Shown here: piece by piece, positions 1-10,902 of the stretch | How positions within the stretch are numbered: the first letter of the stretch is position 1 | Layout: every line of letters starts with the position of its first letter | Virus record (IMG/VR): IMGVR_UViG_2531839668_000016 | Reading direction: 5' to 3' (one strand) | From: a virus | Lineage: Duplodnaviria > Heunggongvirae > Uroviricota > Caudoviricetes | Length of the DNA stretch: 10,902 nt | Notes under the pieces: generated by a model | What the model saw: the letters and a program-made list of their open reading frames with translations, nothing else | What the model was told of the DNA's origin: nothing | Database searches by the model: none | Position numbers and translations under genes: made by a program

Positions 1-405
1 ATGGATCAGGTCGTTGTTTTTCAAAAGATGTTTGAGCAAGTGAGAAAAGAGCAAAACTTCTCCTGGTTTTATTCAGAATTAAAACATCACCGTATTGCAC
101 ATTACATTTATTATCTGGCTACGGATAACATCAGAATTATTACTCACGATGATACGGTTTTGTTATTAAGAGGAACCAGGAACCTGTTAAAAGTTAGTAC
201 GACCAAGAACCCTGCTAAAATAAAAGAGGCCGCATTGCTTCATATTTGCGGAAAATCTACATTTCGGGAATACTGTTCAACACTGGCAGGCGCGGGCGTT
301 TTCCGGTGGGTTACTGATGTTAATCATAACAAACGCAGTTACTACGCCATTGATAATACGCTTTTATATATTGAAGATGTAGAAAATAATAAACCATTAA
401 TCTAG
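1..405 (+). CDS. ycgX: YcgX-like DUF1398-family protein (chromosomal flank)
   Basis: Complete 134 aa ORF starting at window position 1. Sequence and length match my recollection of E. coli YcgX, and its position next to iraM and the icd fragment matches the K-12 order icdC-iraM-ycgX. Not verified by search. Confidence 0.55.
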   Translation: MDQVVVFQKMFEQVRKEQNFSWFYSELKHHRIAHYIYYLATDNIRIITHDDTVLLLRGTRNLLKVSTTKNPAKIKEAALLHICGKSTFREYCSTLAGAGVFRWVTDVNHNKRSYYAIDNTLLYIEDVENNKPLI

Positions 406-620
406 CTAAAGTTGGATACTTAAGAAATGCTTCATAATTCAGTAAGGCATTAGCATAATGGAAATAAAAGTGCAGAGACTATCTCTATGGATGATTAATA
501 CTGTCTTTTTATTGTCACCCATAAATAATCACCAGACTAATACTATCAACTTGATATTTGAAATGTGATCACTTGACTTTTGATACGTTATTTTATAACG
601 GTTAACATATTTATAAAAAC

Positions 621-643
621 AACGGCCGTGCCACACGTCCGTT
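621..643 (-). terminator. Hairpin (AACGGCCGT / ACGTCCGTT, one mismatch) with a T-rich tail on the minus strand; paralogous to the icd terminator at 1482-1504
   Basis: Inverted repeat seen directly. About 50 bp around it (ataaaaacaacggccgtg...ccgtttcaatacttaacgcacatg) aligns with 1476-1523. No minus-strand ORF lies upstream, so its function is unclear. Confidence 0.3.
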
Positions 644-1036
644 TCAATACTTAACGCACATGTATTTTGGTTTAGTCATCATCCGGTTATATGTATTTTA
701 GCCAGGAACAGGTTAAATCATTCCTATATAACTCAAAAATTGAAACCTTATTCTCATGTCATGCTTATATTCATTATTATCGTTATATAAAAAGGCAACC
801 ATAATGTTTAGCAAATTGGCACAAAGTAGCATAAAGGCTATGTTTTAATTACAGGATGTTCAGTCATTTGAATGTATAACATTATAGCTAAACAAATCTA
901 AAACGAAGTCAATAATTTATTGCTTTCACAAAATCTCATTTTGTTTAACATCCATTGAGATTCCTTGCTTTAAATTTTATTTTATATAAGCCATCATTTT
1001 AATTAATTTATTTTTTGAGGGGGGTAATATACTCAT

Positions 1037-1105
1037 ATGCAAAATCAAGAAATAAACATCCTAATGAACCATATTAAATACCGTGGGATAAGACATAACA
1101 AATGA
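1037..1105 (+). CDS. 22-codon upstream ORF ([22 protein letters not shown]) whose stop overlaps the iraM start (ATGA)
   Basis: ATG at 1037 preceded by a GAGGGGGG purine-rich stretch. The TGA at 1103-1105 overlaps the iraM ATG at 1102-1104. Candidate leader peptide only. Confidence 0.3.
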
Positions 1106-1425
1106 AGTGGATAGTAATTGACACGGTAATTCAACCTACATGTGGTATATCTTTTTCAGCCATATGGGGTAATATGAAAATGATCATCTGGTATCAATCT
1201 ACTATATTTCTCCCTCCTGGCAGTATATTTACACCGGTTAAGTCTGGTATTATCCTTAAGGATAAAGAATATCCTATTACTATTTATCACATCGCACCAT
1301 TCAACAAGGATTTATGGAGTTTACTCAAAAGCAGTCAAGAGTGTCCTCCAGGAGAAAGCAAAATAACAAATAAATGTTTACATAATAGTTGCATTATAAA
1401 AATATGCCCATATGGGCTCAAGTAA
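1102..1425 (+). CDS. iraM: IraM anti-adaptor protein (RssB inhibitor, RpoS stabiliser)
   Basis: 107 aa ORF. Sequence matches my recollection of E. coli IraM ([18 protein letters not shown]...), and the position immediately next to the icd 3' pseudo-fragment matches K-12 synteny. Confidence 0.65.
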
Positions 1426-1481
1426 TGGGCTTCATATAAATATGCTCGATATGCTATTAATAATATCCACATAAATAAAAC

Positions 1482-1504
1482 AACGGGCGTGTTATACGCC
1501 CGTT
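1482..1504 (-). terminator. Rho-independent terminator of icd (perfect 9-bp stem AACGGGCGT / ACGCCCGTT, 5-nt loop), possibly bidirectional for iraM
   Basis: Perfect inverted repeat seen directly. On the minus strand it is followed by GTTTTATTTATG. It lies 24 bp downstream of the icd-fragment stop codon, between the convergent iraM and icd fragment. Confidence 0.5.
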
Positions 1505-1527
1505 TCAATATTTAACACATGGAGAGA

Positions 1528-1692
1528 TTACATGTTTTCGATGATCGCTTCACCAAACTCTGAACATTTCAGCAGCTTAGCGCCTTCCATCAGACGTTCG
1601 AAGTCATAAGTTACGGTCTTGGCATTGATTGCGCCTTCCATACCTTTAACAATCAGGTCAGCCGCTTCAGTCCAACCCATATGGCGCAGCAG
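1528..1692 (-). pseudogene. icd: 3' fragment of isocitrate dehydrogenase gene (icdC-like); att core duplication of an icd-integrating prophage
   Basis: Minus-strand translation reads [54 protein letters not shown], which is the Icd C-terminus. There is no upstream coding continuation, and homology ends near 1692. Confidence 0.85.
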
Positions 1693-1882
1693 TATATAAA
1701 AACCATGAATTCAAGTCATTGATATTTAACGATAAAAATTATTTTATTGTCTTTTTATTAGCCAAAATAAACTTTATTCAACCGTTTGATTTCATTGACG
1801 TTCGTTTTTATTTTGGGGAAAGGTTTTCTCTACCATTTATATCCAAATTACAAGTCTACATTTTATTAACATCTCAATACAT

Positions 1883-1916
1883 GTGAGGCCTTGCAGACCT
1901 TTGTGAGACCTTATGT
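1883..1916 (+). repeat. Three closely spaced GNCCTT-containing direct repeats in the presumptive att arm
   Basis: tgtgaGGCCTTgcaGACCTTtgtgaGACCTTatgtg seen directly, about 200 bp on the phage side of the att core. Function is inferred only. Confidence 0.3.
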
Positions 1917-1955
1917 GTCTCTGTTTTGTCCCAACTTATGTTAAGAGGCACATAA

Positions 1956-2036
1956 TTAAAAATAAGATAACGATGCCGCCAAGCAGTGCAAAACCTTGTT
2001 TACTCCACGACTGTCTGCCCCATTATCTGCATACAT
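1956..2036 (-). CDS. Small ORF (26 aa, MYADNGADSRGVNKVLHCLAASLSYF) with a strong Shine-Dalgarno
   Basis: GGAGGA at 2043-2048 on the minus strand, 6 nt upstream of the ATG at 2036. No recognisable family. Confidence 0.2.
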   Translation of the reverse strand: MYADNGADSRGVNKVLHCLAASLSYF

Positions 2037-2427
2037 AATTATCCTCCATAACTGAGATAAATGTCGGTTATGAGCGAACAACAGACGTTTAGTTTATGAT
2101 GGCTGTGTCTATACATTAAACATAACATCCATTACCGGCACCGCTTATTAATTGCTATCTGATATTGTCACTAAAAAAATAGGCATTCCCCGATATAATA
2201 ATCACAAAGAAGCTTTTGGTGCTGGCAATCGGTATACCTCATAGTGGACTGCGACTTTCCGGGCACGACAAGGATATATCAATGTATGAGCAGGAAAATT
2301 AGACCGTGGTGCGTCATATGATGACTAAGCACGGATAACAGCTACTTAATTGAAACTATTGATTATATTACAGCCAGTGCCTTATAGGATGGTTAGTCAT
2401 CAACCGCGACTCCTGCACAATCATGGG

Positions 2428-3513
2428 CTATTGCCAGCAATTGTTTTTAATTGCTTTAGCATCTACCGTCATATCTACTGTAGCAAAATGGATCTTATGT
2501 CCCTGAGTGACAACATACTCATTAAGCATATAGCCAACAGCTGGATGAAGTAGAAGACCAGCGGCATTGAGCGAAAGCGGATCCGTCTTGTTCTCCTGTG
2601 TTCTAAGGTAGGTATATAGCTGATAAATATAGCCATTACGTAGTGATTGCTCCCGATGCCAACCCTTTGTCAGAATCGAATTAAATTTGGTATCGATAAT
2701 AATACGCCGCTGGGCAGTCTTGTGTTCCAGAATAATGTCTGACTTCATTGTCGGGAAAATCTCTGCACTACCTGCACTTTGATCGCTCAACGCCCATTTC
2801 AGCTCTTTCCCTGCAGAGACCTGCCAAGTTGTTTTGGCAAGGTGTACACGATATAAGCCAGCGATACCTTTTTCAAATAGTCTTCTCATCCAGTAAAGGT
2901 TATTTGAGGGCGCAGGTAAAAGATATTGGCCTTGATCTTCGGTCGGCATCAGCAGTTCAAAAGCTAATCGTGCGGCATCGACCATCGGTTTATCTGCGGC
3001 ATCATGGCGTCCAAAACGCCACACTGAGGGTAATTCGCGGGGGGCAGGATATCCTCCATTTATCCCCTCACGGCGAAGTGATATTGCCATAAAATGGCAA
3101 TCTGCCGCCAAAGACGGTTTCACTATGATTGAGGCCAGACGTTCTAACGCACAGCGAACATAGCGATTTCGGGGGGTGTTGAGGGTTATGTCTTGAAAAT
3201 GGCAGGCAACCTGTCCCCGTTCCAGCAGTTGATGACTGGCAGTATACAGTATGTCAATGCGCCCTCTCACCCGGTTCAGGGCCGCATGACAAGTTTGGTA
3301 TCCCATATTTAAATTGCGACGTCGGCGCAGCGTAATCTCATGAAGGAGGATTGTCGCCACCAGGTCGGGGATTTCTGCTGGGTTATCTTCTACTGCGATC
3401 TGATTGCGCCCTAACTGGCGAAACAGATCTGAAGCGTACAGCATCAGCATCCAGATATTTCGCATGGGAATACGTGATGCTGTATGTTGCTCACTCCCGG
3501 TTATTGTCGTCAT
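2428..3513 (-). CDS. McrC-like nuclease subunit of a McrBC-type (type IV, modification-dependent) restriction system
   Basis: 361 aa. Its ATG overlaps the stop of the upstream McrB-like gene (ATGA at 3510-3513). Size is similar to McrC (348 aa), and the C-terminal region has a PD-(D/E)xK-like stretch (DIILEHK...IIIDTKF). Confidence 0.65.
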   Translation of the reverse strand: MTTITGSEQHTASRIPMRNIWMLMLYASDLFRQLGRNQIAVEDNPAEIPDLVATILLHEITLRRRRNLNMGYQTCHAALNRVRGRIDILYTASHQLLERGQVACHFQDITLNTPRNRYVRCALERLASIIVKPSLAADCHFMAISLRREGINGGYPAPRELPSVWRFGRHDAADKPMVDAARLAFELLMPTEDQGQYLLPAPSNNLYWMRRLFEKGIAGLYRVHLAKTTWQVSAGKELKWALSDQSAGSAEIFPTMKSDIILEHKTAQRRIIIDTKFNSILTKGWHREQSLRNGYIYQLYTYLRTQENKTDPLSLNAAGLLLHPAVGYMLNEYVVTQGHKIHFATVDMTVDAKAIKNNCWQ

Positions 3514-5492
3514 TTTGCTAATAACACTTTTCTGGCTTCATCGACTTTATTTGGAGCATCGAACCAATATTCGGCGAGCAAAGGGCAGATCTCTGTATCA
3601 ACGACTTGTTCATACCAAGCCTGGGCATCGTTGATTTTTTGGCCGATAGCTGGGGTGACATAGCTGTGACCGATACAAAACTGTGGTCCTAAGGTAACAT
3701 CTTTTGCCAGCATATCGTTTAATACCGTCAGTCGAGATTTGATGAATGCTAACATGTCAAAATCAATTGCGTAATTATAATTTACCCAGTTTCTCCACGC
3801 GTCATTAAAAGCTGGCTTTAGATCGATAAACGCGAAACGACGGCGCAGCGCTAGGTCAAGTAGTGCGAGTGAGCGGTCTGCAATATTCATCGTACCGATG
3901 ATATATAGATTCTCAGGAATGTATATTTTTTCATCAGCATTTTTAGGATAGGAAAGAGATAATGCCTCAGTCGGCGTGCGTTTATCTGCTTCCATCAACG
4001 TGAGTGTTTCACCGAAGATTTGCGCCGGATTGCCACGATTAATCTCTTCAATTATCACCACATATTTCGAGGTAGGATTATTGACTGCAGTTTTGATTGC
4101 ATTTACAAAAGGTCCATCAATTAGCGTCAATTGCCCTTCTTTACCTGGACGCCAGCCTCGAATAAAGTCTTCGTAAGAGAGGTTCGGGTGAAATTGCACC
4201 GCGCTAATACGCTCAGGTGCTTTTTCTCCCATCAAGCAGTACGCCAGACGTCGCGCTAACCAAGTTTTTCCAGTTCCGGGTGGTCCTTGTAATATCAGGT
4301 TTTTCTTGTCGATCAGGCGCTGAAGTGTGAGTTGGATCTTAGCCTCTTCCAAGAAACAGCCATCCTGCACCAGATGACTGATGTCATAAGGAACGTGGGT
4401 GAGTTTTGGCAACAGCGCACTCTCTTCGACAGTTTCCTCAGTTATCGTCTGGGATTCGTTTTTCTCAAAATTCAGGTATTCATAATTTCCGGACTCGAGG
4501 GACTTTAACTCATCATCATTGCATAGTTTCTGTAGATAAAAGTAGATTGAGCTTGTAACAGTTTTGCTCTCAGGATGCTCTACCTTGAATACGTCCAAGT
4601 AGTTTTCTTCCAACTCCGAAGCAGTGAAATAAGGGCCATTTTTTTTCAGGCATAACGCCTTAATTTTATTCAGTAAAGAGGCTTTCCACGTTCTATTTGC
4701 CACCTCATCTTTAGACTGGCTAAGATCTGTATTCCACGCTGATAAGGAAAGTTCTGGGAAAGAATGAACCGGATAGTTTGGTTGGGTAAAGACCTCGTTC
4801 AGCGCCCGCATAAGACTCAGGTAACTTTGTCCACTACAGCGACCTTTTGCCCCGTTTTTAATGATCTTAATGTTTAACACTGTCTGAATGTAATACTGCG
4901 ACTGGCTATCTAAAGTGGGGTAGAACCAAGGACGGGTCCAGTACAACCCCATGGTGAGATTCCAACCGACATTCATTACTGTAGAAGCGATGTCATATGC
5001 GGCAGTGAAGTCTGCAGAGTTAGTATTCTGGTTATCCGCAAAGATCATTGCCTGTGAGAACATTTCCCACAAGCATTCAATGTCATTAGGGTCGCGTGAC
5101 TTTTCATAACCAAAGAACCAAGATTTTTGGTTATTCAACAGAGGGATTCCGGCAAAGGAGTCAGGAATCGGTTCGTTCACGCCCAACAAATTCGCTAGCT
5201 TGGCAGCAATAATTTTGCGATTGCTGTCGGTCAAGTTACGATTGAACAAGCCCATAGTAGTAAACGGACAAATGTCTTTTAAGGGAAAGATCTCTCCCAT
5301 AATAGATTTGTCCTGCAGATGGGACATTCCTTCCACACCCGAGGCAATTAGATGAATACCTTTGACTAATTCATCTCTACGATTTCGCCAAGTCAGTAAC
5401 GCGTTGGCAAAAGCCTCATAAAAACTAGCCCAAGCAAACTTGCCATCATGTTCTGCTGTATCCACGGGAACTCCATTATACTTGTTGAGCAA
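3510..5492 (-). CDS. McrB-family AAA+ GTPase with a large uncharacterised N-terminal domain (~390 aa)
   Basis: Walker A GPPGTGKT at aa 403-410 (nt 4263-4286). VVIIEEINRGN...FGETLTLMEADKR and the IIGTMNIADRSLALLDLALRRRFAFIDL block closely parallel E. coli McrB (FIIDEINRAN..., MNTADRSLAVVDYALRRRF). The N-terminal 390 aa are unrelated to the E. coli McrB DNA-binding domain. The annotated start is TTG; an in-frame GTG 9 codons downstream has a better SD. Confidence 0.8.
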   Translation of the reverse strand: MLNKYNGVPVDTAEHDGKFAWASFYEAFANALLTWRNRRDELVKGIHLIASGVEGMSHLQDKSIMGEIFPLKDICPFTTMGLFNRNLTDSNRKIIAAKLANLLGVNEPIPDSFAGIPLLNNQKSWFFGYEKSRDPNDIECLWEMFSQAMIFADNQNTNSADFTAAYDIASTVMNVGWNLTMGLYWTRPWFYPTLDSQSQYYIQTVLNIKIIKNGAKGRCSGQSYLSLMRALNEVFTQPNYPVHSFPELSLSAWNTDLSQSKDEVANRTWKASLLNKIKALCLKKNGPYFTASELEENYLDVFKVEHPESKTVTSSIYFYLQKLCNDDELKSLESGNYEYLNFEKNESQTITEETVEESALLPKLTHVPYDISHLVQDGCFLEEAKIQLTLQRLIDKKNLILQGPPGTGKTWLARRLAYCLMGEKAPERISAVQFHPNLSYEDFIRGWRPGKEGQLTLIDGPFVNAIKTAVNNPTSKYVVIIEEINRGNPAQIFGETLTLMEADKRTPTEALSLSYPKNADEKIYIPENLYIIGTMNIADRSLALLDLALRRRFAFIDLKPAFNDAWRNWVNYNYAIDFDMLAFIKSRLTVLNDMLAKDVTLGPQFCIGHSYVTPAIGQKINDAQAWYEQVVDTEICPLLAEYWFDAPNKVDEARKVLLAK

Positions 5493-5825
5493 TGATAATT
5501 TATCTGTGTGAGTTTTAACATATTACTATCAGTTATAGAAAAATTTAACTATCCGATACAGAGAGCGGAATGCTGAATTTGACCTGACTTGCTTCCAACC
5601 AATTAAAATCAACTTATTTATCAATTGGTTATTTTGGCACATGGCGGTCATCAAGGCAATATCGCGTTGTCATAAGGTGTCGAGGCTCGGAGGTTCAAAT
5701 CCTCTCATACAAAAAATAAATAAAATTAATGACGGTTGGAAATTATTCAATACACTCTCGAAAGTACATCAGCCAACCGCAGCACGTTATTGCATATAAC
5801 GTTTCTGCGGCATATCACAAAACTA

Positions 5826-6409
5826 TTATTCCATAACAGGGATTGCAGGCCACTCAATATCAGGTGCAGTTGATGTATCAACACGATTCAGCAACACCCG
5901 ATACTTCTTCCAGGCTTCAAGCAACGAGGTTTCTTCCTCCGTTGCGATTTCCAGATCTGCAGCATCCTGAAGCGGGGCAATATGCTCACTGGCTACCTGC
6001 ATCAGGCTGTTTTTGTTTCTTCCGCCTCCCGGATCCGGAACAGTTTTTCTGCTTCCGTATCCTTCACCCAGGCTGTGCCGTTCCACTTCTGAAACTCCCC
6101 TTCCGGGGATAACCAGGTGATATTTTCCGGTAGAGGTCCGAGTTCAGAAATAAATAACGAGTCGCCGGAAGCCACGTCATAGACGGTTTTTCCCCGATGA
6201 TCTTCAACGAGATGCCACGATGCCTCATCACTGTTGAAAACAGCCACGAAGCCTACCGGAATATCTGGCGGTGCAATATAGGTACTGTTTGCTGGCAGAC
6301 CTGTATGAGGCGGAATATATGCGTCACCTTCACCAATAAATTCATTAGTTCCGGCCAGCAGATTATAAATTTTTATGGTCCGTGGTTGTTCACTCATTCT
6401 GAATGCCAT
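5826..6409 (-). pseudogene. tfa: Tail fibre assembly protein (Tfa, lambda/e14 TfaE-like), frameshifted
   Basis: Two overlapping ORFs in different frames (6002-6409 and 5826-6086) together give [15 protein letters not shown]...REAEETK / [22 protein letters not shown]...[10 protein letters not shown], i.e. a full Tfa. The frame break is in an A-run at 6008-6017. Confidence 0.8.
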
Positions 6410-6537
6410 TATGCAAGCCTCACAATGTAGTTAAATGCGATGTTTTTGACGGTGTTTTCCGCGTTACCAGCAGCGTTAACGGTGATGGTGTGTCCATGTG
6501 AGCCAATCGCAACGGAGTGCGTATGAGCACCAATACC
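6409..6537 (-). pseudogene. stf: C-terminal fragment (~42 aa) of side tail fibre protein Stf
   Basis: Minus-strand frame gives [42 protein letters not shown], and its TAA overlaps the tfa ATG (TAATG). Nothing upstream is Stf-like. Confidence 0.7.
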
Positions 6538-6632
6538 TGTGGCTTTTCGTCGTACTGTTCCGGCATGTTGTTGGCGATCCGACGCATCTGCTCACGGTCA
6601 AAGTTAACCATCTGTGCGGCGATGTTTTTCAT
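6535..6632 (-). pseudogene. P: N-terminal fragment (~33 aa) of lambda replication protein P
   Basis: [33 protein letters not shown] matches the lambda P N-terminus, after which the frame runs into out-of-frame stf sequence. Its start overlaps the O-fragment stop (ATGA). Confidence 0.75.
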
Positions 6633-6865
6633 AGATCCACCCCGTAAATCCAGTCAGTGTTTGTCAGGTCGAGTTTTGGTTTGCCGACTGTCACGCCAGC
6701 CTGTTGCTTGTTCCGGTTGATTTCGAGCTGGGTCCACTTGTCGCGGAGTTTGGCCGGACTCAGCACGTTACCGGACCAGAAGTTGTCCTGGCAGGCCCAG
6801 CGGAACAGTACACACATGTCGCGGTGGTTACGTCCATCACGTTCACGCATCAGACGGATATCGTT
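6629..6865 (-). pseudogene. O: C-terminal fragment of lambda replication initiator O
   Basis: ...[56 protein letters not shown] matches the lambda O C-terminus. Upstream, the reading frame runs into antisense exo sequence. Confidence 0.75.
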
Positions 6866-7519
6866 ACCGGGATCGACGTGAGAGCTGTCGAACAGGGGGA
6901 TGATGCGTGGCACAAATTACGGCTCGGCGTCATCACCGCTTCAGAAGTTCACAACGTGATAGCAAAGCCCCGCTCAGGAAAGAAGTGGCCTGACATGAAA
7001 ATGTCCTACTTCCACACCCTGCTTGCCGAGGTTTGCACCGGTGTGGCTCCGGAAGTTAACGCTAAAGCACTGGCCTGGGGAAAACAGTACGAGAACGACG
7101 CCAGAACCCTGTTTGAGTTCACTTCCAGCGTAAATGTTATTGAATCCCCGATCATCTATCGCGACGAAAGTATGCGCACCGCCTGCTCTCCCGATGGTTT
7201 ATGCAGTGACGGCAATGGCCTTGAACTGAAATGCCCGTTTACCTCCCGGGATTTCATGAAGTTCCGGCTCGGTGGTTTCGAGGCCATAAAGTCGGCTTAC
7301 ATGGCCCAGGTGCAGTACAGCATGTGGGTGACGCGAAAAGATGCCTGGTACTTTGCCAACTATGACCCGCGTATGAAGCGTGAAGGCCTGCATTATGTCG
7401 TGGTTGAGCGGGATGAAAAGTACATGGCGAATTTTGACGAGATGGTGCCGGAGTTCATCGAAAAAATGGACGAGGCACTGGCTGAAATTGGTTTTGTATT
7501 TGGGGAGCAATGGCGATGA
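6866..7519 (+). pseudogene. exo: Lambda exonuclease (Red-alpha, Exo), 5'-truncated (lacks ~first 9 codons)
   Basis: [56 protein letters not shown]...[11 protein letters not shown] is near-identical to lambda Exo from residue ~11 to the end. The upstream 55 codons of the 6704 ORF are antisense to the O fragment and are not Exo. Confidence 0.85.
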
Positions 7520-7674
7520 CGCATCCTCACGATAATATCCGGGTAGGCGCGATCACTTTCGTCTACTCCATTACAAAGCGAGGCTGGGTATTTCCCGGCC
7601 TTTCTGTTATCAGAAATCCACTGAAAGCACAGCGGCTGGCTGAGAAGATAAATAACAAACAGGAGGATATATGA
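7516..7674 (+). CDS. Small ORF (52 aa, [52 protein letters not shown]), coupled on both sides
   Basis: Its ATG overlaps the exo stop (ATGA at 7516-7519), and its TGA overlaps the ATG of the DGQHR gene (ATGA at 7671-7674). Positionally it corresponds to the small orfs following exo in lambda. Confidence 0.5.
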
Positions 7675-8735
7675 GTCAGGTTGGTAATCATTCATTCGAA
7701 TTTCCGGCATCGCAAGGTGTACAGGGTGGTACTGTTACACTCTTCCTTACCATACCAGGAAGATCGCTGGCTCGTTTCCTCGCTTCAGATAATTACGGCC
7801 ATACACTGGAACGCTCTCAGCGAGAAATTAATCCAAATCGAGTACGAAAATTTTTAAATTATCTCACTAACGCAGACTCAAGAAATGAGCCTTTTATCAT
7901 TCCCCCTCTCGTAGGTAACTGTGATTCGAATATAGAATTTGTACCGTTTGGCAACACAAATGTTGGTATAGCCAGAATTCCCCTCGACGCCGAAATAAAA
8001 CTTTTTGATGGTCAACATCGTGCAGCTGGCATTGAGATATTTTGCCGAAGTTCCCCATCAACGCTCATGGTTCCCATGATGCTTACAATGAATCTGCCGC
8101 TAAAAACCCGGCAGCAGTTCTTTTCGGACATAAATAACAACGTTTCTAAGCCATCAGCGACCATCAATATGGCGTATAACGGCCGGGATGATATTGCTCA
8201 GGGAATGATATCCTTCCTGACCCAACATACTGTATTTGCCGATATAACCGATTTTGAACACAACGTAGTGCCATTAAAAAGTAATATGTGGGTGAGTTTC
8301 AAGGCACTCACTGATGCAACGTCAAAGTTCGCTAGGAACGGCAATCAACAACTTGAAATGGGATATATAGAATCTGTCTGGGAGGCATGGATTACACTAA
8401 CTCAGATTGACTCAATCCGACATGGTGTACACCACGCTACGTACAAGCGCGATTATATTCAGTTCCATGGAGTAATGATTAACGCTTTCGGTTTTGCGGT
8501 TCAACAGATGATGGTTAATCATTCCATCGCAGAAATAACTTCTATGATCGAAAAACTATGTGCAACTACCAGCTCTGCAGAAAGAGAGGATTTTTTTCTG
8601 ATGGATAACTGGGCGGGGATCTGCACGAAAGCCAGCCAGGAAAAACTATCTGTTATTGCCAATGTGGCAGCGCAGAAAGCAGCAGCAAACAGACTGATAC
8701 AAGCTTTTACCAAAGGAAGTCTGGAAACAACTTAA
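7671..8735 (+). CDS. DGQHR-domain protein (DndB-like, ParB/Srx-like fold)
   Basis: 354 aa with an exact DGQHR motif (KLFDGQHRAAGIE, aa 113-117, nt 8007-8021). SD CAGGAGGA lies upstream, and the gene is translationally coupled to the preceding small ORF. Confidence 0.75.
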   Translation: MSQVGNHSFEFPASQGVQGGTVTLFLTIPGRSLARFLASDNYGHTLERSQREINPNRVRKFLNYLTNADSRNEPFIIPPLVGNCDSNIEFVPFGNTNVGIARIPLDAEIKLFDGQHRAAGIEIFCRSSPSTLMVPMMLTMNLPLKTRQQFFSDINNNVSKPSATINMAYNGRDDIAQGMISFLTQHTVFADITDFEHNVVPLKSNMWVSFKALTDATSKFARNGNQQLEMGYIESVWEAWITLTQIDSIRHGVHHATYKRDYIQFHGVMINAFGFAVQQMMVNHSIAEITSMIEKLCATTSSAEREDFFLMDNWAGICTKASQEKLSVIANVAAQKAAANRLIQAFTKGSLETT

Positions 8736-8812
8736 TGAATCAACATTGTCTCATATCAGCATGCTGTACGGCGTCTTTAAGGAACGGTGAGCATGAAAAA
8801 CAAAATCATCAT

Positions 8813-8833
8813 GGAGCTACAGGCTCCTTTTTT
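8813..8833 (+). terminator. Candidate rho-independent terminator (GGAGC-tacag-GCTCC followed by TTTTTT)
   Basis: 5-bp GC-rich stem and a 6-T run seen directly, downstream of the DGQHR gene. The stem is short, so this is weak. Confidence 0.35.
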
Positions 8834-8888
8834 ATTATTCGCATTCACCCTCAAGCGTATTAACCAACAATTCAGGGATTAATGAAAG

Positions 8889-9107
8889 ATGGCAGACATC
8901 ATTGATTCAGCATCAGAAATTGAAGAATTACAGCGCAACACAGCAATAAAAATGCGCCGCCTGAACCACCAGGCTATATCTGCCACTCATTGTTGTGAGT
9001 GTGGCGATCCGATAGATGAACGAAGACGCCTGGCCGTTCAGGGTTGTCGGACTTGTGCAAGTTGCCAGGAGGAGATCGAACTTAAGAACAAACAATGGGG
9101 ACTGTGA
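8889..9107 (+). CDS. TraR/DksA-family C4 zinc-finger protein (phage-type)
   Basis: 72 aa with CxxC-x17-CxxC (CCECGD...CRTCASC) in a DksA/TraR-like C-terminal arrangement. Such genes are common in lambdoid early-left regions. Confidence 0.7.
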   Translation: MADIIDSASEIEELQRNTAIKMRRLNHQAISATHCCECGDPIDERRRLAVQGCRTCASCQEEIELKNKQWGL

Positions 9108-9154
9108 TGGCTTCAAAGCAGCAAATTTCAACATCGTCCAACTGAGGTGTAAAA

Positions 9155-9394
9155 ATGTTCAGAATCATTTTTCCTAACACCTGGTACGTCGACCACCACG
9201 GCACTCCCTGCAAAATCCTGCGTTCTACCCACAACAAAGTTCACTACATCCGAAAAGGCAGAACATGTATCGCCAGCATGTTCCGCTTTAATCATGACTT
9301 TGAACCTGTGAATAAAGCTGATGCAGATCGGATAGCAGAAGAGATCGAAACGGCAGAACACATTAAGAAGTTACGTGCCATACGCAGGAAATAG
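9155..9394 (+). CDS. Small phage protein of unknown function (early-left region)
   Basis: 79 aa ORF with SD GAGGTG 5 nt upstream of the ATG, lying between the TraR-like gene and xis. Confidence 0.5.
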   Translation: MFRIIFPNTWYVDHHGTPCKILRSTHNKVHYIRKGRTCIASMFRFNHDFEPVNKADADRIAEEIETAEHIKKLRAIRRK

Positions 9395-9533
9395 AAAAAT
9401 TGATAAATTCAATACTGCATTACTCAGCATTAAATTTATCTCTATGACCAGTCAAGAGATGTACCTGCCATGAGCTTAATATCATGTCAGATATATCGGT
9501 CACAAACTCCCTCAGCAGCTAAGAGGAGGACAA

Positions 9534-9770
9534 ATGTCTCGACTAATCACTTTACAGGACTGGGCTAAAGAAGAATTTGGGGACTTAGCACCAAGTGAGC
9601 GAGTTCTGAAAAAATACGCGCAAGGGAAAATGATGGCCCCACCCGCTATAAAAGTTGGTCGCTACTGGATGATTGACCGAAATTCCCGTTTTGTAGGAAC
9701 GCTTGCAGAACCGCAACTCCCAATAAACGCAAACCCAAAACTCCAACGGATAATCGCTGATGGCTGCTAG
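9534..9770 (+). CDS. xis: Excisionase (Xis-like recombination directionality factor)
   Basis: 78 aa with strong SD AAGAGGAGGA. It sits immediately upstream of int and overlaps it by 11 nt. The N-terminal LITLQDWA...PPAIKVGRYW resembles lambda Xis (YLTLQEW...PPPVKDGREY). Confidence 0.65.
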   Translation: MSRLITLQDWAKEEFGDLAPSERVLKKYAQGKMMAPPAIKVGRYWMIDRNSRFVGTLAEPQLPINANPKLQRIIADGC

Positions 9771-10902
9771 ACCCCGATCTCACAAAATCTCTATACCCAA
9801 TTTATATTGCAAATTAGATAAGCGAACCGGAAAGGTATATTGGCAATACAAACATCCACTATCCGGTCGTTTTCATAGCTTAGGAACTGATGAGAATGAA
9901 GCAAAACAAGTTGCTACTGAAGCAAATACCATTATTGCTGAACAACGTACCAGACAAATATTAAGCGTCAATGAGCGTCTGGAAAGAATGAAAGGCAGGC
10001 GCTCAGACATTACGGTGACAGAATGGCTTGATAAATATATTTCTATCCAGGAGGACAGGCTGCAACATAATGAACTAAGACCCAACTCCTATCGGCAAAA
10101 AGGCAAACCCATTCGTCTTTTCCGTGAGCATTGTGGAATGCAACACCTCAAGGATATTACCGCACTTGATATTGCCGAAATAATTGATGCTGTAAAGGCT
10201 GAAGGTCATAACAGGATGGCGCAAGTCGTGAGAATGGTGTTGATCGACGTCTTCAAAGAAGCACAACACGCAGGACATGTTCCGCCAGGATTTAACCCTG
10301 CGCAGGCAACAAAACAACCGCGAAATCGAGTAAACCGCCAAAGATTGTCACTGCTCGAATGGCAGGCAATATTTGAAAGCGTAAGCAGACGGCAGCCCTA
10401 TTTAAAATGCGGCATGCTACTTGCTCTTGTTACTGGACAACGTTTAGGCGATATCTGCAATTTGAAATTCTCTGATATATGGGACGACATGTTGCACATT
10501 ACTCAGGAAAAAACCGGTTCAAAACTTGCTATTCCGCTTAACCTGAAATGCGATGCTCTGAATATTACCCTTCGTGAAGTTATATCTCAGTGCAGGGATG
10601 CTGTTGTTAGTAAATATCTGGTCCATTACCGTCACACTACCTCTCAAGCAAACAGAGGAGACCAGGTTTCTGCAAATACTCTGACAACGGCTTTTAAAAA
10701 GGCCCGGGAAAAATGTGGCATAAAATGGGAGCAAGGAACTGCGCCCACATTTCATGAGCAGCGATCTCTCTCAGAACGGTTATATCGGGAACAGGGTCTG
10801 GATACGCAAAAGTTGTTAGGCCATAAATCCAGAAAAATGACCGACCGATACAATGATGATCGTGGTAAAGACTGGATTATCGTAGATATCAAAACAGCAT
10901 AG
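9760..10902 (+). CDS. int: Lambda-family tyrosine integrase
   Basis: 380 aa. N-terminus MAARPRSHKISIPNLY resembles lambda Int MGRRRSHERRDLPPNLY. C-terminal catalytic region has GQRLGD, HEQRSLSERLY, LGHKS and RYNDDRGKDW, paralleling lambda HELRSLSARLY...LGHKS...YRDDRGREW. Confidence 0.9.
   Translation: MAARPRSHKISIPNLYCKLDKRTGKVYWQYKHPLSGRFHSLGTDENEAKQVATEANTIIAEQRTRQILSVNERLERMKGRRSDITVTEWLDKYISIQEDRLQHNELRPNSYRQKGKPIRLFREHCGMQHLKDITALDIAEIIDAVKAEGHNRMAQVVRMVLIDVFKEAQHAGHVPPGFNPAQATKQPRNRVNRQRLSLLEWQAIFESVSRRQPYLKCGMLLALVTGQRLGDICNLKFSDIWDDMLHITQEKTGSKLAIPLNLKCDALNITLREVISQCRDAVVSKYLVHYRHTTSQANRGDQVSANTLTTAFKKAREKCGIKWEQGTAPTFHEQRSLSERLYREQGLDTQKLLGHKSRKMTDRYNDDRGKDWIIVDIKTA

Follow-up and report, generated by a model that had tools for sequence, protein, structure and literature searches.

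A short open reading frame overlapping the start of iraM in Escherichia coli is very probably the remnant of a deleted YmgB/AriR-family gene and may be coupled to iraM translation

The iraM locus and its upstream open reading frame

The window (the whole stretch of DNA analysed here, 10,902 nucleotides) contains the E. coli ycgX-ymgL-ymgK-iraM-icdC region (Table 1). The iraM gene is recognized as an open reading frame whose product carries the IraM annotation across thousands of genomes of E. coli. It is preceded by an ATG-initiated upstream open reading frame (uORF) of 22 codons. As the sequence-only reading had reported, the TGA of the uORF (1103-1105) overlaps the ATG of iraM (1102-1104) within the tetranucleotide ATGA (1102-1105). 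There is no alternative in-frame start codon 5' of the uORF ATG. Between ycgX and iraM, the annotation of MG1655 includes ymgK and ymgL alone, and the uORF carries no annotation in NC_000913.3. Both small genes reside on the same strand as iraM, and their protein products have been validated by epitope tagging (VanOrsdel et al. 2018). Read-through from ymgL and ymgK could supply RNA over the uORF when iraM is uninduced.

The literature documents that iraM (also called ycgW) depends on PhoPQ and is induced by low Mg2+, which agrees with the claim made from the sequence, and the uORF is located 3' of a promoter region with a PhoP-box-like element. The PhoP consensus is (T/G)GTTTA-N5-(T/G)GTTTA (PMC5775216). 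The candidate direct repeat in the window overlaps the -35 element of a sigma-70 promoter-like site. Transcription is predicted to start near 988-992, which would yield a leader of ~110 nt containing the uORF. The Cappable-seq supplements list no start position within MG1655 1212000-1212199.

Past the icdC fragment, the window is occupied up to position 10902 by an e14-like element. Its cargo is unlike that of the K-12 e14 element, which has mcrA.

Table 1. Positions of features in the window, with the intact gene of other loci in the last row
Feature	Position	Strand	Remarks
ymgL (36 aa)	458-568	+	5' of iraM promoter region
ymgK (14 aa)	804-848	+	5' of iraM promoter region
PhoP-box-like direct repeat, TGTTTA-acatc-CATTGA	942-958	+	candidate site; half-sites match consensus at 6/6 and 3/6
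Sigma-70 promoter-like site, TTGAGA, 17 nt, TATTTT	955-983	+	consensus scan, 9/12 matches
G-rich SD-like tract of uORF, GAGGGGGGT	1017-1025	+	gap to uORF ATG 10-12 nt
uORF, 22 codons, ATG start (1037-1039)	1037-1105	+	MG1655 complement 1212000-1212068 including stop
uORF nt 1-34, codons 1-11	1037-1070	+	homologous to codons 1-11 of 84-aa gene, L087 1202-1235
433-bp deletion scar	1070-1071		missing L087 1236-1668; ATTAAA microhomology adjoins junction
uORF nt 35-69, iraM-proximal leader	1071-1105	+	homologous to L087 1669-1703
iraM, anti-adapter protein IraM, 107 aa	1102-1425	+	ORF
icdC fragment	1528-1680	minus	3' of iraM
McrC-like protein	2428-3513	minus	e14-like element
McrB-like AAA protein	3510-5492	minus	e14-like element
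Tail-fibre assembly fragment	6002-6409		e14-like element
YqaJ-like recombinase-domain ORF	6704-7519		e14-like element
DndB-like protein	7671-8735		e14-like element
Lambda-type integrase	9760-10902		e14-like element
Intact 84-aa YmgB/AriR-family gene	L087 1202-1456; L060 575-829	minus in L060	also in L088, L089 and L090

Ribosome profiling of the uORF

Published profiling data, of the kind that the sequence-only reading had proposed as a check on its claim, indicate that ribosomes initiate at the uORF. Fesenko, Sahakyan, Shabalina and Koonin 2024 (PMC11188072) provide a third-party re-analysis of Ribo-RET (retapamulin) data from cultures that were not Mg2+-starved, and their Table S4 includes exactly this uORF at NC_000913.3 1212002-1212068 on the minus strand. 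In MG1655, the retapamulin dataset gives 113 start-site reads and 28 footprint reads with a coverage of 0.91, and a separate footprint dataset gives 19 reads with a coverage of 0.56. The allelic uORF of BL21 has 283 start-site reads, 466 footprint reads and a coverage of 1.0. For scale, the start-site reads in the same table are 202 for thrL, 129 for rmf and 21 for hisL. Thus, initiating-ribosome reads fall on the exact uORF ATG in two strains, and they imply that an RNA is present there. Among the passages of Fesenko et al. that were searched, there is no Onc112 row for the uORF. Nor does it appear in the searched portion, possibly incomplete, of the Stringer et al. 2021 supplement or in the PIRT-seq files. 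On the strength of the published profiling, it is likely that the uORF is genuinely translated.

A literature search found no paper that contains the uORF peptide or that links iraM to a uORF or leader peptide. The uORF is already known as an entry in that supplementary table. We found no description of how it relates to iraM or of where it came from, and in this sense the novelty originally supposed for it stands.

Chance expectation and iraM paralogues

To estimate how often such an overlap might appear by chance, the predicted 112-nt leader (990-1101) was shuffled 20,000 times with its dinucleotide composition preserved. An ATG-initiated frame of at least 22 codons that ends in the iraM ATGA is found in 3.0% of the shuffled sequences, and a frame of any length with this ending is found in 16%. 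By this measure, a chance overlap between the uORF and iraM is moderately unlikely, not striking.

No conserved overlapping uORF was found in iraL, in Stx-prophage copies or in other copies of the iraM family. The upstream regions of prophage-borne and other family members are unrelated, and the iraL leader, which has been mapped, is 32 nt long and has no room for a uORF. The iraL gene of E. albertii (L005, 1430-1504) is preceded by a 24-codon ATG ORF that ends in an ATGA overlap. This ORF was rejected as a conserved uORF and attributed to chance, as its start is located 5' of the iraL transcription start mapped in CFT073. A single-nucleotide difference in another locus (L006) abolishes it. 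This case shows that ATGA overlaps arise easily where a gene begins with ATGAAG.

Origin of the uORF by deletion

The first lead to the origin of the uORF came from two metagenome contigs (L052 and L060) in which a different sequence is located 5' of iraM. In one such contig, an 84-amino-acid ORF starts with MQNQEMNIQ, which is also the N-terminus of the uORF. This 'long' allele is present in 11 of the 5426 complete E. coli genomes, where it forms three sequence groups (100%, ~97.5% and 93% identity). The order is always ycgX, the 84-aa ariR-like gene, 243 nt of spacer, iraM and icd. The 84-aa protein matches PF10798 with an E value of 1.4e-15 over residues 26-83, and its PGAP annotation is 'biofilm development regulator YmgB/AriR family protein'. 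Five nonsynonymous and seven synonymous differences separate the gene among long alleles, which is consistent with a functional gene under constraint. In wlxctx60, one of the 11 genomes, the gene is split into two CDS.

Alignment reveals that the common 'short' allele, which is represented by the window, corresponds to the long allele with 433 bp missing, and the sequences that flank the gap are homologous. The 5' portion common to both alleles comprises the PhoP-box region and the leader together with the first 34 nt of the gene, ATG included. The PhoP-box-like repeat is kept in both alleles; its form in the long allele, TGTTTA-atctc-TGTTGA, has half-sites that match at 6/6 and 5/6 positions. 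Because 433 equals 3n+1, the reading frame shifts at the junction. The other two frames of the iraM-proximal leader would stop 10-25 nt earlier. Only one frame reaches the TGA of the ATGA, so the exact overlap has a prior of roughly one in three.

With high confidence, therefore, the uORF can be regarded as the remnant of a mostly deleted YmgB/AriR-family gene. The sequence-only reading had considered that it could equally be a chance ORF in AT-rich DNA. This proved wrong in detail, since the uORF is the 5' stump of the deleted gene, and its presence is explained by history and not by chance. A deletion is more parsimonious than an insertion because insertion into a 22-codon ORF cannot plausibly create an intact, domain-bearing gene. 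The direction of the change is assigned by parsimony, without an outgroup. In neighbour-joining trees, long alleles cluster when the upstream region is compared and are interspersed among short alleles when iraM is compared. The trees give no clean polarity because this pattern indicates recombination.

The uORF shares its promoter region, ATG and 11 codons with a member of the YmgB/AriR family, another example of which is ariR, in the nearby ycgZ-ymgA-ariR-ymgC cluster. However, only residues 1-11 survive, and PF10798 is not found in the uORF. With all of the domain (residues 26-83) missing, the uORF is a stump of a pseudogene and not a family member.

The ariR-like gene and iraM of the long allele probably share a transcript, since the 243-nt spacer has no terminator-like or promoter-like site on the + strand. 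A 55-codon ORF that ends at the iraM ATGA is open in two long alleles and might have been an ancestral coupled ORF. However, an in-frame TAA interrupts it in the third (L089), and it was therefore dismissed as a chance ORF.

These findings bear on the proposal that the uORF is an untranslated chance ORF and that its profiling reads are noise. ATGA-ending frames are easily obtained in sequence of this type, as the shuffled sequences and the broken E. albertii example illustrate, and the footprint counts in MG1655 are low. However, the start site belongs to a bona fide gene, and the counts at this start are similar to those of validated small genes in two strains with different alleles. We consider the proposal very unlikely.

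Neutral evolution of the uORF peptide

Of the loci compared, 14 come from complete genomes and others from genome collections; a further 69 are metagenome contigs that were anchored on a stretch within iraM that does not vary. Every reasonably covered short-type locus keeps the ATG, the frame and the ATGA overlap. The ORF seems to be disrupted in L055 and L083, but these contigs have ~2x coverage and the changes look like sequencing errors. One locus riddled with indels (L007) was left out. As regards conservation, another check that had been proposed, the uORF is intact in well-covered short alleles and absent from iraL, from prophage-borne iraM paralogues and from the long allele.

The uORF is represented by 11 nucleotide haplotypes among short-type loci. 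Its variable sites across ~80 loci comprise ten nonsynonymous and two synonymous changes, where the random expectation is 149:32. Substitutions that destroy the ORF make up 8.6% of all that are possible, and the absence of any among the 12 observed has a probability of ~0.34. An intact ORF across ~80 loci is thus the neutral expectation. For the same reasons, conservation argues against a functional peptide and is silent with regard to selection for the ORF. The re-analysis by Fesenko et al. assigns the uORF to its 'Intergenic' class and does not include it among the ORFs under purifying selection (dN 0.086, dS 0.098, dN/dS 0.88; PMC11188072). On the basis of the sites counted here and this published ratio, the uORF peptide evolves neutrally.

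The last seven codons are nearly invariant, with no variants in the 14 loci from complete genomes and one (H20Y) among ~80, because they form the translation initiation region of iraM. The same stretch is equally conserved in long alleles, which have no conserved ORF there.

It is most improbable that the uORF is a free-standing gene for a functional microprotein that is co-transcribed with iraM. Ribo-RET signal in two strains (PMC11188072) and the validation of neighbouring YmgK and YmgL might seem to favour such a gene. However, functional small proteins are expected to display purifying selection and cross-species conservation, and the uORF displays neither. The published dN/dS and the 10:2 ratio of sites are those of a neutral sequence, the peptide has no Pfam or NCBIfam match, and half of it is leader that is read out of the ancestral frame.

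Initiation sites and leader structure

The uORF carries a strong Shine-Dalgarno (SD) tract in the window, where pairing of GAGGGGGG with the 3' end of 16S rRNA has a duplex energy of -11.6 kcal/mol. The corresponding values range from -6.8 to -12.1 kcal/mol in short alleles versus -3.7 kcal/mol in long alleles. In contrast, the SD of iraM itself (GUGGGAU / UAAGA) is weak, with a duplex energy of -4.0 kcal/mol. The gap of 10-12 nt between the uORF SD tract and the ATG exceeds optimal spacing.

Homopolymer runs within and adjacent to this tract (1011-1024) are polymorphic in length. The window has T6-GA-G6 and MG1655 has T7-GA-G8, and the G run extends from G7 to G11 in other K-12-type alleles. 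Other variants are GAAGGG(G) in B1-type alleles, TTGGGAG in alleles of the L010/L012 type, and no more than AGG in the long allele. Changes in run length could tune the translation of the uORF and iraM from strain to strain or through slippage. One locus (L017, ~590-650; E. coli 51243816-SK1A) has the unusual leader arrangement G13-TAATATACTCAT-C13-AAATATACTCAT, in which a duplication is flanked by complementary homopolymers. An artefact of long-read assembly at the G tract is the probable cause.

GGA motifs at the uORF SD vary between alleles and are not conserved. A conserved GGA-containing motif is present in the initiation region of iraM, at 1084-1094 in the window (GGGATAAGA) and at ~1679-1690 in L087 (GAAGGATAAGA). 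Its sequence, AAGGAU in the long allele, is similar to the motifs that CsrA binds.

Structure prediction finds nothing notable in the leader. The fold of 985-1140 has an energy of -20.5 kcal/mol and a z score of +0.37. Sequestration of the iraM SD was looked for and not found: a single helix (ACCGUG/CACGGU) brackets the iraM start, and the B1/Shigella allele disrupts it. No Rfam family matches the leader, and the leader has no terminator-like site on the + strand, where the only match is located inside iraM. A riboswitch or other structured RNA in the leader was rejected given the lack of structure signal and of an Rfam match.

Leader peptides that sense signals, such as mgtL, tnaC and the his and trp leaders, rely on a conserved peptide or run of codons together with alternative structures or terminators. 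Neither of these is found for the uORF. In mgtL, conserved codons and alternative RNA structures control transcription elongation, and mgtL is not known to overlap the mgtA start. The uORF resembles mgtL in that it is a short ORF upstream in the leader of a PhoPQ-induced gene, but it has no conserved peptide or structure.

In principle, translation of the uORF might respond to Mg2+ limitation or translation stress and gate iraM in the manner of mgtL and mgtA. The induction of iraM by PhoPQ and low Mg2+, the overlapping stop and start, and the presence of the rare codons ATA, CTA, GGG, ATA and AGA are all compatible with such a design. However, the peptide and most of these codons are not conserved; the common B1/BL21 allele has lost two of the five by changes of ATA to ATG and CTA to CAA. 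The ATA-AGA pair does not vary, but the same holds for long alleles, in which it is outside any conserved ORF. The flat structure statistics, the lack of an Rfam match or leader terminator, and the birth of the ORF through a frame-shifting deletion likewise weigh against sensing, which we regard as quite unlikely. The regulatory leader-peptide layer that the sequence-only reading envisaged for iraM is unsupported by the neutral peptide, the structure calculations and Rfam search, or the distribution among paralogues and long alleles.

Possible coupling of uORF and iraM translation

The explanation to which we incline slightly, taken as a whole, is that the uORF is a translated stump of an AriR-family gene that is coupled to iraM. 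A YmgB/AriR-family gene would once have separated iraM from a PhoP-controlled promoter. One deletion of 433 bp, which nearly all E. coli with iraM now have, would have joined the first 11 codons of that gene to the 35 nt that lead up to and into the iraM start, and with these codons the uORF would have inherited the promoter region, 5' leader, SD tract and ATG of the gene. The shifted frame would by happenstance reach the TGA of the ATGA. Ribosomes load at the inherited start site, as public Ribo-RET data indicate. After 22 codons they would terminate at the AUG of iraM, where some of them would probably re-initiate. Their passage may leave the weak initiation region of iraM occupied and accessible. 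The uORF initiation site would then largely determine how much IraM is made, through constitutive coupling and not through signal sensing. This mechanism would be the ordinary coupling of overlapping stop and start codons that is known from operons and from iraD-ORF27.

The closest parallel is iraD, an unrelated gene that also encodes an RssB anti-adaptor. There, the stop codon of the 27-aa ORF27 overlaps the iraD start, and mutants with the uORF start changed to a stop proved coupling (Park et al. 2017, mBio, PMC5574718). A hairpin that sequesters an SD has been mapped in the iraD leader, and its opening by translation of the uORF is one of two routes of coupling there. CsrA, which represses iraD through the uORF, binds to GGA sites located at the SD of this uORF (PMC5574718). 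The two leaders share a short uORF (27 versus 22 codons), an overlap of stop and start, poor initiation at the main gene and a translated uORF. For iraM, the overlap is kept in adequately covered short alleles, and the support for uORF translation comes from the published profiling (PMC11188072). In contrast to iraD, where mutants established coupling, coupling at iraM is proposed from sequence and profiling. The iraM leader also differs in having no significant predicted structure and no conserved GGA motifs at the uORF SD.

Other E. coli examples indicate that the outcome of such arrangements varies. Upstream small ORFs can alter downstream translation either way, up or down (Weaver et al. 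2019). The pssL, yoaL, baxL and argL ORFs described there, like genes coupled by AUGA in operons, have a 4-nt ATGA or an upstream small-ORF overlap, and like the iraM uORF they were seen by initiation-site profiling. They differ in that fusions have validated them, whereas the iraM uORF is a deletion remnant with a profiling signal alone.

The prospects that coupling makes a measurable, positive contribution to IraM synthesis are evenly balanced. Coupling is favoured by the pairing of a strong uORF SD with a weak iraM SD, by the greater strength of the uORF SD in short alleles than in long alleles, and by the iraD-ORF27 precedent. It is disfavoured by the long SD spacing, by the unstructured leader and by the fact that upstream small ORFs are sometimes repressive.

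A rather unlikely alternative, in our view, is that the stump is an inert relic that is translated by way of its kept start site while iraM initiates independently, so that the uORF has an unmeasurable or mildly repressive effect. A neutral peptide and an ORF whose maintenance is within chance are what an inert relic would present. Moreover, iraM is expressed from the long allele, which has no conserved overlapping ORF, as the interruption of the 55-codon ORF in L089 demonstrates. The AT-rich leader has no structure that needs melting, and upstream small ORFs can lower downstream expression (Weaver et al. 2019). However, a relic of this kind would leave iraM to depend on its own weak SD, positioned behind a uORF SD that is stronger than that of the ancestral-type allele. 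An exact ATGA overlap also usually yields some re-initiation, as in iraD-ORF27 (PMC5574718).

Implications and additional observations

Through IraM, PhoPQ signalling (low Mg2+, acid and antimicrobial peptides) is connected to the stability of RpoS, and IraM overexpression has a fitness cost. A more speculative extension of the coupling proposal, which we consider unlikely, is that the 433-bp deletion rewired this connector between PhoPQ and RpoS. An AriR-family gene would have been lost, and iraM would have been placed under a relic start site. The G-tract SD, which is AGG in the ancestral-type allele and ranges from G4 to G11 in derived ones, might then act as a strain-variable, slippage-prone 'rheostat' of IraM output and hence of RpoS stabilisation under Mg2+ starvation.

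If IraM synthesis is coupled to a uORF as IraD synthesis is, a post-transcriptional layout would be common to two of the three anti-adaptors of K-12. In that event, iraM-lacZ fusions and engineered constructs would have to include the uORF or deliberately exclude it. The proposed mechanism of the uORF is not surprising, but the locus is a neat case of gene decay. Its remnant origin provides an explanation for a neutral, translated 'intergenic small ORF' by way of gene decay and not de novo birth. The identification of rare E. coli lineages that have the ancestral-type arrangement of ariR-like gene and iraM makes a direct comparison possible.

A GC-rich hairpin with T-runs (AACGGGCGT...ACGCCCGTT; 1482-1504) is located between the convergent iraM and icdC and was scored as a minus-strand terminator. 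It is probably a bidirectional terminator. An element similar to this hairpin is found at 622-634.

Follow-up and report, generated by a model that had tools for sequence, protein, structure and literature searches.

Integration at icd

The bacteriophage 21 is known to integrate at icd (Campbell et al. 1992, as cited in PMC4129442; GenBank M61865 and OL657228). The element e14 uses the same gene, and in both cases 165 bp of icd are replaced (PMC4129442, PMC6379469, PMC12803456). The icd/icdC duplication associated with e14 in K-12 goes back to Hill, Gray and Brody (1989, as cited in PMC6379469 and PMC2973815), and the distinction between D398/D410 in K-12 and E398/E410 is likewise attributed to Hill 1989 (also PMC6379469).

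The window analysed here, that is, the whole stretch of 10,902 nucleotides, is a piece of Escherichia coli chromosome. Strain STECUZB006 matches all of it at 100.0% (10,906 bases there versus 10,902 in the window), and partial matches are present in 5,426 of 5,426 complete E. coli genomes. From left to right, the window contains ycgX, ymgL/ymgK, iraM, a terminator, an icd fragment on the minus strand, and phage-derived genes; its last position is that of the int stop codon. Its main features are:

1-405, plus strand: ycgX
Between ycgX and iraM: the small genes ymgL and ymgK
1102-1425, plus strand: iraM
1477-1519, minus strand: native icd intrinsic terminator (terminator scan, fold and inverted repeat)
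1528-1691, minus strand: orphan native icd 3' end, an icdC-type pseudogene (translation, identity to K-12 icdC, and contiguity with an intact icd in unoccupied genomes)
Phage-derived run, in this order: McrC homologue, McrB-like AAA ATPase, tail-fibre-assembly remnant, O/P remnants, YqaJ-type exonuclease, DndB/DGQHR protein, TraR, DUF4222, xis and int

Positions 1528-1946 represent, with very high confidence, the attR of a defective lambdoid prophage (P-core-B' in the nomenclature of lambda), about 9.2 kb long and carrying the integration module of phage 21; none of the observations contradicts this. The int-proximal junction, which lies outside the window, is attL by lambda convention. A sequence-only reading of this DNA had placed a phage/chromosome junction within icd, which is confirmed, correct and already known as an integration site; that reading had assigned the event to the e14 type, and this assignment has to be replaced.

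The orphan icd end and its terminator

The orphan fragment comprises Icd residues 364-416, the stop codon and two further nucleotides (the TG of Met363), amounting to 164 nt and 53 sense codons; in the lambda scheme it forms the B' side and the core of attR. Nucleotide identity with icd extends from 1528 (stop codon at 1528-1530) to 1691, the first mismatch being at 1692, and the minus-strand translation of 1528-1710 corresponds to Icd residues 364-416 from LRHMGW to the stop. The sequence-only reading had recognized an icd end but left its strand, the minus strand, unstated, and gave its length as 55 codons; since 164 nt were measured, that figure is the usual 165-nt count for icdC. Positions 1440-1691 are identical (252/252) to K-12 icdC and the DNA downstream of it, and PGAP calls the orphan a partial isocitrate dehydrogenase pseudogene. 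Its end reads ...RLMEGAK...FGEAIIENM, with Glu at positions 398 and 410.

The native icd terminator follows immediately, as had been proposed. It consists of a 9-bp stem with 6 G-C pairs, running from 1504 to 1482 on the minus strand, followed by the T-run GTTTTATTTA, and its fold has an energy of -23.3 kcal/mol (z = -4.35). This terminator is probably bidirectional because it is placed between the convergent genes iraM and icd. On the other side of the fragment, the codons YI had been taken to mark the end of homology, and this is the case: the DNA there is not icd and is also found in the attP of free phage 21, whose translation carries YI too, so these codons are phage P-arm sequence.

The orphan might still be expressed, either as a 50-aa peptide (minus-strand ATG at 1680) or as a functional RNA in its own right, but we regard this as highly improbable. 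An ATG-initiated ORF does occupy 1528-1680 of the minus strand, and a weak promoter-like match (9/12) is present at 1719-1691 of the same strand, with the native terminator following. However, promoter-like matches in this region occur at chance level (6 found versus 5.6 expected), the sequence is the unaltered native icd allele, whose conservation needs no extra function, and both PGAP and the K-12 annotators call it a pseudogene. The Rfam search returned no RNA family (C0293/co293 and others) at the junction, its only match being IS009 at 5869-6066. The svsR sRNA of prophages at the phage 21 site has been reported at the 3' end of cI (PMC12803456), a gene that has been lost from the remnant prophage of the window.

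The integration module

The features that define the type of integration are the following:

1692-1946, no strand: P arm of a phage-21-type attP, forming the prophage side of attR (alignments with free 21-like phages)
1811-1822, minus strand: Int arm-type binding dodecamer CTTTCCCCAAAA (consensus YYTTCCCCAAAA), the only exact match in the window
9534-9770, plus strand: xis, excisionase (Pfam Exc PF07825; PGAP excisionase)
9760-10902, plus strand: int, phage-21-type tyrosine integrase, 380 aa, full length (identity to phage 21 Int; Pfam)

The integrase is identical to that of phage 21 at 379 of 380 residues over its full length, versus 60% identity to IntE of e14. It combines an N-terminal arm DNA-binding domain (PF09003, E = 1.8e-28, residues 1-71) with a C-terminal tyrosine recombinase domain (PF00589, E = 1.5e-23), as integrases of the lambda family do. 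The xis-int-attL DNA of the near-identical genome L002 (15538-17200) is 98.7% identical to phage 21, and the identities of this region to phage 21, ev207, 4A7 and other free lambdoid phages range from 98.5 to 99.0%.

The prophage side of attR tells the same story. Uninterrupted alignments of the segment from 1528 to 1932 or 1946 were obtained with 28 phage records; for phage 21, ev207, 4A7 and further phages the identity ranges from 90.6 to 94.3%. In these free phages the icd-like segment joins directly, across 1691/1692, to the DNA seen in the window from 1692 onward. The homology to free 21-like phages ends at about 1932-1946, and cargo foreign to phage 21 lies beyond.

The consensus YYTTCCCCAAAA was taken from the Int arm-type sites annotated in the phage 21 record (L004). 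The dodecamer at 1811-1822 is 120 bp from the core, and its equivalent in phage 21 (L004 3266-3277) is 119 bp past the icd-like segment. Three further dodecamers are situated between int and the phage-borne terminator (L002 16918-16954; phage 21, L004 2881-2917); the number of matches expected by chance is 0.14-0.5. In phage 21 the arm-type sites are thus arranged as 3 + 1 and span 397 bp. Wang et al. are said to have found in 1997 that a minimal attP21 comprises 366-418 bp and that its icd-homologous segment is 209 bp long, sizes that fit the measured span of 397 bp and the homology of about 217 bp between the two icd ends described below.

The P arm also contains a plus-strand ORF, at 1719-1886, that extends over the arm-type Int site, is without a Pfam match and is perhaps no true gene. 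Annotators disagree on small ORFs in this arm: 4A7 has a 55-aa hypothetical protein on the plus strand, whereas the phage 21 record places a "membrane protein" of 51 aa on the opposite one (L004 3329-3484) and also marks matches to CII sites there.

Could the element be e14 itself, or a direct variant of it, with the junction being the e14 attR as in K-12? The two share the attB and the 10-bp core, the orphan is identical to that of K-12, and a methyl-dependent restriction gene lies beside attR in both (mcrA in e14, mcrBC-like genes here). As in e14, the insertion is at the icd core, with the last ~165 nt displaced as icdC. However, neither an IntE-type integrase nor the e14 arm sequences are present here: Int is of the phage 21 type, the DNA past 1692 cannot be aligned with the e14 side of the K-12 attR, and the e14 arms have repeats of the TTTTGATAAC type, not TTTTGGGGAA. 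Moreover, the element-borne icd end does not encode D398 and D410; the copy at attL, seen in L002, has E398, D410 and K414 and a native-like terminator, in contrast to the D398/D410 and the diverged terminator of e14. We therefore grant the e14 reading even less credence than expression of the orphan, and integration of a phage-21-type element is retained.

The second icd copy and the native allele

If the duplication derives from integration, a complete icd is expected beyond int, as the sequence-only reading had predicted. Since the window stops at int, the full gene could be seen only in near-identical genomes, the best of which has a 4-base length difference. In STECUZB006, a complete icd begins 114 bp past the int stop codon. 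Compared with the orphan, this copy has 13 differences in the last 164 coding nucleotides, resulting in E410D and E414K, and the homology between both copies, about 217 bp long in all, includes a native-like terminator and reaches as far as the equivalent of window position 1475 or so. A replacement icd 3' end with its terminator is therefore present at attL, as seen in L002, whose full icd encodes E398, D410 and K414 and ends ...RLMEGAK...FGDAIIKNM. The fragment borne by the phage 21 attP encodes ...FGDAIIKNM as well, matching this full icd.

The statement that K-12 Icd has Asp at two positions where the orphan encodes Glu was accurate (E398/E410 here, D398/D410 in K-12). The end of the K-12 icd comes from e14, and exactly 12 coding positions distinguish it from the orphan, leading to D398 and D410. 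The suggestion that these two positions separate the chromosomal from the phage-borne copy holds in part: position 410 does so (D410 in the phage-borne copy) but position 398 does not, being E in both, and position 414 is a further discriminating site. D398 is specific to the e14-borne copy.

To establish which end is the chromosomal one, the empty site was reconstructed by joining window positions 1300-1691 to the STECUZB006 icd sequence upstream of the core, and then searched for. This reconstructed attB gave a single-piece match of 769/769 in strain 720632 and in several other strains, with one copy per genome. The annotation of strain 720632 shows an intact icd at this site with iraM after it, and the encoded protein has the same end as the orphan, ...RLMEGAK...FGEAIIENM. 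Because genomes with an empty site carry the orphan-type sequence contiguous with an intact icd, the orphan is the native chromosomal icd end.

That the orphan arose instead by a tandem or segmental duplication of the icd end, unrelated to site-specific integration, has a negligible probability. Short duplications do occur at this spot in assemblies, such as a perfect one of 84 bp in K-12 AG100, but here a distance of about 9.2 kb separates the copies, with xis, int and the Int arm sites between them, their 13/164 differences follow the pattern of free-phage attP sites, and an empty site exists. The sequence-only reading had likewise attributed the duplication to integration, which is upheld by the empty site, by the continuity of attP in free phages and by the flanking Xis, Int and arm sites. 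Equally negligible is the reversed assignment, with a phage-borne orphan and a chromosomal 3' end attached to icd: free phages such as 4A7 carry long stretches of the "chromosomal" allele, the alleles not being strictly partitioned, but unoccupied genomes have the orphan-type sequence contiguous with icd and iraM (769/769), the terminator and DNA downstream of the orphan are chromosomal (iraM, ycgX), and Int arm sites and int come after the attL copy, just as they do in free phage 21.

The core and the crossover interval

1682-1691, no strand: strand-exchange interval, plus strand TGGCGCAGCA; 10 bp invariant in eight aligned att sequences

The att core had been located within the icd 3' end and the junction at about 1692, in good agreement with the edge of icd homology found at 1691/1692. 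This edge is the outer limit of the shared core, since attB and attP diverge wholly past 1691. The 10-bp sequence TGGCGCAGCA is invariant in attB, attR, attL, the three attP sites of free phages and both e14 junctions.

The crossover was placed by comparing attL with attR within one genome type. The two junctions differ at position 1681, where the window (attR) shows the chromosomal allele and attL shows G. At the equivalent position, G is also present in the attP of free phage ev207, with A in phages 21 and 4A7. Among the 5,426 genomes, none combines G at this position with 45 nt of the chromosomal type towards the stop codon, the best match being 98.9%. Since G occurs in ev207 and never with a chromosomal-type flank in these genomes, it was read as a phage allele; attL also shares phage 21 alleles 18 and 21 nt further in. 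The difference between attL and attR at 1681 and the divergence past 1691 therefore set the exchange within 1682-1691, inside the boundary of about 1692 given earlier. Judging from these alignments, strand exchange must have been confined to this interval, assuming that the G of attL came with the phage; later mutation or gene conversion could also give G.

Placing the crossover by the identity between attP and attB alone was rejected, as the identical stretch varies from 10 bp in ev207 and 16 bp in phage 21 to more than 38 bp in 4A7.

The icd-like segments of the free 21-type phages (21, ev207 and 4A7) are mosaics of "phage" and "chromosomal" alleles. For instance, that of 4A7 has the chromosomal allele for more than 38 bp beside the core and is phage-like near the stop codon. 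Such mosaics fit repeated exchange between phage-borne and chromosomal copies.

The duplication in K-12 AG100 (NZ_LN832404.1, L008 625-792) is a perfect, in-frame tandem repeat of 84 bp in icd, centred on the att core, in an assembly whose icd is free of e14. Either the recombination site was really rearranged, or the assembly misrepresents a population in which only some cells had excised e14.

Cargo of the element

2428-3513, minus strand: McrC homologue (Pfam McrBC PF10117; PGAP mcrC)
3510-5492, minus strand: McrB-like AAA_5 ATPase, 660 aa (Pfam AAA_5 PF07728; PGAP AAA family ATPase)

The mcrBC-like genes belong to the inserted element and take no part in the att mechanism. The pair lies directly beside attR, where e14 has mcrA. 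In the McrB-like protein, the AAA_5 domain occupies residues 398-553, and the ~380 N-terminal residues have no Pfam match. PADLOC did not recognize the McrC homologue and gave only generic AAA matches for the McrB-like protein. An IS3 element disrupts the McrB-like gene of strain ML35.

A solitary protein with a DndB/DGQHR domain is encoded at 7671-8735 on the plus strand (Pfam E = 3.8e-46; PADLOC DndB), with the exonuclease remnant on one side and traR/xis on the other; the window has no further dnd gene. The Rfam family IS009 has a full-length match at 5869-6066 on the minus strand (207.8 bits versus a gathering score of 117), overlapping the tail-fibre-assembly remnant.

The ymgK-iraM segment

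A second, diverged copy of the icd terminator is located at 616-662, 861 bp from the copy at 1477-1519 and 84% identical to it over 43-47 nt. The two copies bracket an 861-bp segment that contains ymgK and iraM (approximately 617-1477). These 861 bp are precisely what is missing from genomes of the B2 type such as JJ1886 (L009), in which the ycgX/ymgL flank runs directly into the only terminator and the icd end. That this segment is bracketed by terminator copies and absent from B2-type genomes was new to us. The nearest relatives of iraM (62% at the amino acid level) are found in E. albertii-like genomes (L013 and L014), where they adjoin IS1 and IS3 elements and a prophage rusA. Beside the terminator relic at 616-662, no leftover icd coding sequence was detected above shuffled controls (16 versus 16.5 +/- 2.2).

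These observations suggest a separate acquisition of iraM, as a cassette at the icd end. A more far-reaching idea, which we put forward tentatively and consider somewhat less probable than its opposite, is that the downstream neighbourhood of icd is the scar of an older insertion, iraM having been brought in by a former element with the icd end or terminator as its target, of which one cassette is left after decay. PMC4045071 places iraM "on the e14 prophage". As the gene lies outside attR and is present in unoccupied genomes, that placement should be corrected.

Proposed course of integration and its significance

The arrangement can be explained as follows. The attP of a 21-type phage holds a copy of the last ~165 nt of icd together with the icd terminator, and the phage recombined with the chromosome through the short core shared at icd codons 363-366, the staggered cuts of Int presumably falling within or adjoining 1682-1691. 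After integration, the 5' part of the chromosomal icd reads into the 3' end and terminator donated by the phage, which keeps Icd functional; in this case the donated end introduces E410D and E414K. The original chromosomal icd 3' end and its terminator were moved to the far end of the prophage, where they constitute a promoterless orphan beside iraM. With int, xis, the core and the four arm sites all intact, the element may have kept its ability to excise, and its excision would bring back the E398/E410/E414 allele.

The analysis sets the right-hand boundary of the prophage at 1691/1692 and names the element as phage 21-like rather than e14. It also accounts for the ...FGDAIIKNM end of the icd allele of this strain, with little significance beyond annotation. 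One practical consequence is that excision would alter 13 nucleotides and two Icd residues at once, which variant callers would report as a cluster of "mutations", as happens for e14 in K-12. The junction type is common: window positions 1400-1800, an interval that includes the junction, are covered to 80% or more in at least 1,463 of the 5,426 complete E. coli genomes.

Comparison with phage 21, e14 and lambda

Phage 21 and the element have in common the integrase, the xis-int-attL DNA, the 3 + 1 arm dodecamers, the icd end encoding ...FGDAIIKNM, the native-like terminator and the core. However, the element is a remnant of about 9.2 kb that has lost the genes for head, tail, lysis and immunity, and it carries mcrBC-like and DndB-like cargo that phage 21 does not have in the region compared. 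Its P arm is 91.6% identical to that of phage 21 and closer to that of phage 4A7 (94.3%). One base outside the 10-bp core, the attL of the element and phage 21 differ, with G and A, respectively.

With e14, the element shares the attB in icd, a core of 10-11 bp, the orphan sequence and the location of the orphan beside iraM. In both cases the inserted DNA supplies a replacement 3' end and icd stays intact. The differences concern the integrase, with 60% identity between both proteins, the arm sequences and arm-type repeats, and the icd end supplied: the e14-borne copy combines D398/D410 with a diverged terminator, whereas the 21-type copy combines E398/D410/K414 with a native-like one.

Lambda and the element both possess a tyrosine integrase with an N-terminal arm-binding domain (PF09003). 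The layout of the arms is also lambda-like, with three sites in the P' arm, nearest to int, and at least one in the P arm, and so is the gene order, xis being just upstream of int and overlapping it. In contrast to lambda, whose minimal attP is about 240 bp, the element has its target within a protein-coding gene, and its attP carries a replacement of about 210 bp for the gene end that is displaced; it is because of this replacement that the outermost arm sites of phage 21 are 397 bp apart.

Follow-up and report, generated by a model that had tools for sequence, protein, structure and literature searches.

A McrBC-type restriction module with a DUF8425 and DpnI-type winged-helix N-terminus in a decayed E. 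coli prophage at icd

The module considered here matches in architecture a class listed in 2024 as uncharacterised, in which an N-terminal domain, a DpnI-like winged helix and a McrB-like NTPase are joined in one chain and accompanied by a McrC-like partner (Helbrecht et al., 2024, PMC11037411). One purification from this class failed, and the proteins that those authors chose for study were ones that keep the GATC/6mA motif (PMC11037411). A second group of systems shows how else a target may be sensed: inactivated EndoIII/OGG domains act as sensors of hypermodified bases, and such sensors are found fused to McrB-like GTPases (PMC12191111, 2025). In the literature searched we find no published specificity for any member of the NTD-wH-NTPase/McrC class, no paper describing a module linked to icd, and no mention of the Pfam domain DUF8425.

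Here we analyse two genes in a 10,902-nucleotide stretch of DNA recorded as a virus of the Caudoviricetes (IMG/VR record IMGVR_UViG_2531839668_000016; hereafter the window). The two genes are a McrBC-type restriction module in a decayed E. coli prophage, and their architecture class is already catalogued rather than new. We consider it likely that they act by McrBC-type restriction, in which DUF8425 and a winged helix would sense DNA and a GTPase ring together with McrC would cut it. The parts of the module are as follows.

2428-3513, minus strand: mcrC, the PD...DxK nuclease partner; its ATG overlaps the stop codon of the mcrB-like gene and its 3' end is frameshifted in the window
2444-2448: homopolymer run with a 1-nt deletion (5 instead of 6), specific to the window, which truncates McrC
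2686-2697 and 2737-2748: McrC residues D274-T-K276 and D259, respectively
3510-5465, minus strand: McrB-like GTPase gene, 651 aa from GTG at 5465; the open reading frame reaches TTG at 5492 (660 aa)
3531-4361, minus strand: McrB AAA+ GTPase core and lid (AAA_5, NCBIfam, PDB comparison and motifs)
3870-3890, 4029-4055 and 4263-4286, minus strand: NxxD motif (MNIADRS), Walker B-like motif (IIEEINR) and Walker A
4362-4457, minus strand: acidic, low-confidence linker, residues ~346-377 (pLDDT below 50 at 348-362)
4458-4691, minus strand: DpnI_C-type winged helix, residues ~268-345
4719-5465, minus strand: DUF8425 (Pfam PF28527), residues ~10-258, mostly helical; candidate base sensor

A preliminary description of this DNA had read the two open reading frames as a McrBC-like pair, and we recover both at the same coordinates. 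The McrB-family GTPase core that it recognised is real: AAA_5 matches with E = 8e-27, the PDB sequence for the AAA+ core of E. coli McrB scores 261 bits, and the NCBIfam McrB model gives 262 bits, covering residues 378-654 only. The motifs it named are present (GPPGTGKT at 403-410 with K409, and IIEEINRGN at 480-488, in 660-aa numbering), MNIADRS and RRRF are found at 535-541 and 550-553, and the lid domain McrB_lid (PF28529) is recorded on homologues. The Walker B motif reads EE and not DE, which we count against the McrBC-type proposal. As for the length of 660 aa given to this protein, it is correct for the open reading frame, whereas the likely protein has 651 aa and probably starts at GTG 5465, with a GGAG 5 nt upstream. 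RefSeq calls this shorter form (WP_000379040), most homologues have the same length, and so does the representative of the 90% cluster, which holds 1100 member sequences; in this numbering the Walker A lysine is K400.

The partner is equally real as a McrC, scoring 346.8 bits against a cut-off of 338 with the NCBIfam McrC equivalog and E = 4.5e-21 with Pfam McrBC, and alignment to E. coli McrC shows that the PD...DxK residues are retained. The ATGA overlap at 3510-3513, from which translational coupling had been proposed, is real and is also kept in an Enterobacter homologue; the order of a DUF8425-McrB gene followed by McrC recurs in Enterobacter, in a metagenomic bacterium and in D. radiodurans MP1. 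The McrB-type AAA+ GTPase would form rings that McrC binds and stimulates, and GTP-driven translocation would then lead to cutting of the DNA at the PD-DxK site of McrC. PADLOC returns generic AAA matches only for the McrB-like protein and no match for McrC. A CoCoNuT-type RNA-targeting system was considered and rejected: the GTPase has NxxD and not NxD, the PD-DxK active-site residues of McrC are kept, and coiled coils are absent. One could also read the pair as a modification-independent, sequence-specific enzyme like LlaJI, LlaI or BsuMI, McrBC relatives that do exist (PMC1459862) and that need a protective methyltransferase. Such a system would be toxic to its own host when unprotected, and we find no methyltransferase gene in the window, nor in the module and its flanks in E. 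coli and Enterobacter; with two genes here and not three, we regard this reading as hardly credible.

Of 5426 complete E. coli genomes, 305 (about 1 in 18) have the same two genes at 99% identity or more, and annotation there calls them "AAA family ATPase" and McrC. Their surroundings in the window are a short, icd-integrated prophage remnant.

1477-1691, minus strand: icd' (icdC) fragment at the att-side end of the prophage, 92.6% identical to the 3' end of the resident icd
5669-5706, plus strand: remnant resembling a tRNA-Pro 3' end, just upstream of the McrB-like gene
5826-6409, minus strand: tfa, tail fibre assembly gene, 36% identical to K-12 TfaE; split in the window

The module had been placed between tfa and the att fragment, in the slot where K-12 e14 carries other cargo, and both statements hold: icd' lies on the att side, and e14 carries pinE and mcrA at this position. 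Window positions 1-1694, including icdC, are 99.7% identical to the K-12 flank, and homology stops precisely at the boundary of e14. The att junction and a related integrase (60% identical to IntE) are common to the two prophages, whereas their DNA is not shared: outside the att junction and icdC, blastn to K-12 e14 finds nothing similar. The tRNA-Pro-like remnant is 89.5% identical over 38 nt to annotated tRNA-Pro genes, although neither ARAGORN nor Rfam calls a tRNA at these positions, and it is possibly the scar of an earlier integration.

With a neighbourhood this heavily degraded, it is natural to ask whether the module is simply carried along as a non-functional passenger of a decaying prophage. 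The window copy gives some reason to think so. Its mcrC deletion swaps the last 16 residues of McrC for 4, giving 361 aa and not 373 aa (without it, the gene would run to about 2393), and we count this truncation against McrBC-type restriction as the best explanation; a similar 1-nt homopolymer deletion near 6010 splits tfa. Furthermore, copies that are at least 99% identical across the 305 genomes are too alike for purifying selection to be detected. Against this, both differences specific to the window are single-base homopolymer contractions, a common type of sequencing error, and no carrier among the 305 shares the mcrC deletion. Both genes are annotated as intact coding sequences in the two carriers examined, while the neighbouring phage genes are pseudogenes, the catalytic motifs are all intact, and intact orthologues with 66-88% identity occur in Citrobacter, Salmonella, Pectobacterium and Enterobacter. 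In our judgement an inert relic is very unlikely.

We now turn to the N-terminal region, which in a McrBC-type enzyme would bind the target. The preliminary description was right that this region is unlike the DNA reader of E. coli K-12 McrB: the NCBIfam McrB model is matched at model positions 176-452 only, the score stays far below the equivalog cut-off (637 bits), and the N-terminal DUF3578/ADAM methylcytosine-flipping domain is absent by both the NCBIfam McrB model and Pfam on residues 1-393. Near-identity to a studied McrB reader domain is likewise not seen. The further claim that these ~390 residues are unassignable does not stand. Pfam on residues 1-393 gives no match at E <= 10 in a local copy that predates PF28527, but the region resolves into DUF8425 followed by a DpnI_C-type winged helix. 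Because the N-terminus differs in this way from the K-12 reader, a specificity different from that of EcoKMcrBC is likely. The 651-aa subunit would bind target DNA through both N-terminal domains, and the target would be a mark that the DNA of Dam+/Dcm+ E. coli does not carry; a modified base of phages is the most plausible candidate.

How might the two domains divide this work? There is solid homology between the winged helix and the 6mA-reading domain of DpnI. The residues of DpnI that form the methyl pocket and contact GATC are E228, K229, R231 and Q232 (PMC3424567; C-terminal winged helix, PDB 4esj/4kyw), and all four are replaced in the window protein, by S, S, Y and F; the profile consensus of winged-helix-bearing homologues has s, t, s and r at these positions. 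Since the pocket residues are replaced, recognition of Gm6ATC by the winged helix is not expected, and the replacement, as read from the alignment, fits with carriage in Dam+ enterobacteria.

DUF8425 is the far more widespread of the two. In an exhaustive profile search the family counts 2340 or more representatives (50% identity), spread over many phyla, and the domain is unusually conserved (identity of ~50-58% across phyla). It is mostly joined to McrB-type GTPases: the AAA_5 domain is present in all 9 of the largest matches scanned and, in a wider sample, in 63 of 71 representatives. Given that the matches scanned mostly carry AAA_5, we reach by sequence, from the best 150 matches, no END-type PLD or NucS fusion. 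Roughly 43% of representatives have an extra N-terminal domain of 120-200 aa (the 160-aa extension of many homologues has no Pfam match), and a winged helix is found in 3 of 148. A tblastn search with DUF8425 against 50,697 phage records finds no match.

These patterns bear on a different division of labour, in which reading falls to the winged helix, be it of N6-methyladenine outside GATC or of another major-groove mark, and DUF8425 is a constant scaffold or regulatory domain in this clade of McrB proteins, for example in ring assembly or autoinhibition. Reading of 6mA by winged helices of the DpnI type is established for several nuclease fusions (PMC11037411), and a highly conserved domain with variable companions is the opposite of a fast-evolving specificity domain. 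As DUF8425 is conserved and often stands beside other putative reader modules, it may indeed have a constant role other than target choice. However, with a winged helix in so few representatives most members must find their targets without one, the pocket of the DpnI-type domain has lost its methyl-binding residues, and many polar and aromatic positions of DUF8425 itself do not vary (N84 and R85 among them), as is typical of binding pockets. We hold it quite unlikely that the winged helix is the reader, and continue with DUF8425 as the candidate sensor within a McrBC-type restriction enzyme.

What kind of sensor could DUF8425 be? Foldseek independently lists the glycosylases SsOgg (3fhg), hOGG1 and MutY, all weakly, and the E. 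coli sequence contains a helix-GVG-helix element (helix-(N)VGW-helix), a Pro-rich loop (RPWFYP) and TLD195. Asp195 is near-invariant in DUF8425 (at least 90% conserved), whereas the glycines of the GVG hairpin are not conserved across the wide family; a manual alignment places Asn178 where EndoIII has K120. At the level of profiles, DUF8425 finds no match among PDB sequences at E <= 10, and hhalign against an EndoIII profile of only 3 sequences gives probabilities of 0.2% (16-sequence profile) and 0.4% (257-sequence profile); the hand alignment of GVGWN...PTLD to GVGRK...AVD of EndoIII thus has no statistical support and was set aside. Our preferred reading, still tentative, makes DUF8425 a strongly diverged base inspector of OGG/EndoIII type, comparable to the hypermodification sensor of END nucleases; the winged helix would then add affinity for duplex DNA and not recognition of Gm6ATC. 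A bolder version, which we think rather unlikely, is that a diverged HhH-GPD domain makes a GTP-driven McrBC nuclease broadly sensitive to hypermodified bases of phages and perhaps excises the base, licensing cleavage. Excision would be possible because the putative GPD Asp is conserved and the Lys position is Asn, as in monofunctional glycosylases.

The module matters in part because it is common: the key subunit of a system found in about one in 18 complete E. coli genomes is labelled as nothing more than an AAA family ATPase. If its sensor reads phage hypermodifications, or methylation missed by McrA, McrBC and Mrr, this would account for barriers to phage therapy and DNA transfer that differ from strain to strain. 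It would also give a function to a Pfam DUF with thousands of members across phyla, and possibly a new reagent for detecting modified DNA.

Comparison with known systems places the module as follows. Its class is that of Helbrecht et al. (2024), matched by architecture, since the text and supplements of PMC11037411 give no accession for the NTD of that class; the proteins studied there keep the GATC/6mA motif that the window protein does not have. The END nucleases (Yee et al., 2025, PMC12191111) resemble the tentative reading of DUF8425 in using a glycosylase-fold domain as hypermodified-base sensor and in their fusions to McrB-like GTPases, yet END proteins are single-chain PLD or NucS-like nucleases, and HHpred detects their sensor, whereas DUF8425 has no profile-level similarity to EndoIII. 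With EcoKMcrBC the module shares an AAA+ GTPase core with NxxD, a McrC with PD...DxK, and the mcrB-mcrC order with stop/start overlap. It differs in having DUF8425 and a winged helix (~370 aa) in place of the DUF3578/ADAM 5mC reader (~160 aa), in a McrC that reaches only 59.7 bits in direct comparison, in the Walker B motif (DE in EcoKMcrBC), and in its location in a prophage remnant at icd. Finally, EcoKMcrA of K-12 e14 is an unrelated single-chain HNH enzyme, but it has a Type IV function and occupies the cargo slot that the module fills here, with tail-fibre assembly genes on one side and icdC on the other, so that this one prophage slot holds different Type IV restriction enzymes depending on the strain.

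The preliminary description had proposed an McrBC-like two-gene pair, and both minus-strand ORFs are present among the features listed here.

Principal features of the window and of the McrB-like protein (residue numbers follow the 660-aa form)
2428-3513, minus strand: McrC ORF, 361 aa
3510-5492, minus strand: McrB-like ORF, 660 aa from TTG
McrB-like protein, residues 403-410: Walker A GPPGTGKT (K409)
McrB-like protein, residues 480-488: IIEEINRGN motif
McrB-like protein, residues 535-541: MNIADRS, the McrB NxxD signature
McrB-like protein, residues 550-553: RRRF motif
5669-5706, plus strand: 38-nt tRNA-like remnant with 89.5% identity to the 3' part of tRNA-Pro genes, just upstream of the McrB-like gene
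9760-10902: integrase, 60% identical to IntE

The larger protein is an McrB-family GTPase, as first read from its motifs, which lie at the positions originally given: AAA_5 matches at E = 8e-27, comparison with PDB sequences gives the E. coli McrB AAA+ core at 261 bits, and the NCBIfam McrB model (262 bits) covers residues 378-654 only, at model positions 176-452. The N-terminus had been called unlike the E. coli McrB reader, and the model is indeed matched only from position 176. The true start is probably GTG 5465, because GGAG lies 5 nt upstream and the resulting 651-aa product is both the RefSeq annotation and the length typical of most homologues. Its partner matches Pfam McrBC, clears the NCBIfam McrC equivalog threshold (346.8 vs 338 bits) and, in an alignment with E. 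coli McrC, retains the catalytic D...DxK (PTMKSD259, ID274-T-K276). The stop of the mcrB-like gene and the start of mcrC overlap as ATGA, the basis on which translational coupling had been claimed, and an Enterobacter homologue has the identical overlap. The finding stands, and the broad McrBC-type interpretation was right.

Of 5426 complete E. coli genomes, 305 carry the module at 99% identity or more, in every case on the chromosome. Relative to FORC 064, a strain with an intact module, the window lacks one base at the homopolymer 2444-2448, so that McrC ends in ...AIKNNCWQ in place of ...AIKKQLLAIAHDCAGVAVDD (361 vs 373 aa); the lost tail aligns with the E. coli McrC C-terminus. A 71-nt query spanning this site matches all 305 carriers at 97-98.6% and none at 100%, and the deletion is therefore private to the window. 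A second private homopolymer contraction, near 6010 (about 6009-6013), splits tfa. Two such single-base contractions in 9 kb look like long-read-type assembly errors, although they may instead be genuine slippage. At 5869-6066, minus strand, Rfam matches IS009 (RF02111; 207.8 bits, E = 3e-51) over its full length, overlapping the 3' part of tfa.

The roughly 390 N-terminal residues, described initially as unassignable, in fact resolve into a catalogued domain, DUF8425, and a winged helix of known type. With residues 1-378 as query we found 306 proteins, whose precomputed Pfam annotation comprises PF28527, PF28529 and, in some, PF17726 (by Pfam look-up DUF8425, McrB_lid and DpnI_C); a local Pfam scan of residues 1-393 gave no match because that copy is older than these models. 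AlphaFold predicts residues 1-390 with confidence (pLDDT 87.9, pTM 0.80): a helical domain spans about 10-258 and a winged helix about 261-340, and an acidic linker is disordered.

For the winged helix, a ten-homologue profile finds DpnI residues 188-257 at E = 2e-12. The equivalent DpnI domain binds fully methylated Gm6ATC, and its pockets for the two methyl groups are built from E228, K229, R231 and Q232 (PMC3424567). After correction for the three-residue offset between PDB chain and published DpnI numbering, these four align with S, S, Y and F in the window protein (HPESKTVTSSIYFYLQKL vs VKNNHIKEKIRQQLQIL); in deeper relatives the four positions read s, t, s/a/n and r. The homologous fold is thus shared with the DpnI C-terminal domain but the methyl-pocket residues differ, and because of these aligned residues the Gm6ATC pocket is not conserved. 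Such a difference is expected, since the nuclease system resides in Dam+ enterobacteria. Among winged-helix fusions, only about 10% are reported to retain the GATC/6mA motif (PMC11037411).

DUF8425 itself is widespread. An exhaustive profile search gave 2340 representatives at the 50% identity level, 774 of them below 1e-30; architectures were counted in the best 150 of the 2340. AAA_5 is present in 9/9 of the largest matches scanned and 63/71 of a wider sample, and a short spacer separates DUF8425 from the GTPase in 80 of the 105 top representatives having a Walker A motif. Among the matches listed, about 43% carry an additional N-terminal domain of 120-200 aa, without a match in a Pfam scan, and only 3/148 have the DpnI-type winged helix. 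On this last count, proteins built like the E. coli one form a minority within a large McrB clade that has DUF8425 as its constant N-terminal module. Some representatives have two DUF8425 copies. The additional N-terminal domain of the 43%, seen in many proteins from other phyla (P0025-P0118, e.g. P0028 residues 1-160), is conserved, measures ~160 aa in these (...VSVMAIKAIG...REWYF.T....WRV.PGDW...) and may be a further reader. Identity of DUF8425 across phyla, 50-58%, is high for a specificity domain and would fit either a sensor of broad specificity or a conserved role other than sensing. We consider it unlikely that the winged helix, for all its kinship with a methyl-DNA reader, leads recognition while DUF8425 serves as scaffold. 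The domain also occurs in a DUF8425-McrB and McrC pair on D. radiodurans plasmid MP1, and its N-terminal two-thirds is fused to FRG on Bacteroidales plasmids, so it is not exclusive to McrBC systems; on one Bacteroides finegoldii plasmid (L008, 1977-3461) the N-terminal ~190 residues (28.9% identity) are joined to FRG in place of an McrB GTPase. A tblastn search of 50,697 phage records found no DUF8425.

What fold does DUF8425 adopt? Residues 10-258 modelled alone give a very confident prediction (pLDDT 93.4, pTM 0.91). Foldseek, independently of this model, listed weak matches to SsOgg 3fhg, hOGG1 and MutY (E about 1-2). Along the sequence, two helices flank an NVGW hairpin, followed by a Pro-rich loop, RPWFYP, and then by the near-invariant Asp195 where the next helix begins, a pattern that resembles the HhH-GPD signature; manual alignment to a checked EndoIII sequence places Asn178 at catalytic Lys120. 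A PDB search with the family profile gave no match, hhalign against a small EndoIII profile returned probabilities of 0.2% and 0.4%, and the hairpin glycines are not kept across the wider family. Because these sequence-level tests fail, we treat a glycosylase fold as a lead, its chances somewhat short of even, and not as a finding.

Window positions 1-1694 (ycgX, iraM, icdC) are 99.7% identical to K-12, with homology stopping precisely where the annotation of e14 ends on the right. Past that boundary blastn finds no e14 similarity, and the integrase shares 60% identity with IntE; the element is therefore a different lambdoid remnant, one that uses the e14 att site within icd. K-12 carries pinE and mcrA between icdC and the tail-fibre assembly genes; the McrBC-like pair fills this slot, as had been proposed from position, and one cargo site alternates between two unrelated Type IV restriction functions. 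The Enterobacter pair lies in unrelated chromosomal surroundings, so the mobility of the module does not depend on the prophage. The tRNA-Pro-like stretch, called by neither ARAGORN nor Rfam, lies in 101 nt found in 288 genomes; it hints at a former home of the module in a tRNA-linked island, and may be the scar of an old att site belonging to it.

In FORC 064 (L001, 8988-11603) the IS66-family ISCro1 sits between mcrC and the icd' fragment, at a site between window positions 1932 and 1944, and is absent from the window. A DGQHR/DndB-like protein is encoded in the early region of the remnant at 7671-8735, plus strand; it matches Pfam DndB at E = 4e-46 and the NCBIfam DGQHR domain at 188.8 bits, a score far short of the DndB equivalog cut-off. 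Its gene stands alone, without further dnd genes around it, has a counterpart at the equivalent place in FORC 064 and RM10410, and might act in defence or anti-defence. In Enterobacter hormaechei (L003, 17258-17953), a gene with a ScoMcrA-like phosphorothioate-binding domain and HNH lies ~6 kb from the DUF8425-wH-McrB/McrC pair, and a few Type IV restriction genes may be clustered at this locus.

The remnant, about 9 kb in the window, is badly decayed, and a longer version in strain RM10410 is still pseudogene-ridden; in the module the GTPase-nuclease pair is intact, its genes are coupled, and a DNA-binding-type winged helix and a conserved N-terminal module are present. That the module is an inert relic seems to us quite improbable. 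It is most likely a modification-dependent McrBC restriction system. By analogy with E. coli and T. gammatolerans McrBC (PMC6624300, PMC7680126), the GTPase would assemble into rings, its GTP hydrolysis would be stimulated by McrC, and translocation would be followed by cleavage; host biology suggests that the target would be a mark missing from Dam/Dcm-methylated E. coli DNA. A sequence-specific LlaJI-like enzyme is a very slim prospect, and no methyltransferase gene lies near the module in the window, FORC 064 or the Enterobacter locus. Specificity is directly testable in E. coli.

In the literature library searched, no paper names DUF8425 and none treating this icd-linked McrBC-like module came up. 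The architecture class is already published, as uncharacterised, and the locus, a common one, already carries annotation. The NTD-wH-NTPase/McrC class comprises putative Type IV systems, with one failed purification (PMC11037411), and in END nucleases an inactivated EndoIII/OGG domain senses diverse hypermodified bases and also occurs fused to an McrB-like GTPase (PMC12191111). The module has the architecture described for the NTD-wH-NTPase/McrC class, and either description may refer to DUF8425.

Follow-up and report, generated by a model that had tools for sequence, protein, structure and literature searches.

Two prophages of Escherichia coli K-12 resemble the locus described here, namely e14, inserted at icd, and DLP12, inserted at argU. 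The e14 prophage supplies a replacement for the 3' end of icd and leaves an icd' pseudogene; it runs in the order int-xis, early genes, stf/tfa, restriction cargo and icd', with a methyl-dependent restriction gene next to attR, and in its interior replication and morphogenesis genes are truncated and fused to one another (oweE'/aaaE'). DLP12 carries two scars of a similar kind: exoD'/peaD', in which exo stands back-to-back with a fragment of P and the immunity/replication block is lost, and aaaD'/tfaD, in which a terminase gene is fused to tfa and the structural genes are lost. Complete relatives of 43–49 kb are represented by phage 21, phage 4A7 (Bievrevirus) and the prophage of AVS0747, the latter two with the nin region arranged as P-ren-emrE-ybcK-ybcN. 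As to process, a described counterpart is RecA-independent deletion at microhomologies (alternative end joining or slippage), in which 2–4 nt are shared, the intervening DNA is lost and neither insertion sequences (IS) nor filler DNA are found at the joint. We know of no dinucleotide preference reported for such deletions, and a literature search for one in microhomology-mediated deletion found none.

The window, that is, the whole stretch of 10,902 nt analyzed here, contains an element that shares with e14 the attachment site, the gene order, the internal fusions and the position of the restriction gene. It differs from e14 in the integrase gene (~64% DNA identity to the e14-type intE of ML35), in its cargo (McrBC instead of McrA), in its deletions and in the absence of the pin invertase. 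In ML35 an e14 and a window-type element once stood in tandem and are now fused. DLP12 differs from the window type in locus, integrase and break positions, and has kept its nin, Q and lysis genes. The int-xis-to-exo arm and the O/P 3'/5' ends of phage 21, 4A7 and the AVS0747 prophage are 96–99% identical to the window; these three differ from it in being complete, and 4A7 also in having sitABCD in place of McrBC. The icd prophage unites the integration module of phage 21 with a general gene layout like that of phage 4A7 and DLP12.

With a probability of roughly 93%, a cryptic lambdoid prophage inserted in icd has its collapsed centre at window positions 6409–6870, marked by the scars of nested large deletions. 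Comparison with its relatives shows that this prophage has shrunk from ~49 kb (lambda-like) to about 9.5 kb by at least three successive large deletions. The remnant in itself is a case of ordinary prophage decay that is already annotated, and its sole possibly surprising part is the recurrence of TA/TACC and of the same end points at the deletion joints.

Attachment Locus and Gene Content

The window is E. coli chromosome and comprises ycgX (1–405), ymgL, ymgK, iraM, an icd' fragment, the prophage remnant, xis and int, with the functional icd gene just past the window end, beyond int. The icd' 3' fragment (1528–1680, minus strand), recognized by its ORF translation and annotated as partial icd by the NCBI pipeline (PGAP), marks the right prophage end (attR side), and comparison of attL, attR and attP places the common core TGGCGCAGCA with its end near 1691. 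Among complete records E. coli STECUZB006 (NZ_CP171883) comes nearest to the window, which differs from it by four apparent 1-nt homopolymer losses only, with 1016, 2443 and 6009 among the positions concerned; PGAP has already annotated there a partial tail fiber gene, P', O' and a "lambda exonuclease family protein."

The features expected of a cryptic lambdoid prophage are present, including integration at an att site, a flanking duplicated target (icd'/icd), intact int and xis ORFs and a gene series (int, xis, orf60a-like, exo', 'O, P', 'stf, tfa) that is colinear with the lambda prophage map, and the genes essential for lytic growth are gone when the element is compared with AVS0747. As originally predicted, int/xis, the accessory genes and the McrBC cargo have all been kept. 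Both xis (9534–9770, plus strand) and int (9760–10902, plus strand) are intact by ORF and PGAP calls, the int arm being 96–98% identical to phages 21, 4A7 and 4C10. The retained accessory gene at 7671–8735 (plus strand) belongs to the DGQHR/DndB family (Pfam DndB, 3.8e-46; PGAP). The cargo adjoining tfa consists of McrC (2428–3513, minus strand; Pfam McrBC, 4.5e-21) and a McrB-like AAA+ protein (3510–5492, minus strand; Pfam AAA_5, 8e-27), both so named by PGAP, and occurs in no record of the phage collection searched. The boundary between tfa and this cargo (about 5775–5811) is a module boundary of the mosaic lambdoid type.

Fragments and Joints of the Collapsed Centre

Three segments of the window align with separate parts of the lambda genome by BLASTN: 5775–6535 with lambda 22608–21847 (tfa and the 3' end of stf/orf-314; 93.8% identity), 6534–6866 with lambda 39680–39348 (the 3' end of O and the 5' end of P; 96.1%) and 6865–7673 with lambda 32002–31194 (exo from nucleotide 27, followed by orf60a; 96.9%). 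Chance is excluded for these matches by their E-values (1e-155 to 0), and the alignments, which correspond to O codons 222–299, P codons 1–33, the terminal 42 codons of stf and an exo that begins at about codon 10, agree with the fragment identities first proposed from the letters alone. Pfam gave no match to the 33–79-aa peptides of O', P' and stf'; the identity of the three fragments rests on DNA identity to annotated phage genes.

The tail fiber assembly gene tfa (5826–6409, minus strand; 93.8% to lambda tfa) is frameshifted in the window by a T6-to-T5 homopolymer change at 6009, and its copy in NZ_CP171883 is intact (585 nt). Read on the minus strand, it is preceded by stf' (6409–6537), the last 42 codons and stop of the side tail fiber gene (lambda 21847–21973); this fragment aligns without a break with the full-length stf found in strain E2 (L006 up to 11572). 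At 6534–6537 stf' meets P' (joint A), where TACC is common to both parents. P' (6534–6632, minus strand) comprises codons 1–33 of the replication protein gene (lambda 39582–39680) and matches E2 (L006 19819 onward) at 99.98%. The overlap of the O stop and the P start, ATGA, can be read directly at 6629–6632, so that the native coupling noticed at the outset is present, and O and P are arranged in this way in lambda, phage 21 and phage 4A7 as well. O' (6629–6866, minus strand) retains codons 222–299 and the stop of the replication initiator gene (lambda 39348–39585) and directly abuts exo' in antisense orientation at 6865–6866 (joint B), where TA is common to both parents. Finally, exo' (6865–7519, plus strand; lambda 32002–31348; Pfam YqaJ, 7e-29) begins with nucleotide 27, the last base of codon 9, and includes codons 10–226; an intact exo-bet-gam series is found in NCTC9087, TD225-C4 and AVS0747. 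The original prediction of three breakpoints within 6409–6870 was thus right as to deletions and wrong as to their number in this interval, which contains only two novel joints (6534–6537 and 6865–6866), the O'/P' junction being native. Microhomology, which had been suggested as a thing to look for near the joints, is present at both.

For joint A the two parents occur in one genome, that of E2 (L006 5030–11572 and L006 19819–24187), at an identity of at least 99.9%; a three-row alignment places TACC at both parental sites with 8,250 bp in between. Relative to AVS0747 the loss across this joint (stf to P) amounts to 33,832 bp. The late genes had been thought to separate these pieces by ~25 kb in a lambda map; a large late block is indeed missing, and the size of the loss is 33.8 kb instead. 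For joint B, at which 5,972 bp (O to exo) are lost relative to AVS0747, the exo side is continuous in NCTC9087, TD225-C4, 74-2 and AVS0747 and the O side in lambda, 4A7, TD225-C4, 74-2 and AVS0747. When the O genes of lambda, 4A7 and TD225-C4 and the exo gene of NCTC9087 are set against the window in three-row alignments, the parents share TA and no DNA is inserted; as the O side has no exact parent (the best match being AVS0747 43609–43941, 97.6%), this 2-nt microhomology could be one base off.

No IS sequence was found at either window joint, in contrast to the O'/pin' joint of WCHEC020031, where IS1 is retained, nor is there an att-like core at joint A or B. Integrase-mediated deletion was discarded as an origin of the joints, with which the core TGGCGCAGCA has nothing in common; neither joint involves att. 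Both joints were formed without long homology and without an insertion sequence: their flanks are contiguous with the deleted DNA in relatives, few bases are shared and nothing is inserted, as in microhomology-mediated deletion. What departs from that process, which can use any short repeat, is that the microhomology sequence is constrained, with 17 of the 21 joints compared crossing at TA. An IS kept at the joint, the mark of IS-mediated adjacent deletion, is lacking at A and B.

The Decay Series in Public Genomes

Less degraded and intact versions of the element exist at icd in sister strains, a comparison that had been proposed as a check. AVS0747 carries at icd an apparently complete prophage of ~49.3 kb in which all modules between the arms are present; it is 99.3% identical to the window in the int arm and 98.9% in the tfa-McrBC arm. 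In a set of 5,426 complete E. coli genomes, 23 have joint B and 7 have joint A, and these 7 carry both joints. Joint B without joint A is found in 16 genomes, 15 of them with intact P and full stf. The 15 intermediates (E2, NCTC9100, Z1323CEC0014 and others) retain P, ren, emrE and ybcK intact and have stf at full length alongside tfa and McrBC, together with a truncated ybcN joined to a fragment of J (ybcN'/'J). This last joint, at which 23,040 bp are lost relative to AVS0747 and TACC is shared, occurs in 17 genomes. Every inspected locus with joint A or joint B sits at icd.

Public genomes therefore hold a decay series that starts with the intact 49-kb prophage, passes through intermediates of 17.8 kb and ends with the remnant of 9.5 kb. 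One deletion (D1) took out about 6.0 kb, running from exo nucleotide 26 across bet, gam, kil and the immunity region and on through O codons 1–221, and another (D2) took ~23 kb between ybcN and J, with Q and the lysis, head and tail genes. The last deletion (D3) cost another 8,250 bp between P codon 34 and the final 42 codons of stf; it erased the D2 joint, and the 332-bp O'P' piece is what was left over between D1 and D3. Since the intermediates carry the older ybcN'/'J joint, at least three nested deletions are required, one of which is erased in the window. The window type arose from the E2 type via D3, which came last; the numbers of D1 and D2 are not an order in time. The earlier proposal of two or more large deletions is thus borne out by the intact relative, by the 15 intermediates and by the deletions of other strains.

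These other strains represent independent decay paths of the same icd element. The D2 joint without the D1 joint is restricted to ML35 and RM10410, in both of which the D1 region itself is deleted or altered: in ML35 an e14 remnant is fused to P, and in RM10410 O' is joined to the DUF1317 gene. A further decay state is that of NCTC9087, with tfa' joined to gam-bet-exo; immunity, O and P are all intact in TD225-C4 and E94, and WCHEC020031 combines a bet'/cro' joint with an IS1-mediated loss. More variants of the icd element occur in HEC0011, 74-2, GDSC2227PM, Z217-4, 730V1, 65COLEC and VCSW7. With the decay series alive in public genomes, the order and size of each loss can be read instead of guessed, and the series shows which genes stay (int/xis, the DndB-family gene and McrBC).

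A Regularity at the Deletion Joints

All IS-free deletion joints that could be placed with both parents were collected from the icd family and from DLP12 of K-12 and EC50 (n = 21). Seventeen of the 21 cross at TA, with the microhomologies TA (9), TAG, TAT, TAC, TACC (3), ATA and CTACC; one of the others has TA inside a 7-nt repeat and three are non-TA (GGTT, GCTT, C/CT). Both K-12 DLP12 joints are of the TA kind. When joints were simulated from the same sequences with microhomologies of at least 2 nt, 4.5% of these started with TA, compared with 11 of the first 15 observed joints (P about 2e-12), and the most conservative collapsing of joints still left a TA start in 7 of 10. Extension to TACC is seen at 14 of 29 parental sites vs. 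7.8% of background TA sites (P about 8e-9), or at 12 of 26 once near-duplicate variants are removed; TACC lies on the window plus strand at 12 sites and on the other strand at 3.

Eight end points each occur in two joints, with a different partner in each: stf_a (window type and HEC0011), stf_b (GDSC2227PM and Z217-4), P_b (window type and ML35), P_a (74-2 and EC50), O_a (window type and RM10410), exo_a (window type and GDSC2227PM), DUF1317 (RM10410 and EC50) and ybcN (E2 and 74-2). Four of these reused sites cannot result from sequential events, because opposite sides are kept at P_b and ybcN, and because P_a and DUF1317 recur at argU, in the DLP12 of EC50. No dyad symmetry was detected in the 29 parental sites (mean 2.9 of 12 positions, vs. 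3.1 for 2,290 background TA sites). Among the first 14 sites no position beyond TA and the next two bases reaches about 0.6 bit, and a C at −4, seen in 9 of these 14, was lost on adding more sites. The rule is not universal, as nin5, a deletion of lambda known from the laboratory, has its ends in a plain 10-bp repeat. Neither a TA rule for deletions in E. coli nor any relevant account of microhomology in the decay of cryptic prophages turned up in a search of the literature. Statistically, the TA/TACC and hot-spot pattern is strong in the joints collected, but these are few and the events are related.

We put at about even odds the reading that the joints were made not by random slippage but by a break-and-join or template-switch event with a preference for TA, above all where CC follows. 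A more specific proposal, which is tentative and clearly less probable, is that the prophage deletions are non-random and would reflect an undescribed strand-biased process that breaks or switches at TA, preferably TA/CC, and returns to a handful of sites, located in exo, O, P, ybcN, stf and the DUF1317 gene. Were this true, prophage domestication would be channelled by a specific molecular process instead of by random deletion followed by selection, such a process would be genetically identifiable, and independent lineages, even different prophages (the icd element and DLP12), would converge on the same end points.

Ordinary random joining at microhomologies, or slippage during replication, which would make the TA/TACC pattern and the reuse of end points a sampling accident or a product of shared ancestry, is an unlikely explanation, although the best placed of the alternatives. 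The short shared stretches (2–4 nt) are those of RecA-independent deletions, part of the reuse could be secondary deletion within one lineage (D1 followed by the RM10410 deletion; the HEC0011 type followed by the window type), and nin5 shows that a plain repeat can serve. It is less easily reconciled with the excess of TA starts, even after conservative collapsing, with the enrichment of TACC and with the four sites whose reuse is not sequential; in its dominance by TA/TACC with recurring end points the window family also differs from RecA-independent microhomology deletion as described.

Candidate Enzymes, Insertion Sequences and Other Origins

Rather improbable, and behind random joining, is the action of a sequence-preferring enzyme, either a serine recombinase with a TA crossover (YbcK) or a nuclease acting at TA/CC (the RusA resolvase). 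An identical crossover of 2 nt is a hallmark of serine recombinases. RusA, a prophage Holliday-junction resolvase, cuts 5' of CC, which suits TA/CC. This prophage type and DLP12 each carry both ybcK and rusA, and the hot sites recur across strains and in two prophages. Against this, the sites are no more symmetric than background TA sites, elements without ybcK (the TD225-C4 and WCHEC020031 lineages) have TA joints as well, and RusA acts on four-way junctions, which are not expected between non-homologous partners.

Several other activities were considered and set aside. Sites of site-specific recombinases (serine or tyrosine) have dyad-symmetric arms, absent here, where palindromy equals that of background TA sites. 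The IS5 target, taking YTAR as the consensus known to us, fits only 2 of ~26 sites, and IS1 ends, the TTAC of IS608, the integron GTTRRRY and the sites of Din invertases and shufflon sfx, likewise by the consensus forms we know, show a partial and unconvincing resemblance. Rpn nucleases are reported to act without sequence specificity (PMC5350276). For gyrase, quinolone-trapped cleavage prefers G after the cut, and the text of the source gives no TA preference (PMC6379681).

Slightly less probable than an enzyme of this kind is that the deletions were anchored at IS that have since been lost, the IS and a variable flank having been removed together. Such an origin would account for one fixed end point with varying partners. 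Excision dependent on the IS-excision enhancer (IEE) has been reported to delete from a few nt to >40 kb of DNA beside IS (PMC9943667). IS629-, IS2-, IS1-, IS3- and IS10-like elements occur in sister copies, one IS1-mediated deletion has been retained, and several carrier strains are STEC or aEPEC. However, none of the eight reused sites has an IS in the sister loci examined, and the target duplications found (TAGTG, CTGAA, CTCGTCGC and a 9–10-mer) are not TA/TACC. The joints of DLP12 in K-12, a strain which to our knowledge has no IEE, cross at TA too. IS/IEE, YbcK, RusA, gyrase and Rpn nucleases thus each fit some features and fail others.

The remaining two alternatives concern the deletions themselves and are far weaker. 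A single complex rearrangement, in which everything between exo and stf was lost and the 332-bp O'P' piece was taken in as filler, would explain why both joints lie within 332 bp and cross at TA; it is very improbable given the 16 genomes that have joint B only, 15 of them with intact P and full stf, and given that O'P' is colinear and in native orientation, as two separate deletions predict. A natural mosaic, contiguous in some functional lambdoid phage, can be practically dismissed even though lambdoid phages are highly mosaic and the boundary between tfa and McrBC (about 5775–5811) is of that kind, as none of the 232 matching phage records covers at least 80% of window 6300–7100, all four genes are cut inside their coding sequence, and intact and intermediate versions of the element occupy the same site. 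Contiguity of the segments in an intact phage would have spoken against the original prediction, and no phage record spans either joint.

State of the Remnant

Nested deletion has left the icd prophage without the origin iterons, the DNA-binding N-terminal half of O and 200 of the 233 codons of P (33 kept), and without bet, gam, kil, the repressor and its operators, Q, the lysis genes and all structural genes except tfa. With such losses the remnant would be unable to replicate, repress, lyse or build particles. The exo' fragment has no start codon, ribosome-binding site or upstream bet gene, even though its YqaJ domain is nearly complete by Pfam. PGAP calls a 219-aa exonuclease for it, with an ATC start at window 6860, and an ORF at 6704–7519 is open, in which an antisense O' leader is fused to exo codons 10–226. 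No promoter-like sites above shuffle expectation were found around the joints. Other fusion ORFs, made of P codons 1–33 plus 37 out-of-frame residues and of a GTG-started O', are probably by-products. Judging from the lost signals, the fragments are probably not expressed; the scars would have no function of their own, and O', P' and stf' are best regarded as presumably dead fragments.

A constant set of genes, including int/xis, DUF4222, a TraR/DksA-like gene, the DndB-family (DGQHR) gene and McrBC, is kept in almost every decay state. This retention fits selection for the cargo or against lethal genes, and selection of this kind is described for "grounded" prophages (PMC6379469).

Deletion joints

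Crossing at the dinucleotide TA was found in 17 of the 21 deletion joints of the icd prophage family and of prophage DLP12, a set that comprises the stf'/P' (6534-6537) and O'/exo' (6865-6866) joints of the window and those of the sister loci L002-L026, and these joints are also strongly enriched in TACC. Eight end points have more than one partner, and some of them are common to two different prophages (the icd family and DLP12). The classic K-12 pseudogene joints exoD'/peaD' and aaaD'/tfaD of DLP12 (L017, 2877-2878 and 18160-18162), aligned to their lambda or 4A7 parents, show the microhomologies TA and TAT, respectively.

At the second joint of the window, PGAP annotates the truncated exo as intact, with a length of 219 aa and ATC (6860) as its start codon. 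The open frame spans 6704-7519 on the plus strand; its true start is a TTG within the antisense O', and the product is a fusion of 55 unrelated residues with exo residues 10-226.

In E. coli ML35 (NZ_CP025747; L012, 21,227-31,406) an e14-type remnant containing intE, xisE, a repressor, baseplate genes and ymfQ' is joined to P of the icd prophage. The fusion implies that icd once harboured a tandem lysogen, in which a later deletion spanned the inner att site. The mcrB gene of this strain is interrupted by an IS3-family element.

Cargo and accessory genes

The McrBC-like cargo (2428-5492, minus strand) encodes a McrB homologue of 660 aa with a long N-terminal region (about 380 aa) lacking a Pfam match. 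This cargo occurs in none of the 50,697 records of the phage collection and is carried by the apparently intact prophage of strain AVS0747. At its border with tfa lies a single hybrid copy (5775-5811) of the hairpin found immediately 3' of tfa; lambda has two copies of this hairpin (22572-22608 and 24161-24197), one on each side of ea47. In the sister elements of TD225-C4, WCHEC020031 and E94, a truncated pin-like invertase replaces tfa at the cargo boundary.

The ymgK-iraM segment (644-1474), absent from AVS0747, is bracketed by direct repeats of 43-49 nt (616-664 and 1477-1519; about 84% identity) which are copies of the sequence immediately downstream of icd. The segment appears to be what is left of an older element that was integrated at the same attachment site.

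The DGQHR/DndB-family gene (7671-8735, plus strand; Pfam DndB, 3.8e-46) is solitary in the early-left operon, with neither dnd nor dpd partners; it is kept in most decay states, and other small genes occupy its place in some relatives.

Differences from the closest complete record

The window differs from E. coli STECUZB006 (NZ_CP171883) solely by four 1-base losses, all in T or G homopolymers (two sites at about 1016, and 2443 and 6009), which are probably long-read sequencing errors of the source assembly. One of them frameshifts tfa, giving ORFs 6002-6409 and 5826-6086, and one changes the C-terminus of McrC.

Follow-up and report, generated by a model that had tools for sequence, protein, structure and literature searches.

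A stand-alone DGQHR-family gene in the early-left operon of a decayed lambdoid prophage, and its relatives on phages and plasmids

Introduction

Proteins of the DGQHR-domain family are recognised by three signature motifs, the QR pair, DGQHR and FxxxN (PMC4619093). The locus considered here lies in a stretch of 10,902 nucleotides of Caudoviricetes DNA (IMG/VR virus record IMGVR_UViG_2531839668_000016, referred to below as the window) and raises the question of what such a protein does on its own in the early-left operon of a lambdoid prophage. An earlier note, made from the sequence, had left superinfection exclusion and counter-defence side by side as candidate roles. The literature searched yielded no work on a DGQHR protein that stands alone in a phage or plasmid, and a preprint on hotspots makes no mention of the slot that the gene occupies.

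The gene and its family

The gene opens at position 7671 (Table 1); position 7516, which the earlier note had given as its start, is the start of the preceding DUF1317 ORF. The exact DGQHR motif claimed in that note was borne out by reading the sequence. RefSeq already labels the window's copy 'DGQHR domain-containing protein'.

Table 1. Coordinates of the DGQHR gene, its motifs and the neighbouring features in the window.
Feature	Position	Strand	Evidence or remarks
exo', lambda-type exonuclease (YqaJ) without about 9 N-terminal codons	6865..7519	+	Pfam YqaJ 1.4e-28
DUF1317 ORF, lambda orf60a family, 52 codons	7516..7674	+	Pfam DUF1317 4.4e-31; phrog_1998
Stand-alone DGQHR/DndB-family gene	7671..8735	+	354 aa; predicted N-terminal ParB/Srx-fold NTP-binding domain and C-terminal helical domain
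RSQRE, 'QR pair' motif of DGQHR domains	7812..7826	+	residues 48-52; invariant in 83 homologues
DGQHR motif	8007..8021	+	residues 113-117; read as GAT GGT CAA CAT CGT
FFSDINNN, FxxxN motif of DGQHR domains	8118..8141	+	residues 150-157
Terminator-like hairpin GGAGC-TACAG-GCTCC and T run	8813..8837	+	78 nt past the DGQHR stop
TraR/DksA-type C4 zinc-finger gene, next in operon	8889..9107	+	profile matches, RefSeq locus
DUF4222 gene	9155..9394	+	profile matches, RefSeq locus
Excisionase	9534..9770	+	Pfam Exc; RefSeq annotation
Lambda-type tyrosine integrase, prophage end	9760..10902	+	Pfam Arm-DNA-bind_1 and Phage_integrase

Judged on sequence, the presence of the DGQHR motif is far above what chance would give. 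Among 83 homologues four residues of DGQHR (D113, G114, Q115, R117) are invariant and the fifth, H116, is kept in at least 90%, and in the FxxxN motif F150, F151, D153, I154, N155 and N157 are invariant with S152 and N156 kept in at least 90%. By analogy with the GxxRxxA motif (PMC10164549), DGQHR is the counterpart of ParB box II, the P-motif GxxR that binds NTP phosphates. The P-motif-type arginine, R117, is intact in the window protein, for which NTP binding is a prediction. The gene is under purifying selection: of the changes that distinguish 18 alleles, 18 are synonymous and 8 non-synonymous (pN/pS about 0.13).

By its profile matches the window protein is placed in the DGQHR/DndB family, in a small distinct clade carried on mobile elements. 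It passes the cut-offs of Pfam DndB (PF14072; E=3.8e-46, 158.2 bits, cut-off 29.1) and of the TIGR03187 DGQHR domain (188.8 bits, cut-off 58.85), and matches PHROG 7901 (E=7e-216), a group that has no functional annotation. DndB was the sole match in the Pfam search, which gave no match to DUF262 models. No match to PF02195 or HTH_ParB, the marks of a canonical ParB, was obtained at E<=0.1; the match to a ParB-like PHROG was weak (E=0.011) and parA is absent near the gene at the identical E. coli locus. Homology to the characterised anti-restriction families ArdA, ArdB/KlcA, Ocr and Ral was not found in the window protein. The family comprises 80 clusters (50% identity) at E<=1e-30 and 844 at E<=1e-3. 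Ten longer relatives, drawn from the 150 best matches, were scanned, and the sole informative fusion among them joined PAPS-reductase to DndB; none of the ten carried a methyltransferase or nuclease fusion and their extensions at either end were otherwise without a Pfam domain.

The structural model of the window protein has a ParB/Srx NTP-binding domain, with the ParB/sulfiredoxin fold at the N-terminus, followed by a helical domain, and its structural matches include BrxU and SspE. A recognisable HTH was found neither by Pfam nor in the model. Osa of pSa and the N-domains of GmrSD, BrxU, SspE and DndI are also ParB/Srx-fold NTPases of inter-element conflict, and Osa and the N-domains of GmrS, SspE and DndI serve as precedents for a role in defence or superinfection exclusion, in which a nicking ParB/Srx NTPase, acting alone and expressed from the prophage or plasmid, would attack or block other elements on entry. 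We regard such a role as unlikely. The GmrSD/SspE/DndI architecture, a DUF262 N-domain with an HNH/DUF1524 nuclease, was not found in the window protein, which has no recognisable HNH/DUF1524 domain at all, and PADLOC run on the window matched the DndB model only and no solitary defence family. Further evidence on exclusion comes from the state of the locus and from its relatives.

The prophage remnant

The window's prophage is a remnant, and the DNA upstream of about 6865 is unrelated to it. Homology with other lambdoid exo genes begins at query position 1366, equivalent to about 6865 in the window, and the exo' ORF as called mechanically (6704-7519) reaches into this unrelated DNA; at the identical RefSeq locus exo' is 219 aa long, against 226 aa in intact relatives. 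The DUF1317 ORF shows 94.5% nucleotide identity to lambda orf60a. The stop/start overlaps that were noted earlier are real: the exo' stop codon TGA (7517-7519) lies within the ATGA at 7516-7519 that starts the DUF1317 ORF, which itself ends within the ATGA (7671-7674) at the start of the DGQHR gene. The locus is 100% identical in E. coli FORC 064, and in the identical genome icd adjoins the integrase. The claim that the gene lacks dnd and dpd partners was upheld both in the window and within 20 kb either side in FORC 064, where no such gene was found.

Co-expression with the recombination module, as proposed in the earlier note, describes the ancestral arrangement. In the window the gene is an orphan: its prophage has decayed, its operon has been severed from pL, and a search for promoter-like sites found none. 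Since the native pL promoter is gone and the prophage is decayed, the DGQHR gene may be silent here. No methyltransferase gene follows it. This copy is an ordinary passenger of its decayed prophage, possibly a regulator or partner that has been orphaned.

Two features of this setting could be taken in favour of exclusion. At least two different decayed prophages of E. coli retain the gene intact, here beside an McrBC-like system and at a second locus, on the DLP12/argU side, beside RexAB. It also has a moron-like look, the GC content falling from 53% to 42% at its 5' boundary and a terminator-like hairpin following the gene. Retention in remnants is, however, a weak sign of benefit to the host and tells little, because the exact remnant is found in only 8 of 5426 genomes. 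The hairpin sits in a 153-nt gap unique to the window's allele group, other lineages having ATGA overlaps, and is itself weak evidence because the count of such terminator-like sites was not above shuffled expectation.

Relatives in phages

In intact relatives (approximately 120 loci) the DGQHR gene lies in the early-left operon, past a recombination module (exo/bet, RecT or ERF) and ahead of xis/int. The gene thereby comes at the distal end of early operons in temperate phages, and in lambdoid phages the slot carries alternative cassettes: DUF1382, a Dam-type methyltransferase, a DpdA-like TGT (phage SfI) or DGQHR. This agrees with the earlier view of it as a lambdoid accessory-gene position, and the DGQHR gene is an accessory early gene of mobile elements. 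Temperate phages with the family infect Enterobacterales and marine Gammaproteobacteria. No dnd or dpd gene was found at any of the approximately 120 loci, which extends the lack of such partners to the whole clade. In addition, 22 Vibrio phages, mostly V. crassostreae phages of about 83 kb, carry homologues, and in Vibrio phages genes for DNA ligase and RdgC lie near the gene; no tyrosine integrase could be detected in PS14A.1, the one genome of this group that was examined.

The constancy of this position invites the suggestion that the protein is a recombination or replication accessory, a DNA-end or ssDNA helper of Exo/Bet, RecT or ERF unrelated to immunity. The gene is always just downstream of the recombination module, whether that is of exo/bet, RecT or ERF-like type, and replication and repair genes lie near it both in the Vibrio phages and on plasmids, where SSB, RadC and MucAB are found close by. 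DGQHR is nevertheless missing from most lambdoid phages that share these recombination genes (of the 3502 complete E. coli genomes matching an exo-end/DUF1317/DGQHR query, 282 have it at full length), and the gene persists at loci where bet and exo have been deleted. An accessory function of this kind is therefore judged very unlikely.

After dereplication at 90%, a DNA methyltransferase was found at +1 to +3 downstream of the DGQHR gene, and never upstream, in 12 of 38 lineages. The Pfam families of these enzymes are unrelated and number at least five (MT-A70, Dam PF05869, N6_N4, C5 and D12). Isolated phages whose hosts are distant from one another share the arrangement: the order in Salmonella phage SPN1S is DUF1317, DGQHR, MT-A70, int, and that in Vibrio phage Va_PF430-3_p42 is DGQHR, C5 methyltransferase, int. 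No methyltransferase adjoins the gene in two thirds of the lineages, among them the window's allele group (32 copies). According to the earlier note, homologues that always occurred next to a known modification cluster would imply a mere orphaned regulator; with the gene directly upstream of a methyltransferase in 12 of 38 lineages this is partly the case, although the modification gene is never dnd or dpd. As a control on the slot, 80 DUF1317 loci were compared, and none of the 59 without DGQHR had a methyltransferase, but the set consisted of near-identical E. coli alleles and is too redundant to be decisive. In RefSeq, Dam-type methyltransferases do occur directly after DUF1317 without DGQHR. 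As the lambdoid slot thus holds methyltransferases without DGQHR too, the association may be partly an effect of the slot. Translational coupling was rejected as evidence of partnership because the ATGA overlap of DGQHR with the downstream gene is seen whatever the identity of that gene. A restriction-modification-like pair, with DGQHR as the restriction part and a cognate methyltransferase, was also rejected, because two thirds of lineages lack the enzyme and the methyltransferases are common orphan phage types.

Relatives on plasmids

Homologues 37-43% identical to the window protein are present in 1071 plasmid records, of which 885 are conjugative. Plasmid leading regions have been described as anti-defence islands in which orphan methyltransferases abound (PMC11541004), and the plasmid homologues lie in such leading, first-transferred regions, in anti-restriction islands beside KlcA/ArdB, ArdR, PsiA and SSB. 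In IncL/M plasmids the order is RadC, HTH, DGQHR, DUF4942, KlcA/antirestriction, SSB and then oriT/NikA-MobA, with all transcription of the leading-region genes directed toward oriT. An IncN-like plasmid has the order DGQHR, ArdB, ArdR, ccgD, ccgC, and on further plasmids PsiA comes after DGQHR, and Antirestrict PF03230 and DUF932 lie close by. The copy on the epidemic plasmid pOXA-48 is interrupted by IS1 and the gene is therefore dispensable there. At the level of identity observed, the function of the plasmid clade may differ.

These neighbourhoods bear directly on exclusion. The operons that contain the gene are early-lytic or zygotic ones, and not cassettes expressed in the lysogen from a separate promoter; the genes around it serve anti-restriction and not defence; and homologues occur in apparently non-temperate Vibrio phages. 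Counter-defence is favoured over superinfection exclusion on account of the plasmid anti-restriction islands, the orphan methyltransferases and the apparently integrase-less Vibrio phages. The neighbours suggest an anti-restriction role for incoming DNA, although they fall short of proof.

Proposed role and significance

We tentatively propose, as a possible reading, that the DGQHR protein is an NTP-gated DNA-binding accessory that aids modification or anti-restriction during establishment. The protein would dimerise and bind DNA under the control of ATP or GTP. This part of the proposal is inferred from the biochemistry of DndB, a homodimeric, ATP-modulated DNA binder, of DpdB, whose ATPase activity drives the DNA modification carried out by DpdA, and of a DndB-like protein that binds ATP and GTP. 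Soon after DNA entry the protein would, to judge from its genomic context, aid the escape of the element from restriction. The likeliest route would run through a partner methyltransferase, encoded by the element or perhaps by the host, whose modification of DNA the protein would promote or tune. DGQHR and its methyltransferase would then correspond, as two separate proteins, to the ParB-methyltransferase fusions that prophages commonly carry.

A wider version of this proposal, which we consider doubtful, is that stand-alone DGQHR proteins form a new establishment or anti-restriction class in which an ATP/GTP-gated ParB-like clamp loads on the entering element. Once loaded, the clamp might recruit or accelerate DNA methyltransferases, or shield the DNA from restriction. 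The class would be common to temperate and some virulent phages and to conjugative plasmids of several backbones (IncL/M, with the pOXA-48 lineage among them, as well as IncN-like and others), and the theme of a ParB-like NTPase with a DNA-modifying enzyme, known from DndB and DpdB, would extend from sulfur and deazaguanine to ordinary methylation.

If the contextual reading is right, an NTP-driven ParB-like helper would be a new type of anti-restriction factor, neither a DNA mimic nor a plain methyltransferase. It would have a bearing on how resistance plasmids (more than 1000, including carbapenemase-spreading IncL/M) and prophages cross restriction barriers, and the DndB/DpdB architecture would be a portable adaptor for various DNA-modifying enzymes. 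Were the protein an exclusion factor instead, it would represent a defence system of a single gene that current catalogues lack.

Comparison with known systems

The closest well-described relative is DndB of dndBCDE loci such as that of Salmonella enterica Cerro 87, with which the window protein has the PF14072/TIGR03187 domains and all three motifs in common. The two are of similar length (361 aa for DndB, 354 for the window protein) and can be aligned over 280 residues; against a dndC-linked DndB the window protein shows 25% identity (E=1e-23). DndB heads a modification operon, and in related phages DGQHR likewise comes first and overlaps a DNA-modification gene. Unlike at DndB loci, neither dndCDE nor dndA is near any of the approximately 120 DGQHR loci, and whereas DndB heads its own autoregulated operon the window-type gene sits inside phage or plasmid early operons. 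The DndB box TACGN10CGTA is absent from the window even with one mismatch, no convincing conserved palindrome was found near the DGQHR gene, and the regulatory Cys29 of DndB is not kept, aligning to Ile28. DndB proper was therefore rejected as the identity of the window protein, on the grounds of its score with the TIGR03233 equivalog model (106.9 bits, below the 328-bit cut-off), the low identity, the lack of dnd linkage and box, and the replacement of the cysteine.

The same comparison bears on two further explanations. DndB is a sequence-specific autoregulator acting on dndBCDE (PMC4507180), and the succession of DGQHR and a modification gene with overlapping codons mirrors that of dndB and dndC. 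The window protein might accordingly be an NTP-modulated homodimeric repressor that times or doses the downstream accessory genes, or that acts on phage or host promoters. Such a regulator is decidedly unlikely: the phage gene is chained to upstream genes and so lacks a separate promoter for autoregulation, the genes downstream are highly variable, and the box, the cysteine linked to DndB binding and a recognisable HTH are all missing. The likeness to DndB also allows an antagonist or decoy that disturbs host DndBCDE/DndFGH, Ssp or DndI and so counters phosphorothioate defence. Dnd does occur in E. coli (dndC in 207 of 5426 genomes) and phages are known to counter it (PMC12345140). Set against this are the distance from DndB and the loss of the DNA box and key cysteine, the rarity of Dnd in hosts (3.8%) compared with the spread of the DGQHR gene across many genera and plasmids, and the consideration that repression of dndBCDE would leave unmodified phage DNA exposed to DndFGH. 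We regard a decoy as exceedingly unlikely.

DpdB, the partner of the DNA transglycosylase DpdA, has the motif DGQQR and a DUF262-like ATPase domain and is required by DpdA (PMC10164549). It is DUF262/SspE-like, whereas the window protein has DGQHR and gives no DUF262 match. Neither dpdA nor dpdC is present, the window and related DGQHR loci contain no TGT-like or DUF328 gene, and the DpdA-like TGT of phage SfI occupies the same slot without a DGQHR gene. A DpdB-like identity was rejected because of the motif and because only DndB/DGQHR models were matched. The comparison with DndB and DpdB put forward in the earlier note holds for the DndB family and does not extend to DpdB.

Fusions of a ParB fold to a methyltransferase are enriched in prophages, and a DndB-like bacterial protein has been shown to bind ATP and GTP in vitro (PMC12704722). 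In such fusions of prophages and plasmid leading regions (PMC11541004), for example ParBc with N6_N4, a ParB/Srx module is likewise tied to an orphan methyltransferase in elements that have to establish themselves in a new host. In the DGQHR clade, unlike in the fusions, the genes are separate and linked by adjacency, and the module is of the DGQHR subfamily and not PF02195. Only a third of the clade's lineages show the methyltransferase link, and the window does not.

The accessory genes of the pL operon include the restriction alleviation genes of lambda (Ral) and Rac (Lar), proposed to aid unmodified DNA by boosting its modification. Ral, which is small and acts on EcoKI, has no kinship in sequence or fold with the DGQHR protein, for which the role proposed here is a similar one.

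The DGQHR gene and its family

An exact DGQHR motif lies at nt 8007-8021, as the earlier note had it, and the chain of overlapping stop and start codons described there takes the form of an ATGA overlap at both junctions (exo'/52-codon ORF and 52-codon ORF/DGQHR gene). The feature start of 7516 given in that note is the ATG of the 52-codon ORF, a member of the DUF1317 family and homologue of lambda orf60a, and not that of the DGQHR gene (7671). GC content drops from ~53% in exo to ~42% across the DGQHR gene. This gene is conserved and under selection: across 54 near-identical copies from E. coli, representing 18 alleles, there are 18 synonymous and 8 non-synonymous changes (pN/pS ~0.13), with a premature stop in one allele. 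Viral contig L072 has an allele in which a premature stop (E47*) leaves a 222-aa ORF.

The product is a ParB/Srx-fold protein of the DGQHR family, scoring 188.8 bits against TIGR03187 (DGQHR domain; curated threshold 58.85) and 158 bits against Pfam DndB (curated threshold 29); the DndB model is also its sole match in PADLOC. With the DndB equivalog model it reaches 107 bits, far under the 328-bit cut-off, and its identity to DndB proper (genuine, dndC-linked) is 25%. The alternative of a DndB-like transcription regulator seems doubtful. The RSQRE, DGQHR and FFSDINNN motifs are kept in 83 homologues, being invariant, or at least 90% conserved at H116, S152 and N156. The comparison with DndB/DpdB made in the earlier note holds only at the superfamily level because DpdB, the ATPase that powers DpdA, carries DGQQR and is DUF262-like (PMC10164549). 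PHROGs places the protein in family 7901 (function unknown), and the existing annotation is 'DGQHR domain-containing protein'. The gene encodes a DndB-family protein recruited to the early regions of mobile elements.

The last ~85 residues show 83-88% identity to the nearest other allele group (P0002) as against 60-80% elsewhere, which suggests a recombination breakpoint within the gene. In the allele group of the window the DGQHR gene is separated from TraR and DUF4222 by a 153-nt gap, within which lies a terminator-like hairpin. A 42-codon ORF that begins at the DGQHR stop (TAATG) and contains the hairpin has no credible homologue (phrog E=0.075); rather than a gene, it probably marks a recombination joint peculiar to this allele group.

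A decayed prophage at icd

The window, which matches E. coli strains FORC 064 and O157:H16 98-3133 at 100% identity, is what remains of a lambdoid prophage inserted at icd, the e14 attachment site.

Features of the prophage remnant
Feature	Position (nt)	Strand	Remarks
ycgX (DUF1398), iraM, icd fragment	left end of window		
McrBC-like two-gene system	2428-5492	minus	
McrC gene	2428-3513	minus	PF10117
McrB-like AAA gene	3510-5492	minus	660-aa AAA_5 ATPase
Tail-fibre assembly gene, replication gene O and P fragments	between McrB-like gene and exo'		
exo'	before DUF1317	plus	
DUF1317 ORF	7516-7674	plus	52 codons
DGQHR gene	7671-8735	plus	354 aa
42-codon ORF	8735-8863		
Terminator-like hairpin	8813-8827		
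TraR/DksA zinc-finger gene, DUF4222, xis, int	after DGQHR gene, in this order	plus	

The exo' gene lacks about nine 5' codons; likeness to other lambdoid phages begins at ~6865, upstream of which lies unrelated, inverted debris. The DGQHR copy is therefore severed from pL, and a consensus scan found no promoter-like site upstream in the window. Of 5426 complete E. coli genomes, only 8 contain this exact remnant and 282 carry a full-length DGQHR gene, mostly within other prophages. In the window the gene is an orphaned passenger whose expression may be absent.

The same remnant carries the McrBC-like system, adjoined by an IS66 element in FORC 064. The first ~380 residues of its ATPase have no Pfam match, so the DNA-reading domain differs from that of known McrB. 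In K-12, icd is the locus where e14 carries mcrA. An identical DGQHR allele is found in a second, differently decayed E. coli prophage (L128-L130), beside fimZ and sfm-type fimbrial genes, which has lost bet and exo and retains a cI-like repressor, RexA/RexB, KilR and Gam, with DGQHR, TraR and DUF4222 all intact.

Relatives in phages, prophages and plasmids

A word-indexed search returned 247 clusters of relatives; the 120 listed are mostly from Enterobacterales, at 53-73% identity. Exhaustive HMMER search of 1.84 billion representatives gave 844 matches at E<=1e-3, of which no more than 80 reached E<=1e-30, indicating a small family. One library protein of 697 aa (P0261) has a PAPS-reductase (DndC-like PP-loop) domain fused to the DndB domain.

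Neighbourhoods were surveyed by calling ORFs and clustering neighbours at 41 loci from genomes and 80 from viruses. None contained dnd or dpd genes, extending to the homologues the absence of such partners first noted in the window; the family is solitary in this respect. The DGQHR gene consistently comes after a recombination module, whether exo/bet, RecT or ERF-like, often with DUF1317 immediately before it, and xis/int follow. The predicted co-expression with the recombination module agrees with gene order in relatives and would be ancestral for the window copy, cut off from pL. An accessory role in recombination would suit this order, but appears improbable. In Klebsiella oxytoca-type prophages (L131; L113, L115, L118-L120, L122) a ParB-HTH protein of 262-297 aa is encoded directly upstream and overlaps the DGQHR gene, placing two different ParB-superfamily genes in tandem.

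Homologues were present in 22 Vibrio phages, most of them ~83-kb Vibrio crassostreae phages, as a 490-aa version (31-33% identity). No integrase was detected in one of these phage genomes by a profile that recovers those of two control phages; the family is therefore not restricted to lysogens.

By tblastn, homologues (~360-430 aa, 37-43% identity) occur on 1071 plasmids, of which 885 are conjugative. The IncL/M order is RadC-JAB, HTH, DGQHR, DUF4942, KlcA/antirestriction and SSB, then MobC, oriT and NikA-MobA; all these genes are directed toward oriT, as expected for leading-region genes read off the transferred strand. Leading regions are documented as anti-defence islands in which orphan methyltransferase, SSB and Psi genes abound (PMC11541004). 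The homologue is intact (427 aa) on other IncL/M plasmids such as CP009857.1 and interrupted by IS1 in the epidemic carbapenemase plasmid pOXA-48 (NZ_CP085868.1, 63,589 bp; 5989-8048). On the IncN-like (MOBF/MPF_T) plasmid NZ_CP116079.1 (6989-9311) it lies directly upstream of ardB-ardR within an anti-restriction/ccg block adjoined by mucAB, and on Buttiauxella-type plasmids psiA follows it, with Antirestrict (PF03230), DUF932 and DUF1281 genes near. That the protein is a specific anti-Dnd decoy is very improbable.

Association with DNA methyltransferases

Dereplication at 90% identity left 38 lineages. In 12 of these, one of the next three same-strand genes (+1 to +3) encodes a DNA methyltransferase; such a gene is never found upstream. 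The enzymes come from five or more unrelated Pfam families (MT-A70, Dam PF05869, N6_N4, C5 and D12). Two isolated phages of distant hosts have like gene orders: DUF1317, DGQHR, MT-A70, int in Salmonella phage SPN1S and DGQHR, C5 methyltransferase, int in Vibrio phage Va_PF430-3_p42. In a Pseudoalteromonas phage, C5 methyltransferase and PAPS-reductase-like genes flank the DGQHR copy.

Prophages of Salmonella, Klebsiella and Enterobacter (L004, L081, L084, L087 and others) encode a further protein of 154-179 aa between DGQHR and the methyltransferase. It is of two types, one with repeated HTH segments that give weak, sub-threshold GcrA-like matches, the other with a Cys-rich C-terminal motif. 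There is a hint here of a module in which DGQHR, an HTH protein and a methyltransferase are grouped. The position directly after DUF1317 (orf60a; 7674/7671 junction) is a cassette hotspot in lambda, SfI and E. coli prophages, occupied by DUF1382 (lambda orf63), a Dam-type N6-adenine methyltransferase, a DpdA-like queuine tRNA-ribosyltransferase (phage SfI) or the DGQHR gene; DNA modification is the theme of three of these four options.

Proposed role

On phages and plasmids the family is housed in regions expressed early or zygotically, repeatedly beside orphan methyltransferases and anti-restriction genes. It is this family-wide pattern, rather than the window copy, that gives the finding its weight and makes the family a candidate, cheap to test, for a new mechanism of anti-restriction or exclusion; the observation in the earlier note stands and its interpretation is partly supported. 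By homology with DndB (PMC4507180), with a DndB-like protein that binds ATP/GTP (PMC12704722) and with the DpdB ATPase, the protein would dimerise and bind DNA under ATP/GTP control. Given the methyltransferase and anti-restriction neighbours, we think an NTPase-nickase acting in exclusion or defence unlikely.

From gene context we tentatively favour a role in the establishment of incoming phage or plasmid DNA, most likely in helping or governing DNA modification. Against this, pOXA-48 thrives with its DGQHR gene disrupted, no methyltransferase is adjacent in most lineages or in the 32 copies of the allele group to which the window belongs, the lambdoid slot after DUF1317 also houses methyltransferases without DGQHR, and codons overlap whichever gene lies downstream. 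ParB-methyltransferase fusions are enriched in prophages (PMC12704722), and a DGQHR protein with a separate neighbouring methyltransferase may be their split analogue.

What the first reader, a model, noticed from the sequence alone, without database searches (positions are those of the whole stretch)
9534..10902. Intact xis-int beside a gutted prophage: the remnant may still be an excisable defence island
All replication, immunity, lysis and structural functions in view are deleted or fragmentary. int has all the recognisable catalytic motifs, and xis has a strong SD. Together with the att core duplication at 1528-1692, this suggests selection to retain mobility of the cargo (McrBC-like module and DGQHR gene) rather than phage function.
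Basis: inference. Interest (0 to 1): 0.45.

Follow-up and report, generated by a model that had tools for sequence, protein, structure and literature searches.

The report
Decayed phage-21 prophage with intact integrase
This is the integrase end of a decayed phage-21-type prophage inserted in the E. coli icd gene. Its excision genes and attachment sites are still intact, but that is what recent in-place decay predicts, so it is an ordinary cryptic prophage rather than a newly evolved mobile defence island.

Summary
Window 9534-10902 encodes an intact excisionase and tyrosine integrase at the edge of a gutted lambdoid prophage inserted in E. coli icd.

The element is not e14. Int is 379/380 identical to phage 21 Int, and xis is nucleotide-identical to phage 21 xis. 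Every Int residue also occurs in a sequenced phage. Both attachment sites are complete: attL lies at about 1664-1826, and attR lies 10-280 nt past the window end, with four TTTTGGGGAA arm sites in all. The recombination module is therefore excision-competent in principle.

- pL, N, cI and cII are deleted and no LexA box precedes xis, so an SOS link is unlikely.
- No ori or cos survives, so an excised circle would simply be lost.
- Related genomes show stepwise shrinkage in place, in two chromosomal backgrounds.
- Copies in one background are nearly identical, and xis-int sits at the prophage edge. Intact int is therefore the neutral expectation, not evidence of selection.
- In one strain IS1 disrupts the DGQHR cargo gene.

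The closest precedent is K-12 e14, an excisable defective prophage at the same site that carries mcrA. This is a new member of a known kind, of low interest.

The parts
1475..1691 (.). Left copy of the 217-nt direct repeat. It holds the icd terminator hairpin plus the icdC pseudogene (the original chromosomal 3' end of icd, coding on the - strand at 1528-1680). It forms the bacterial arm of attL.
   Evidence: the repeat finder family D1: 93% identical to L001 16967-17183. PGAP annotates a partial isocitrate dehydrogenase here. Alignment with phage 21 attP.
1664..1691 (.). Inferred core/crossover region of attL (GCTTCAGTCCAACCCATATGGCGCAGCA). Homology with icd ends at 1691. Position 1681 is A here and G in attR.
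   Evidence: Alignment of attL, attR and four phage attP sequences. Placing the crossover between 1664 and 1681 is inference from which alleles follow the phage and which follow the chromosome.
1692..1826 (.). P' arm of attL. It has two IHF-consensus matches (1712-1724 and 1779-1791, - strand) and one arm-type Int site (TATTTTGGGGAAAGGTTT, 1809-1826).
   Evidence: 93% identical to the phage 21 P' arm. Arm motif: 4 copies in the locus against 0.04 expected by chance. IHF pattern matches.
2428..3513 (-). mcrC homologue (cargo). Relatives use a start equivalent to 3465 and a stop equivalent to 2393. In the window a 1-nt homopolymer indel at 2443/2444 changes the last ~17 residues.
   Evidence: NCBIfam McrC equivalog, 346.8 bits against a cut-off of 338. 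Pfam McrBC. Indel.
3510..5492 (-). McrB-like AAA+/GTPase subunit (cargo). The C-terminal 280 aa are McrB-like. The N-terminal ~380 aa match no known family. PGAP places the start at 5465.
   Evidence: Pfam AAA_5. NCBIfam McrB matches residues 378-654 only. The N-terminal region has no PDB sequence match.
6002..6409 (-). Tail fibre assembly gene. It is 194 aa in near-identical genomes and is cut to 135 aa in the window by a homopolymer indel at 6009/6010.
6409..6865 (-). Deletion scars: tail-fibre 3' fragment (6409-6537), the first 33 codons of P (6534-6632) and the last 79 codons of O (6629-6865). The ori iterons are absent.
   Evidence: PGAP pseudogene calls in L001. BLAST to phage 21 shows window 6534-6866 = L004 3001-3333, while the ori is at L004 3561-3647.
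6860..7519 (+). Lambda exo homologue lacking about 9 N-terminal codons. The second deletion junction (O to exo) is at ~6865.
   Evidence: Pfam YqaJ. Window 6865-7600 = phage 21 L004 8337-9072, where exo starts at 8311.
7516..7674 (+). DUF1317 gene, the conserved upstream partner of the DGQHR gene.
   Evidence: The same pairing occurs in Salmonella phage SPN1S.
7671..8735 (+). Orphan DGQHR/DndB-like gene in the early-left (exo-xis) accessory region. A terminator-like hairpin follows at 8813-8827.
   Evidence: Pfam DndB E=3.8e-46. TIGR03187 at 188.8 bits, but the DndB equivalog is not reached (106.9 against 328). Terminator scan.
8889..9394 (+). TraR/DksA zinc-finger gene (8889-9107) and DUF4222 gene (9155-9394). 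They are the usual neighbours of xis in 21-type phages.
   Evidence: The same order is seen in phages 21, 4A7, Perceval and 1H12.
9534..9770 (+). xis, the excisionase (recombination directionality factor).
   Evidence: 237/237 nt identical to phage 21, 4A7, Perceval and 1H12 xis. Pfam Exc.
9760..10902 (+). int, a lambda-family heterobivalent tyrosine integrase of the phage 21 type. Its partner attR lies just past the window end: three arm sites at +10 to +52, a terminator, the phage-borne icd 3' end and the core.
   Evidence: 379/380 aa identical to phage 21 Int. The one difference (R316) is shared with 4A7, Perceval and 1H12. Domains and catalytic residues. attR.

Best explanation
The finding covers the recombination module (xis-int, with attR just beyond the window) of a phage-21-type lambdoid prophage. 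That prophage integrated into the 3' end of icd and has since been whittled down in place to about 9.5 kb.

How it would work (inferred from the lambda/21 paradigm): Int binds the TTTTGGGGAA arm sites and the core. Xis and host IHF bend the arms, and attL x attR recombination releases a circle. The chromosome is left with icd joined to its original 3' end (icdC).

Shown here: all cis and trans parts are present and match those of functional phages.

Inferred:
- The native control circuit (pL, N, cI, cII) is gone. Expression of xis-int is therefore at most basal or read-through, and is not SOS-coupled.
- The remnant has no ori and no cos. Excision would therefore cure the cell, not transfer the island.
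- The intactness of int-xis is best explained by recent decay and by its position at the protected edge next to the needed icd 3' end. Selection for mobility is not required.
- The cargo (a McrBC-family pair in the b region and a DGQHR gene in the exo-xis region) occupies ordinary phage accessory slots. It more plausibly moves by recombination with related phages or with flanking DNA.
For: Identity with phage 21:
- Int is 99.7% identical to phage 21 Int and xis is 100% identical in nucleotides. No residue is private to the remnant.
- Int aligns over its full length with lambda Int, with R-K-H-R-H-Y conserved.

Attachment sites:
- The P arm with three arm sites is identical to phage 21. The P' arm is 93% identical and keeps its arm site. 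Two IHF-like sites are present.

Gene order and losses:
- Gene order fits an integrated lambdoid map.
- Deletion 2 removes phage 21 coordinates L004 3334-8336. That takes out ori, cII, cro, cI, pL, N, gam and bet.
- There is no cosN, and no LexA or CII site near xis.

Decay in place:
- In background A, L013 (17.5 kb) shares the window's O/exo junction but not the stf-P deletion. L007 lost a different segment.
- In background B, L006 (20.7 kb, still with cI/cro/O/P) leads to the IS1 type L005/L008.
- Only 7 genomes share the window's junctions.
- Within background A the shared DNA is 99.5-100% identical.

Frequency:
- 21-type xis-int is in 1679 of 5426 complete genomes, and 1611 copies are full length.

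Precedent:
- e14 at the same site excises although defective (PMC13626634, PMC6379469).
- Defective O157 prophages excise (PMC2669165).
Against: - No expression or excision data exist for this remnant.
- The consensus scan found no convincing sigma-70 promoter upstream of xis, and a terminator-like hairpin follows the DGQHR gene. The module may therefore be silent.
- attL and attR differ at one base next to the core (window 1681 A against G). If that base lies in the overlap region, excision would be impaired.
- Three independent decay routes all kept int-xis and both cargo modules. That pattern is also what selection would produce.
- My neutral estimate (about 3% risk per deletion) is a rough calculation, not a fitted model.
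Confidence: 0.72

Rival explanations
1. The remnant is a domesticated, self-excising defence island, and natural selection keeps int, xis and both att sites so that the McrBC and DGQHR cargo stays mobile.
For: - The recombination module and att sites are intact.
- At least three independent deletion histories all retain both ends plus both cargo modules.
- Cargo and int are more conserved between backgrounds A and B (99.1-99.6%) than the chromosomal flanks (95-98.6%).
- Integrase-only defence islands with unknown mobilisation are a recognised puzzle in E. coli (PMC10121019).
Against: - There is no ori, cos or transfer function, so an excised circle is lost.
- Each background has its own junctions, and larger intermediates are still present. 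The small island therefore did not spread as such.
- Decay is too recent for point mutations to test selection.
- The edge position makes survival the neutral expectation.
- The DGQHR gene is IS1-disrupted in one strain, and IS3 sits in the xis leader in another.
- 96% of all 21-type xis-int copies are full length whatever the state of the prophage.
Confidence: 0.1
2. Grounded remnant. int and xis look intact but are functionally silent or blocked. The element can then leave only by RecA-dependent recombination between the 217-nt icd repeats, or not at all.
For: - pL, N and cII are lost. No promoter-like site lies upstream of xis, and a terminator-like hairpin lies upstream.
- attL and attR differ by one base beside the core.
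- The 217-nt, 93% identical direct repeats give an Int-independent deletion route.
- Highly degraded O157 elements gave no circles (PMC2669165).
Against: - Cryptic prophages such as e14 and rac still excise at low rates (PMC13626634, PMC4632033).
- In O157 Sakai, prophages Sp4 and Sp14, judged to lack functional excisionase, still gave circular forms (PMC2669165).
- The consensus promoter scan is insensitive.
- The same A/G polymorphism occurs among natural icd alleles that 21-type phages use.
Confidence: 0.2
3. Helper-dependent element or gene reservoir. Infecting or co-resident 21-type phages supply Int and Xis. More likely, they recombine with the long homologous ends (P' arm; exo to int) and pick up the McrBC or DGQHR modules. 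That would spread the cargo on viable phages.
For: - 27 phage records encode an Int at least 99% identical.
- The ends are 96-100% identical to those phages.
- The A-versus-B comparison is mosaic: cargo 99+% against exo and the post-mcrB spacer at 95.8%.
- The two backgrounds carry different core and Int alleles, 21/4A7-like against 1H12-like, with the same cargo.
Against: - No sequenced phage in the collection carries this McrB-like gene or a DGQHR gene more than 65% identical.
- There is no cos or satellite-type hijacking gene.
- No full-size prophage with this cargo was found among the loci inspected. Several dozen McrBC-bearing genomes that do not cover 80% of the window were not inspected.
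Confidence: 0.15
4. It is the K-12-type e14 element.
For: Same insertion site, with an icdC pseudogene next to iraM, and a type IV restriction gene in the slot next to icdC.
Against: - Int is only 60% identical to IntE and Xis only 36% to XisE.
- lit, pin, mcrA and ymf genes are absent.
- Int is 99.7% identical to phage 21 Int.
Confidence: 0.01

Closest known systems
Phage 21 site-specific recombination system (Int21/Xis21/att21; GenBank M61865, OL657228)
   Same: Int is 379/380 aa identical and xis is nucleotide-identical. There are three P-arm sites and one P'-arm site. Insertion is in icd, with a phage-borne replacement 3' end.
   Different: Here the module sits in a 9.5-kb remnant without pL, N, cI, cII, ori, cos or morphogenesis genes. 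The cargo is McrBC plus DGQHR instead of phage 21's sitABCD.
Cryptic prophage e14 of E. coli K-12
   Same: It is also a defective lambdoid element in icd flanked by icdC and iraM. It carries a type IV restriction gene (mcrA) in the slot beside icdC and keeps int and xis. It is documented to excise (PMC13626634; PMC6379469).
   Different: e14 has a different integrase type (60% identity) and different arm specificity. It retains a repressor (ymfK/cohE) and is SOS-inducible. This remnant has lost the immunity region.
Excision-proficient defective prophages (O157 Sakai Sp elements; rac)
   Same: Prophages with gross defects that still circularise through their own integrase (PMC2669165; PMC4632033).
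   Different: Those elements mostly retain regulatory and replication regions. The most degraded ones (Sp1-Sp3, SpLEs) gave no circles. This remnant is at that degraded end (PMC2669165).
Integrase-only defence islands at E. coli hotspots (Hochhauser et al. 2023)
   Same: A phage-type integrase plus a defence system with no other mobility genes (PMC10121019).
   Different: Here the origin is traceable. Intermediate decay stages in related genomes show that the island is a prophage that shrank in place.

Membership tests
Lambda-family heterobivalent tyrosine integrase | N-terminal arm-DNA-binding domain | tested here: met
   PF09003, E=1.8e-28, residues 1-71.
Lambda-family heterobivalent tyrosine integrase | Catalytic domain with R-K-H-R-H and the tyrosine nucleophile | tested here: met
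   PF00589, E=1.5e-23. R228, K251, H332, R335, H355 and Y364 align with lambda Int R212, K235, H308, R311, H333 and Y342 in 1z1b. The lambda residue numbers are from established knowledge.
Lambda-family heterobivalent tyrosine integrase | Repeated arm-type sites flanking a core in the att sites | tested here: met
   TTTTGGGGAA occurs four times (three in the P arm, one in the P' arm) against 0.04 expected by chance.
Lambda-family heterobivalent tyrosine integrase | Catalyses integration and excision | not testable with these tools
   Needs junction PCR or an in vitro assay.
Phage 21 Int/Xis/att system | Near-identity to Int21 and Xis21 | tested here: met
   379/380 aa for Int and 237/237 nt for xis.
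Phage 21 Int/Xis/att system | Insertion in icd, with duplication and replacement of its 3' end | tested here: met
   217-nt repeat, the icdC pseudogene, and functional icd adjacent to int.
Phage 21 Int/Xis/att system | attL and attR identical in the strand-exchange (overlap) region | tested here: inconclusive
   One A/G difference at window 1681 against L001 17173. The limits of the overlap could not be established here.
e14 element (K-12 type) | IntE/XisE-type recombinase and lit, pin, mcrA cargo | tested here: not met
   60% and 36% identity. The cargo genes are absent.
Phage satellite (P4-like, PICI and similar) | Own replication module, and a packaging signal or capsid-redirection genes | tested here: not met
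   The O fragment lacks the ori. No primase or rep gene was seen. There is no cosN. No satellite-type family appears in the Pfam or PADLOC scans of the ORFs submitted.
McrBC type IV restriction system | McrC nuclease subunit | tested here: met
   NCBIfam equivalog NF007277, 346.8 bits against a cut-off of 338.
McrBC type IV restriction system | McrB GTPase/AAA+ motor | tested here: met
   NF008457 matches residues 378-654 (262 bits). Pfam AAA_5, E=8e-27.
McrBC type IV restriction system | EcoKMcrB-type N-terminal DNA-binding domain | tested here: not met
   The equivalog cut-off is not reached (262 against 637). Residues 1-380 match no Pfam family at E<=0.01 and no PDB sequence.
Dnd phosphorothioation system | DndB together with dndACDE | tested here: not met
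   The DGQHR domain is present, but the DndB equivalog score is 106.9 against 328. No dnd genes are in the locus.

The most novel reading that the evidence does not exclude
Int-Xis-att is actively maintained in this decayed element as a reversible or one-way genetic switch. Rare excision would jettison the McrBC restriction barrier and restore the ancestral icd 3' end. That would give the population a bet-hedging subpopulation, for example one able to accept modified DNA or with altered Icd. On this reading, several independent decay routes converged on the same 'two ends only' architecture for that reason.
Probability: 0.08. Interest if true: 0.5.

Novelty: new member of a known kind. Interest (0 to 1): 0.2.

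Why it matters
The main value is clarification. The integrase is the classical phage 21 Int, not e14's, and it occurs in about 30% of complete E. coli genomes. The locus also gives a worked example, with intermediate stages preserved in related genomes, of how an 'integrase-only defence island' can arise from a full prophage by stepwise internal deletion. That bears on the open question of how such islands originate and move (PMC10121019). It does not reveal a new mechanism.

Tried and rejected
- e14 identity: rejected.
- Satellite or PICI-like reading: rejected. There is no ori, cos or replication gene.
- SOS or CII control of xis-int: no LexA box or CII site lies near xis, and the regulators are deleted.
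- The promoter scan gave fewer hits than shuffled sequence and nothing upstream of xis, so it is uninformative.
- I tried to read Wang et al. 1997 (PMID 9294425, PMC179457) for the att21 overlap. It is not held, so the position of the 1681 mismatch relative to the overlap stays open.
- I tried to count int-less remnants by comparing P'-arm and xis-int frequencies (1466 against 1679 genomes). There is no excess of P' arms, but the two sets could not be intersected with these tools.
- I looked for this cargo on sequenced phages. There is no close McrB-like homologue, and DGQHR homologues reach only 62-65% identity.
- PDB sequence searches for Xis, the McrB-like N-terminus and the DGQHR protein gave nothing useful.
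- Rfam found only IS009.

Full report
**What the locus is**

The whole window matches E. coli chromosomes. It differs from strain STECUZB006 only by four 1-nt indels, and 204 of 5426 complete genomes cover at least 80% of it. In that genome the order is bluR-ycgX-iraM, then an icd 3'-end pseudogene, then about 9.5 kb of foreign DNA ending in excisionase and integrase, then the functional icd gene.

This is the classical icd insertion site used by e14 and phage 21 (PMC12803456, PMC6379469). The finding's coordinates hold two complete ORFs. xis is at 9534-9770, with AGGAGG 7 nt upstream. int is at 9760-10902 and overlaps the xis stop codon.

- Int carries the lambda arm-binding domain and the tyrosine recombinase catalytic domain.
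- Int aligns over its full length with lambda Int crystal-structure sequences (E=2.9e-55).
- R228, K251, H332, R335, H355 and Y364 sit at the lambda catalytic positions.
- The 'att duplication' is a 217-nt direct repeat at window 1475-1691. Its 93%-identical partner lies 61-277 nt past the window end and forms the working 3' end of icd.
- The rest of the prophage is indeed gutted. What remains is tfa, a 129-nt tail-fibre fragment, 33 codons of P, the last 79 codons of O, and exo lacking about 9 codons.

**It is phage 21, not e14**

Int is only 60% identical to K-12 IntE, and Xis only 36% identical to XisE. Against phage genomes, Int is 379/380 identical to phage 21 Int, and xis is identical at all 237 nucleotides.

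The single Int difference (R316, where phage 21 has K) is shared with phages 4A7, Perceval and 1H12. No residue of this Int is therefore private to the remnant.

**Both att sites are complete**

- The three arm-type sites annotated in the phage 21 genome (consensus YYTTCCCCAAAA) lie 10-52 nt past the int stop and are identical to those of phage 21.
- A fourth arm site lies in the P' arm at window 1809-1826.
- The 10-mer TTTTGGGGAA occurs four times in the 22.9-kb locus, against 0.04 expected by chance.
- Two IHF-consensus matches lie between the core and the P' arm site.
- Alleles that travel with the phage or with the chromosome place the crossover between about 1664 and 1681. This is my inference.
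- One caveat: attL has A at 1681 where attR has G. This is a synonymous His-codon polymorphism of icd. I could not establish whether it lies in the strand-exchange overlap.

**What is missing**

Mapping onto the annotated phage 21 genome shows two deletions.

- One runs from the tail fibre gene through heads, cos, lysis and Q into P.
- The other removes most of O with the ori iterons, plus cII, cro, cI, pL/nutL, N, kil, gam, bet and the start of exo.

Other points:

- There is no cosN sequence.
- No LexA box or CII-type site lies near xis.
- No promoter-like site lies upstream of xis.
- A terminator-like hairpin follows the DGQHR gene at 8813-8827.

So the proposed SOS induction has no visible basis. 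An excised circle could neither replicate nor be packaged.

**Did the remnant move, or shrink in place?**

Only 7 genomes share the window's two deletion junctions. Related genomes preserve intermediates.

| Background | Locus | Structure |
|---|---|---|
| A | Z1323HEC0011 (L013) | 17.5 kb; same O/exo junction; still has a longer tail-fibre fragment, a serine recombinase, emrE, ren and intact P |
| A | NCTC9087 (L007) | Lost a different segment; keeps gam-bet-exo |
| B | TD225-C4 (L006) | 20.7 kb; repressor, cro, O and P still present |
| B | IS1-bearing form (L005, L008; the repeated pattern among the best hits, H13-H30) | Derives from the L006 form by further deletions |

Identity between the locus sequences:

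| Comparison | Segment | Identity |
|---|---|---|
| Within background A | Shared DNA | 99.5-100% |
| A against B | Chromosomal flanks | 93-98.6% |
| A against B | Cargo and int | 99.1-99.6% |
| A against B | exo | 95.8% |

The two backgrounds also carry different core and Int alleles: 21/4A7-like in A and 1H12-like in B.

The simplest reading is two lysogenisations by related mosaic phages, followed by at least three independent in-place decay routes. The 9.5-kb remnant did not spread as an island.

**Is intact int-xis evidence of selection?**

I think not.

1. Decay within a background is too recent for point mutations to have accumulated, so only deletions matter.
2. xis-int is a 1.4-kb target at the extreme edge of a prophage of about 45 kb, beside the icd 3' end the cell needs. 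By my rough estimate a random internal deletion has about a 3% chance of ending in it. Eight or so deletions would then all miss it about 78% of the time.
3. Retention is the rule for this integrase. 1679 of 5426 complete genomes have a 21-type xis-int, and 1611 of these are full length. The P' arm is found in 1466 genomes. Of the 21-type elements outside the McrBC group, I inspected only Nissle 1917. Its element reads as a lambdoid prophage, with sitABCD and tail and head genes extending beyond the 20 kb examined.
4. The cargo is not untouchable. IS1 interrupts the DGQHR gene in one strain, and IS3 sits in the xis leader in another.

**The cargo**

- The mcrC homologue passes the NCBIfam equivalog cut-off.
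- Its partner has a McrB-type GTPase domain, but its 380-aa N-terminal region has no detectable relatives. It is a genuine McrBC-family type IV system, probably with a different specificity domain.
- The pair sits between the tail-fibre genes and attP. That is the slot mcrA occupies in e14.
- The DGQHR protein is an orphan DndB-like protein without dnd partners.
- Homologues of the DGQHR protein at 62-65% identity, also paired with DUF1317, occur in sequenced Salmonella and Klebsiella phage genomes. Calling it a defence gene is speculation.

**Comparison with the known, and verdict**

The closest precedent is e14. It is a defective lambdoid element at the same site, carries a type IV restriction gene, and still excises (PMC13626634, PMC6379469). 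Defective O157 prophages also excise, although the most degraded ones did not (PMC2669165). 'Integrase-only' defence islands are a recognised class in E. coli (PMC10121019).

This locus is a phage-21-type member of that known kind. Excision competence is plausible and untested. Selection for mobility is unsupported. Interest is low. The useful by-product is a clear decay series showing how such islands form.

Noticed in passing
window 1010/1011, 1018/1019, 2443/2444, 6009/6010: Across the whole 10.9 kb, the window differs from otherwise identical genomes only by four 1-nt deletions. All four are in T or G homopolymer runs. Two of them shift the frame of the mcrC 3' end and truncate tfa (135 aa against 194 aa). 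They look like sequencing or assembly errors rather than biology.
   Followed up: partly
window 4353-5492 (- strand; residues 1-380 of the McrB-like protein): The N-terminal 380 aa of the McrB-like subunit match no Pfam or NCBIfam family and no PDB sequence. This may be an undescribed DNA-modification reader domain on a McrBC motor.
   Followed up: partly
window 7516-8735: A DUF1317 plus orphan DGQHR/DndB-like gene pair sits in the exo-xis accessory region. Homologues at 62-65% identity occur in sequenced Salmonella phage (SPN1S) and Klebsiella phage genomes, and the adjacent DUF1317 gene is annotated in the SPN1S record. The function is unknown. In strain Z1323PEC0012 (L014 7977-9817) IS1A disrupts the gene.
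   Followed up: partly
window 8813-8827 (+): A GC-rich hairpin with a T run lies directly after the DGQHR gene. In a remnant without N antitermination it would block read-through towards xis-int. It suggests the DGQHR gene is a self-contained moron-like insert.
   Followed up: no
window 9395-9533: The 139-nt xis leader contains a 16-bp-stem AT-rich inverted repeat (9402-9440). It folds more stably than shuffled sequence (z=-2.6). A spacer of the same length (139 nt) precedes xis in phages 21, 4A7 and Perceval; its sequence there was not compared. It may be a regulatory site. In L013, IS3 has inserted into this spacer.
   Followed up: partly
window 1681 against L001 17173: There is a single A/G difference between attL and attR a few bases from the inferred crossover. 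It is a synonymous His codon in icd. In the background-B remnants both sites carry G.
   Followed up: partly
window 5869-6066 (-): Rfam IS009 (RF02111) matches at 207.8 bits. The match overlaps the 3' end of the tail fibre assembly gene.
   Followed up: no
window 2428-5492 compared with L002 15847-16680: A type IV restriction cargo occupies the same slot, between the tail-fibre/invertase genes and the att site next to icdC, in both this 21-type element (McrBC-like) and K-12 e14 (mcrA). In background B a pin-like invertase pseudogene lies beside the McrB-like gene, as pin does beside mcrA in e14.
   Followed up: partly
L001 against L005/L006: Divergence is mosaic. Cargo, xis and int are 99.1-99.6% identical between two chromosomal backgrounds. 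By contrast iraM, icdC and exo differ by 4-7%. This implies recent exchange of modules between lambdoid backbones.
   Followed up: partly
window 6704-7519 (+): The longest ORF through exo (271 aa) runs back across the O/exo deletion junction. That adds about 50 unrelated N-terminal residues if the TTG start at 6704 is used. PGAP calls a 219-aa product from 6860.
   Followed up: no
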